Shown piece by piece: positions 1-64,000 of a DNA stretch of 64,000 nt. The stretch's first letter is position 1. Every line of letters starts with the position of its first letter. A program made the position numbers and the translations under genes. The notes beneath the pieces were generated by a model. The model was not told the DNA's origin. It saw only the letters and a program-made list of their open reading frames with translations, and made no database searches. Source of the stretch: Torpedo marmorata (lineage: Eukaryota); the NCBI GenBank assembly GCA_977017645.1, contig OZ360242.1, positions 23,188,001 to 23,252,000 on the forward strand, read 5' to 3'.

Positions 1-2282
1 TGAACCTGGTAAGGTGGCGGACCTCTCAGTGGGGGAGCATTTTGGTGAGACTGACCAGAACTCCCTGAGCTTTAGCATAGCTATGGATAAGGATAAAAGC
101 AGACAAAATGGGAAAGTGTTTAATTGGGGAAGGGCTAATTATGATGGGATGAGGCAGGAACTAGCGAGAGTAAATTGGAAACAGATGTTCAAGGGTGAAA
201 GCACAGAACTAATGTGGAAGAAGTTTAGGGACCACTTGTGTTGGGTTCAGGATAGGTTTGTCCCACTGGGACAGGGAAAAGATGGTAGGAAAAGGAAATC
301 GTGGTTGATGAAGCAGGTGAGGCAGCTAGTCAAGAGGAAGAAGGAAGCATACATTAGAGAGAGGCAGCAGGAAACAGGAAGGGCTCATGAGAAGTATATG
401 GTAGCCAGGAAGGAGCTTAAGAAAGGACTTAGGAGAGCTCGAAGGGAGCATGAGAAGGCATTGGCATGTAGGATTAAGGAGAACCCCAAGGTGTTCAATG
501 CGTATGTGAAGAACAGAAGGATGACGAGAATGAAGGTGGGGCCGCTAAAGGATAAAGGAGGCAACATGTGCCTGGAGGAGGAGGAGGTTGGGGAGGTTCT
601 AAATGAATACTTTGCTTCAGTATTCACAAGAGAAAAGGACCTTGATCAGGGTGAGGTCGGAATAGAACAGGCTTGTGTGCTGGACAATGTAGAGATTAAG
701 GAAGAGGAAGTGTTGGATCTTCTAAAAAACATCGATTGATAAGTCCCTGGGGCCGGACGTGATATACCCCAGGTTGCTGTGGGAAGTGAGGGAAGAGATA
801 GCTGAGGCAGTAGCTATGATCTTTGAGTCCTCTTTGGCTGCAGGGGAGGTGCCAGAAGAATTGGAGAATGGTAAATGTAGTCCTCTTGTTTAAAAAAGGT
901 AATAGGGAGAATCCTGGGAATTTTGACCGGTGAGTCTTACGTCAGTGATGTGCAAACTATTGGAGAGGATTCTTAAGGATAGGATCTATGAACATTTGGA
1001 GAAGTACAGTCTACTCAATGATAGTCAGCATGGCTTTGTGAAGGGTAGGTTGTGCCTCACAGGCATAATTGAGTTTTTTGAGGAGGTAACAAAAGAAAAT
1101 GATGAGGGTAGGGCAGTAGATGTGGTCTACATGGATTTTAGAAAGGCATTTGACAAGATCCCCCATGAGAGACTCGATCAGAAAGTCATGAGGCATGGGA
1201 TCCATGGAAATTTGGCTGTGTGGATAAAAAATTGGCTTGCAGGTAGAAAGCAGAGAGTAGTAGTGGAAGGAAAATATTCTGCCTCGAGGTCAGTGACTAG
1301 TGGAGTACCGCAAAGATCTGTTCTGGGACCCCTGCTCTTTGTGATTTTTATAAATGACCTGGATGAAGAGGTGGAAGGATGGGTTAGTAAGTTTGCGGAT
1401 GACACGAAGGTTGGAGGAGTTGTGGATGGAGCTGAAGGTTGTCGAAGGTTACAAGAGGATATAGACAGGATGCAGAGTTGGGCGGAAAAGTGACAGATGG
1501 AGTTCAATCCGGATAAGTGTGAGGTGATGCATTTTGGAAGGACAAACCAGAAGGCTGACTACAGGGTTAATGGTCGGTTACTTAAGAGTGTGGATGAACA
1601 GAGGGACCTTGGGGTCCAAATCCATACATCCCTCAAGTTCGCTGCACAGATTGATAGGAGAGGTAAGAAGGTCTATGGGATGCTGGGCTTCATTAATAGG
1701 GGGATTGAGTTCAAGAGTAGAGAGGTCATGTTGCAACTCTACAAATCTCTGGTGAGACCACACTTAGAGTATTGTGTTCAGTTCTGGTCACCTCATTATA
1801 GGAAGGATGTGGAAACTATGGAGAGGGTGCAGAGGAGATTTACCAGGATGTTACCTGGATTGGAAAATAAGTCTTATGAGGCAAAGTTAGCAGAGCTGGG
1901 ACATTTGTCTTGGGTGCGTAGAAGGATGAGAGGAGACTTAATAGAAGTCTACAAGATTATGAGAGGCATAGATAGGGTGGACAACCAGCGCCTGTTTCCC
2001 AGGGCAGGAATAGCAAACACCAGAGGACATGTGTACAAAGTGAAGGGAGGGAAGTTTAGGGGAGACATCAGGGGTTAAGTTTTTTTTTAAATGCAGGGAT
2101 AAATGGAGGCTGAAACATTAGGGGCATTTAAGAGACTCTTAGACAGGCACATGGATGGAAGAAAAATAGAGGTTTACGGGGTAGGGAGGGTTTAGTACTT
2201 TTATTTTAAGGAATATATGGGTCGGCACAACATCGAGGGCCGGAGGGCCTGTACTGTGCTGTAGTGTTCTATGTTGTATGTT
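1..2282 (+). mobile_element. CR1-clade LINE, ORF2 (RT) and 3' UTR, disrupted by stops and a frameshift; runs off the window start
   Basis: ORFs 14..739, 930..1493 ([28 protein letters not shown]) and 1497..2078 (RPHLEYCVQFWSP, RGDLIEVYKI); short-repeat tail at ~2265-2282. Confidence 0.93.
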
Positions 2283-2675
2283 ATCTTTAAAGATTTTTGT
2301 CATTGGGCGATGAGAATAATTAGGAGGAGAAACTGGCAGATAATGAAGTTGCTGCATTGCGCTAGTGCATAACTCTGTGCAATCTCTGATATGAGAAAGT
2401 TGCTTTTCCTTCCTTAGTGATGAGGAATTAGATTTACTCAGTTCCAGTGAGCATATATTTTATCCCTGAGAATTTAGCAATGAGGCTCCATGCCTTAAAA
2501 AATACGTTATTTCCTTGAATAAAAATACCAATTTCTAATATTTGATTTTTAAAGTTTGGGTGGTTAAATGCCATCTGAAGCCTGCAGATGTGTTGTACAA
2601 ATCTCATCCATTCCACTTCAGCTGTGTGTGAGAACCACACGCCTTAGAAATTCATTGCAGCAAGGATTTACCTAC

Positions 2676-2829
2676 CTCAGCTCGATAAGGCAAGAATATG
2701 GCACTGGCCAGGTTTCCTGTGATCCCACTCAGGATGTAAATGATGGAAATCCGAAGCCACCCTGCCAATTTTTCCAGGTCCCTAAGGATTGTCATTTGGA
2801 AGCAGATGGATACAAAGCAATGCAGAACC
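2676..2829 (-). CDS. RHBDF1: iRhom1 coding exon (154 nt), rhomboid-fold TM region: [51 protein letters not shown]
   Basis: Acceptor cccgtag, donor GAG|gtaggt; lies within ORF 2652..2843. Confidence 0.96.
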
Positions 2830-3354
2830 CTACGGGACAACAAAACAAAGAGGTGTGATCACCAAATTATGCTTTTTGTACATTTGAAAGGGATTTTATT
2901 CATGCCGCTCAAAATCATGACACAGTTTTTGTACATGGTGCGCACTCACTGGCTACAAACATTATTTTCTGTTACAGATTTTAACAATTAAAAATAATTC
3001 TTGATGTTGACAATATCAAGGCTTTGTTAATTGTTCATCTCAAGACGTCTTAACATGGTGAATATGGAGAGAGATGCTTTCTCTTAACGGAGAATCAAGA
3101 ACTTGGGCTCACTATTTAAATAAGGGGTCAGCCACCTTAGACAGAGATGTAGTGATTTATTTCTGTGGGTCATGGGTCTTTGGAATTCTCTGCCTCAAAA
3201 GTGGTGTATATGTAGTTTGAATATTTTCAAGGCTTGAGGTAGGTAGACTCTTGATGTGCAGGAATGTGAAGTTAAGATCACAATCAGGTCAGCCATGAAT
3301 GGGAGAACAGGCTCACAGGGCTGAGTAGCCTATTGCTCTAATTGATCTGTTGCA

Positions 3355-4072
3355 TAGTAAAACCCCTGGTAACCAGAATTTAAGCAACCGGCAGCCTCAA
3401 GCAACCAGCAAAAAAAATTGAGGAAAATAAATTAAAAAATTAAAATAAATAAGAATTAAATAATAGATTAAAAAATAGGCAAGTTTAAAATTGTATAAGT
3501 AAATGTTCTCTGAAGAAACACATAAACCTTTGGTGAAGATGGGAGCAAATGTTCAGCCAGCAGAGTACCTTGGTCGTGCTTTTCTCGTAGCAGCTGTTTG
3601 AATAAAGTTGTGTGAAACAGCAATGGCGTCGCCCAGGATGAAGAGCTGGTTGATGCTGCTCACCGTTGGGGTGACTCTCTTAAAGTGTCTCCTTATCCCT
3701 GCTTAGTGAGAGTTGCCCCGGTCAGAGGCCTTATTTGTAAACTTGGGGGAGGGGAAGGTTAATTATCTATAATGATATTGTTCGTCTTTCGGGCGGCTCC
3801 GTGGAAGGGAAGGAACCTGCAGATGCAGCGACGGTTAAATGTTTTCAAAGAATCTGACTGAAAATAAAATAAAATGCTTTAAGGTTTATATATTCCCGCA
3901 AGTGAAGTTTGTTCAGTATAAGTACTGATTAGTATTTTTGTCTTTTAAACTGTTTATTCTTAATGCAGGTGTATTAGTTAGGCATTGTAAGAGTAAGTCT
4001 CAAGCAACCAGAAAATACACTTATCCGGCATTTTCCAATCCCCATAGGTGCCGGATACCAGGGGTTTTATTG
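3355..4072. mobile_element. Non-autonomous Tc1/mariner-pogo (Tigger-like) element, long form
   Basis: TIRs tagtaaaacccctggtaacc...ggataccaggggttttattg followed by TA; homologous to 14299, 48170 and 58072. Confidence 0.8.
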
Positions 4073-5226
4073 TATGTCCAATTTGCTCCAGGAAAGTACT
4101 GATTGACCTCCTCCTTGAGCTGCTTTAATTCTTATTGGGACCATGGGATTCCAATGGTGAAAGGTTGGGAGTTCCAGGAGTTTGGCCAAATGGTCGATGA
4201 ACAAGTCACGGTGGTGAGAAAGGCTTAGGAAATGATCGTTAACCCACAGCAATACTATCTACGCTCATCTCAGTAGTACTGGTTGGGCTGCTCAAATAAT
4301 GTGGGTGAGTCACTGGAATGCTTCATGTAGATCAGTCAAACAGAATGCGCTGATGGTTGGAGAGGATGACTCTCTAGCCCAGTTGGCATGGGCACTGATC
4401 AAGTGGGCCGCCCTGTAGTAGCTGCTCTGGAATCCCTAATGTTACGGCAGATGTGTTCATCCAAGCAAATGGCAGTATTTTCATGGAAAACCAAAAGTGC
4501 TGGAAATACTTAGCAAATCGGGCAGCATTTGTAGAGTAAAAGCAGTCTGAAAAATAATCTGAAATTTACTTTTTCTCCACATCATGCTGCTTAACTGACC
4601 AGGCACTTCCAGTACTTTTGTTTTTAAATTGCCAATTAAACTGCTTTTGAAGATTGCCTCCAGGTTGCACTATCTGAAGCAGCTCGTTGCAGGAGGTGAG
4701 CGACAGATCCCAGAGTGACTCGTTATAGAGTATCCAGCCTTTTGTCCTGTTCTTGTACACATGGTACAAAAAAGTTAGCTCAGGTCAGTTTCAGATCAGC
4801 TATGAAAGTTAAGGAATGTGGACAGAGGTCCCTCGCAGAGAATCTCAAATCTCAGAAGCAACAGCATGGGAACACCATTTCATCTCATGTAAAATTAAGC
4901 ATACACAATTTTTCCCCTCATTATTCTGCCAATTGTTTTGGCCATTTTTGTTGGTTTTTCGAAATGACCTGAAATAAAGTGAGGAAATAAATTTTAACTG
5001 AAGCCTTTGTTTGTAATAGTTCAATAGGAAGCCACGATAAGCTCTCCAGTGCCATCCTGCTCCCCATTCACAGGTGTATTCCACTGACCTCTTTAACGAT
5101 TACTTATTAGGCTTCTTAAGGGCTGAGAAATTTAGCTTCCTGACCTCAATTATTACACTTTCCCCAAAGGGGCCCGAATCTGTGAGGGAAGCAGTATGAA
5201 AGATTCTTTGAAAAAGACTAACAAAT

Positions 5227-5460
5227 TGGGCAGCGGAGTTGGCGCCACTCTATCACAGCGCCAGTGACCTGGGTTCAAAACCACTGCTGCCTGCGAAGAG
5301 TTTGTACATTCTCCCTGTGTCTGCGGGGTTTTTCTCCGGGTACTCCGGTTTCTTCCAAAGATGTACGAGTTGGTAGGTTAATTGGTCACATGAATTTATT
5401 TGGGTGGCGCAGGCTCATGGGCCGGAAGCCCACTGTGCTGTATCTCTAAATTAAATTAAA
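5227..5460 (+). mobile_element. tRNA-derived V-SINE (HE1-like)
   Basis: tRNA-like head (gggttcaaaa), V core ttctccctgtgtctgcggggtttttctccggg, CR1-type tail. Confidence 0.85.
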
Positions 5461-6114
5461 TTTTGTGTTTGATTTTCTGGAGTGAGACATGAATTTACAA
5501 ACATCTGAGTCAGGGACAAGAGCATTCCCTGCAGAACTGCAGTTGACTGGGAAAACAATGGCAAACAATTAAAAACAGGAAATGGAAGGAGATACAAAGC
5601 AGGTTTGCGAGCAACAGTAGAGAAAAGGGCTTAAAGTAAGCCATGCGGCTACGGAGGTTACAAGAGCGCAGGAGGCTTGGGCATCGATGGGACTCTTGTT
5701 TCTTTCTCTTTCTCAGTAGGGGTGCCGGACTAGTGACACCTCTGTGTGCCTTTACAGGCAAACAAAAGTAAACAACCTTTGTGTATTTATGTACATGACG
5801 ATCAAGGAACCTTGAGCACCTCAGGTCAATGTCCTTGCAGCAGTATTTAGTTTACTTCTATCGGTTTCCATAGTATTTTGCTTTTATATTAATCCTAAAT
5901 TCAAAGACCAGCCTAAATTTAAAAGTTTTAGAATTGGACAGTATTTTCCTCAAATTATTTACAGTGATAAATTAGCATGCTGAACATTTTTAAACAGGGG
6001 TCATTTAAATGGTACAATAATTGGATTAATAGGGCTTTAAAGTTTCTGCACAATAGGATGTAGGTCAAGTGCTCCAGGTCAGTTCATTGCTACAATAAGA
6101 GTGACTTCAATTTA

Positions 6115-7065
6115 CCGTATTTGATGGCATATAGGACCCACTGGCATATAGGACCCCACCCATTTTTAGCGTGAGATTTCAGGAAAAAATAATTTTAGTG
6201 TATTTACCTTCACAGCAGCAACGCGGCCTCCTTCCCGCTGCACGCCGAGGCTCAGGCTGCTTCCCTCCCCCCTTCCCCCCCACCGTCCAAACGCTAATTG
6301 ATTGACAGGTGTGCCAGGACCTGCGAGAGTGGGAGGAAGAGAAGCCAGGACAACGTGCAGGGCCTAAGCCCACCGTCGCGGGGAGCAGACAATCAATCGC
6401 TTGTTTTGAGGGGAGCGCTGGGCCTCAGTGATCAGGCTCCACGCTGAGCCTTTGTTCGACGCACACGGCCCCCCGAACAGATTGAATGAGGCGCGGGTGG
6501 CAGTGATCGATCGGGCGGCCTGTTGAGCTGAGCTTGACAGGCCGCTCGCTCACTGCCACCCGCCCCCGCGCCTCATTCAATTTGCTCGAGGGTCCGTGCT
6601 CGTCGAACAAAGGCTGATCATTGAGGCCCAGTGCTCCCCTCAAAGCACTGTTGGTGAGAGCGAACGGGCGGGGAGCGAGCGAGCGGGGAGAGTGAATGGG
6701 CGGGGAGAGAGCGGGTGGGCTGGGACAGCAAACGGGAGGGAGAAAACGGGCGAGAGCGAGCGGGCGGGCGGGGAGAGCGAATGGGAGGGAGAGAGCGGGC
6801 GGGTAGGAAGGAGGGAGAGAGCGAGCCTTCTTACCAGGGGAAGTGAGCGGTGCCGGCGGCGACTCCGGAAAGTACGGGCCACCCAAGGGAAAGTGGTCCG
6901 CGTAGCTGCGGGCCCGCTTCCAGGACTCCACTCAGTGCCCAAAATGGCAGCACCAAAATGGTGGCACCAAATTGTCACCTTCGCATATAAGACCCAGGGT
7001 GGTTTTTTAGGCGATTTTTTGGGGGAAAAAGGGGGGGGGGGGGTCTTATATGCCGTCAAATACGG
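6115..7065. mobile_element. Non-autonomous Tc2-like (Tc1/mariner superfamily) element with CpG-rich palindromic interior
   Basis: TA|ccgtatttgatggcatataggaccc...gggtcttatatgccgtcaaatacgg|TA; CCGTATTT termini are typical of Tc2-type elements. Confidence 0.85.
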
Positions 7066-8305
7066 TATATGAAATTGATTATTAAATCAAACACTATTTT
7101 CTGTTTGCTGGCATTACTGAAATATTTCTGTACATGCAGCTTAGATGTAGGACCTGTGGTACTCACTTACAAATGCTTGATATAATTAGAGATGTAATTA
7201 CCAGATACATTTTTTTTTTATTCTTCCCTTCCTTTTAAAAAATGATCCCTTGCAATAATTAGTCTGCCAATAGAAATCTCCCTCATCACCCTGTTCATTT
7301 GACAAGGTTTAATGAAACTACTAACTTACTTTCTTAGAAATTAAAACTGGTTTAAAGCTTGCGTTTATTTTGCTAAACTCATAACTATCCCAATGGACAG
7401 TGAAACAGCGAGTGGAAGATACTGTAACACCACTTTGGTTGGAACTGCACAGGACAGTTGAAGAAAAAGGCATTGGAGTGCTGCTGGATTTAGTGTTGAG
7501 TTTCCATTTACTAAAGAGGTTTACCTTGTAATAAGCTGCGCAAAGCTGATCTTGTTTGTAAGTGCTCAGACACGTGCTGATGAAGCCGATGGAGAAATGC
7601 AGGAATTAATAGCCAGGTTGAAGACAAGAATTAGAACTACGCTCTGTGGAAGGTTCGTGTGACTGACCATCCCAGGATTATAGTTTGTAACAAGACTGGG
7701 TTCTGGAATGGCAGTGATTATGAATCCAGCGATTCATCTTATTTAGCCCCTAGGTTTTATTTACTCCAGTTTACACAATCAGTAACAAAAATACTGTGAA
7801 TGTCATAACCCACTTCGACTGTACACTTCCCAGATCAAATAAACTTAGTTTCTTCCATGACAAAAAAAGAGCTGAAAAAAATTAGACCGGCGCTATCCAT
7901 TATACTCCACTTTTTGCACTGTCACTCCATCTATTTTCATTTTATTCTCAACATTAAAAACAAAATTAACATTCATTACTCCTTCTTATTCACTTTGAAT
8001 GATTTTCTTTGTCATGCTAATGATTTTGTGTGGAAAAAAACTTTGATATTTGTGCTAAACTTAACACTGCGTTATTTTAAGCGGAGTGCCCTGGTTCTGT
8101 TGCCAAGGAGAGGGCAAGGAGGCAAAAGCCAAGGAATTAACTTCATAGTTGGGGCCCAATGATTACACTTGCAGCTGAACATGTATTTAGTTATTACAAA
8201 ATTTCTGCTCAGGTCCGACAACCGGACAGCCAATTTAGAAACAAAGGATCGGGTGAGGTAGTGGCGATTTCTCATCCTCATCTGGTTATGTAACCTAGTA
8301 GTACA

Positions 8306-9157
8306 CAAAGAAAAACATGAAAGTCTGCAGACACCGTGATGGAAGTAAAAATACAATGCTGGAGAAACTTAGCAGGTCAAACAGTGTCCTTTACGTAGCA
8401 AAGATAAAGATACATAACCAACATTTTGGGCTTGAGCCCTTCAACAAGGCATGGAAAAATGTCAGCAGGCGCCCAAACAAAATGGTTGGGGGGGGAGAAG
8501 CAGGCGGAAGAGCACGAATAGAGAGTAGGTTAGCAGAAACCGGAGAAGTCGATGTTAATGCCATCTGGTTGGAGAGTGCCCAGACGGAAAATCAAGTGTT
8601 ATTCTTCCAATTTATGGGTGGTCTTGGTGGGATAGTACATGAGGCCATGTACAGTCGTGTGAGCATGGAGTGTGGCATGGAATTGAAGTGATTGGCCACT
8701 GGGAGATCCCTGTCACTGATGCGGACAGAGCGAAAAGGTGCTCAGCGAAGCGATCTCCCAGCCTACGCCCAGTCTCTCTGAGGTAGAGAAGGCCACAAAG
8801 GGAGCACTGGATGCAGTTGCTAACTCCCGCGGATACACGTGTTGCTTCACTTGAAAGAACTGTTTGGGGCCCCGAATGGTGGTGACAGAGGACGTGTGGG
8901 CACAAGTGCGGCACTTCCTGTGGCCACAGAGGAAGGTGCCAGGGGTGTGATTGGTGGGGAGGGATGAGTGGACGAGGGAGTCTACGGAAGGCGGAGAGGG
9001 GAAGATGTGTCTAGTAGTGGGATCCTGTTGTAGGTGGCAGAAATTACAGAGGATAATGTGTTGGATGTGGAGGCTGGTGGGATGGTTATGTATCTTTATC
9101 TTTGCTACATAAAGTACACTGTTTGACCAGCTGAGTTTCTCCAGCATTGTGTTTTTA
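8306..9157 (-). mobile_element. Penelope-like element fragment (GIY-YIG endonuclease region) with inverted terminal segments and 11-bp TSD
   Basis: CIQCSLCGLLYLRETGRRLGDRFAEHL; 8345-8420 is inverted at 9083-9158; TSD ctagtagtaca at 8295-8305 and 9158-9168. Confidence 0.85.
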
Positions 9158-9609
9158 CTAGTAGTACATGGTTATGTTACTAGGTTAGTGATCCAGAGAC
9201 CTGGATTATTGACTCAGAGGAACATTCAAATACCAATATCGCAACTGCAGCATTTAAATCCAGTTAATAGAATATATAAAGAAAACAAATAGCTCAATAA
9301 TACCATTTTAAGGGAAGGAATCTGTCATCCTTCCTAAATGGGACTGCAGTCCTTCAACAGTGCAGTTGATTCTTAACGGCCTTCTAGCAAGCTATTTAAT
9401 TCAAGAACAATTAAGAATAGACAATAAGTAATGGCCTTGCGCCAACACCCACAACCCAGGAATGAACAAAACAGCTGTGATCGCCCCATGACCAGTCACA
9501 GTCATAGATAGCAGCATTTCAACAATTATTTCACAGCACTTTCAAAACTAGAGTGCAGGGTGAAGAGACAAGCAGTCTGGAGCTCGCTGCATCACACTGA
9601 GAGTGCCTA

Positions 9610-9762
<153 letters not shown>

Positions 9763-11805
9763 TTACACTGGTCATGCACCTTTTAAAGCAAGTACCTCAG
9801 TTATGGATGCATTAGCGTTCCATGCCTTGAAAACACCACTAAACATTTAACACTTCAATAAGCAAAGGCATCGAAGTATATAGTCCTAGCATGGACAAAT
9901 GGAATTAGTGCAGGTGGGCAAAAATGTTGGCATGGATATGGTGGCTGAAGGGCTGACTTCTGTGCTGTGCTATGAGATGCCGTTCAGAGTCTTATCACGG
10001 TGCACCCCCTTTGACCTTCCATTTCTACCCTTCACATAGTTTTTCTGTCATTCCTCTCTTCACATTTAAATCAAAACCTGATACCACATTTTCCTAACTA
10101 AATGGTTGAAGCTTTTGCCACTGAAAATAAGAGGGGCTGCTATGGCAGGCAAATGTCACATGCATTATGATTTAAATGGGCATGGGGATTCAAACTCAAC
10201 AGTTTGATCCCATTTTTTTTTTACGTTGCCCGTGGATTGGGCACGTGTATAGCACCAGTCAGACTGGATTGCCAAGACTCTGCTCTACATGCGGACTGCA
10301 GGTGAAGTGCAAACACCCTCATGAACTGACTTGCCAGGAAGCTGATTAAATAGGTCAGGAGGCTTTCAGTAAGAAAGACGGCGGGAGGACAGGCGTTAGT
10401 AAAGAAGCAGCAGCACAGAACAAAACCTTCCCCAGAATAATGAACAAGGACAGGGGCAAAACAATAAAATTGCTCAAAAATTTTTTCAAATTACTCAGCT
10501 GCCATATTGCTCAATAAACAATGAGGAGGGCTGATTTTCCCATGCCAACACAGAGAAAAATCCCAGTACCCGTCAGCTCTTCTCATGACTAATGTGCAAG
10601 TTGTGGGCTAAGACGCTGATTATTGTTGACTTCAGAAGGGGACAGCATTCCAATGAATTGGGTGCAAGAGCCAAGAGATGTCGATGAAGGAGGGAAAGAA
10701 CTACTATTTCTAATCCAGTCAAAATCAAAAAAACTACCAAAAGTCTATCAAGATAAATTCACTAACACTGACCCTGGGGCTTGATTTATTGCTTTATTTT
10801 TATTTTCTTAATGGGAAGTGAAGTTAAGCCAAGTGAGATAGACTTCTTACTCTGTGTACTTGTTTGCCTGTTAAATAAAGTAGCTTAAGATTTGGGTTTA
10901 GCCAAACTGCTTTGATTCTGTCTACTGAGAGATTAATTAAAGAGTGCATACGAAGACACGTGCAATAGTCAATTTACACCATCACAGGGTTATCGGACAT
11001 TTCATCCCAGTTTGATCCTGGATTATGCAGCATTCCCAAATATTACTGAATATTTAAAGTGGGACTGAAGTTTCAATCTGAGCTTTAGCACCGAGAGGAG
11101 ATGTTGATCAAGTTTGGGCTTTTTCTCCCCAACTCGCATCACAAAGGTGCACACCATGTTGGTGAGTGATCTATATAAACGGAGGCAGTTTCACTTGCCC
11201 ACCTGCACAGAGTGAACATATTGGGCTAAATAACCAGGCAAGATTGAAAGAGGATAAAATATCACATGACCAAGGCAGTCAGATATTGAATCTAAAGGAA
11301 TCTTGAATTTCTTTGAAATAACCAGAGTTAAAATTAAAGGAAGGTTGACACAGGCAACCAGACCATAACAGTAGCATAAAGCAACATAAACCAAAGTGAT
11401 TGTAAGTTGTACTCGAGATGCAAATAGGTACCAAAGTTAGACTTTGCACAGATAAACTAAATGGGAACCACGAGAAAATATTTTCAACAGTACTCGCTGC
11501 TGTTCTTATTGTTAACTCTCCCCATCATTGAAAGCAGAAGAGTGCTGGTCTGGAGAAAGTATGGATAGAGCTCCACATTCACTTCACTGGAAGAAAGTCA
11601 AATGCCACTCAAATTTCCATCACACAATGCAAAGATCTTGAGAGTAAAAACAAAGCCATTGGTAACTGAGGACCACAGGATCCTCTACATAAACAGACCG
11701 ATAATGAGGTAACTTGTCATGCTGCACTTGTCTGTGAGCAAGAAAACTACTATAGTTTGATTGTGACAGCTTCCAGAGGGCATTCAATCAGAGCTGCCAA
11801 CCAAA

Positions 11806-12058
11806 GGGCGGCATGGTCAGCATAGCGGTTAGCGTAACGCTATTACAGCGCCAGCGACTGGGGTTTGAATCTGGCACTGTCTGTAAGGAGTTTGTACGTT
11901 CTCCCCGTGTCTGCGTGGGTTTCCTCTGGGTGCTCTGGTTTCCTCCCATCGTTCAAAAATGTAACGGGGGTTGTAGATTAATTGGGTGTACTTGGGCAGC
12001 ACGGGCTCGTGGGCCGGAAGGGCCTGTTACTATGCTGTATGTCTAAATGTTAAAAAAA
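11806..12058 (+). mobile_element. tRNA-derived V-SINE (HE1-like)
   Basis: gggcggcatggtcagcatagcggttagc...gttctccccgtgtctgcgtgggtttcc...gggccggaagggcctgttactatgctgtat. Confidence 0.9.
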
Positions 12059-12557
12059 CATTTTTTAAAAAGGTCTTCCGCAAATTTAGAAATTCTCCTT
12101 TCAATCGGACTCTTCCATTTGTATCTCTCGTCAGACTTCATCGCAATTAAAACAGTGCTGTCATTAGCCAAGGCTCTGAAGCAGGAAAACATACACAAGC
12201 TGCAGCCATCTCCTTCCTCTGACACTAAAATTTGCTTCAAGGATTTATTCCTTTCTGCATCCGAGAATAAGCGGTCTCTATGGCGTGAATGGTAGGAAAA
12301 CAAATTTAGAACCAATGGACCTCCTGCCTGATTTCATGAGTTTTATTTCCCCCAGGGATCCTGATGACAATAAACCAAAACTGCAATGAGGAGAAAAATA
12401 TTCCTGCACACAGTGGGTATGCATCTCCTGTCACTTTTAGAACATTTTCCTCCTGCTCCGTGACCATCTTCTTCCACTCTTAACTGCAAAGTATAGTGAA
12501 CATAGGTGGACAAAGACATGCTTTGCTAGGAAGCAAAACAATGCCAACAAAATGAGA

Positions 12558-12663
12558 GGAGTAAAAAACACCAAGGTCTGCAGATGCCGTGATTGAAGTA
12601 AAAACACAATGCTGGAGAAACTCAGCAGGTCAAACGCTGTTTCTCCAGCATTGCGTTATTACT
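12558..12663. mobile_element. Minimal Penelope-derived hairpin element
   Basis: Arms 12597-12621 and 12639-12663 are inverted; flanked by aacaaaatgaga / aacaaagtgaga. Confidence 0.7.
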
Positions 12664-12886
12664 AACAAAGTGAGACATTGGCATTGAACATCCTAATGCC
12701 TATTTATTAGTGACCAATCTTTCACAGTGGAGAAGAGCATCAGCATCGCACTGTAGAGTCCATTTAAAGTTAAAGTATCCAGAATAAGCTGTGCTTGTCG
12801 TATTTCAATTTAGTGCTTGCATCCTTGCAGCTAGTTCCAGAATCACATAAATATCAATACAGTACCAGGAATTAAGTGAAGATTCA

Positions 12887-13021
<135 letters not shown>

Positions 13022-13683
13022 TTAGTCACAAAGTTCAATGTAATTTCACACTTGGCGGCCTTGGTATTTGGTGAGAGGTGAGCCAACGTGATGTGAACAT
13101 CTGAATTGCCCTGAAGTGAAGAGTAGCGGTAAAGTAAGTGGAACCACTCTAGGGTGCAGACAATCCCTCCCTTCAGTGGTGTGACACCGACCAGGGGCTG
13201 AAGCAGCAGATCTTCGTGGAAATCTCACCAGTGAGAACAGAAATGCTGATCTTTTCAGGAGCTTATTGAAGAGTCATCCAGGCATGTTCTCCCCAAGCTT
13301 TTCTGTCATTTTAAAAGAGCTGAGAAATAAGAGGGGATTTCCAGAGAAATAGAGAAGCTTCCCAGACACCACGTGTATCCATCTTTCCCTGGTGTTTACC
13401 CAAGCTGCTCGGCCTGAAGAGTAAAAGGTTCTGCATCAAGACTCCCCAGATTCTAAAGTGAGTTCAATTCATCTGCTCTCTGTTCTGCTTTTGTTATTCC
13501 AAATGATGAGGCTAATTATCCTATTTAAACCTTCCCACTAAAATACCAAAAGCATTTAATCATTTCAGCGAATTACCAATACCATTCCAAATCTGATTAC
13601 TTACTAAGTTTTGTTCAAATAAAATAAATGCAGATGATATTGGCTTCCCATATCTAGGCTTCTGTGACTGTGCTGATACTCAC

Positions 13684-13778
13684 CTCCCTTTAGTGCCAAT
13701 ACAGCAGGGCCGGCCTGTGATCACACAGTCCAAGTGTGGAAAGTTAGTGTGGTTTCCAGCAGCACTTTTAGTGCAAAT
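13684..13778 (-). CDS. RHBDF1: iRhom1 coding exon (95 nt): [31 protein letters not shown](R)
   Basis: Translated by hand; acceptor ttttttccag, donor AG|gtgagt. Confidence 0.96.
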
Positions 13779-14298
13779 CTGGAAAAAAAAACAGAACAAT
13801 GTGAGAAACCTACCCTTCAGTGGTCCTACTGTGCTTGATCTTAAAACCTAAAGGGAGTGCCTTTGTCCTTGTGTGTCACTCCACGGGAATGTAATGTTCT
13901 CTGTGTGAGTGTGTGGGTATCCCCATAGGCCTCTGATTTCCTCCCCCACAGCAGAAGACATGTGGTTTGTTGGGTTTATTGGCTGCTGTCATCTTCTCCT
14001 AATGTGTAGGCGAGTGGGAGAATTTGGAAGAACTTGATAAGAAAGTGGGAAGAATAATATATAATTGGTGAAAATGGGTGGTCAGCATAGAAGGGTTTGT
14101 TTCTATGCTGTTTGCCATCAAGCCAAGTGTCAACTTTGCTTCTCTCACCACAGATATTGTCTTAATTATTGAGTATTTTTATTTCTGATGTATCGATAAC
14201 CACTTAGAATGGAAACTTATGTGGAGGTAGCACTTTTCAGGGTGCGTCTCAGTACCCAAGATAATGAAATATAATTTAAACAGGCTGTCACTTAATTA

Positions 14299-14520
14299 CA
14301 GTACCATCCCCGTTATCCGGAATTCAAGTAACCGACAGCCTCAGGCAACCGGCAAAAAAAAAATCGTGGAAAATAAATAGGTAAAAAATATGAAAGTTTA
14401 AAATTGGCACCTCAAGTGGTTAGTTTGCCAATCCACACAACACACAATCTCAAGCAACTGGAAAATTCACTTATCCGGCATCTATCAATCCCCATAGGTG
14501 CCAGATACGGGGTTTTACTG
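14299..14520. mobile_element. Short MITE of the same Tigger-like family
   Basis: TA|cagtaccatccccgttatccgg...ccagatacggggttttactg; shares the caagcaaccgg repeats. Confidence 0.8.
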
Positions 14521-15099
14521 TGGTTCCTGTTAGCTAAAGTAATTTTAATTTCCAGTTGGCAATACAGGTACTTCAATTTTCCTTTCTTCGACAGCAAAAA
14601 AAATGTAAAATTCGATCAACCCAAAAGTTGTGTACACATTGAAGGTGATGGTCAATTTCTCCTTGAGGTGGCTCCTGAGGTACAGGATGAGATCCAAATT
14701 TTCCATGGACTCGTTGTGAATCTTCACTGTTAGAGGACAGCGTAGTATAGTAGGGGCAGGTTGGAAGATTGGCAGGTGAAATGAAGTGGTTCGGATGTCG
14801 TGGGGAATTAGCGGTCGGTGGCAAGAAAGGGATTAACCAGAGGGTAAAAGACAAAGGCAGGGAATAATAAACAAGCAATGTACATGGGGCGGAGTACTAC
14901 TAATGGAAGTGAAGGTAAATATAGGTTCCAGGCGAGAATATCACAACACAAAGGAAAGAGTAAAACGTTGTTTATACAGTTTACAAATAGGGGTAAAAAC
15001 ACAAAAGTGCTGGAGGAACTCAGCAGGTCTTGCAGCATCCATATATAACCAACGTTTCGGGCCGAGCCTTCTTCAAGATATTTTGTACTTTTCTACATA

Positions 15100-15592
15100 T
15101 AACATGGCGGCGCTGAGGCTGAAGGACCAGTGCATGCGACGGGCTGCTGGCGACTCGAGGCGAGGAACCCGCGGAGGCTGTGGGCTGCTGGAGACTGCTG
15201 TCGGGGGACTCACACCGGGCTGCGGACTGCTGGAGACTGGCTCGAACTGGCTGGAGGAGTACCAGGTATCGGAACTGGGAAGCGAGGGGGTGCCGAGGGC
15301 GACCTGACCGTGTTGGAGGTTCGGATCTGGAGCTCGGGATGCCGATCGTTTGGACTGGACTCTGTGTGGCTGCGGAAGCGCTGGAGGCGAATCTACGGAC
15401 ACTCGGTGACTCTGGGAGGACTCTGTTTTGCTTCTCTTTCTCTGACTGTAAGGAATGTTAGAGGCGCTTAGACAATTTCTGCCGGTGGCGAATCTGTCTG
15501 CCTTGCAGCAGGCAAAAAGAAATTTCATGGAATATGACACTGTCTTATTACTATGACAATAAATTGAATCTTGATCTTGATCTTGATCTTGA
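15100..15592 (+). mobile_element. CpG-rich non-coding retroposon with Rex1-type tail
   Basis: 3' end tctgtctgccttgcagcaggcaaaaagaaatttcatg...gacaataaattgaa(tcttga)4; GC-rich body; no recognisable ORF. Confidence 0.65.
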
Positions 15593-16432
15593 AGACAACG
15601 TTTGACTTATACATATTGAGTACAAGGCCGACTATCATGGGCTTCAGTGGACAAATCGATGACGGCTTGGAGCTCGATATCGGAGCATGACAAAAACAAG
15701 TTGCTGAGTGCGTACTGCCACTCGACCACTAAGGTTCAGGTGACCTTGGCCCAGCAGTGCAGTCACCGGAGGTTGAACAACTCATTACTTCTGAAAATGA
15801 GCTCAACTTCTGCAGGGCAATTGTTGGAAATGCAATGTTGTGGCAAGAATGATCGAGAAAACTGTCAGAGAAATGATGCAGCCTTGTCTGGTCCTGCTGT
15901 TGACCAACTAGCATCATACGCAATTCTAGCATGTCCTTCCTGTTGTTACATTTAATCATTTAATTAATTTTCAAATCCTTCGCAATTCTTTGCTTTGTGT
16001 ACTGAATGTAAAGAGGAGCTGGTCGAGTTGGAATGGGTCAGGATAAATGGATCTTACAAGTACTAACAGGCTGCACAATAGACTACTGACTGTTTAACAA
16101 AGAACATGCCAGTGGAAAAAATTGCATTGACATTAGAAATTATGATTTGGGTCATGAATTTTGCACAATGGAAGTAAAGGTCTGGAGGAGATATTATTGC
16201 CTGGAAATTAGATAGCACATCCCTGGCCTCCCAGTGCTGAGTGCAAATCAATTTAACTCAGAGTAAATGTTGTTTGCAACCATTTCCATGTCAAATCGTG
16301 CCTTTTGGGAATTGTGACTTCATGTTGTGTGATCCTAAAATGATTTTCATGAAAGGAATCCTGTGATGACGTTATTTGCTGTTCAACATTTCTTTAACAA
16401 AACCTCCGAGTAACTTGGATCACAGGGCGGAA

Positions 16433-16620
16433 TGCTGTTACAGCGCCAGCGACCGGGGTTCAAATCCGGCGCTGTCTGTAAGGAGTTTGTACATTCTCCC
16501 CGTGCCTGCGTGGGTTTCCTCCGGGTGCTCCGGTTTCCACCCACCCTTCAAAATCGTACCGGGGTTGTAGGTCAATGGGTGTAATTGGGCAGCACGGGCT
16601 CGTGGGATGAAAGGGTCTGT
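16433..16620 (+). mobile_element. V-SINE, truncated
   Basis: B box ggttcaaatcc and V core. Confidence 0.85.
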
Positions 16621-17539
16621 TGGTCTAAGAATAAAAGTGCACTGGGAGCACCTGTTATTGGGCATTCCAAAGACAACAATTATTTTTTAAACCAAAGCAG
16701 CACCGACCCTCCACCTTACCCCTGCACTAAAACAAACCCCAACAACCACTCTCTAGCTTGATCCACATTTACAGCCCTGAACCACAAATCCACCAATCTT
16801 ATAATCCCTTGATCCTCACTGCATTTGACCCTCTCCCCACATCTTCACATTAACCTTCCCTCTTGACTGGTATCATGGAGGCTGGTGTGTTCTAGCTGGT
16901 GTATTCAAGCAGGGGACTGATCCTGACCCAACCACTAACCCTTGTTCCCCTACCAATAGCACAGCCACCAGTTCAATGCATCCCCCTCCCGGCCCCTGCC
17001 ACACCACTCATGCGCTTGTCTGACCTGGCCTCAGATCAGAAGATCTGGTTTGATTACTTTTGTCATTGACCTCCTCAAGAAAACCTGTATGGAACCCCAA
17101 TGAGATTAGGCAAGTCCCAAAGCTCTGTCATCTCCCTACTGGCCACAGAGCTCACAATGAGGCAACACATTTACAAGTAAGTGCGCAACTAAGGTCTCAG
17201 ACCCAACTCAGTTGTGAGGTGGTGGGAATAAAGAAAAATGGTCCTTTTTTTTTTTACTGCACCTGCACCTTTCTGGCCCATCCCTTTAGGTGCACAAGGA
17301 CATCCAGGCAGATTTCTGCAGCTGGGGAAAAAAGTGAATAGAGTGAAGGACAGGCTTTTGATTTACTATTCACTGGTCCTTGATACTGTCCAAGACACCC
17401 TTAAACCTCTCACTCAACATAATTAAGCTGTGCCGTATCCACAGCAGGCATTGTGTCACAGTTAGTACTTGACACAAATGAGGGTCTAAATTTGACATTT
17501 TTTGTACTTACTGCAATCAACATTAATTAGAGGAGGATT

Positions 17540-18040
17540 TGAGTTGTGTTGCCTTGGTGAGACCATAGTTGGCATATTGTGTTCAGATCTAGTCTCTCTA
17601 TCACAAGGGTGGGTAGACGTGATAAAAAGAGTGCTAACGTTCATCAGATTAATTCCTGGGGACAGTTATTTTACTGCACGAGGAAAGATTAAACTCTCGA
17701 GGTTAGAAGAATGAGAGGTGAACTTATTCAGCATACAAAATTCTAGTGTCGTTTGAAGGGGTAGATGTGGAACTGATGCTTATCATGGATGGGTTGTCTA
17801 GAATCAGGGGTCATATTCTCTAAATAAAGGCATTCAGGACAGACATAAGGATAGACATGAAACTTCATCACCAGAGGCCTGTGGAGACTCAGCTGCTCAG
17901 AATATTCAAGGCAGATCAAAAGATGGGAATAATGCAGGAAAGTGGCTCGAAGGTAAAATATCAGCCATAATCGTATTGAATGACAGAATACGTGAGAGGG
18001 ACCAAACAGTCTACCCTTGCTTCCATTTCTTATCTTAGCA
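17540..18040 (+). mobile_element. Highly decayed CR1 3' fragment
   Basis: cttggtgagaccata...gttcag; agaagaatgagaggtga; 3' UTR-like tcagccataatcgtattgaatg. Confidence 0.6.
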
Positions 18041-18180
18041 TTTGACAAGTGTTTGAATCACAATGTCGAAGTGAGAAATGACCACTGCAGTCCAGGAATA
18101 ACAAGATCACAATGAAGATGAAAATACACACAACTGAGAGAAAATAAACATTCATGGGAAAATTCTGATATGAGCCTTAC

Positions 18181-18244
18181 CGGCCATTTGGTGATGTCAT
18201 CAGGCCAGACATGAGGAGAAACAGAGCCTGGTTCAACACAAACC
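18181..18244 (-). CDS. RHBDF1: iRhom1 coding exon (64 nt): VCVEPGSVSPHVWPDDITKWP
   Basis: Acceptor ttcttcag, donor CCG|gtaagg; WPDDITKWP motif. Confidence 0.95.
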
Positions 18245-19550
18245 CTGAAGAAAGAAGAGAGGAGGGAAGCAAGAGCATTAAAGTACACAGTAAGAACACC
18301 AATAATGCACTTCCAGTGCAATGTTACATTGGTGTGCATCAGGAACTCAGCCTTTTCACAAAGTGATAAACTGTCAAATGCCTCATTCCCATCTCAGAGA
18401 AACAAAACATCCTTACTACCATTTAATGATTTTGTAACACAATGCCTCTTCTTTTGAGATAGTAGTGTGTTCCAGTGACTGAGGGCAGCTTAAACAGGGA
18501 GTTATCCTCGAGGATCCTAGTGCATTGAGTTAATGCCAAGTTCTCAGATCCTTAAATAATATATTGCCATCAATGGATATGAGCTGTAAAGTGCAGCATG
18601 CTTGGAAGTCAATTTGAACAAATTATTTTCCAAGAATGCGATAAACACCACAGAACCTTGCATTGATGGAGCTTAGTCGAAAGGAATTAATACATTTTTG
18701 AGACGTTCTAAAATTGGACAAAATAAACTACAGTATCCAGAGAGAAAACAATTTAAAGATGTGGATAAGGTATGGTGGGACTGGGGAGAGGCCCAGGGAA
18801 TGGCAGTGGACATGCCAGGGTCCCAGCTATGCTGGGTCTCTGGTGTCTCCTGATCTTCAGATTTGACTTTGAAGCAACGTGCCATCTTTTAGATGTCATT
18901 TATCACCTCAGCAGCAGAACCAGAGATTCGCAGAACCAGGTTACGTCGACCTGCGTTGGGATTCAGTACATCTCCCAAGGAGAGTGCGTAGAGTTGTGTA
19001 TGGACTCTGAGGCCCCAGGAGGGTTAAAGTGTGATATGGTTGAAAGTATAGAAACCACCAGACCTCCAAAGCAATGGCATTATTGAGTGTAGTCAGAAAG
19101 TCACTGCTAAGGAAATCAGTGCCACCAATGACCAAAACCTCCCTGAAACAGAAAAATGCTAGCATTGAGTTTTACAATTCTTTCTTTCTCAGCTGACATC
19201 GTTCTCTGCTACTGATCTTCTATCCAACCAAGTGCCTGGACCATGAATGCTGGTGGGCTAGTACATCAGGGGAGTTAGATCACAATTCACCAAGGTTCTC
19301 AGGTCAGTAATTGAACGCAAATAGCAGACTGGAGCCTTAACCCTAATTATCCTTGCTTTCCTGAGTCACAGCGAGAACGATTGTATTGTCCTGAGTGTTA
19401 ATTGGGTAGGATCAATTAACTCAATGCAGCGTGGGGATCACAACTGTGACTTTTATGGTTTTGTTGCACACTCCTTCAGTATTACGAAAGCCTCTGTACT
19501 GATGCCGCTCAGCAGTATTTTCTCAGAGGTTAAGAACACAATGCAATTAC

Positions 19551-19651
19551 CTCGGATCCTGATGGCACACTGAACCGTGATGGCGTAGGGTTCCATCACC
19601 CAGGGTTGGAGGGTTGTGTTGCGGCCACTTTACCCACTCGGCAAGTGTTGA
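19551..19651 (-). CDS. RHBDF1: iRhom1 coding exon (101 nt): [33 protein letters not shown](R)
   Basis: Translated by hand; acceptor ttcttccag, donor AG|gtaatt. Confidence 0.95.
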
Positions 19652-20180
19652 CTGGAAGAAACAATACATTCCGTTAGATCTGTGTCTTGTAGCGAACCAA
19701 AGCACTAACAGGGTTGTTGGGAGAGTGCTGCCTCCATTATGATTTGATCATATTGACTTCAGAAACAACCTCATCCAAATAGTTCCTTCTTGGTGCCATC
19801 CTCTGTCCTTGGCTGAGAGTTTCTTTGGAGCTGCCATTCCTCCACCAACATGCATCTGACGCAGAAACCAATTTCAGCTGCAAGTTTGGTCAAGTCTGGG
19901 TGGTGGAATTGGGGCAACTCCTGGCGGGGGCAGTGGGAGGAGTGGGGGAATTCTCAGGTTATGCTTTCTTTCACTCTCTCCTCACAAAGCCTCGGGCTCA
20001 GGTAAAGGTAAAGAGAGCCCAGAGCAAACTCGGACAAAAGGCCAAACACTTTCTAATAGGTTACAGATGATTGTGCAAGTAGATAATAAATAAGACTGCA
20101 ACATGAAGAAAAATAAAATGTGCATACCCAGTTTGAGAAAAATTATTTTCTCTCCTTCCCCCATTAAGAGAGTAGAACAG

Positions 20181-21265
20181 GATTTCAGATTTCAGATTTA
20201 TTGTCAGAATACATGACATCACATACAACCCTGAGATTCCTTTTTTCCTGCGGGCGCGGCAGAATTACCACTAATTGGTAGTGTGGAAAAAAACTGTACA
20301 CAGCATAAACATGTAAACAAAAGAACTGTAAACAGATAACGAATGTAAACAAACTGACTGTGCAATACAGGGAGAGCAAAGAAAATCAATAAAGTGCACA
20401 AGAGATGGCATGCTGAATTGCGTTCATGTATACCACTTGAAAAAATTACTTATAATTTGCGTGATAAATATTATTTCTTTTTGAAAATATGGAGCCCATA
20501 TATAAAAACTGTCGGTTTAAGAATTTTAGGATCTCCACATACTGGATCTGACTGGCGAACCTGTGTTCCACTATAAAATTAGGTTATAGTAGTTTTGTTT
20601 AGAGTGACATTCTCCTTACTTTATCTTTTTCTTCCTTCTTTCTTTTTTTCGGGAGGGTTAGGGAAGGGGGGGGAGGGTGAAAATGTATCACATGTAATCG
20701 GATAATTTTGCATTTTAAACTATGTACTGTGTGATTTAAAATCTTTTAAATAAAATATTTTTAAAAAAAATAAAGTGCACAAGTAGTGCACTTAAATGAG
20801 TCCTTAAATGAGTCTCTGATTGACTTTGTTGTTGAGGATTCTGATGGTAGAGGGGTAGCAGCTGTTCCTGAACCTGGTGGGACGAGTCTTGTGGCACCTA
20901 TACCTCTTTCCTGATGGCAGCAGCGAGAACAGAGCGTGTGCTGGGTGGTGAGGGTCTTTGATGATTGCTGCTGCCGTCCAACGGCAGCGTTCCCTGTAGA
21001 TGTACTCAATAGTGGGGAGGGTTTTGCCTGTAATGTCCTGGGCTGTGTCCACTACCTTTTGGAGGGCTTTACGCTCAGGGGTATTGGTGTTCCCATACCA
21101 GACCATGATGCGGTCGGTCAGCACACTTTCCACCACACATCTGTAGAAATTTGCCAGGGTTTCTGATGTCATACCAAACCTCCGCAAACTCCTGAGGAAG
21201 TAGAGGCGCTGACGTGCTTTCTTCACATTGCCATTGGTGTGTTGGGTCCAGGAAAGATCCTCTGA
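20181..21265 (-). mobile_element. Rex1/Babar-type LINE 3' fragment, interrupted by an L1
   Basis: ORF 20804..21226 (KKARQRLYFLRSLR...LLPSGKRYR); tail gacaataaa(tctgaaa)n. Confidence 0.85.
20403..20768 (+). mobile_element. 5'-truncated L1 of the same family with 15-bp TSD
   Basis: RWHAELRSCIPLEKITYNLRDKY matches the 25495 copy; A-tail; TSD aataaagtgcacaag at 20388-20402 and 20769-20783. Confidence 0.9.
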
Positions 21266-21999
21266 GTATCATCTGGCTGTGCTGTTTGAAACACCCACCA
21301 GTTTAGATACATAACCCTGACCACTTATTACCCAGATGAATAGAAGTACTCAGGTGCACTGTCTGGGTTACACAGCCCATTTGTGCCTGACAACAATCCA
21401 CATTACCCCCTCTATGAGCCATTGTTAGGGGTATATATGAGGACAGTGATTGCACACATACTCCTTTCCTTGCTAAGGGAATTACATTCCTAGAGCAACA
21501 TCACCTACAGCTCATTAACAAATATGAAACTAAGATTATGAATCCACAAATTGAACACCTTTACCTGAACATATTGCTCTGTAACTTAAACATTGAGCCA
21601 ATCTTAGTATTAATTGACATGACTAATAAATGTGAATTAGGTGAAGGCAATCTCTTCTACAAATGACAATATTTACTGTATAAAAGTTCATGATACCATC
21701 TTAACCTTCCCAGAGAACATTCATCCCCAGTTTCAGATTTCAAAGGACTGCATATTCAGCAGAGTGAACTCTTACATTGAAACACTGTGCAATTATTTGA
21801 TGACCATTGTTCGGAGAGTCTCAGGATCCTTGCTGGGCTGTGGTTGTGAGAGTAGATTTTCATGCATCTCACTGGTAGAATTTATATTGGCCTTTTTCAG
21901 ATAGAACTCAACTACCACATTAACTATCAAAGCAGCACCTGTATCCCTTCTTACCCTTGTGCTTTAATAAACATTCTTTTCCAGAAAACATTCACCTAC

Positions 22000-22161
22000 C
22001 GAGCAATCTTTCTCTGAGGTTTGAACGCACCCTGACTTGTCGTTTCGTACACAGCAGGCGGACTTATTTTCCTCTTGTCTCTTCTGGGTGATTAAATCGT
22101 GCACTTGTGAGTCCTGCCTCATACAGGGAGAGAACTTTGCTCCAAGGTGGATTAAAGCCTC
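22000..22161 (-). CDS. RHBDF1: iRhom1 coding exon (162 nt): [17 protein letters not shown]...[21 protein letters not shown]
   Basis: Acceptor gttacag, donor TCG|gtaggt; iRhom homology domain cysteines. Confidence 0.96.
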
Positions 22162-23562
22162 CTGTAACAGGAATAACATGTGATAAATGAATCTTAATTT
22201 GGTATAAAGAAAAATATCTCTTGAAGGGTTGTCGTGCTCCAGCAGTCGTTTCCACCTTCTTCCTCCCTGACCCCATCTACTGATTTTATTCTCCTCTTTG
22301 ATTGCTTCCACCTATCACCCATCTGACCCTACTGCCCAGCTCCTGCACCTTCTATAGTCTCCTTTCACCCCTCCTTGGTCCACCACTCACCTACCAACCC
22401 CTGTCTCACCGCTCCTCTTTTTATTGGCTATCCTCCCTCTCCACCCTCAGTCCTAACGTAGGTTCATTTTGTTGAGTCCCTCCAGCAGTTTGTTTGTTTT
22501 TTCAAGAGGGGTTTACCAGCATGGAAATCTGGAGCAGCAATTTAAATCAAGCCTCACCATGCTTGGGAGGAAATCCGCAGCATCCCACGAACTTCACAGG
22601 CATACAATCCTCAACATTTATTTATTAAGGGATTTACTTTACAAACCAGAAGTGGACAACAGTGTTTGTGTATGGTGATAAATGCACAGATGAACAGAGT
22701 ATTAAGGTTACTTTCCAAAAACTGCTTAAATTATGAGGAAAGATTGGGAGGGGTCTTTATTTCTCAGGATAGTGGTGGACGATGGGAGATCACCGTGGTG
22801 TAGATCTTGCAGGAGCTGAGTCCAGAGTTATCTTCCGGGGTTGAACCTAATTCCATTGCAGAATTCATTCCTCACAGGGAGTTTGTTGGTTTGAAAGCAG
22901 GATATCACTGTTGTTTAAAAAGCAAGGCTATCTGAAAAGATGCCCCCAAGTCTGTCTAAACTCGCACGTCCATCAAATTTGGCCTCTGCATTCAGAGATG
23001 GAATGCAAAATGATGCTTCTTTTCTCACAATCAAAATTCAAGAGCTCTTTTTCCTTCAGGCTCTTTCTTGTAGAACTATTTAGATGAATCTCTTCCTCAT
23101 AATTCAATGTCCAGGTGAAAATGTTATTCTCGGTTACTTCAAGGGCAACCTGTCACTAAAACAGAGTCTGAATGTCGCCAAAACGCAAAGTCCTTGACTA
23201 CATCAGTGCAACCAATCGAACAGTGGAGGCCCTATGCATTCCCCTCAGTTACATAAAATATGAAGTACAAGATCTGCTTCAAATAACAGAACTGTATGTT
23301 TAAATATAAGCTCTTGCATTTTGAGCAAGTTATAATTCTTAATACACGAGTCTTGGAAGGACGGTTTGTTTATTTAAGAGAAGCTGCATTTCCTAGCTAA
23401 TCTTGTCATAGTTCAGAAAATTCAAGGACAGACATCATAATATAAAATGAACATTAACCTAAAACACAAGCTTATTTTTCCCATTATTAAACAAGTCTGT
23501 GATTTCAACCATCCTTACAGAAGTCAAATTAAAAGCTCCAAGCAGAATTCAAACTCACTCAC

Positions 23563-23637
23563 AGAGTTTGGTCCAATCCAGAAATTTTCTTGCTGCACAA
23601 ATTTTACATTTTCATAGACACCTTTATTTCTTAAAAT
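23563..23637 (-). CDS. RHBDF1: iRhom1 coding exon (75 nt): [25 protein letters not shown]
   Basis: Translated by hand; acceptor ttctccag, donor TCT|gtgagt. Confidence 0.95.
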
Positions 23638-24125
23638 CTGGAGAAAGCAAAATGAAAATTTTGATTTTCACAATAAAAACATGAAGCAAAGCCAGTCTAA
23701 TGTAAAAATACAAACAGAACCAACAGTGACAAAATACAGCTGAACGTTGTCAGAGGTAGCTCTGCTCCAGAGTGAGTTGGGAGAGAGAGCAGGGTCTACC
23801 ACCTTCCCACCAGTGAGAAGGATCCACCAGAATAAGCCGAGAAGACATGCTGGTGCTCCAGTACCAGAGAATATCAAAGGCACCAGGAAAACCCTGAAGT
23901 TCCTTTTCACCTCGAACTTTGAAATGAACCAAAGCCTGAGGTGAAGGTTGCAATGAGAGGTGGGCTGCTTTGACATGGATTGTTACCACAATTTATACCC
24001 TAACTCCTGGGAAATGGAATCAAGTGTACTTCTGGATCTTGAAACCACCCCAGATTTGTACCAAGCATGGAGAGACACTGGGGTGAGGTTGGAGTATGTC
24101 ACCGGAGACTATTCACTATTTGGTA

Positions 24126-24637
24126 TGTCATTATTCGGTATGTCACCAAAGACTCTCGTAAACTTCTACAGGTGTACCGTGGAGAGCATTCTGGCTGGTT
24201 GCATCACTGTCTGGTATGGAGGCGCCAACTCTCAGGACAAGAATAAACTCCAGAGGGTTGTTAACTCGGCCTGTGACATCACAGGCACCAGACTTCACTC
24301 CATCGAGGACATCTACATGAGGTGGTGTCTCAAAAAAGCAGCCTCTATCCTCAAAGACCCCCACCACCCAGGCCATGCCCTCTTCACTCTGCTACCATCG
24401 GGAAAAAGGTACAGGAGCCTAAAGACGAGCACTCAACGGCACAAGGACAGCTTCTTCCCCGCTGCCATCAGATTCCTGAATAATCAATGAAACAAAGACA
24501 CTGCCTTACTTTTCGTGCACTATTTTTTTTTATATAGTAATGTTGTAAGATGGTTATAATATGAATGTTTGCACTATGATGCTGCCTCAAAACACCGAAT
24601 TTTATGACTTGTTCATGACAATAAATTCTGATTCTGA
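24126..24637 (+). mobile_element. Rex1/Babar-type LINE 3' fragment
   Basis: FYRCTVESILAGCITVWYG...DPHHPGHALFTLLPSGKRYR; tail gacaataaattctgattctga. Confidence 0.85.
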
Positions 24638-24741
24638 GTTGGAGGGTTCTGTCTCTCCCAATTCTGAGCTTAACTTTGATTTTATGTTGCTAAATTATTC
24701 AACAGAGAACAAGATTCTTTGGTTGTTGATCAAATACTCAC

Positions 24742-24853
24742 TGAATCTACAGTTTCATGTTGAGAAAATCCTATTGGAGCAATTCCATAGATACACACCG
24801 CGAGTATAGTGATCAGTATATGCACAAATGTAATCCAGTATGTGAAAAATGGC
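24742..24853 (-). CDS. RHBDF1: iRhom1 coding exon (112 nt), first TM helix: [37 protein letters not shown]
   Basis: Translated by hand; acceptor ttcccttag, donor TCA|gtgagt. Confidence 0.96.
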
Positions 24854-25494
24854 CTAAGGGAAAAGGAAGCAACCGTTAGTGAATAAACGCATTGGTGTGA
24901 AGCAGTTGTCTAAACATTTAACATTGCAGCTAATATGCAATTTAGCTTCTCATCAAATTAAAACAAGACAAGGATGCTGGCAAGCATGGGGGACCATCGG
25001 GAAATCTGGTGGATCTTGAGAGTTTAATGGCAGGGACTCAATCCAAATGTTTGCTTATGTTTCCCATCTGACAGTGTTGAAATCACCAAACCAACTGAGA
25101 GGGATCGAGAGATTGGAGCTTCAGCAGTGTGCTATAGAAAGGTATCATTCTTGGAGACTTAAAACTCTTTGGCATGGAGGTGAGCTATTTTGATAATATG
25201 TTGATGAATAATAAAATAGAACTGAGTTGAAGGCATTATAAATTCTAGATATGTTTTGATCCCATATTCAGTCATGTTGGATGGCAGGATGGGGAAATCC
25301 TGTGCATGGACAATCAATTCTGAAGGACATAATGTCTTCAAGGGAAGAAATATGAAAAAAGAGAAAGCTGCCAAACAGAGGGAATAAGAGTAGAAAAATG
25401 AAACAGCATTTTGCCAAACCCTTTACTTATCCATATTTATATTTGCACCCAGTGGCGCAAGGATACCTTCTTCCCCTCTGCCATCAGATTTCTT

Positions 25495-26208
25495 TTTTTA
25501 AAAAATATTTTATTTAAAATTTTTAAATCACACAGTACACTGTATAAAATGCAAAATTATCAAAATACATGTGATACATTTTCTCCCTCCCACCCCTCCC
25601 TAACCCTCCCACCCCTACTAATCTAATAAAATAGAAAAGAAAGAAAGAAAAAGATAAAATAAGGAGAATGTCAATCTTAAAAAAAGAAAAACAACTACTT
25701 TTCTTGTGGAACATAGGTTCACCAGCCCGATCTGATATCCAGAGAAGTTCAAATCCTTAAACCAACCATTTTTGTATATGGGCTCCATACTTTCAAAAAG
25801 AAATGATATTTATTACGTAAATTATAAGTAATTTTTTCAAGTGATATACATGAACGAAGTTCTGCATGCCATCTTTCTAACCCTAAATCTACATCTGATT
25901 TCCATGTAATAGCAATGCATTTCTTAGAAATAGCTAAAGCAATTCGCAAAAATTCTACTTGATACATATTTAATTTCATCTTAGTACTAATTCTTTTAAC
26001 ATCTCCAAACAAAAATATCATAGGGTCCATTGGGAGTATAATTCTTAATACTTTATCTAAAAATATTTTAACTTTCAACCAAAAATCATATATCTTTGGA
26101 CAAAACCATGTAGAATGTACAAAAGAACCTTCCTCTCTATTACATCTAAAACATAAGCCGGATAATGTCGGATTAAATTTCTTTAATTTTTTAGGTGTTA
26201 AATATAAT
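25495..26208 (-). mobile_element. 5'-truncated L1-clade LINE (ORF2 C-terminus, 3' UTR, A-rich tail) with 16-bp TSD
   Basis: CFRC...H..WFCP zinc knuckle upstream of ORF 25749..26078; TSD tgccatcagatttctt at 25479-25494 and 26209-26224. Confidence 0.9.
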
Positions 26209-26310
26209 TGCCATCAGATTTCTTAATGGACAATGAACCACAGACACTAATTCACTTTATCCTAGTTTCTTGCACTATTTATTTATTTTGAAATGTAATT
26301 TATAGCAATA

Positions 26311-27564
26311 CAGTACGTTTTCCCATATCCGAAAAGCTTGGGACCGGACGGTTTTCGGTTATTGTTTTTTTTTTCCCGGTTAACGGAACAAAACCGAAAA
26401 AACCCAAAAACAGCACAGTAGCATCAGCCGCCGCCAGCCCCCGACACCTCCGTCGCTGATCCCCAACACCTCCCCACCGCCCCCGCCAATCCCCGACACC
26501 TCCCCACCGCCCCCGCCGATCCCCGACACCTCCCCACCACCGTCACTGGTCCCCGACACCTCCCCACCACCGTCACTGGTCCCCGACACCTCCCCACCGC
26601 CCCCGCCGATCCCCGACACCTCCCCACTGTCGTCACTGGTCCCCGACACCTCCCCACCGCCGATCCCCAACACCTCCCAACCACTGCCGCCGATCCCCGA
26701 CACCTCCCAACCACCGTTGCTGATCCCCGACACCTCCCCACCACCGTCACTGGTCCCCGACACCTCCCCACCGCCGATCCCCGACACCTCTCCACCTCCG
26801 TCGCCGATCCCCGACACCTCTCCACCTCCGTCGCCGATCCCCGACACCTCTCCACCTCCGTCGCTGATCCCCGACACCTCCCCACCGCCGTCACTGGTCC
26901 CCGACACCTCCCCGCCGGTCCCTGACACCTCTCCACTGCCGTCACCGATCCCCGACACCACTCCACTACCGTCGCCGATCCCCGACACCTCCCCACCGCC
27001 ATCGCCGATCCCCGACACCACTCCACCGCCATCGCCGATCCCCGACACCACTCCACCGCCATCGCCGATCCCCAACACCTCCCCACTGCTGCCGCCGATC
27101 CCCGACACCACTCCACCGCCATCGCCGATCCCCGACACCACTCCACCGCCATCGCCGATCCCCGACACCTCCCCACTGCTGCCGCCGGGAGGCCACTCTC
27201 CTTGATGACGCCGGGACAGCGGAGTGTAAAGGAGAAATGGAGAGAGAGAGGGGAGGGAGTTACTGAAACGAGCACAATCTCCCCATGTGCTGCCTGACCC
27301 GCCAACTTCCTCCAGTCGCTCACTGATGGCTCGAGATTCCAGCCTGCTTCTCTGAGCCGGCATCCAGCTGTTCAGCGTCTGTCTTCCCGGCTGGTTCTGA
27401 GCTCTGTTGTTACCAAACTGGCGCCAACATGTGGGTCACAGCCCCACGTGGGCAAGTCAGGTGATAAATTTTTTTCAACTTGTGACGTCATTTCGGCGCC
27501 GCAAAAAAGTTCGGTTAATGGAACATTTCAGTTAACGGAACTTCGGATATGGGGAAATGTACTG
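26311..27564. mobile_element. Tigger4/MER46-like (pogo) non-autonomous element carrying a minisatellite
   Basis: TA|cagtacgttttcccatatccgaa...ttcggatatggggaaatgtactg|TA; subterminal gcttgggacc and tgtgacgtcatttcggcgccgcaaaaaagttcgg. Confidence 0.8.
26430..27186. repeat. GC-rich minisatellite, ~25 units of 30 bp (with 24- and 21-bp variants), consensus ~CCGATCCCCGACACCTCCCCACCGCCGTCG
   Basis: Directly visible tandem array; explains the Gly-rich and Pro-rich pseudo-ORFs at 26380-27363. Confidence 0.97.
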
Positions 27565-27639
27565 TATTTGCATTCTAATGCTGCCGCAAAACAACAAATT
27601 TCGTGACATGTTCATGGCAATAAATTCTGATTCTTCTGC

Positions 27640-28110
27640 GCAGTTCCAGTCTCCCAGCTATAGGAAAGGTATCATTAAGCTTGAAAGGGCATAGAAAAGA
27701 TTCACAAGAATGTTACCGGGACAGGTGAGGATGAATTAGAAAGAGAACAGATATGCTGGAACATTTTTCCTTGAAGCGTAGGAGGCGGAGGGATGATCGT
27801 AGAGTCTTTTAAAATCATGAGGAGCACAGGGAAAGTAAGTGCTCTTTAGCCTCAGGGTAGGGGAATCTAAAACTAGAGGGCATAGATGCAAAGTGAGAGG
27901 GAAAAGATTGAAAGGGAATGCGAGGAGCACATTTTTCACACAGAGGGCAGTGGGTAGATGGAACAAGCTACTACAGAGGAAGTGGTGAAGGTGGGCACAA
28001 TTGTAACACTTAGCAGACATTTAAAAAAATAGAAGGCTGGGAAAGTTTTAGAGAGATGTGTGCTGAATGCAGGCAAATATTCATTGTGGACGTTGGGCCA
28101 GAGAACCCAT
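27640..28110 (+). mobile_element. Old CR1 3' fragment
   Basis: gaaaagattcacaagaatgttacc...aactagagggcatag...tttttcacacagagggcagtgg. Confidence 0.7.
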
Positions 28111-28436
28111 TTGCATGTTTTAAACTCTACTTTTCCACAAAGACAACAAGCAATGAACTTAGGAGCATAGTCACTGGCACTTCAAGGACATTTCAAAACA
28201 AGGAAAAAGGAGTAAAAAAAAGGAAAATACTAATGTCTGAGGAAACATCTGCACCAGAGAAAAAGGAACATTGTCCAGGAAAACACCCTTAAAATACAAT
28301 AAAGGGCTATCAGATGAGGTAATATTCTATTATTTATAAGCACTTACAATAAAGCAAACTCACAACATCAAAGAAAACCACTTAAAACCTATGAAAATAT
28401 TAAACCATTTACAAATCCAAGTCAGACTGTCCTTAC

Positions 28437-28688
28437 CGATGATCGTCCATATTATCTATTTGTTTTTTCACATAGCTGTCTATTCGCTTGCGGTACGTTC
28501 GATTTGTGAGCTTTCCCACCATCCCCAGTCCATAGGGTCGCTTTTCCTTGGCAAGCAGTTTCTTGACTGGTATTGCAATTCGCTGACCTCTCCTCTGCCC
28601 ACTCACGCTCACCACCTCCTGCCTTAAGCGGACCTTGGGCTGAGGAGGTGCACCTTCTTTTTGCTTCCGCCAGCCTCGCTCCAATGGG
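28437..28688 (-). CDS. RHBDF1: iRhom1 coding exon (252 nt): [12 protein letters not shown]...[34 protein letters not shown](R)
   Basis: Acceptor gttttcag, donor CG|gtaagg; lies within ORF 28433..28702. Confidence 0.96.
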
Positions 28689-29026
28689 CTGAAAACAACC
28701 ATTAATCAATGATTACTTTGTCTGGGTTACCATAAGCGTTTGCCTAAGTAACCCACCTAGTTGTAGGAGAAGCTGCAACTAAGGATCACTCTAAGGGGTT
28801 CAGACATTTAAGACACAGATGAAAGAAATCTTTCTCTCTCAGGGTTGACAGTCTTTGGAATTCTTCCACTCCATGGACAGTCGAAGTGGAGCCTTTGAAA
28901 TATTTTTAAGGCAGAGGTAGGTAGATTGTCGATAAGACGGTGAAAAGTTACCACTAGTAGTTGAGGTCACAATCAGTTTAGCCATGATTTTATTAAATGG
29001 TGGTGCAGGTTTGAGGAACAGAACAG

Positions 29027-29255
29027 AGTTAAACAAGAAAGCATGCAGATGAGGGGATAGAGTGCAATACATAAACCTGCTGGAGAAACTCAGCAGGTCA
29101 CGCAGGAGATAAAGGGTAACCAACATTTCGGGCCCGGGCCCTTTCACCACGTATAACCCTATACCTGATGAAGAGCCCAGGCCCGAAACGTTGGTTACCC
29201 TTTACCTCCTACAAATGCTGCATGACCTGCTGCGTTTCTCCAGCGGGATTGTGTA
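29027..29255. mobile_element. Penelope-terminal-repeat-derived hairpin mini-element with hammerhead-like core
   Basis: Two inverted ~85-bp arms around ~29158; CTGATGA-AGAGCCCAGGCCC-GAAACGTT at 29165-29192; 16-bp TSD ttgaggaacagaacag. Confidence 0.8.
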
Positions 29256-29560
29256 TTGAGGAACAGAACAGTCTAACTCTGCTGCTAATTCATATGCAAA
29301 TACATGCACCCTACACAAATGCAAGCATTTGCTAACCCAGGAAAAAAGTTTAGCATGTCTCGATGTGCAACTTACACATTTAGTCAACTTGTGTCTTTTT
29401 TTTCACCACAAGCAGGATGTGAAATGCAAAAGATTTATACTTCAGAGGCATATTTAAAGCAAACTCTATTGAATGGATTTTAAAAGTCACTATAATGTAG
29501 AAGCATTTAACATTCTAATCAAAGACTTGGAACTGCTCTCCTGAAAACTATACATTTGGT

Positions 29561-29781
29561 AAATGTAAAGGTTCCATTATTGTCACGTAATACTACATTT
29601 AGAATGTAATATACATGAAATTCTTTAATTTTTGTCCACCGTAAGGCAGACAGAGGGTCGCTACTTTGTCCAGCGCCCCTCGCAGCACCTGGTGTTCCTA
29701 GGCGGTCTCCCCTCTGAGTACTGACCAGTCCTGTGCCTGCTTAGCTTCCGAGATCAGACAATCCCAGTCGTATTCAGGCTA
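29561..29781 (-). mobile_element. 5S rRNA-derived SINE (SINE3-like) with Rex1-type 3' tail
   Basis: Minus strand of 29683-29781 reads tagcctgaatacg...gtctgatctcggaagctaagcagg...ggtcagtact...ggagaccgcctaggaacaccaggtgctg (5S rRNA); it is followed by tctgtctgcctt...aatttcatgt...gtgacaataa. Confidence 0.88.
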
Positions 29782-31165
29782 TTGGTGCTGTTTGTTAACT
29801 TGTCCTCTGTCAGTAAACACATCACATCCATTGGATTGGGAAGTTTCTGGTCCTGGATTGGTCTAACAAATCGGCATTTCTGTCTTTGTACAAGTAGGCC
29901 TGGGTTTATATTTAGTACAGGAAGAGAACTGAGGTGGTAGAGGCAGTGGAACAGTGTGAACGGCGTGAGTGGGAGTTTTCCCATACAGCCAACTGAACTG
30001 ATTGGCAGATTGCCTTTCCAATTCTTCAAACAATTTTCCTGACCAACTACCACCTGATTAAAAAGATGCCCATCTTGAAGAGAAAGTGCCTGGCATCTCA
30101 AGGGGCTGACCCCTACATGAGCACATGGGAATGGGGGACAGTGGTCGGTCGTCAAACCTGCAAACCGCATAGAGTTGAACCCCTTTAGCCTGCAGAAAGC
30201 ATTTCTACTCTATCTGCTCCACCAGCACTGGACATCAATTCCCTGATCTTTCAAAATATCTTTCTTTTAATTCTCCTATTGACCTGGCTTCCCCGACCCT
30301 CTCGTTGAGAATTCCAGTGATTCACCACCCTCTGTGATAAAAAAAAATTCCCATCTATCTCAGTTTTAAATGAAAATCTCCTTCTAAATACGTCTCCTCA
30401 TTGGGGATTCTCCGCTCCTTTAGCCAGAGGGTGGTGATTCTGTGGAATTTGTTGCCACGGGTGGTTGTGGAGGCCAAGTCATTGGATGATTTAAGGAAGA
30501 GATTGATAGGTTCTTGATTAGCCAGGGCATCAAAGGTTATAGGGAGAAGGCCAGGCAGTGGGGCTGAGCGGGAAAATGGATCAGTTCATGAATGAATGGC
30601 GGGGCAGACTGGATAGGCCTACTTCTGTTCCTACGTCTTATGGTCTCCTGCAAGATTCTTCCATTAGTGGAAACATATTGACATCTCCCTTGACCTGCCC
30701 CTAAAGATCCTGCATGTTTCAATAAGATCTCCCCTCAGTCTTCTAAACTTCAAATAAAGGTTTAATTTCTTTAGCCATTCATGATTTAATTTAAATAGAT
30801 AGGTGGGGGGAGCAGGGTGAGAATGAAGTTTAATTCGTCCAACATTTTTCCCCTGAAAACTTTCCTCTCATATTTTGGAAGGAATAATCATAATTCTCTA
30901 CTAAATGAGGTGACAGATAAATCTATTGAATGTGAAACGGTATACATAGGGACTGACAACAGTTAGCCACTACCTCTCCATCCAAACCCAAATTACATTT
31001 TAATGTGAAATTATCGAAAGTTATGATGCAACTACAGTAAAAATGGAACAAAATATCTTTTCTGATCTGCTTTTTACCTTTTACATTCTGAGTTAATCTT
31101 TACAGCAACTCACTAGTCAGGATTTTCCATTCCACAAAGCTGGTAGAAAAACTGCAACAACTTAC

Positions 31166-31326
31166 AGCATTAGATGACTTTTCTCGAGTTCACTTTTGTC
31201 CAAGGCACTGCCGGTCAGATCAGACTGATCCAGGGAATTGCCTTCGCTTTCCTTTGCAGTAACAGTTTCTGCAGGCTCAAATACCTCATCGGGATAAGTG
31301 GACAGCTCTTCATGTAGGACTCCTTC
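31166..31326 (-). CDS. RHBDF1: iRhom1 coding exon (161 nt): [17 protein letters not shown]...[18 protein letters not shown](L)
   Basis: Translated by hand (not in the ORF track); acceptor ttttggccag, donor CT|gtaagt; phase fits both neighbours. Confidence 0.95.
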
Positions 31327-33074
31327 CTGGCCAAAAGAAATAACAAATTCAAGGAGAAAATCTCAGCAAATTCTATGAGTTAGCACATCATAATCGTCAC
31401 ATTAAAAGGTGTATCTCTAAACCATCTATATTGATCGAGGTTCTCCACATCTCCATGTGATTTAACATCAAATTCCATTTGATGACAGCAAAACATCCAA
31501 AGTGATGTTAAAGATCCAAACATGATGTTAAAGGCCCCATGTTATGTAGTATGATACCATGATAAATAGGAGTTATAGATATTCACTCAATTCCAACATA
31601 TTTCTGTCCTATTACCATCGAATTGCTCATTGTTGCACAATGCCCACCAGATGGAGACACTTCAAAGCAAACCCTGGCTCAGCACAGTTGGTGCCATTTC
31701 CATCTGCTAACCAGCTCTCATTCTCAAACAGCCTGAGGCTCAACTAACTATTCTGAGAAACTGAAAGGGAAAGCACAAGTCATTCTGGAAAAAAGCCATC
31801 TTGAACTGGGGAATTAGCCATCTGGACCTAACTAAAAACTTTTATTAATGTAGCTTTTTGGTCAATTTTCCACATTTGCTATTAATAATAACTATGAAGG
31901 AATGCAGAAAATTCAGTGCATTATTGGGAGTGTCCTCAGGTTAAAACATGATTACATTTGTTGCTTTTCATTCAGCACCTCCCTCTACTATACAACAAAT
32001 AGTGACATCATTACGTTCATGCAATGAAAATCACCTTAAATCATGCTATTCTACACAACCAATCAGTACAGTGTTCTTGATAGTAAACCATCTATTCTGA
32101 GAAGGTTGATCATTTTAACAAGTTGAATCCATGGTGACTACCTTGGGGCAACAACACTGGAAAAATCCACGATATGTTGATTTTCATCATTTCTATGGTA
32201 ACACGTGAGCACTGTGCAGTTCTTTGCTGCTAGAAGCTACAAAACGCCAATGACTACTGCCTTGGTTCTGATCCAAAGAGCTCATCTTTCTGTAAGCGAA
32301 CAGTTTCAGTTGATAATTCAAAGCAAACTGATTTCTTAAAATGGAGATTGGCCATTTTACAGAGACAACAGATTCTGAAACATGGAGCGAGAAATAAACC
32401 GCTGGAAGAACTTAATGCGGCAAGAGACATCCGTGAAGGCAAAGAGATGGTCAACATTTCGAGTTGAGAGCCAGCTTTAGGACTGTGCAGGAGGAAGATA
32501 GCTAGTATATTGTCATGAGGAGGAGGGGTGAGACAAGGGGCTGGTAGGTGATAGCTGGAACCAGGTGGGGGAGAGGATAGAAAAGAGAGAAGAAACCTAA
32601 GAAGAATAGATACATAGGTAATGGACAGATGCAGCCATGTGGAAGAGGGACGGAAAAGGCAACACAGGGAGAAGGACTAGAGGATTGGGAAAGGAACACA
32701 GGGGCAGTTGTCATATAAAATTGGACATTTAATATTCATACAATTGGGCTGTCGGCTGCTCAAGAGGTGCTGTTTATTTAGTTGGCATTTGGCCTCACTG
32801 TCGAGTGATAGCTGGAATAGGATAAGGGAAACCAAATACAAATGAGAAGAACAGCACCTAATATTCCACTTGGGTTGCCCACAGCCCAAGACATTTAATG
32901 CTGGGATCTTGTTCACATGCACCACCCGAGTGCTAGTCAAGAAGACACCTGAGCATCTTTATATCAACCGTCGTGGGCTTTTCAACAGTGGGCCAAGGTT
33001 TTGCTGAAAGATTCTTGCATCATTTATCTCCAAGGATAATTATTCAAAGGCAACAATGGGCCATATATTGTTGT

Positions 33075-33700
33075 GCGCAAAAGTGCTGGACAAATTTAGC
33101 AGGTCATGCAGCATCAGTGGAACGTAAAAGGCAGTGGATGCTTCGAGCCTGAGCCCTTCAGGGGTGCCAGAAATCAGGTAGACACCTGAATAGAAAGGTG
33201 GGGAGGGGGAGGAATACAGGCAAGAGGTAATAGGTGGATACATGTGCGAGGGAAGAAGAGAAAGAAGCTGAAAACTGAGAGAGGAGGACTAAGAAAGATA
33301 GCTCTTTGATGCAATACCTCGAATTCTGTCTCAGCAGTCTCTAACTGGACGCATCGGTATCGACCTGTCCAGTTTCTGTTAACCTCCTCCATCAGTCTCG
33401 CCGCTTCCCTCATCCTTGTCTCCATTCCTCTATCTCCTCACCCCCTTCCCTTCCTGCTCCTATCAGAGAACCATCATTCTTAGCCCTCTTTCCCCTTTCA
33501 CCTCTCAGCTTCTTTCTCTTCTACCCTTTCACCTGTATCCACCTATTACGTTTTACCTATTAGCCTGTGTTCCTCCCCCTTCTCATCCCCCCCCTTCTCA
33601 TCCCCCCCACCCATTTTTTTTTAATTCGGGCATTGGCCTGATTTTCAACACTCATGAATGTCTCGGCATCTGTAGATTTCCTTGTTTACCTCCTTGTTGA
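33075..33700. mobile_element. Older Penelope-like terminal-repeat fragments in inverted arrangement
   Basis: tgctggacaaatttagcaggtcatgcagcatc...cgagcctgagcccttca; purine-rich 33190-33290 is mirrored by pyrimidine-rich 33480-33650. Confidence 0.55.
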
Positions 33701-34164
33701 TTGATGAAGGCATGCAGCAGAGCTGATGGCCATTGTTTAAGCACTTCAGGACATGCTAAACAACAAAACATTACAAACATGTAAAAAGGAAATAACCCAA
33801 CTTTAACGTGCAACAATATTTCACTTCTGCACAGTGCAGACAAGGTAATATTTATTTCCCTAATTGCCGTGGAGACGATGGTGGTGGGTTACTTTTTAAA
33901 TTGCCACAGTCACTTTGGAGAAGATGTTCTCTCACAGTGCTGTTGGGTAAGGAATACCAGGATTTAAGCCCGGTAACAATGGAGGACGAGTTACATATTT
34001 CCAAGTCAAGGTGGCGTACAATCAGGAGGAAAGCCTTCAGGTGGTGGTGTTCCTCTGCACCTGTAGATTTTGTCCTTCTTAGTCATAGAGGATGAGAGTT
34101 TGGGAGTGAAACACGAAATTCTGCAGACACTGTGATTGTAGTTGAAACAGAGGTGCTGGAGGAC

Positions 34165-34610
34165 AATAGGTGCAGGAGTAGGCCATTCGGCCCTCCAGCC
34201 AGCACCGCCATTCACTGTGATCATGGCTGATCATCCACTATCAGTACCCTGTTCCTGCCGTCTCCCTTGACTCCGCTATCTTTAAAAGCTCTATCTAACT
34301 CTTTCTTGAAAGCATCCAGAGAATTGGCCTCCACTGCCTTCTGAGGCAGAGCATTCCACAGATCCACAACTCTCTGGGTGAAAAAGTTTTTCCTCAACTC
34401 CGTTCTAAATGGTCTACCCCTTATTCTTAAACTGTGGCCTCTGGTTCTGACTCCCCCAACATCGGGAACATGTTTCCTGCCTCTAGTGTGTCCAATCCCT
34501 TAATAATCTTATATGTTTCAATCAGATCCCCTCTCATCCTTCTAAATTCCAGTGTATACAAGCCCAACCGCTCCAATCTTTCTACACATGACAGTCCCGC
34601 CATTCCGGGA
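34165..34610 (-). mobile_element. CR1 3' end inserted into a Penelope terminal repeat
   Basis: ggagtaggccattcggcc 3' UTR motif and RGDLIETYKI on the minus strand; the Penelope motif gtgctggagga|..|tcagccggtctcgcagc is split around it. Confidence 0.8.
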
Positions 34611-36005
34611 ATCAGCCGGTCTCGCAGCGTCCATAGGAGGTAAAGATATATTATCGATGTTTTGGGCTCGAGTCCTCAAAGTATGAGCAAAAAAAAAAAA
34701 AACGGGCATCTGTGTTAAGGGCTGGGGGGAGAAAGTGCTTTTGAGGGGAGCCTGGGTGTGTAACTGCAGTACATTTTTTAAGATAGTACACTATGCACTG
34801 GTAGTGGAGGGAAAGAAATGCTTTTTTATTGAATGGTAGTTGGACTACTAATCAAGAGGACAACTTTGCTTGGGATGGTGTTGAGCTTCTTGAGCACTCA
34901 ACTTATGTATTGTTAATGGTGGTAAACAATGGTTATGGCCCGAAACGTTGATTACCTTTTGCCTTCCATGGATGCTGCCTGAACTGCTGAGGTCCTCAAG
35001 CATTTTGTGCATTTCTTCTGATGTTAATGCTGGAAAGGCTTTGGCGTATTGCGAGGCAAGTCACTTGTCACGGGTTCCCTCTGACTTGCTCTTATTGCCA
35101 TAGAATTTGTGTGGCTAGTCCAGTTGAATTTCTCCTCAACGGTGACCCCTGGGATATTGGGGGACAGGGTACTCCAGTGAAGGTAATGCCATTGAATATC
35201 AACCTTAGGTGGTTAGACTTTCCTTTGTTGGAGATAGTCATAGTCTAGCACTTCTATGTCACAACTATTACTTGTTGCTATCAGTCCATGCCTGAATGCT
35301 GTCTAGGTCCTTCAAATATGGCAATACCACATCTACCACCTCAACATTTCTGTAGCCTACAAATCTAAAAATTGATAACAATTAAACGGACAACCATCAA
35401 TGCATTCCCTTCTGAAAGATGATAAAATACTTCCTTTACTTTCTGAACTTCTATTCAGAGAGGAGAATGCTCCAGTTTTTGGAAGAAATTTTCTACGAGT
35501 AGAAGGCAAACAGCATAGCACCAAAGGCAGTGAATCAGGGTGAGATAATTTAACAAGCAATTCAGTTAGTCTCATTCCTTCCCTCCCTTCTTCCCTGCCA
35601 ACTTGTTTTTTTTTGTTTCAAATACAAATCAATGGATCTGTATCACTGCCTTTTTGGTAATGCTTCTAAATTTTAAGAAAACATTAAAGATTTTCACTTG
35701 AAATCGACCATTTCCCACTGGTAAATGTTTTGTTTAGAGTGACATATCATATAAATTCACAAAAATGAAATGTGGGAGGTTTGCTCAGTGGGACTCAATT
35801 CCAGTTCCACCTGCTTTTAATTTACTCTGAGGTTCCACCAGTCAGCACTGATTTGCCTTTGTTGTTTAGTTTTCATGCTTAATTCACATTGAGTATTCTT
35901 CAAACTTGATAAAAACAGCTGCACGCAGCAAATGCAGCCTCCAGCAACAAAGATTGAAGCCAGCACCAAATAATAAATCAAATGGTCTCTCTTAAGGAAC
36001 CTCAC

Positions 36006-36128
36006 CCTTGCGAAAAATGAGGTATCCAACTCATCCGGGAAATCCACAGTTTCTTCTTCTGCAAAACTTGCCGGAGTAAAGCTGCGTCGCTGAGCCTGTC
36101 GGTTTGTACTTTCCCTGAGAGAGCGTCC
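36006..36128 (-). CDS. RHBDF1: iRhom1 coding exon (123 nt): [41 protein letters not shown]
   Basis: Acceptor cgtacag, donor AGG|gtgagg; RRSFTPASF and [13 protein letters not shown] motifs. Confidence 0.95.
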
Positions 36129-37429
36129 CTGTACGAGATAGGAAACTCCTGAGTTTCAGTTCAAACAACTTACAACTGAGGGACACTGCAGCAGTGAAAC
36201 AGAAATTTCCCCGCACTTACCGGAACATGTCCAAATCGACAGTAATGTCAAGTCTGACCCTCACTGGCAAGCGCAATCAATCAATCCATTCTTGAGACCA
36301 CCACCAAGAAACTGATCAGCAGCTCCAAAAGGAATGTGAGTCGAACAGTTGGCGATGGGTCAAATGTTTTGTTTGGAGGTGGGGTGGGTTGGGGGGTGGA
36401 GTTGAATGTTTAAAGTTGAGTTTTCAGTATTTTCTTTGGCCTGAAACTTTAACAGTTTCTCTTTCCGCTGCCTTATCTATCCGGCATTTTCTCTTTTTGT
36501 ATTGTTTGGAGACTTTCTGCCGGAAATTCAGAGGACACAAAGTTTGTGATGTGCTCCAGGATTGGCTGGTCACATTCAAAGCCTTTTCTTAAGGTGGAAC
36601 CAGATATGGGAAGTCTTTGTTCAATATGTTAGAGCTGGAGGGTATGGGGAAGAAGAAACCTGAAGAATGGAGGAGAGATGTGGCCCAGTGAGAGGATCAG
36701 TGGAATTTGGGAATGACATTGGCCGGTTGCGGTCTGTAGGAAGGGTGGGGATGGTACAGGGTTGAGATTACGATCAATGGATGTGGATAGAGTTGCGACA
36801 GGGTCTTGGAGTTACGAGCATGTCTTGAAGGACAGCTAGTTTAACACTTCCCTTGACCAGCCCAAGCTGGGATATTAGTGCCAGCCTGGGTTCTGTTTAG
36901 GTAGATTTCCCCTTGTCAAGCAGTGGCATGTCTCAGAGACACAGTGAAAGCCTGGACAGTGCACGTGCTTGCGAGACTCACAGGGGACCCCAGAACAAAT
37001 GCTGGGACACAGAGTTTGCACAACTGACACAAGTCCCCAATTGGATCATGCAGCACACAAACTAACATGATCTAATTTCTGAGCATGTGCATATGGAGTT
37101 TGCTTTTTATTTACTTAATACATTAGGCACTAGCAAGCAATCACATCAAGAACAGACTTGTTTGGGTATCACACTAGGACACCAGTGTTCCTTGACCTCA
37201 CACATGTTCACATTTCAGGTGAATTAGAATCACAGGATGTTATACAAAGACAACACTTTTCTCTGCAAACTGGGTTTAATTGCAAGGCAGCATTAACAAG
37301 GAGCAAACATGCCAGTTAATATCATGCATCTTAGTCTAGGCATAGGGATCGAATGTACATTGGCACTGGTGTTGATGCGTGATGAAAACATAAGAAAAGA
37401 AAGAATAAAATACAAAATGGTGAGGTTCC

Positions 37430-37469
37430 TATATAAATATATATACCGGTATATATATATATATATATA
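37430..37469. repeat. Interrupted (TA)n microsatellite
   Basis: Directly visible. Confidence 0.85.
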
Positions 37470-37519
37470 AAAAAATTGCATAGTGTGAATTTGTGCACAG
37501 TTTTCTTAATAGAGATAAA

Positions 37520-37640
37520 ATGGCGGCAGATGTAGAAGTTTGGAGCAAAAAGACAAATTGCTGGAGGAACTCAATGGGTCTAGCAGCATTCGTGAAGGTA
37601 AAGGGCTGCTAGGTTCCTCCAGCATTTTATTTTTTGCTTC
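37520..37640. mobile_element. Old Penelope-derived hairpin
   Basis: tgctggaggaac ... gttcctccagca inverted arms. Confidence 0.55.
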
Positions 37641-38364
37641 TCTTTTTAATCTTATTTAACCCAGATCAAAAGAATTTAGAACCAGTTTATTTGCAAAAAC
37701 AATAAATTGCTGCATCAAAAGGATTCTATCATATTTAAACTAGAGAATGGAATGGCCTCCAAATTAAAGGAGAAACAAAATGGCCAATAGCTAAGGAAAG
37801 GAGTTGAAAGAGCTGCAGAGTTATCAGCTGCAGGGTGACCTAACAGTTCAAAAAATAGTTGAAATCTCTTCTGTTGGCTCTCAATCTGTGGCATCTGATA
37901 ACACTGCAATGCTGGCCACAAATCTGGGTAAGAAGTGGGTTTTTTTCTTCAAATGTACTGTGACCAGAAATCTATCATTTAATCCCCATGTATAGTTACT
38001 CTCGAGAAGGTGGTAATGCGGTATCCTTCTTGAAGCATTGAATTATTTCTGGTGAACATGCTTCCACAATGCTGTTGGATAACATGTTCCAGGATTCCCG
38101 TACGCCATCTGATCTGGAGCTAAACCCAATCTGTTGCAGGAACTCAGTGGGTCAAGCAGCATCAGTGGGAGAAAAAGAAAAGTCAAAGTTTTGAGCTGAA
38201 ACTCTATCAAGACTGAGGAAATGTAGGAGAGAAGACAGTGTAAAGAAGACTGGTGATTCAGGAACATGTGACTATATCGTCACCCATACATGTATCATGC
38301 CCTTCTACTATAACAAGTAGTGGTAGCCCCTGTCATCTCTGTGCATCTGTGCTGTTCAACTGGA

Positions 38365-38830
38365 CTGAAGATTTACAATGATGTTATCAAGACTTGGGGG
38401 CCTGAGCTACTCAAAGAGGTTAAGCAGGTTAGGGCTTTATTCCTTGTAGCGTAGGAGGATGAGGGCCGATCTCATGCAGTTACTTAAAATCATGAGAGGA
38501 ATAGATCAGATAAATGCACAGAGTCTTTTACCCAGAGTAGGGGAAGTCGGCAACTAAAGGCAATGGGTTTAAGGTGCGGAGGGGGATATTTAACAGGAAC
38601 CTCAAGGATTTTTTTCCCCCACACAGAGGGTGGTGAATGGATGGAATGGGCTGCCAGAGGTTGTGGGTGAGGCAAGTACTATTACAATGTTTAAGAAAAA
38701 TTTGGACGGATTCTTGAATTGGACGGGTTGAGAGAGACACGGGCCAAATGCAGGAAGGTGGGACTAGTGTGGGTGGGATATTTTGGTCGGTGTGGGCAAG
38801 CTAGGCCGAAGGGCCTGTTTCCATGCAGCA
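38365..38830 (+). mobile_element. Old CR1 3' fragment
   Basis: agatttacaatgatgtt...gaggatgagggccgatct...ggccgaagggcctgtttccatgc. Confidence 0.7.
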
Positions 38831-40084
38831 TGCCTCCATAATGTGAAGTAATGGTCATTTTGTTTTACCAAGCCAGGATGGTGTGCAACTTGGAGGGTAA
38901 TGTGCAGGTGGTGGTGTTCCCATGCACTTGTTAACCTCATCTTTCTTGGTGGAAATGTCATGGGCTTGGGTGGTGCACCTAAAAGTAGTCTTGTCAAGTA
39001 GCGGCAATGGATTTTGTAGATGAGTACAGCGTGCCGTGGTACTCAGTGGCAAAGGGAGTCACCATTTAGGTTGGCAGATGTGGTACCAATCAAGCAAGCT
39101 GTATTGCTCTAGATGGTATCATGCTTCTCATGTATTGCATTAGCTCTCCATATTCCAGACAATAGATTAAAAGGTAGCGTTAAGATACAAGAACTAATTG
39201 GACAGATAGATAAATGAAGTACAAGAGAGGATAGATGTTTGCCTGCAGGTATACATGAGCAGCATCAGGCCACTCAGTACCTTGATCCTGTTCTACCATT
39301 CACCACGTTCCTGGCTGACCTGTGACCCATTTCACATACAAACCTTTTCTCCATAACCCATAAAAAATTAACAATGACAGATTTAAAATAACTGATTCAG
39401 TACTAATTTACAACGTGCTTTGAATTTCCACCACCTTCTGCCCATAAAATTTTCCCAAATTTCACTCTGAAAAGATATGGCTCTAACTTTCAGACAATGG
39501 TCCCAAACCTGCAGTAGTAACTTCTCTCCACCCTCGTCTGGCATCATTCTGGTAAACCTGCACTATTCTCCCTCGAGGGTCTCAAGGTATGGTGCAAAAC
39601 ACCTCTCGGTACTTTGTACAAGTTCTGACCCTGAATACTCCAGCTTAATAGAAATAAAAGGCTAATGTGCTAGTAGTTATTTTTTTGTGCCTGACTGTGA
39701 CAATGGGTCGTAATTCTCCTTGAGCCTCCAGTGCTTCTACCTTTTCACTTTGTCCTGTCTTTTCTTCAGTTTAAATGACTTATTTGCTTGAAATACATTT
39801 GCCACAGATTTGTCCATTCATTTAACCTATCAATATCTTTGCAATGTTTTGAAGTGGAACATCAACATCTTAATGCTTTGGAATATCAACATATTAATGA
39901 AGTGAGTAACAGATATGATGACAAAACTTCATACGAGTGCTGTCAAGATCTCAGAAATTAAAAACTATTCACGCAACAATGTTTCAATTGCACGTGCTTG
40001 AGATGTGCTTTTAAAGTATTTGCAAATCAACTGGCACATTTGAGAGCTATTGTTTGTGGAGACAATTTAATTGATTAAACAAGT

Positions 40085-40570
40085 TGTTATTCCCATGGAA
40101 CACTACAGGCTTTTTGGCCCATCTAGTCTTTGCCAAACTATTATTCTGCCATGTCCCATTAACCTGCACCTGGACCGCGGCCCCTCATACCCCTCCCATC
40201 CATGTGCCTACCCAAATTTTTTGTAAATGTCAGAATCGAGCCCGCATTCATCACTTCAGCTGGCAGTTCGTTTCACACTCCCACTCCTCTCTGCGTGAAG
40301 CTCCCCTTAATGTTCCCTTTAAACATTTCCCCCTTCACCTTTAACCCACATCCTCTAGTTCTTGTCTCATTTAACCTCAGTGAAAAAAGCCTGCTTGCAT
40401 TTACTCTATCTATGCCCCTCATCATTTTGTATACCTCTATCAAATCTACCCTCATTCTTCTATGCTCCAGGGAATAAAGTCCCTAACCTGTTTAACTTTT
40501 CCTTGTAACTGAGTTGCTGAAGTCCCAGCAATGGCCTTGTAAATCTTCCCTGCACTCTTATTCGTATTGA
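40085..40570 (-). mobile_element. Old CR1 3' fragment
   Basis: MRVDLIEVYKMMRGIDRVNASRLF...TRG (ORF 40273..40455). Confidence 0.75.
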
Positions 40571-40806
40571 TATTTCCTGTATTTCCATTTATGCAAATAT
40601 GGTAACAATAACAAAGCATCCAGACTACTGCTGTCAGTACTATTAATAAAAACAAGAATATTGGTCTGATTCGGACCTTGAATATCCAGCAGTTGAGCAC
40701 CTTTTAATATATTCCAGGATATCGACAATAGAAACATTAATCACACAAAAACACAAATTGCCTTCATAGTAAAGAATAGTTATGAATTGTCCCACTCTTC
40801 ACCTAC

Positions 40807-41013
40807 CTTGACCAGGGCTGCTGCTGCCCTGAAACTCATTTTCGCCACAGATTCCCTCTTTCTTCGTTTGGGAATACGGTTGTACCCAGAACGAGAGCTG
40901 GTGAAGGAGCACAGGGATGCAGCACCGGGTGTGATCGGAGTGTGGGGAACGCTGTAGCCGTCATTTTCATCTGGCATTCGAAATGCTCTTCCTCTGGCCA
41001 GTGGGTCTACAAT
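40807..41013 (-). CDS. RHBDF1: iRhom1 coding exon (207 nt): [11 protein letters not shown]...[15 protein letters not shown]
   Basis: Acceptor gatgcag, donor AAG|gtaggt; conserved DPLARGRAF and PHTPITPG motifs. Confidence 0.96.
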
Positions 41014-42177
41014 CTGCATCAAGTTAAATAGAAGTGAACGTGAAGTTGACTTAAAACAAGGCACGGAAGGATCCTCAACTCATTCACTGCACATTACACA
41101 ACACAGCTGATATTCCTATTGATTAAGACCAATGGAGCCCAGTACTAGGCAGATCATAAAATAAGCAACCAACAGCACTTTACCTGCTTTATGTTTCCAT
41201 CCACGTCTGATAATACTCATGTCAGCTTTCACACAGCTTGCAATCAAAATACAACTCAATGTTGTACATAGTAATCTTTTACAATGCACCAGACATTTCC
41301 ATTACAATTGGACAGAGCCTTACACAAAAGAAATAAGCCACTTACCTCATTAGTTGTATCAATCCACAATTACCCAGGGACTTTTGCACCATATCGCCAT
41401 TGTTTTCAGCAAAAACAGTTCTCATCAACTATCACAATTTTGTCTGTGCTAAAATTACAGTGACTGCTAATTTTCTGCAGTTAAACCTGTTTTTATGTCA
41501 TTGCACTTAAATTATAAGTGGCACTGATGCTTGGGTACAGGTATGATTAGGGCTGACTTTTAACGTTTCCCTGATGGGAATTTAATGCCAGACTAGCATG
41601 TGTCAGTTGGGGCATGTTAATTAATACATTGCATGCCAAAAAGATTCTTGTAAAATATTCACACCAAAACATTACTATTGTAAAAATTTTTGGAAATACT
41701 TGCACCAATGAAAGAACTGGAAAGTACACAAAGAATAAATTGATCCTAATTCCGGCTTTTCCTTCATATCTATATTTAACTATTCCAAATTTGAATGAAA
41801 TGTCAGTTCTCATGGATGTTTTAATCTAAAATAACTTCCTTCATTTCCCTCCTAAAAAAATACACAATGCTAAATTAAGCCTGGAATTCATCAGTAGTCT
41901 GGCTTGTACTAGTCCAATCATAAAGCAGGATGTACACATTGATAACCAAAAATGTCCTGAAGATAATGTAGATTCTAAAGGTGAAGTACTGCACAAAATG
42001 TGTGTGCCGAATTGCCAGTTTAAAAAGTTAGTTACCGGTATACACTTCCAGCTCACCCCGACACTCATTGATTGCAATGTTACAATGAGAAATTCAGAAA
42101 TCTATGGCATCACTTGGCATGAATAGAGGCCATTCAGCCCTCTGACTAGTTCCTATCCATTGAGTCCCAATCTTTCC

Positions 42178-42415
42178 GTTAGCGTAACAGTTAGCGCAAC
42201 GTTGTTACAGCGCCAGCGACCCGGGTTCAAATCAAGCACTGTCTGTAAGGAGTTGGTACGTTCTCCCCGTGTCTGCGTGGGTTTCCTCCGGGTGCTCCGG
42301 TTTCCTCCCACCCTTCAAAAACGTACGGGGTCTATAGGCCAATTGATGTATTTGGGCGGCACAGGCTCGTGGGCCGGAAGGGCCTGTTACTGTGCTGCAT
42401 CTCTAAAATTCAAAT
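42178..42415 (+). mobile_element. V-SINE inserted in an old CR1 remnant
   Basis: Same head, core and tail as the 11806 copy. Confidence 0.88.
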
Positions 42416-45258
42416 TCCATATACTCTACATTCTAGGCGAACCAATTTTCTTCTGAATCCCTTACTTGATTTCTTGACTGTATGCTTTTGGTGTCAAAAT
42501 TTACTCTTGCTGAAAAGGGGTGGTGGGTGGGATGACTTACTTCCTACTCAATTAAAATCTTGTATAATTTTAAATACCTCAGTGGCCCCTTACCTTTTTT
42601 GTTTCACGATAAAAGTCCAGCCTGTTCATCCTGTCCTGAGACTCTTCCCAGTTCTGTATCATCCTTACAAATCACTTGCACTCCCCCTCCAGCGCCTCTA
42701 CATTTCTATAAACAAGGTGGCCAAACTGTACACTGCACTTGAAGAGTGTCTAATAAAGGCTTGAGCCAAGTTCTGCATCTTCCAGCAATAAACCTCAGTG
42801 TTTGATTTGTTTTAACGTGCACTGCTACTTTTAATTATTTCTCAAATTTTGCTTCTATAACCCATTTATATTCTCCTTTTTTTTCCTCCCCAAAAATCTG
42901 ACTTTGCACATGGGTGGGGAACATGGGGGAGAATAAAGAGGACTTCAAGCCCATTAACAGGGCAACGTTTTGTGAGCATTTGAATGAACGAAGAGCAGAC
43001 GGACTGTCGCAAGCATGCAATCATTCCTGTCCTTCTAACCCACTGCCCACCTCCCCCATTCTTACTGCAGAATTTCCCTCTGCACCCAGGTCACCTGTTA
43101 TGACAAGAACAAAAACTGGAAAATGAAGCCGATAAGCAATTGCCCTGCTCAGCCACTCACACAAGATTACATTCTGGATTGAAGTGTTCATTCCAACATC
43201 TTGACACGCTTGTGGGTGGGTGTTTTCAAATGGCTGGCAAATAAATACATCCCAAGCTCCTTTGCTCTTCAACCTCGCTTCTATTTATCTGCAAGAACGA
43301 TAGAGTACTGAGAGAGTCTCGGGACAGGATGAATAGGCTGGGCTTTAATTATGACACAAAATGGTAAGGTGGCACTGGTGAAGATATTTAAAGTTGTACA
43401 AGATTTCAATGGAGCCAAAATTGGTTGGAGCTGAGGATACCTTAAACAAGATTGCATCAAGTGGACTCGAGTTTTCCAGTCACCAATTGCTGACTGTTTT
43501 AATGTTAAAAGGCCAACAGACACACAAATGTTGGAAAATAAATATCTATTCACAGAGGAAATATGATTATAGCTAAGCAGTTAAACTACTAAAACAGAAC
43601 AGCTGGCGATACAAAAATAAGTCCAATAAAATGATAGTGTGGAAACTATTAAGAATTTTCCTAAGCACTAGAATATTTTGTTTATTATATATTAATATAT
43701 CAAGGCTAAGATGAACATGATTTGCTGTCAGTTAATAATTACTAAAGGGTCACAGAAGCAAGCAGATAATTTAGGAAAGGAAAACAGGAAGGCAAATACT
43801 GAATAGGTAGAACAGCTTTCAGTTCCCAATGACCAACACTGAGCCCTGCCAAGTTCCAAATACAGAGGAAAACCCTTAAAATCTTCCTTGTTAATGGAAA
43901 AGAGTGGGTGATTTTGTTTTTGGAGAAAACTAACCTACAGGGGGAAAAAAAATCATATCACATAAACAGTAAACAAACTCTTATGCAAGACCTGAAATAG
44001 TAATAGGTGTTTTTGGTTAGGTAATCAGCAGCCATACAAGCACCACTCTACAAGATGCTATGCACGGCAAAAAAAAGACAAGCCAAGACTTACCTAAAAC
44101 TGACCAATTGTACAGGGGTCATAAAGACCAGAGTGAATGGAGAAAAATGGCTGCTCCAATTAACAGCTGCTGCAGCCTGGGGCTAACTTGGCTTTATATT
44201 TTGACACAGTGTGGGATGGCCAATCATAAAATCTTATTAGAAAATGACACCATTGAGATAACTTAAATTTATACTTTAGTGCCCTTTTTAATCAGCATGT
44301 CCAAATCTTAACGGATTATCTTTCATAGGCTTGCTTTGCCAAAGTAGCAAAACCTTTTATTAAAAGTGGCTACGCCTGTTTGCACTGAAGCCCCACCATG
44401 TTGAGCAAATTAATCTGGTCTCTGATCAAAAATGTTAACTCTGTTTCTCCTTCCACAGATGCTGCCTGACCTGCTGAGTATTTCCAGCATTTTCTGATTT
44501 TCTTTCAGGTTTGAACATTTGCAGAATTTTAAACATTTTCATTTTCTCAAGGCAAAAGCACAGGCTGAAAAGAGTGGTGGAGGGGATCACAAGGATTTCT
44601 CTAAATGGATAAAGTGAGATACGTTCATTTTTAATTTTGAAGTGATTGAACAAATAACCAAAGTAAAATATAAGTTAATAGAATGAGACAAAGAACTGCT
44701 GCTTAAGGTAACATTCCCAGCAAAACCCAGGGTTTAGGTGAAGATGTGTAATAGGTAAGCAATTTTGTTTGGGTGCAAAACTGGCTAAAATTGCGCAGAG
44801 TATAGAAAAGGTTGACCAATTCCCCAACAACTGCTTTATGTTCCAATCAAACTTGAATTTCATCTTCGAACATTTTATAATGTGGGGCACACAATACTAA
44901 CCTTCATCTTATAAAGGAAACAATTTGAGCAGGGTTCTGCACCTTCAGGATGTATTTCTATTTCCTATAAGCAGTGATATGAAATACCTCAGAGAGATAG
45001 GCACTTTTCCCAGCCATCTGCCCAGGGCATCTGAAGAAAGTGTTGTTTTGCAGCCATTACATCTGTTACATCTCAATAAAATATCAGCAGAAAGCAAAGC
45101 CTATTTACCCAAATTAAAGCAGGATGGCTCAGAGAGCAGGACATGCAAATAAATGCTGGCCAATTTACTGATCAGAATTCTAGACCAACCTTCCCACTTA
45201 GAAAGTAAAACTTTCTACTGCTTGAAATTCACTCTTTCCAGTCCAAGTAATCTCAAAA

Positions 45259-46078
45259 ACCTTCCCTCTCTGCTTTCCGTGGGGAATCACTCCTTCCAGA
45301 ACTCCCTCCCCACCAATCACCCCCTTGGTACCTACCCGTGTGACTGCAGGAAGTGCTACACACACCCACACCTCCTCCCTCACCAACATTCGAGGCCCCA
45401 AACAGTCCGTCCAAGTGAAGCATCACTTCAGTTGTGAATCTGCAGGGGTCATCTACTGCATCCGGTGCTCCCATTGTGGCCTTCTCTACATCGGAGAGAT
45501 AGGACGCAGACTGGGGGAGAGATCTTAGAGCACCTTTGCTCTGTCTGCTGCAATAACAGCGGCCTCCCAGTGGCCAACCATTTCAATTCCACACCGGATT
45601 TCCACAGCGATATGTCTGTCCATGGCCTCATGCACTGTCAAACCCAGGCCACCTGCAAATTGGAGGAACAGCACCTAATATTCCATCTGGGCGCTCTCCA
45701 ACCAGATGGCATTAACATCGACTTCTCCGGCTTCCGTTAGGCCCCTCCCCCATCTCTCTCTCCCTATCCCTCGGTCTCCTTTCCTCCAGCTCCCCACCGC
45801 TTCCCTCTCCATTCAGAGACCCAACACCCCTCCCCCATCATGTCAGCTTTTTTCTCTTCTGCCCTCCCACCCATATCCACCTAGGAACTCTTGCATGTTT
45901 GCCTGTGCTCCTTCCCCAGCCCCTTCTTCCCTCCTCTCCCACCTTTTTAATTCAGGCACCTGCCTGCTTTATGCTCATACCTTGACCAATGGCTCAGGCC
46001 CGAAACGTTGGTGATATATCTTTGCCTCCTATTTACGCTGCGTGACCCGCTGAGTTTCTCCAACATTTGTGTGTATTA
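45259..46078 (+). mobile_element. Penelope-like element 3' fragment (GIY-YIG and terminal repeat) with 10-bp TSD
   Basis: VIYCIRCSHCGLLYIGE.GRRLGE, VANHFNS...LEEQHLIFHLGALQPDGIN; TSD aatctcaaaa at 45249-45258 and 46079-46088. Confidence 0.85.
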
Positions 46079-46894
46079 AATCTCAAAACCAGGTTGGCAG
46101 TAGTAACACGTATTGAAACAGCAGTTCCTGTTCAATTTTGTCCAATTTCTGGCTGTTTGGGAAAACATTTGGCCTTTATTAAGGGGACTCACCCAACGTT
46201 ACTGGCAAAGGTCAGAAAATTCTGGGAGTGATTCCAGTCCTTGTAACCCTGTAGCTTTGTAGCACGACATTAGACTTTTTGTTATAAAAGCTCTGAAGAA
46301 ATATTACAGGAGCTTTGAAATAACTCATCCAAAATGGGGTCGCATGCAACAAAAACAATCAAAAACAAAACACACAAATTTTACCCCAGACTCAAAATCA
46401 TTTCAGTTAGCAAGGAAACGTGGGGCTTATGCTGATTTACATTCATTTAAAAATGTAAAATTGGCTCAATCAAACATCTGAAATCTGGTATCGCAATGCT
46501 GAGTTACTCCCACCTGTGTGGTCTGCCGACTCAGTAAATGCAAAATTCTAATTTAATGCAAATAAGTTAAACCTGGAAGGGCAAAGTGTGCCTGTGTGCA
46601 TCTACACTGCAGAAGGTTAATTGGTGGGTTCCAACAAAGAGTATCACTTTTTATGTGAACTTTTACCCAAGATCCCAGCACTCCAGTCATCTTCCTAAGT
46701 GTACTGGATCATGTGTAATACAGGTACATGTTGACCTATTGGGCAGAGTTACCAGAAATTTGTGTTACTGTTACTATTAGATTAATTTTTTCAGGATAGA
46801 CTTTTAAAAAAATGAATATCATAAAAGAGTACGATGCAGGAGAGGACCAATGTCACTAAGATTGGACCAACTCTTTCAAAGAGCAATTTATTCA

Positions 46895-47153
46895 TGTTTA
46901 AATTTGGACATACAATACAGCATGGTAACAGGCCCTTTCAGCCCACGAGCCTGTGCCGCCCAATTACACCCAATTGATCTATAACCCCGGTACGTTTTGA
47001 AGGGTGGGAGGAAATCGCAGCACCCGGAGGAAACCCACGCAGACACGGGGAAAAAGTACAAACTCCTTACAGACAGCGCGGGATTTGAACCCTGGTCCCA
47101 GTCGCTGGCGCTGTAGCAGTGTTGCACTAACTGCTACGCTAACCATGCCGCCC
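46895..47153 (-). mobile_element. V-SINE
   Basis: Reverse complement of the same family, full head to tail. Confidence 0.9.
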
Positions 47154-47279
47154 CAATTCTTTCCCTATTCTTTTTCCATAGTCCGGCATTTTTTCCCTCT
47201 TTTGATACTTGCCCGGTTCTTTTGGTTCCCACCACCCTCATGCATACTAAATCCGAACCGCTTATCGTGCCATTCAAAG

Positions 47280-47625
47280 ATGGCAGTCATGATAAAGGAT
47301 CCCCATCACTCTGATCACAATCTCCTCTCGCTACTACCTTCTGGCAGGAGGTACAGAAGCCTGAAGTCTGGAAACTCTAGGTTGAAGAGAAGTTTTTCTC
47401 CAACAGCTATCAGGTCTGGAACCTCCCCGTAGTACCCCCACACTGCTCCAGGACAGCCAATGATTTGTTTGTACCATTGTAACATCACTTTGGTTTGCAC
47501 TAATGGCACACGTGAATATTTATCTCTCTTTTTATATTTATTATTTTTTTTCCCTTTGTAGCAATTTACACCTCTTGTCTGTTTGCGCACCTGTGTCGGC
47601 ACAGCATGCAAGAATTTCAGTCATC
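47280..47625 (+). mobile_element. Degenerate Rex1/Babar 3' fragment
   Basis: IKDPHHSDHNLLSLLPSGRRYRSLK...SFSPTAIR. Confidence 0.7.
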
Positions 47626-48169
47626 AGTACAACTCTCATTCACTCAAAAGAGATGTTGTTCAGAGTTATCTGCTTTTTAAAAACTACTCACTGATCACTG
47701 CCCCTTCACCCGCTGGAATCAACGTTTTGTGAACTCTGTCAAAGCCCTTCGTGTTCACAAATACCTTGATCAAATTGCTCCTCAAACTTTTCTGCTCTGC
47801 TTAAAACAACCTTGTGCAACCATGTTCTCCACATTACTGTCATCTCCAGACAACATAACCCTCTCTGAACCTCTCCAAAATCCTGATGTACAGTCCAAAA
47901 GATGGGGAAGGATGACCAGCTGAGGCAGGATTTTATTCACGTTACAACAACTTTCTGAAACCCACGACTTCCCAGTCCAGGAATTCTGTCATTGCTCATG
48001 ATGGCCCTGGGGTTTCACCAAAAAACTAATCTCCAAAGATAGCTGACTTTATTGTCTTGGTGTTGAAGCTTATGATTTTCCTCCCAGTATTTCCAAATGT
48101 CATGAAATGCATTCCTGAATTCTACAAACTTTCTCCCCCATTTGTTCTGTGGCAAGGAAATACCTTGTA

Positions 48170-48394
48170 TCGTAAAACCCCCCACATCCAGCACCTATGG
48201 GGATTGGTAGATGCCGGATAAGTGAATTTTCCGTTTGCTTGAGATTGCGTGTTGTGTGGATTTGCGAACTAACCACTAGGGGCGCCAATTTTAAACATTC
48301 GTATTTTTTTATCTAGTATTTATTTACCGCAAATTTTTTGCCGGTTGCTTGAGGCTGCCGGTTGATTGAATTCTGGAAAATGGGGATTTTATTG
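48170..48394. mobile_element. Short MITE of the same Tigger-like family, opposite orientation
   Basis: Reverse-complement copy of 14299-14520 with TA at both ends. Confidence 0.8.
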
Positions 48395-49369
48395 TATACA
48401 GAAGCAGGCAGTCACTTAGTGGACTCTGATTTGGCCAAACAGGAAGGGGATTCCCCAATTCATTGTCCCCTCAGGATCCGCTGGCCAGCATTGCTGCCCT
48501 CTGTACCTGACCACCTGCAAAGATGGATCCCCCTCACCCAGCAAGGCCTTGTTGATGAACAGGCCTCAGCTTTGTAACATTATTTAAAGGCTTTTGATAG
48601 TCGGAGGCAGTTCAAAGCTATCAAGATGGCGGTACACAAAGTACAGTATATCAAAAGTAGTTAGTATACAAAGAAATAACTAAACACATTAAAATAGGTA
48701 TAAAAAACATATTTCCCCTCCAGCTGGGAATCTCCATTGATATGAATGGGAATTCCGACTCTGCAAAACGGTATTGCACATTACAACACTGCGGAATCTT
48801 AGTGGGACCAAGTTCTACCACTCTAGACCATGAGGAATAACCAATGCACCATTCCTTTTGATTGACTTGTGCTGGCTGTGGTCTGCTGCTCCAATCAATC
48901 GATTTATCACTGCTTGATGTAATCTTTTCTACTACTCCTTTCAAGATTATTGCATGGCACATTATCAAATTATCTTATAAACTCCCATACACGAACTGCT
49001 AATGTGTTGCGCTTAAAAATAACTCAGCTGGGCCCAACAATTTATCCTTACCAAATCGGTACTGGCTCACATTTTTTAGTTCATGCTTACTCAAACATTA
49101 ACTCTCTTCAAAACTTACCCCAGAACTACTGTCCTAAAACTTCCCTCAAGCAAAAATCTATCACTCCTCTTTCTATTGATCACTCTCTAGTGAGTCCTAA
49201 GCAGTGCACATCAGGTTGAGTGTGATGATCGTTCCCTTGTGATGGTCAACCCAATACCCCAGGCCTTTCCCAGGCAAGGTGTCTAACTGCACACCATTCA
49301 TCCAACAGTCAAGTCTGCTTGGCAGTTGACAGTTCCAGCATTCAGCCAGCTAGATCATCAATGGCCTGC

Positions 49370-49550
49370 ACATGCTGGAATCTGGAGCAAAAAACAAGCT
49401 GCTGGAAGAACTCAGCAAGTCAAGCAGCATCTGTTGAGGCAAAGGAATGGTTGTTTCGCATCCAGGCCCTGTATCAGTTGACCAATCCCTTTGGCTCCAC
49501 AGATGATACTTGACTCACTGAATTCCTCCAGCAGATTGATTTTTTTTACT
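49370..49550. mobile_element. Old Penelope-derived hairpin
   Basis: ctgctggaagaactcagcaagtcaagcagcatctg ... cagatgatacttgactcactgaattcctccagcag. Confidence 0.6.
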
Positions 49551-50021
49551 GGCCTGTCAAGCCATCTGATAGTCACACGAGGAATTCTCTGATCTATTTT
49601 TTACAGCAAGTGCCCCACAGATGATTTTTGCAGAATAAACCAATGACCAAGACTTTAATTATAAACACCAGTGCCCTCCCTATCCTAAACCAAATCCCAT
49701 CAGGACAATAAAGTATGATTTTATTTTGACAGATTATTTAGCTAGAGCTAGGATTTCAATATAGTGCTGACATTTCAACACAAGGTTGTATGGGATACAG
49801 TTAAATTTCCCCAGAACACCTCGGCAACATCTGGCTAAAACGTTTTGATATGGAGATGCTGTGTTTTTATTTAAAATTTAAAGATCCCTTGGGCTATTAA
49901 AAATTACTATCAAACTTTAAAACAGAAACTACGTTCAGAATTAATCATTGGAATTTACAATCCCCCATTTGATGGTTGAACACAAGTGCTGGAAACACAA
50001 TGGAGGAATACTTGGAGAACA

Positions 50022-50286
50022 TTAAATTTAGATTTTAAATTTAGACATACAGCACGGTAACAGGCCCTTTCGGCCCTCGACCCTGTGCCGCACAATTACA
50101 CCCAATTGACCTACAACCCCCGGTACGTTTTGGAGGGGAGGAGGAAACCGGAGCCCCCGGGGAAAACCCTCGCAGACACGGGGAAAACGTACAAACTCCT
50201 TACAGACAGCGCAGGATTCGAACCCCGGCCCTGATCACTGCCGCTGTAACAGCGTGGCACTAACCGCTATGCTAACCATGCCGCCC
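50022..50286 (-). mobile_element. V-SINE
   Basis: Reverse complement of the same family; B box ggttcgaatcc intact. Confidence 0.9.
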
Positions 50287-51081
50287 ATAAACAAAAGAAT
50301 TCCACTGCATTTTACTCAATTCTGGACTAATTAACCCAGGTATAAATGAATGTCCATCAGTAAGAATGGAATTCTGACATTTGATGGGTTTACAGCAAAC
50401 TGGCAGAATTTGTTTTCCCCCAGAATTCTAGCACTGCAACATTTCAATTCATTGGTCAGATACCTGGTTTTTAAACATCACTGGTTTCAGCAAATCTGGC
50501 AAACAGTTCATAGAAAACATCACAACCAAATTCATACATTTGTCAGTTGATTAACTGAAAACTGAATGCTCCAATATAGTTCTGTATATTTACAAGTTTT
50601 GTTCTTCGATCACCCCTCCTACAACCCATCAATGTTTTATATACTGTATTTTTGATTTAATTGTTTTTTTATTTCAAAAGACATCGATTCCTGTTGTTAT
50701 AATGTCTTGATATTGGAGTATTTAAACTAGCAGCAGAAATGTCCATAAAATGTTGATTGCTATGCACTGCTGATAAAACAATAATAGTTGTTCCAAATGT
50801 GAGACTTCACCAATCAGTTTTGTGGAACAATCACTAATGAAAAGCTTAGTACATCTTTAGTAGCAGTGGCATAGTTTTTGCAACCAGTACAGATTGCAAA
50901 CCTTCAATGTTTGACATTTCTGCAGCTGAGGAGACTTGTCCATATTTTTATCTTTAAAAAAAAGGTTTTATGAACCAATAATTACATTTAGCAGAACATA
51001 AACAAGAATTAACCATCAATCCATTCACCCTGACTTTGGCAATAAAATAAATTGTCTGGTGACTTGTAATCTGGGCCTTAC

Positions 51082-51292
51082 CTTCTGCATGCCAAACTGT
51101 GGCCCCACATAGAGAGGAGGAGGGGTCTCAGTGCTGGTGAGCGAGATGTTGTCTTGACTAGGTAGTTCCATTTCACGAATGACGTGTGATTTAAGCTTGC
51201 CATACCTCTGGCTGCAGTGACGAAGGCTCTTCCTCTGCCATTTTTGAGTGGTATCATTATCTTTGCTCACCCCAAACCAGTCAGCTGTTCCT
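51082..51292 (-). CDS. RHBDF1: iRhom1 coding exon (211 nt): (R)[70 protein letters not shown]
   Basis: Acceptor ttccacag, donor AAG|gtaagg; near-identical to the iRhom1 cytoplasmic N-tail. Confidence 0.96.
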
Positions 51293-53809
51293 CTGTGGAA
51301 CATAATGGTTTGATTATCTCAAATATTAATAGATTTTAATTGATTAATACATTGCGAAATATGCAATATAACCATTTCATGAGGAGCTAAAGCTGCAAAA
51401 TCAATTTATACTTCTATGCATCATCAAATACTTGGTTGCATTGATCATTAATGCAATGAATCCGTTAAAGACAGAACACATTTTTAGAGTTCAACCACAA
51501 ACGTTTTGTTTTCTATAATGACAGAACGGGCTGTGCACTCAAAGCCTGTGCTACCTATCAACACCACCATGGTTTGTAATTCCTACCAACCTTCTTATCC
51601 AAACCCTGGGGCAATGGTAGAACTTCCATGTTTCCAAAATGTGCTGTTAAATTTGTTTTAACCACATCCTATCTTGACTTTTATGGTAAATTGGAGCAAG
51701 AATTCAAGGGATCCAAAATTAAAGCATTACATTTAGCAAGGGAATTCATCTCAACATTGGTGGCATCAGGCTGATGGCGCTGGGTGCTCCATGCTAGAAT
51801 GCGGCAGGTTAAGTGAGGGAGGGTATTCCAGTGCTTATGGCCTTGGCAGCTGAAGGTACAACCTCCCACCTGTTTTCATCAAGACCTCTTAAGGCCTGAT
51901 TAAATGGGTAGCAATTCCGAGGCGTTAAATCTCCTCACAACCTTCTCACCCTCTAGACATTGATCTGTTCAAGCAGCATCAGCAATGGGAACCAGAACAT
52001 TTCCCCGATTAATTTTAACTTTTAATTTGGAAGACGAAAAATGGCACAAATGAAACTGTCACGAAACAGTGTGAAATGGGAAACTCTTATATTTCAACAG
52101 TTTCAGCTTGTCAAGAAACATGTTTGTTCTTGCCGCTTATCAGAAGTGTACTTACATTTTGTTTTGGAAGTTCCTTTCAGGGTAAATCATAAGTGTGACC
52201 TATCTTTAACAGAGTACAAAGGTGCTCTGATATGCAAAAAGCCACTTCCCTTTTTGAAACACTCGTACTTAAAAATATTCACTTATATGGTTGGTTTACA
52301 GGAGCAAATGCTACTACATTCATCAAGGAATTCTGCCAATGGAATGGTAAAATACTTTGATTCATTGATATTCAAATAACTGACTCACAAACAAACCTAA
52401 TCTCTTCCAAGCAAGGTGCTAACTTGAAGACCAGCGTTAACACTCACCTGTTTTCATTTGTTTTCCTTTAATGTTAAAAATAATTCATGATGGTTATGCA
52501 TTATTGAACCAAATTAGGTTTTACCCATACCCTGAATCTGTTGGACATCTAGATGGTCAGTCACGGATAATAATTTATCCTCCTACAGCCCATCCTGGAA
52601 GGATTATTAGTGACACAAACGGCAGATTGTTAATTATGAAGTTAAATGCATTGCTCAGCATGAGGGGAACTGGCGGTCACTTGAACCTGACCATGTTTTT
52701 TTTTTGTCAACTCTACATTTTAAAACTGCTCCACTTATTCACTCTCCACTTCAGTCTCTAAACGCAGCACCTTTCCAACTACTCACTGTCCTCCACGATC
52801 TACTTACAGATCTCTACTTGATAACCTTACCAGGAACATAAACAGTCAGAGAGAAGAAAAACATTCCAGATTGCCTGCTACTATATTAAAGCTTCAGTGC
52901 TGAGACATCTCCACTAAGTGACACCCAAGCACTTGGATCTAAAAATCGAAGGGAGACACCAGGGCCAACAGGGCAGACGTGCTGTTGCCCTGACTGAACA
53001 CTGATAAGTTACCTGTGGACCCATGCACTCACAAGGCTCCATTTCAATTATTATTTTTTCCCCCAGAGGCACGAAAACAGCGCAAAAACATGGCTGTTCT
53101 TTTGAGGATGGTCCAGAATGTGGTATGGATGTAAGGCTGGCACAAGGGTGGGTTGGAGGTGGCAGAAACCTGGCAGAAACACTCGCTGAAACTTAGCGAA
53201 AAGTTGTTACAGTATATCCACATCGGAGACATTGCCAGCTCATTGATGTCCACATCTTTTATTATATTTTATTGAATGACGGTAGCTGTTGCTTATATTA
53301 TGTGACACAGAAATTAACGTTTCATTTGGAGTTTGTTTTTCTGAAAAAATATAAGATTTCTGTTTTGCAGTACAGTATAAACAATTTGCAATTATTCTGT
53401 GAGCAACATTCATAAAAGAAACATACCCAAGTTGGGTACTCAGTTAATTGCTCATCTCGCATCAAAATACGAGATTTGACCCATTTAATTTCCACCTGGC
53501 AAACATCACTGCCAAAATACAAGCGAAGAATGTAACTCGAGGGTGTCGGTGCTCAGCTAAAATGGTCTCCAAGAGAAATTTCTTGTCCAGTAGGTCAAAC
53601 CACAATGGAGATTTTCATTATAGCCAAGTAACACAAGTGCTGTTCTTTGCGTCTTTATTAGAAGTTATGAGAAACTAATAAACTACTCTTCTTTGAATTT
53701 ATATTAGCTGGATTACAGTGTTGCTTTATCATTAATTGTGCTGGCCTGTGTAACCTCCTTGCAAAATAATTAGAAAAAAAATATGGGGCAGAAGTTGAAT
53801 CATCTAGAG

Positions 53810-55052
53810 CAGTGGTTTTCAAACTGCCCCCCTAAACTCACATTCCACCTTCAGCAATCCCTATGCCATAAGTGCTCTGCGATTAGTAAGGGATTGCTTA
53901 AGGTGGTATGTGAGTGGGAAGTGTTATGGACCATGACTGACCATTTGGACTGCGGACGGTCAGCAGGAAGGATGAAGTCTTTTGGAGTACACACTGGAAA
54001 CTGGTACTGAAAGAGTTAACTTGCCCAGGACTTCTTGTACTCACAGAGAGAGAGACACCAGAGAGAGAGAGACAGACTGTGGAGAGATACTTTGTTGCAC
54101 TTTTGCAAAAGCAGGTGCAAACCTCTGCAAAAAGCATTCAGTTTGGAGTTGCAAAGGCTGGAGAACACAGCACAATCTAGGCTTGTGCATCCCAGGGAAA
54201 AAGGCTGGGAGAATAGCACATGGCCTCCTGTATCAGCAAAATCCTGAGTTAAAACAACTTTTGTGAAGAACAGGCGTGAGATCAGCGAGACTGGCTGTGA
54301 GATCCAAGTACACGCCTCAATCAGTGGTACACTGATTTGGAGTCGCAATCCTTGTGAATCTACCAAAAGGGAAAGTCATCAGAGAAGAAAAACAGGCCAA
54401 GCATTCGTAAACTTAAACAGTCATTGTCTCTCTCTCCAACGTTCATTAAGAAGTACTTCTTGCCAGCACACAGAGATGAATTTGGACCCTGAACATAGAG
54501 AGTGAATTTTTGTGGACTGTATATTTGGGACTGACTTATTTTTATGACTGACCTGGGGGATTTGGGGAAGGTTTTCCATTTTTACATGAGGGTTGGGCAC
54601 AGACTGTAATTGTCTGGGCTTTACACACACACACACACTCTTTAGATAAGAATAGTGTTTATAGACATTTATAGTGGGGTTAATTGTTGTGAAATTATAT
54701 GTTTAATTGTCTTTAATAAATATAAATTTCAATTTTACCCCTTTTGCATTGCGTCTTCTGTCGTTGCTGGTTTGAATTTATAACAGAAGAGAAGGTTGAT
54801 AACCACTGCTCTGGACCCAATTGTTACTGAAATATTTTGCTTGAGAAAAATTGTCATTGGCCCATTTCCTTTGGAGTTATGAAACCGTGCACATAACAAG
54901 TCAATTAGGTACGATTAAAACAGTGGTTTTCAACCTTTTTCTTTCCATTCACAAACCACCTTAAGCAATCCCTTACTAATCACAGAGCACTTATGGCATA
55001 GGGATTGCTTAAAGTGGAATGTGAGTTTAGGGGGGCAGTTTGAAAACCACTG
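53810..55052. mobile_element. hAT (Charlie-like) composite MITE: two inverted, internally palindromic ~135-bp units around a ~110-bp spacer
   Basis: Termini cagtggttttcaaac...gtttgaaaaccactg; inner ends at 54808 and 54921; left flank atctagag resembles the Charlie target NTCTAGAN. Confidence 0.8.
53922..54785 (+). mobile_element. Solo LTR (864 bp), Gypsy- or class I ERV-type
   Basis: TGTTAT...ATAACA inverted termini; 4-bp TSD gaag at 53918-53921 and 54786-54789; AATAAA at 54715-54720. Confidence 0.88.
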
Positions 55053-55484
55053 GAGAGCATCTGATAGCTGCAAAAGCTTCAGTGGGATGGACTATGCTGA
55101 CGGTGCACAGGCATACAATTCACTGCTAATGTCTGTTTATGTTCATTATGGAGTGGCCACATAAATCAGGCATTTGCTCCTCGACTGACATAGCCAAAGA
55201 CCTCCTGCCTGTAGAAAATCTCTCCGTAAAGTCAGACTTAAATATTACATTAATCAAAGAACAAACACCATCAAGCCTTGTTCTGAAGTATGGAAGTGCT
55301 GTAACACTAAATCTCATGCCAAGATTAGCATGGGGGTGTGCTGGTAGACACGTCCATAATGGGACAACTCCCTGGCAGCCTCCCACTCACAATTTTGCTG
55401 TCTGCTGGAGTGCAAGAACACAAACGTCAGCCCCTCAGGCTGGAGAAATCACCTGCTGTCCTTGTGCCAGGTTAACCTGCTAGA

Positions 55485-57005
55485 GCTTTAAGTTCATTTG
55501 TCACAAAATACCTAGTACAATGAGAAGGGTTCTTCGGCAAACAGACCAACAGGTTATCTCTAGCATTCAAACAGTCATGTGAAGAGTGCAATTTACAGAG
55601 TGTAGGATTGCAATGGAAAGGAAGATCAATTAACATCAAGCAAGTTCAGCATGAAAGCGCTGTTCATTCAGGAGCCTGATGGCTGCAGGGAAGAAATTGT
55701 TTTTAAGCCTGCTGGTGAGTGCTTTCACACTCTTGATCCTTCTCCATGATGGGAGGAGGAAGCAGAGAGTGTGTGCGGTGTGTGCTGGGTCTTTCAGCGT
55801 GTTGGCTCCCTTTCCAAAGCAGTGGGAGATGTGATGGTGCCCATGATGGGGAGGGAGGTTTGCCTTATGTTGAGCTGCATTCACTACCTTCTGTAGCTAC
55901 TTCACATCTTGAGCAGAGCAGCTCCCATACCACGCTGTGATGCATCCAGCATGTAATGCATCATGTATGCGTTTGATGTTGTACCTACAGAAGTTGTTGA
56001 GGGACAAGAGGGACATTCCGAACTTCCTTAGTCTTCTAAGAAAGAAGAGGTATTTATGCACTTTCAATGTGCTTGTCCCAGGTGAGATTATTGAAGATAT
56101 TTATTCCCAACAACTTGAATCTATTTACTCTTTTGAGTTCAGCAACATTAATGCGGACAGGGGTGTGATCTCTTCCCCACCACCCCCCGAAGTCAATGAT
56201 CATAGTTTTATTGACATTGTAAGGTTGTTATCTTGGCACCATGCCACTAGATGTTCTATCCATTTCCTGTATTCTGTCTCATCATTATTTGATACCCGGC
56301 CCACTACTGTGGTGTCATCGACAAATTTGAAGACGAAGTTGGAGCGGTATTTAGTCTTGGGTGTAGTGAGAGTATAGTAGGGACCTAGTACACATCCTTG
56401 AGGAGCACCGGTGTTGAGTGTGATCATGGAGGACATGTTGTTACCCAGCTTTACTGACTGCGGTCCATTAGCCAGAAAGTCAAGGATCCAGTTCCAGAGG
56501 CGGTGCTGAGGCCTTGATCCTCAAGTTTGGGAATGTTTGCTTGAGACTGGTATTGGAGACAGAGCTGTAGTATATGAATAGTAGTCCAACATAGGTGTTC
56601 TTCGTGTCCAATTATTCTTGGTGGAGTGGAGAGCCAGGGAGATGGTGTCTGCTGTGGATCTGTTTAGATGGCAGGAAAATCGAAGCGGGTCAAGGCTGGC
56701 CGGTAGGCTAGAGTTGATGGGAACCATGACGAGCCTCTCAAAGTACTTCCTGATGGTGGATGTCAAAGCTACTGGCCAGTAATGATTTAGGCCCATTATT
56801 GTGCTTTTCTTCAGTACTGGTATGATGGTGGCCTCTTCAAGTGGGGACTGTGGCCTGTTGTGGGGAGAGGATAAAGATGTCTGCGAGTATGTCCACCAGC
56901 TGATCTGTGCAGGCTCTCAGGACACATCTCGGGACTCCATCTGGGCCAGTCGCTTTCCGTGGGTTCACCTGTTGGAAGGCCACCCTGACCAGTACTTGTG
57001 ACCAT
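55485..57005 (-). mobile_element. Degenerate Rex1/Babar LINE RT and 3' region
   Basis: ORFs 56837..57067 (KATGPDGVP), 56521..56796 (PVALTS), 56200..56436 ([18 protein letters not shown]) and 55636..55884. Confidence 0.85.
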
Positions 57006-58071
57006 GGGTGTGACATCGCTTGTAGTATTGACAGCCCTGCTGGTTCCCTGTTAGTGGGCCCGGTCAACTGAATGGGAGAAGGCTAAAGTAATGGTCTTCA
57101 CTTTACTCAAGTTCACTTAAATGTTTCAGTTCAGTTTCTGACTCACTAAAAATCAGAATTTTACATTTTGATTGATATAAATAATCATCAAAGGTGCTCA
57201 ATTGTTGGCTTTTAAATTAATTGGCTACTGGAATATTGTCCCATCTGTGGGGAAGTGCAGGGAGAATTGGGGTAGCAGGGGCGATGACAGGGAACATGCT
57301 ACAGGGAGCTTGGAGGGGAATAGATGCTCAATAAGATTATTCAAATAGCAAACATAGAGTTGAAAAGCCAAATGGCTTCCTTAAGCATTTGGGAGTGGGG
57401 GTGGGGGAAAGAGCACACTGTCAATGCCATTCCTGTCACTGTGGGCAACTTCTTGCATCAGGACATGGTCTGTACCTCTCAAATATACCAGGGCTCCTTG
57501 TGGAGGTCTGCATTTGGAACACTCCAAAAATTCCCACCATCTATAAAGTGCAGATCAGGAATACGATTAAATACTTGTCTGGAGTACAGCTCCACCAACA
57601 CTCAAGAAGCACATCACCATCCAGAACAAAGCTTACTTGTCTGCCCATCCATTAACACAAGTATTCATTCCTTCCACCATCATCACACATTGGCTGCTGT
57701 GTGTATCATCTACAACTATAGTTACTCACCCAGACTACTCTAAATGGCCGAGTGTGAAGATGCCTTACAAGGTCAGCATTACCACCCCACACCCCTCCCC
57801 ACATTCCCCCCCCCCCCCCCACCGTTCCGTAGCTTCAAATTATAATATTTCTGGACTCAGTAGCAGCACAATCTAGGACACCTTCTCCACCCCACTGACC
57901 ATCAGAGACCTGGATATTGGTGCGAGGTGCGATGCATCAGCTACAGCAATGCAGTGGGGGCAACTGAGGTTCGACCCTTCTGCACATATCTGAACATGGT
58001 TAATGTGTCCATATGCATTTCAAAAAATAAAAATAAAGGTTCTTCTAAAAAACAAAATCAGCAAACAAATA

Positions 58072-58766
58072 CAGTAAAACCCCTGGTATCCGGCACCTAC
58101 GGGGATTGGTAGATGCCGGATAAGTGAGTTTTCCGGTTGCTTGAGACTTACTCTTAACTAATGCACCTGCATTAAGAATAAACAATTTAAAACACACAAA
58201 TACTATACTGTACTTACACTGAACAAACTTCACTTGCATGAATACATAAACCTTAAAGCATTTACTTTATTTTCAGTCACATTCTTTGAAAACATTTAAC
58301 CGTTGCTGCGTCAGTAGGTTCCTCCCCCTCCACAGAGCCACCCAAATAACCATAACTAACCCCCCCCAAGTTTATAGACAAAGCCTTGCTAATATACTTA
58401 ATATTCGAATAAAGATAAAGACTCTTACTAAGCAGGGATATGGAGACACTTTAAAAGAGTCACCCCAACAGCGAGCGGCATGAACCAGTTCTTCATCCTG
58501 GGCGACACCATTTTATTCAATCACAACTTTATTCAAACAGCTGCTACAAGCAAAGCACCACCAAGGCACTCCGCTGGATGAATATTTGCTCCCATCTTCA
58601 TCAAAGGTTTATGTGTTATTTCAGAGAGCATTTACCTTTACAATTTTAAACTTATTTATTTTTTTATTTATTCTTATTTATTTTAATTTTTAAAATTTAT
58701 TCATCTCCATTTTTTGCCAGTTGCTTGAGGTTGCCGGTTGCTTGAAGTCCAGATAACAGGGATGGA
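58072..58766. mobile_element. Long form of the same Tigger-like family, opposite orientation, abutting (TA)n
   Basis: TA|cagtaaaacccctggtatccgg...; interior is the reverse complement of 3355-4072 over much of its length. Confidence 0.8.
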
Positions 58767-58774
58767 GATAGATA

Positions 58775-58775
58775 A

Positions 58776-58827
<52 letters not shown>
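58775..58827. repeat. (TA)n microsatellite
   Basis: Directly visible. Confidence 0.95.
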
Positions 58828-58829
<2 letters not shown>

Positions 58830-61084
58830 TGGGGATGGTTCAGCTACTCACGCCAACATAATTAATACAGCGTGAAAAGCAACAATAGAAGAAAGTTTTA
58901 TTTCACCTTCACTTCACTACCAGCTTTTGTTTATTCTGAATTACAGTAACACTTCCCTTCCTCATTGGATATATTTGCAGTTGGTGAAATAGTTCTGAAA
59001 ATCAACTTCTTTACTCACACAGAGTTTGGAACCACATTCATGCAAGGAGGATTCTCTTCCCTTATATGGTCCTGAAACTCCAGGGGAATTTGAGAGTGTC
59101 CTGCTGCAACTCTGCTGGGTAATCAGCAGAACTCCCGGGACGAGAGTTCAAGGAGCAAAATTTCCTTCCCATCGCATTCTCTCATTGTCAGCTGCTGGCA
59201 CTCCACAACAGCGATCACCTCTCCCAGAGAGCGTCGAGAGAAATTTCAGCCTCCTGCCTAATGCTGGTAGATTGTGGCTGTGAATTTAAAAGTAGTGCAA
59301 GCAGACTCCCTGAGTTTGTAGGGAGCACAGGCATGTGAGGTCCTGGCTTGTGGAAGGCACAGGAGTTGAAGTTAATGGGAAGTGCAGGTGACAGAGATTA
59401 CCCGAGTTTAAAAGCTTGCTGGGAGACAGAGGCCGCCCACCTTCAAGTGCATCATGGGAGACAAAGGCTCCGAGTTTACTAGGGGAGCAAAGGTCCCCTC
59501 CATGTTCAGGTTCATTCTAGATGACGGAGGCCAAGTGATATCTCTTGAGCCTGCAGGACAAATCTGTCTCGATCTGTCGGAGATCAGCAGCCAGGGCCTC
59601 ACCAACCCACCTGTACATTGGGAGACCGCAAAGTCTAATGTGGGGGAACGAGAGTCAAAATGGAGTTATGGTAAACGTATCATAGGAATGCTCAGACGGA
59701 CCTGGTTACAACATAGCAGCCTTGTATATGGTGGATCACGATGCAACAAAAAAAAAAAACCCGACATTTTGATCAACAATACAGAACAGTCTTAGATTCA
59801 CTTGCCATTAGGGGTTAACTAGCCACAACCAGGTTAGAGGGGAGTGGTTATTATTATGTGAAGTAGACTTGGTCGAGCCACATAGCAACAGTGGATGCAG
59901 TGTCCAATTCTATCAGCCTGCCTTCAAATAGTCCCAGTATCCCCAAGGTGGGCATGAACAGAAATGTAGAAAAAGCAATTAGTTGGCCAGCTGCATGCTT
60001 TTAACATTGTCTAGATATCCTGTTTGGAAAAGAAAACCCTCTGCGGGTTACAAGGAAGGAAGAAAACTTAACTGTGAGGTCTTCTGTGGTTGCTGACAAT
60101 CTTTGATTCATGTTTGGTTATGAGTGAACCAAGGCACTTGTGGGTTACCCAAACACCTGTGCTACGATCAATAAACACCATTTCTTTTAAGAATACCAAG
60201 GAGATAGGCAAAGCATCAACAATAGAAAGGGAAAGCACTGAAATCTCCTTTAACTGCAGATTGTTGCTGATGCTCACTTTAGAGAGTGGCTGGAAGCCTT
60301 CCAAACTTGAGCTACACTAATAAGAAAACTGGTGTGGGCCTAGTGTTCCCAGCTGTTTGTGATACCCAAGAGGGAGCAGCAATGTACTTCTGGTGTTGCA
60401 ACGCCCTTTACAGTGATCTGATGTATCAGGTCCCCTATCATGCCCACGACATATTGGCTGCTCGGCTTTGCCCCAACACTTCAAAAATAAACAACCACGA
60501 TTCCAGTACTGAGCCTGGGTTCTAACATCTGCCCCATCACATCAATGCTTTTGTGCAAATTAGTTCAGAACAGTGAATGAAACTTCTAATTGATGGACAA
60601 CTTCACCTTCACATGGACTCAGATTGCACTAACGGTGTTAAAATGAAACATTTGCCATTTTATAATTACTTAAATGACTGTGTGAAAGATTCTTTGAACA
60701 GACTAACAAATGAAAGGCTGAATCACTGACACAAAGGAGATTCCCGGTTCAATCTCCAGTCTCAGTGGGGCAACACAACTGAGGTCACATGATGACTTTA
60801 GCATGGTCAAGTGGGAGGGCTGACACAAGGCCCTTGTACTTGATCAGTAATTCTGGAACATGACTGTCAGCTGAAGATAGTATTTCCTGGGGAAATGCAT
60901 TGCCAATTATATTGGATGCAACCTGATAAGTTTATCCTCGTGAGGCTACAATTTTAAAGACATTAACATTGGTACAAACCACTCAACAAAATGCTGTTTA
61001 CTTTGATAACTTCAACACTGAAATGGGCTCTCCATACCTGAGCAGTTTCCTTCTACTGAAAACTGAAGGATATTGCATATCGAT

Positions 61085-61165
61085 AAGGCCCGCAGGAAAA
61101 AGAATCTCAGGGTTGTATGTGATGTCACGTATGACCTCTGACAATAAATCTGAAATCTGATTCTG
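61085..61165 (+). mobile_element. Isolated Rex1-type 3' tail (~80 bp)
   Basis: Near-identical to the reverse complement of 20184-20256 (cccgcaggaaaaagaatctcagggttgtatgtgatgtca...gacaataaatctgaaatctga). Confidence 0.75.
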
Positions 61166-61899
61166 ACCACGGTATGGGATCTAGGAGGGCTGGGTGTCAA
61201 CAGATCCAAACGGTCTAGTGCATATACCATGTAGATGGGGTGACAAAGGAGTGCTTCTCTTCAGATGATAGAGCTAAGGGGGATGGATTAGATTTAGGAG
61301 ATTGGAGATGTGGAGGAGGGGGCGGGGGGAATGAGAAATCTAGAAACCAGCAATTTCAAAGGGTGGGGGGGGGGGGCAGTGTAAAGCAAATGCAGACTCC
61401 AAAGGACTATGGAATTAACTACCCTGGCCAGTGTTTGCAGCACAAGACTGGGGAGACCTCAGTGCTCCAATCAGTACCCAAGGGTGGGTAACTCCTGGGA
61501 TAACAAGTTCATCCTCATTAGGATTAACGCTCATTGCAACCTTTTTACTTTAAACTATCTAAAAGATGCACATTTGCTTCGACAAAATTACAAATTCATC
61601 AAAATATTTGTTGGCCAATAATTATTAAATGAGCTGAGACTTCCTTATTAGCAGCTTGAAAGGAAAAATCCAAAGGAAAAAGGCAGATCATACACCCAAT
61701 AGTCCAAAGATATCCTCACACCCACAAGGTGCCGGGACTGGCTCATGTTGTGTCAATGTTTCATTAAATGTTTCATCTAATCACCACTCTTAGAATTAAA
61801 TGAGAAATCAAAATATCACATCTCAATGAGGAAATCACAATAGGGATAAACAGAGAGAGAAACACACAAGAGTCTGTAAAAGGCACTTCAGCCCATGAG

Positions 61900-64000
61900 T
61901 ATCAAGTCAAGTCAAGTCACCTTTATTTGTCGTTCATTACCATATACACAGTAAGACGAGATAGTGTTTCTCCAGGACCATGGGCAGATGTACATAAATA
62001 TCATAATACAATAGAAAAAACTATAACATGCTAGTACACATATATATCTAGGAGTTGAGGAGCCTGATGGCTTGGGGGAAAAAACTGTTGCACAGTCTGG
62101 ACGTACGAGCCCGAGTGCTTTGGTACCTCCTTCCAGATGGAAAAGGGGAAAACAGTTTGCCAAAGGGGTGTGAGAAGTCCTTCACAATGTTTTTAGCCTT
62201 CCTCATGCATCGTGTGTTGTAGATGTCTGTCATGGTGGGGAGAGAGACTCCAATAATTTTCTCCACTACCCTCACTATCCTCTGCAGGGTCTTTCGGTCC
62301 GAGGTGGTACAGTTACCAAACCAAGCGGTGATGCAATTGCTCAGAATACTCTCAATACATCCCCTGTAGAATGTAGTAAGGATAGGGGGTGGGAGATGAA
62401 CTTTCCTCAGTCTTCGCAGGATGTAAAGACGCTGCTGGGCTTTCTTGACTATGGAACTGGTGTTTAGGGACCAAATGAGACCATCCGCCAAGTGCACTCC
62501 AAGAAACCTGGTACTCTTTACGACCTCAACGGTAGAGCCGTCCATGGTCAAAGGAGAATGATCCCCCCGGGCCCTTCTGAAGTCGACAACCAACTCTTTT
62601 GTTTTGTTCACGTTCAGCTGCAGTTTGTTGTTTCCGCACCATTCCATTAGCGACTGCACCTCATCTCTATGCTGACTCATCATTCTTACTGATAAGGTCC
62701 ACCACGGTCGTATCATCAGCAAACTTTTTGATGTGATTCGAGCTGTGTTTTGCTGCACAGTCATGAGTCAGCAGGGCGAACAGCAATGGACTAAGCACCC
62801 AGCCCTGGGGAGCCCCCGTGCTCAATGTAATGACCTTAGAAGTGCTGTTTCCAATCCAGACCGCCTGAGGTCTTCCCGTCAGGAAGTCTAGGATCCAATT
62901 ACAGAGGGTGTAGTTTAGGCCCAGCCCCCTCAAGTTCCCTATCAGGTACTGAGGTATGATCGTGTTGAATGCCGAGCTGAAGTCAATAAACAGCATTCGA
63001 ACATACTCGTCCTTATTTTCCAGGTGGGTGAGGGCTAGGTGGAGGGTGGTAATGATGGCATCATCTGTGGAGCGGTTTGATCTATATGCGAACTGCAGGG
63101 CGTCCAGTGAGGGGGGCAGCAGAAGCTTGATGTGCCTCATGACGAGCCTCTCGAAGCACTTCATGACGGTAGATGTGAGTGCGACAGGGCAGTAGTCATT
63201 GAGGCAGGACACCGTCGACTTCTTCGGCACGGGGATGATGGTAGCAGCTTTGAAGCACGTTGGAACCATGGCACTGGTCAGGGAGATGTTAAAGATGTTG
63301 GTGAGAACATCAACCAGCTGGGCCGCACATCCCCTGAACACTCTGCCGGGAATGTTATCTGGCCCAGCAGCTTTCTGTGGGTTAACCTTGCTTCACACTC
63401 TCCTCACATCGGCCACTGTGAAACACAGCACCTGATCATTTGGAGGAGGGGTTGTCTTCTTTGCCACTACTTCATTTTTTTTCCTCAAAACGCGCATAGA
63501 AGTTGTTCAGTGCATCTGGGAGGGAGGCGTCACCAGCACAGTCAGATGGTGTAGTCTTGTGGTTAGTGATATCTTGAATGCCCTTTCACATGCGTCGCAT
63601 GTCCTTGCTGTCTTGAAAGTGACTCTGAATTCGTTGGGCCTGTGCACGCTTTGCCTCCCTGATGGCCTTAGACAGCTTGGCTCTTGCGATAGCTAGGGTT
63701 ACCTTGTCGCCCGCACTGAAGGCAGAGTTTCGGCTCCTCAGCAACACACACACCTCCGCAATCATCCATGGCTTCTGATTAGAGCGAGTAATGATGGTCT
63801 TGGGCACAGTCACTTCGTAAGTACACTTACTAATGTAGCTAGTCACTGATGCTGTATACTCCTCCAGATTGATGCAGTCGCCATCGGTTGCTGCTTCCCT
63901 GAACATGTGCCAATCAGTACGCTCAAAGCAGTCCTGCAGTGCATGGATGGCACCTGCTGGCCAGGTTTTAACCTGCTTCCGAACTGGTCTGGAGCATCTG
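61900..64000 (-). mobile_element. Rex1/Babar LINE RT region and 3' UTR, frameshifted; runs off the window end
   Basis: ORFs 63586..63906, 62667..63341 ([34 protein letters not shown]) and 62048..62764; tail aataaagg(tgact)n. Confidence 0.92.

Follow-up and report, generated by a model that had tools for sequence, protein, structure and literature searches.

The minus strand of the window (the whole 64,000-nucleotide stretch of Torpedo marmorata DNA analysed here) carries a short repeat in which a 5S rRNA-like head runs directly into a retroelement-like tail, and this locus raises the question of whether it is a chance chimera or one member of a SINE family and, if the latter, where its two halves came from and which enzyme copies it. 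A sequence-only reading had proposed a core-less SINE fused directly to the tail of a Rex1 LINE. On the evidence below we consider it probable that the locus belongs to a young, abundant, core-less SINE of ~242 bp with a 5S-derived head, whose tail recurs in a tRNA-headed sister SINE and in an ORF-less retroelement; Pol III is the likely polymerase, acting from the internal promoter of the 5S head, and the reverse transcriptase (RT) of a Rex1-type element is the likely copying enzyme, in trans. The dispersal, copy number, head origin and tail kinship of the SINE are direct observations from this genome.

The window copy occupies 29560-29791 (minus strand) and consists of the 5S rRNA-derived head (29686..29791), which covers gene positions 5 to ~110 in this copy and extends to ~117 in intact family copies, followed directly by a tail of ~126 nt (29560..29685). 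The head was confirmed on this strand by its Rfam match (RF00001; at 39.2 bits it lies just above the gathering score, 38). The element had been thought to start at 29781 with ~14 nt missing from the 5′ end of the head, but 30 aligned loci share sequence from ~10 nt further upstream, the true start is 29791 and only 4 nt are missing, as alignment of the family head with the 5S gene of this genome begins at position 5. The 5-bp TSD proposed earlier is spurious because its copy at 29782-29786 (ACCAA) belongs to the head sequence in most aligned copies; the other, at 29556-29560, begins in the tail microsatellite. Across 62 near-full copies, longest flank matches of 5-7 nt occurred 46 times against 44 expected from a swapped-flank control; only matches of at least 8 nt departed from it, with six candidates against 1.3 expected. 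The short 'GC linker' that the sequence-only reading had set between head and tail aligns to the 3′ end of the donor element and is therefore part of the tail. At the head/tail joint (29685..29686), the window copy has lost 10 nt, and the alignment places the deletion site between two short direct repeats; this deletion is present in 5 of 58 scorable copies (15 more were unscored), a frequency that is enriched because the window copy served as the query. The absence of a central core was upheld: head positions 1-113 and the donor-aligned tail from ~114 make up the whole family unit, so that by this accounting of head plus tail no stretch is left for a DeuSINE, CORE or V-SINE domain. The 3′ end of the unit comprises a first predicted hairpin (29633..29652, in the MFE fold of the family 3′ end), a terminal stem-loop (29583..29618; TCA...TGA) directly before CAATAA and, in the aligned copies, a hexamer microsatellite, (CCTTTA)n, without poly(A) (29558..29572), all on the minus strand.

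The junction between head and tail is multi-copy. All 40 scored matches (of 2562 candidates) span nearly the whole query at 93-100% identity, and 30 loci aligned with their flanks have a common (CCTTTA)n end and unrelated flanking sequence. A density sample composed of three 200-kb blocks and sixty 10-kb pieces, taken at arbitrary positions on large contigs with the window excluded, contained 13 copies in 1,200,000 bases (8 in blocks and 5 in pieces), 11 of which keep 5S sequence and 8 of which start within the first 10 nt. Extrapolated to the 6.22-Gb assembly, this density gives ~67,000 copies (Poisson range 36,000-115,000, which clustering would widen). The copies depart from their majority sequence at 58 of 2533 non-CpG sites (2.3%) and at 15 of 158 CpG sites, and the family is therefore young. 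The multi-copy junction, shared ends, unrelated flanks and density sample together bear out the proposal of a core-less 5S SINE family over that of a one-off chimera. Its units are shorter than 1 kb, interspersed on many contigs and not tandem, and by the density estimate they exceed the minimum of 100 copies (80 distinct copies were collected), in agreement with the SINEBase definition. A literature search that took in few subscription papers and did not extend to Repbase Reports, Dfam or the SINEBase table found neither a 5S SINE from sharks or rays nor this family; the family is real and abundant, with a traceable origin, and is probably uncatalogued, although Repbase, Dfam or SINEBase may hold it.

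By sequence criteria the family is a SINE3 and not a DeuSINE. The threshold for a SINE3 head is 60% identity to 5S rRNA across 60 nt or more, and here 93 of 113 positions are identical; the copies also have an additional body and common diagnostic changes absent from the 5S gene, which separates them from pseudogenes, and boxes A, IE and C appear to be retained, as judged from their sequence. The reference for these comparisons was this genome's tandem 5S gene, which was identical in all 30 genes retrieved from the array. The array itself lies at G000:C25:86.20-86.56 Mb, has a unit of ~3.1-3.8 kb and holds all 47 scored 5S genes. The majority head corresponds to gene positions 5-117 and its 20 differences are concentrated at the 5′ side: the 45 positions upstream of box A hold 13 of them, and the 68 positions from box A onward hold 7 (2 each in 50-64, 80-97 and 98-117, and 1 in 65-79). 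The same upstream divergence is described for SINE3 heads in PMC10886601.

Within the type-1 Pol III promoter, the box A core (29736..29746, minus strand) is intact in the window copy, as the sequence-only reading had noted, and exact in 60 of the 70 head-bearing copies; the IE motif is retained in 67 of 70 and the gene's box C state in none. The earlier report of a mutated box C (29701..29717, minus strand) likewise proved right: relative to the gene, the family is changed at positions 84 and 97 (two changes in 18 nt), and the window copy has two further changes. No letter other than that of the family is listed at position 84 in any of eight sequencing runs in which that bin was covered; we infer that the change in box C is probably older than several amplifications and that it is unlikely to inactivate the box. 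The literature yielded nothing usable on the effect of a position-84 change on TFIIIA binding. A second 5S array with the T112 state of the head was sought, and the exact pattern returned six scattered matches and no array. Three minor observations concern the head. The changes at 5S positions 30-36 (window 29759-29766, minus strand, positions 30-37) amount to an in-place 8-nt inversion plus two CpG transitions. Those at gene positions 7, 10-12 and 112 allow an 8-bp helix between the head ends (positions 1-8 and 103-110) in the predicted fold. In 3 of 80 copies (L025, L036 and L343) the initial ~20 nt of the head are tandemly duplicated, which suggests RT slippage at the 5′ end.

The tail has close relatives of two kinds. 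Its profile, the supposed linker included, matches GC-rich elements at their 3′ ends. One of these is the element at 15100, whose resemblance had been noticed earlier and now stands on firmer ground (nhmmer 24 bits; z=11.0 against shuffles); that element is a 5′-truncated copy (15110..15592, plus strand) of an ORF-less retroelement of subfamily NA_A, full length ~0.85 kb. These ORF-less GC-rich families are 5′-truncated, reach ~0.85 kb and contain no Rex1 protein match within the element. The nearest subfamily, NA_D, has 97 of 118 identities to the family tail (z=23.7). A search for the donor's GC-rich body at the three RexA 5′ ends obtained found no match, and an apparent 5′ kinship with Rex1 leaders was discarded when its one match (E=1e-11) proved to lie 1.2 kb upstream of a truncated copy and to be unrelated. 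The second relative is a SINE with a tRNA-like head at L054:1705-1900 (minus strand), which has the same joint and a tail identical at 121 of 128 positions; ARAGORN recognizes the head only at a relaxed threshold and when it is given alone. The head and joint of this sister matched 39 other dispersed places among 40 scored (481 candidates), and no copy of them occurred in the 1.2-Mb sample. Its L054 copy has a head ~14 nt shorter than most of its genome matches. A genome search with the tail alone returned only the 5S family (27 of 30 loci with 5S sequence upstream, 3 truncated). The ORF-less superfamily with Rex1-type 3′ ends was represented by 35 tails in 1.2 Mb (loci L091-L130 and L221-L250 are among its members), and is therefore more numerous than the SINE; the 3′ end of another, older member lies in the window at 5718..5815 (plus strand).

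The question of the copying enzyme leads to Rex1 by a less direct path than the sequence-only reading had supposed. Rex1-type RT is plentiful in this genome (268,505 PF09004 candidates), and rays are among the highest in Rex1 coverage according to PMC13343379. Direct fusion to a Rex1 tail was not borne out, as the nearest relatives of the tail are the tRNA-headed SINE and the ORF-less family, and among 262 Rex1 C-terminal loci in 1.96 Mb, 233 of them with enough downstream sequence (47 RexA, 68 RexB, 63 RexC and 55 unclassified), no ORF end carried the SINE tail as its own, in a sample that covers a very small share of the genome and over-represents two subfamilies. The five best scores came from separate insertions next to the ORF ends. 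Near-identity to an autonomous Rex1 3′ UTR was absent among the ORF ends examined (best direct z=2.6); alignment of the tail to the local Rex1 tails, the check that had been suggested, gave z=2.6 for RexB (9 of 500 shuffles reach the score), 0.1 for RexA and 0.0 for RexC. The kinship seen earlier with the Rex1 ends at 20181, 24637 and 61085 survived only at the level of shared motifs (local scores of 43.5, 32 and 40, near shuffle level, against shuffle means of 31-35). NA_D gave z=1.6 against RexB, and NA_A gave z=8.1 against the ORF-linked RexB tail. Mobilisation of the SINE by Rex1 RT is thus likely yet indirect, because it follows from a chain of alignments (SINE to NA_A to RexB) and from a shared terminal stem-loop.

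That stem-loop belongs to a Rex1-type 3′ architecture (stem-loop, CAATAA, microsatellite and no poly(A)) present in the SINE. A predicted stem of at least 8 bp closing at GA|CAATAA was found in 50 of 50 SINE copies, 23 of 28 NA_D, 30 of 36 NA_A and 54 of 64 RexB ends, compared with ~30-40% of shuffles (SINE shuffles 54 of 150) and 16 of 70 unrelated motif sites; RexC (3 of 49, with a 6-bp stem) and RexA (9 of 35) did not pass this 8-bp test. Between SINE/NA_D and RexB, pairs 4, 6 and 7 change on both sides, pair 4 being T-G/T-A in the SINE and G-C in RexB, pair 6 T-A against G-C and pair 7 A-T against T-A (sequence anchors only). The anchors largely dictate pairs 1-3, which carry little information, and slid-partner controls reach 0.71-0.77 paired at some offsets, NA_A doing no better than its own +2 slide. 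We caution that 3′ stem-loops are described as widespread across LINE clades; in stringent LINE/SINE pairs they are the recognition signal (PMC5135761), and the predicted fold at 29583..29618 is likely to serve as such a signal for the RT.

Several neighbouring elements were considered as the partner LINE and set aside. A Rex1 ORF end lying 436 nt upstream of the best donor tail has a tail of its own, the donor copy being a separate insertion; four further Rex1/donor neighbours were rejected likewise, and the top PF09004 matches belong to one subfamily with a different tail. In the window, the local ORF-linked tail most like that of the ORF-less superfamily belongs to a Rex1-type LINE 3′ part (RexB, PF09004) at 20181..21268 (minus strand), whose 3′ UTR exceeds those of its relatives by ~390 nt owing to an insertion with a further match at 25489-25874. 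A RexA copy at ~61900-63392 (minus strand) has RT and PF09004 in two frames; the tail at 61085 is not part of it but a plus-strand fragment of RexB.

Two other accounts of the tail were weighed. It might have come straight from the 3′ UTR of an unsampled autonomous Rex1 subfamily, as in the sequence-only reading, and have passed from there separately into the ORF-less family and into the SINEs; there are at least four Rex1 tail types, 55 of the 233 ORF ends are unclassified and a transitive link to RexB exists, but all 233 ends were scored against the SINE tail with only neighbouring insertions at the top, the ORF-less body lies upstream in 110 of 120 mid- and low-scoring tail relatives, and at 30 NA_D loci no Rex1 protein match runs into the tail of the element, and we regard this origin as unlikely. 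We judge it quite improbable that the partner belongs to another stringent LINE clade (CR1, L2 or RTE) and that the likeness to Rex1 is convergent. Direct alignment to Rex1 tails is weak, as that account would have it, and vertebrate SINE3 families are said in PMC7245038 to be moved by CR1-clade elements; against it, the motif at which the stem-loop closes is also that of ORF-linked Rex1 ends, in a comparison whose LINE tails were those of Rex1, and the NA_A alignment to RexB is well above its shuffles (z=8.1).

The third alternative takes the copies for processed 5S pseudogenes or for chimeras that each arose from a single template switch, to which the missing first 4 nt of the head and the altered box C might seem to point. 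It is refuted by the shared junction, the sampled copy density and the diagnostic changes common to the copies, including a box C in which the gene's state is retained in 0 of 70; moreover, all seven 5S matches found in 664 kb are copies of the SINE family, and we give this alternative almost no weight.

The favoured reading, a core-less SINE3 copied in trans by a Rex1-type RT, suggests the following course of events. The 3′-terminal ~125 nt of a GC-rich, non-autonomous retroelement of the NA_D lineage would have gained a Pol III head by template switching, and a head swap at exactly the same joint would have produced the tRNA-headed and 5S-headed versions, in either order. In a few source copies, boxes A, IE and C would be occupied by TFIIIA and TFIIIC, and transcription would start from the type-1 promoter; the SINE unit has no T4 run, and Pol III would therefore read on into the flank, where a T4 run lies within 200 nt downstream in 61 of 80 copies. 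Rex1 RT/endonuclease would then recognize the terminal stem-loop and CAATAA, with reverse transcription primed in the microsatellite, and insertion driven by Rex1 would leave 5′ truncations and, as a rule, no TSD. A bolder extension, which we put forward tentatively and think somewhat doubtful, is that Rex1 spawned the ORF-less ~0.85-kb superfamily as satellites in this lineage, outside the four LINE clades reported to have bipartite derivatives, that both tRNA and 5S heads took over its structure-coded 3′ signal, in which a TCA...TGA stem with a free interior precedes CAATAA, and that the 5S form outran its sister. If so, the success of the 5S form would contradict the expectation that 5S promoters support retrotransposition poorly.

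The chimera extends to other material. Parts of the sequence are contained in 20 runs from 10 studies and 8 organisms, one of which may be the source; 8 of the 23 listed runs were examined. In organisms D, E, G and H, contigs extend across the head/tail joint with at least 31 nt to either side (14,854 contigs were compared for D and 18,950 for E), and no listed contig does so in B, C or F (42 contigs only for F). Runs that may be RNA contain the element within contigs, which reveal neither transcription start nor strand and so say nothing about Pol III. At six informative places, D, E, G and H have other letters, which match the 5S gene (positions 62 and 67) or NA_D (four tail sites, exactly or on one side), in keeping with a subfamily of this chimera that is less derived and lies closer both to the 5S gene and to NA_D. 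In one run of E, a loose end corresponds to the head end of the tRNA sister at the same joint.

RSg-1 belongs to the Rex1/Babar clade. Its 3′ tail offers a parallel in salmonids, where the 5S SINE of OS-SINE1/SlmI/HpaI, like the present one, shares a LINE-type 3′ tail with tRNA SINEs (PMC3747384); OS-SINE1 is listed there as a DeuSINE with a central domain, whereas here there is none and the tail traces to an ORF-less element, a likeness drawn from description and not from sequence. Similar in arrangement are HaSE3 and HaSE1 of Helicoverpa armigera, a 5S-headed and a tRNA-headed SINE that share body and tail (94% there, 121/128 here) through what PMC3272025 explains as template switching; they differ in having an RTE partner and in that HaSE3 is rarer than its tRNA sister, whereas here the 5S form is commoner (13 against 0 copies in 1.2 Mb). 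The springhare pair Ped-1/Ped-2 also places 5S and tRNA heads on one LINE-derived part, which there comes from BovB (RTE) and is bipartite, whereas here it consists of one 3′ piece, of Rex1 type; the listing of Ped-1 in PMC3747384 under 5S and BovB is a precedent for a 5S head on a LINE-derived part. Zebrafish SINE3 and AmnSINE1 share the 5S head, and their Deu domain and CR1-type partner are absent here. The relation of NA_D to the SINE fits a model of SINE birth in which a small-RNA head is template-switched onto an ORF-less LINE derivative (PMC5786205). The same paper names only RTE, Ingi, Vingi and R2, and no Rex1, as LINEs with bipartite non-autonomous derivatives; NA_D and NA_A are candidates for such a bipartite structure.

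No general principle is changed by this family, since 5S heads, head swaps and stringent 3′ stem-loops have all been described. Its value lies in the survival, within one genome, of three parents of a young and abundant SINE3 (the 5S gene, the ORF-less donor and the tRNA sister), and the steps of SINE birth can therefore be ordered. The terminal stem-loop is a testable candidate for the 3′ signal read by Rex1 RT, and lineage-specific subfamilies could serve as insertion markers. Annotation would also be affected: tens of thousands of copies score above or close to the Rfam 5S threshold, and counts of 5S genes would come out too high (215,681 rough candidates here).

Other repeats were noted in the window. 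Six copies of a ~230-bp repeat with a different tail (5237-5450, 11806-12055, 16427-16621, 42178-42415, 46897-47153 and 50032-50286) probably represent a different SINE; ARAGORN reported no tRNA in the two copies tested. Long inverted repeats at 29065-29258 and 6402-6647 gave sub-threshold Rfam miRNA matches, and the first of them matches other dispersed copies in the window. A 30-bp GC-rich minisatellite in 25 copies occupies 26445-27187.
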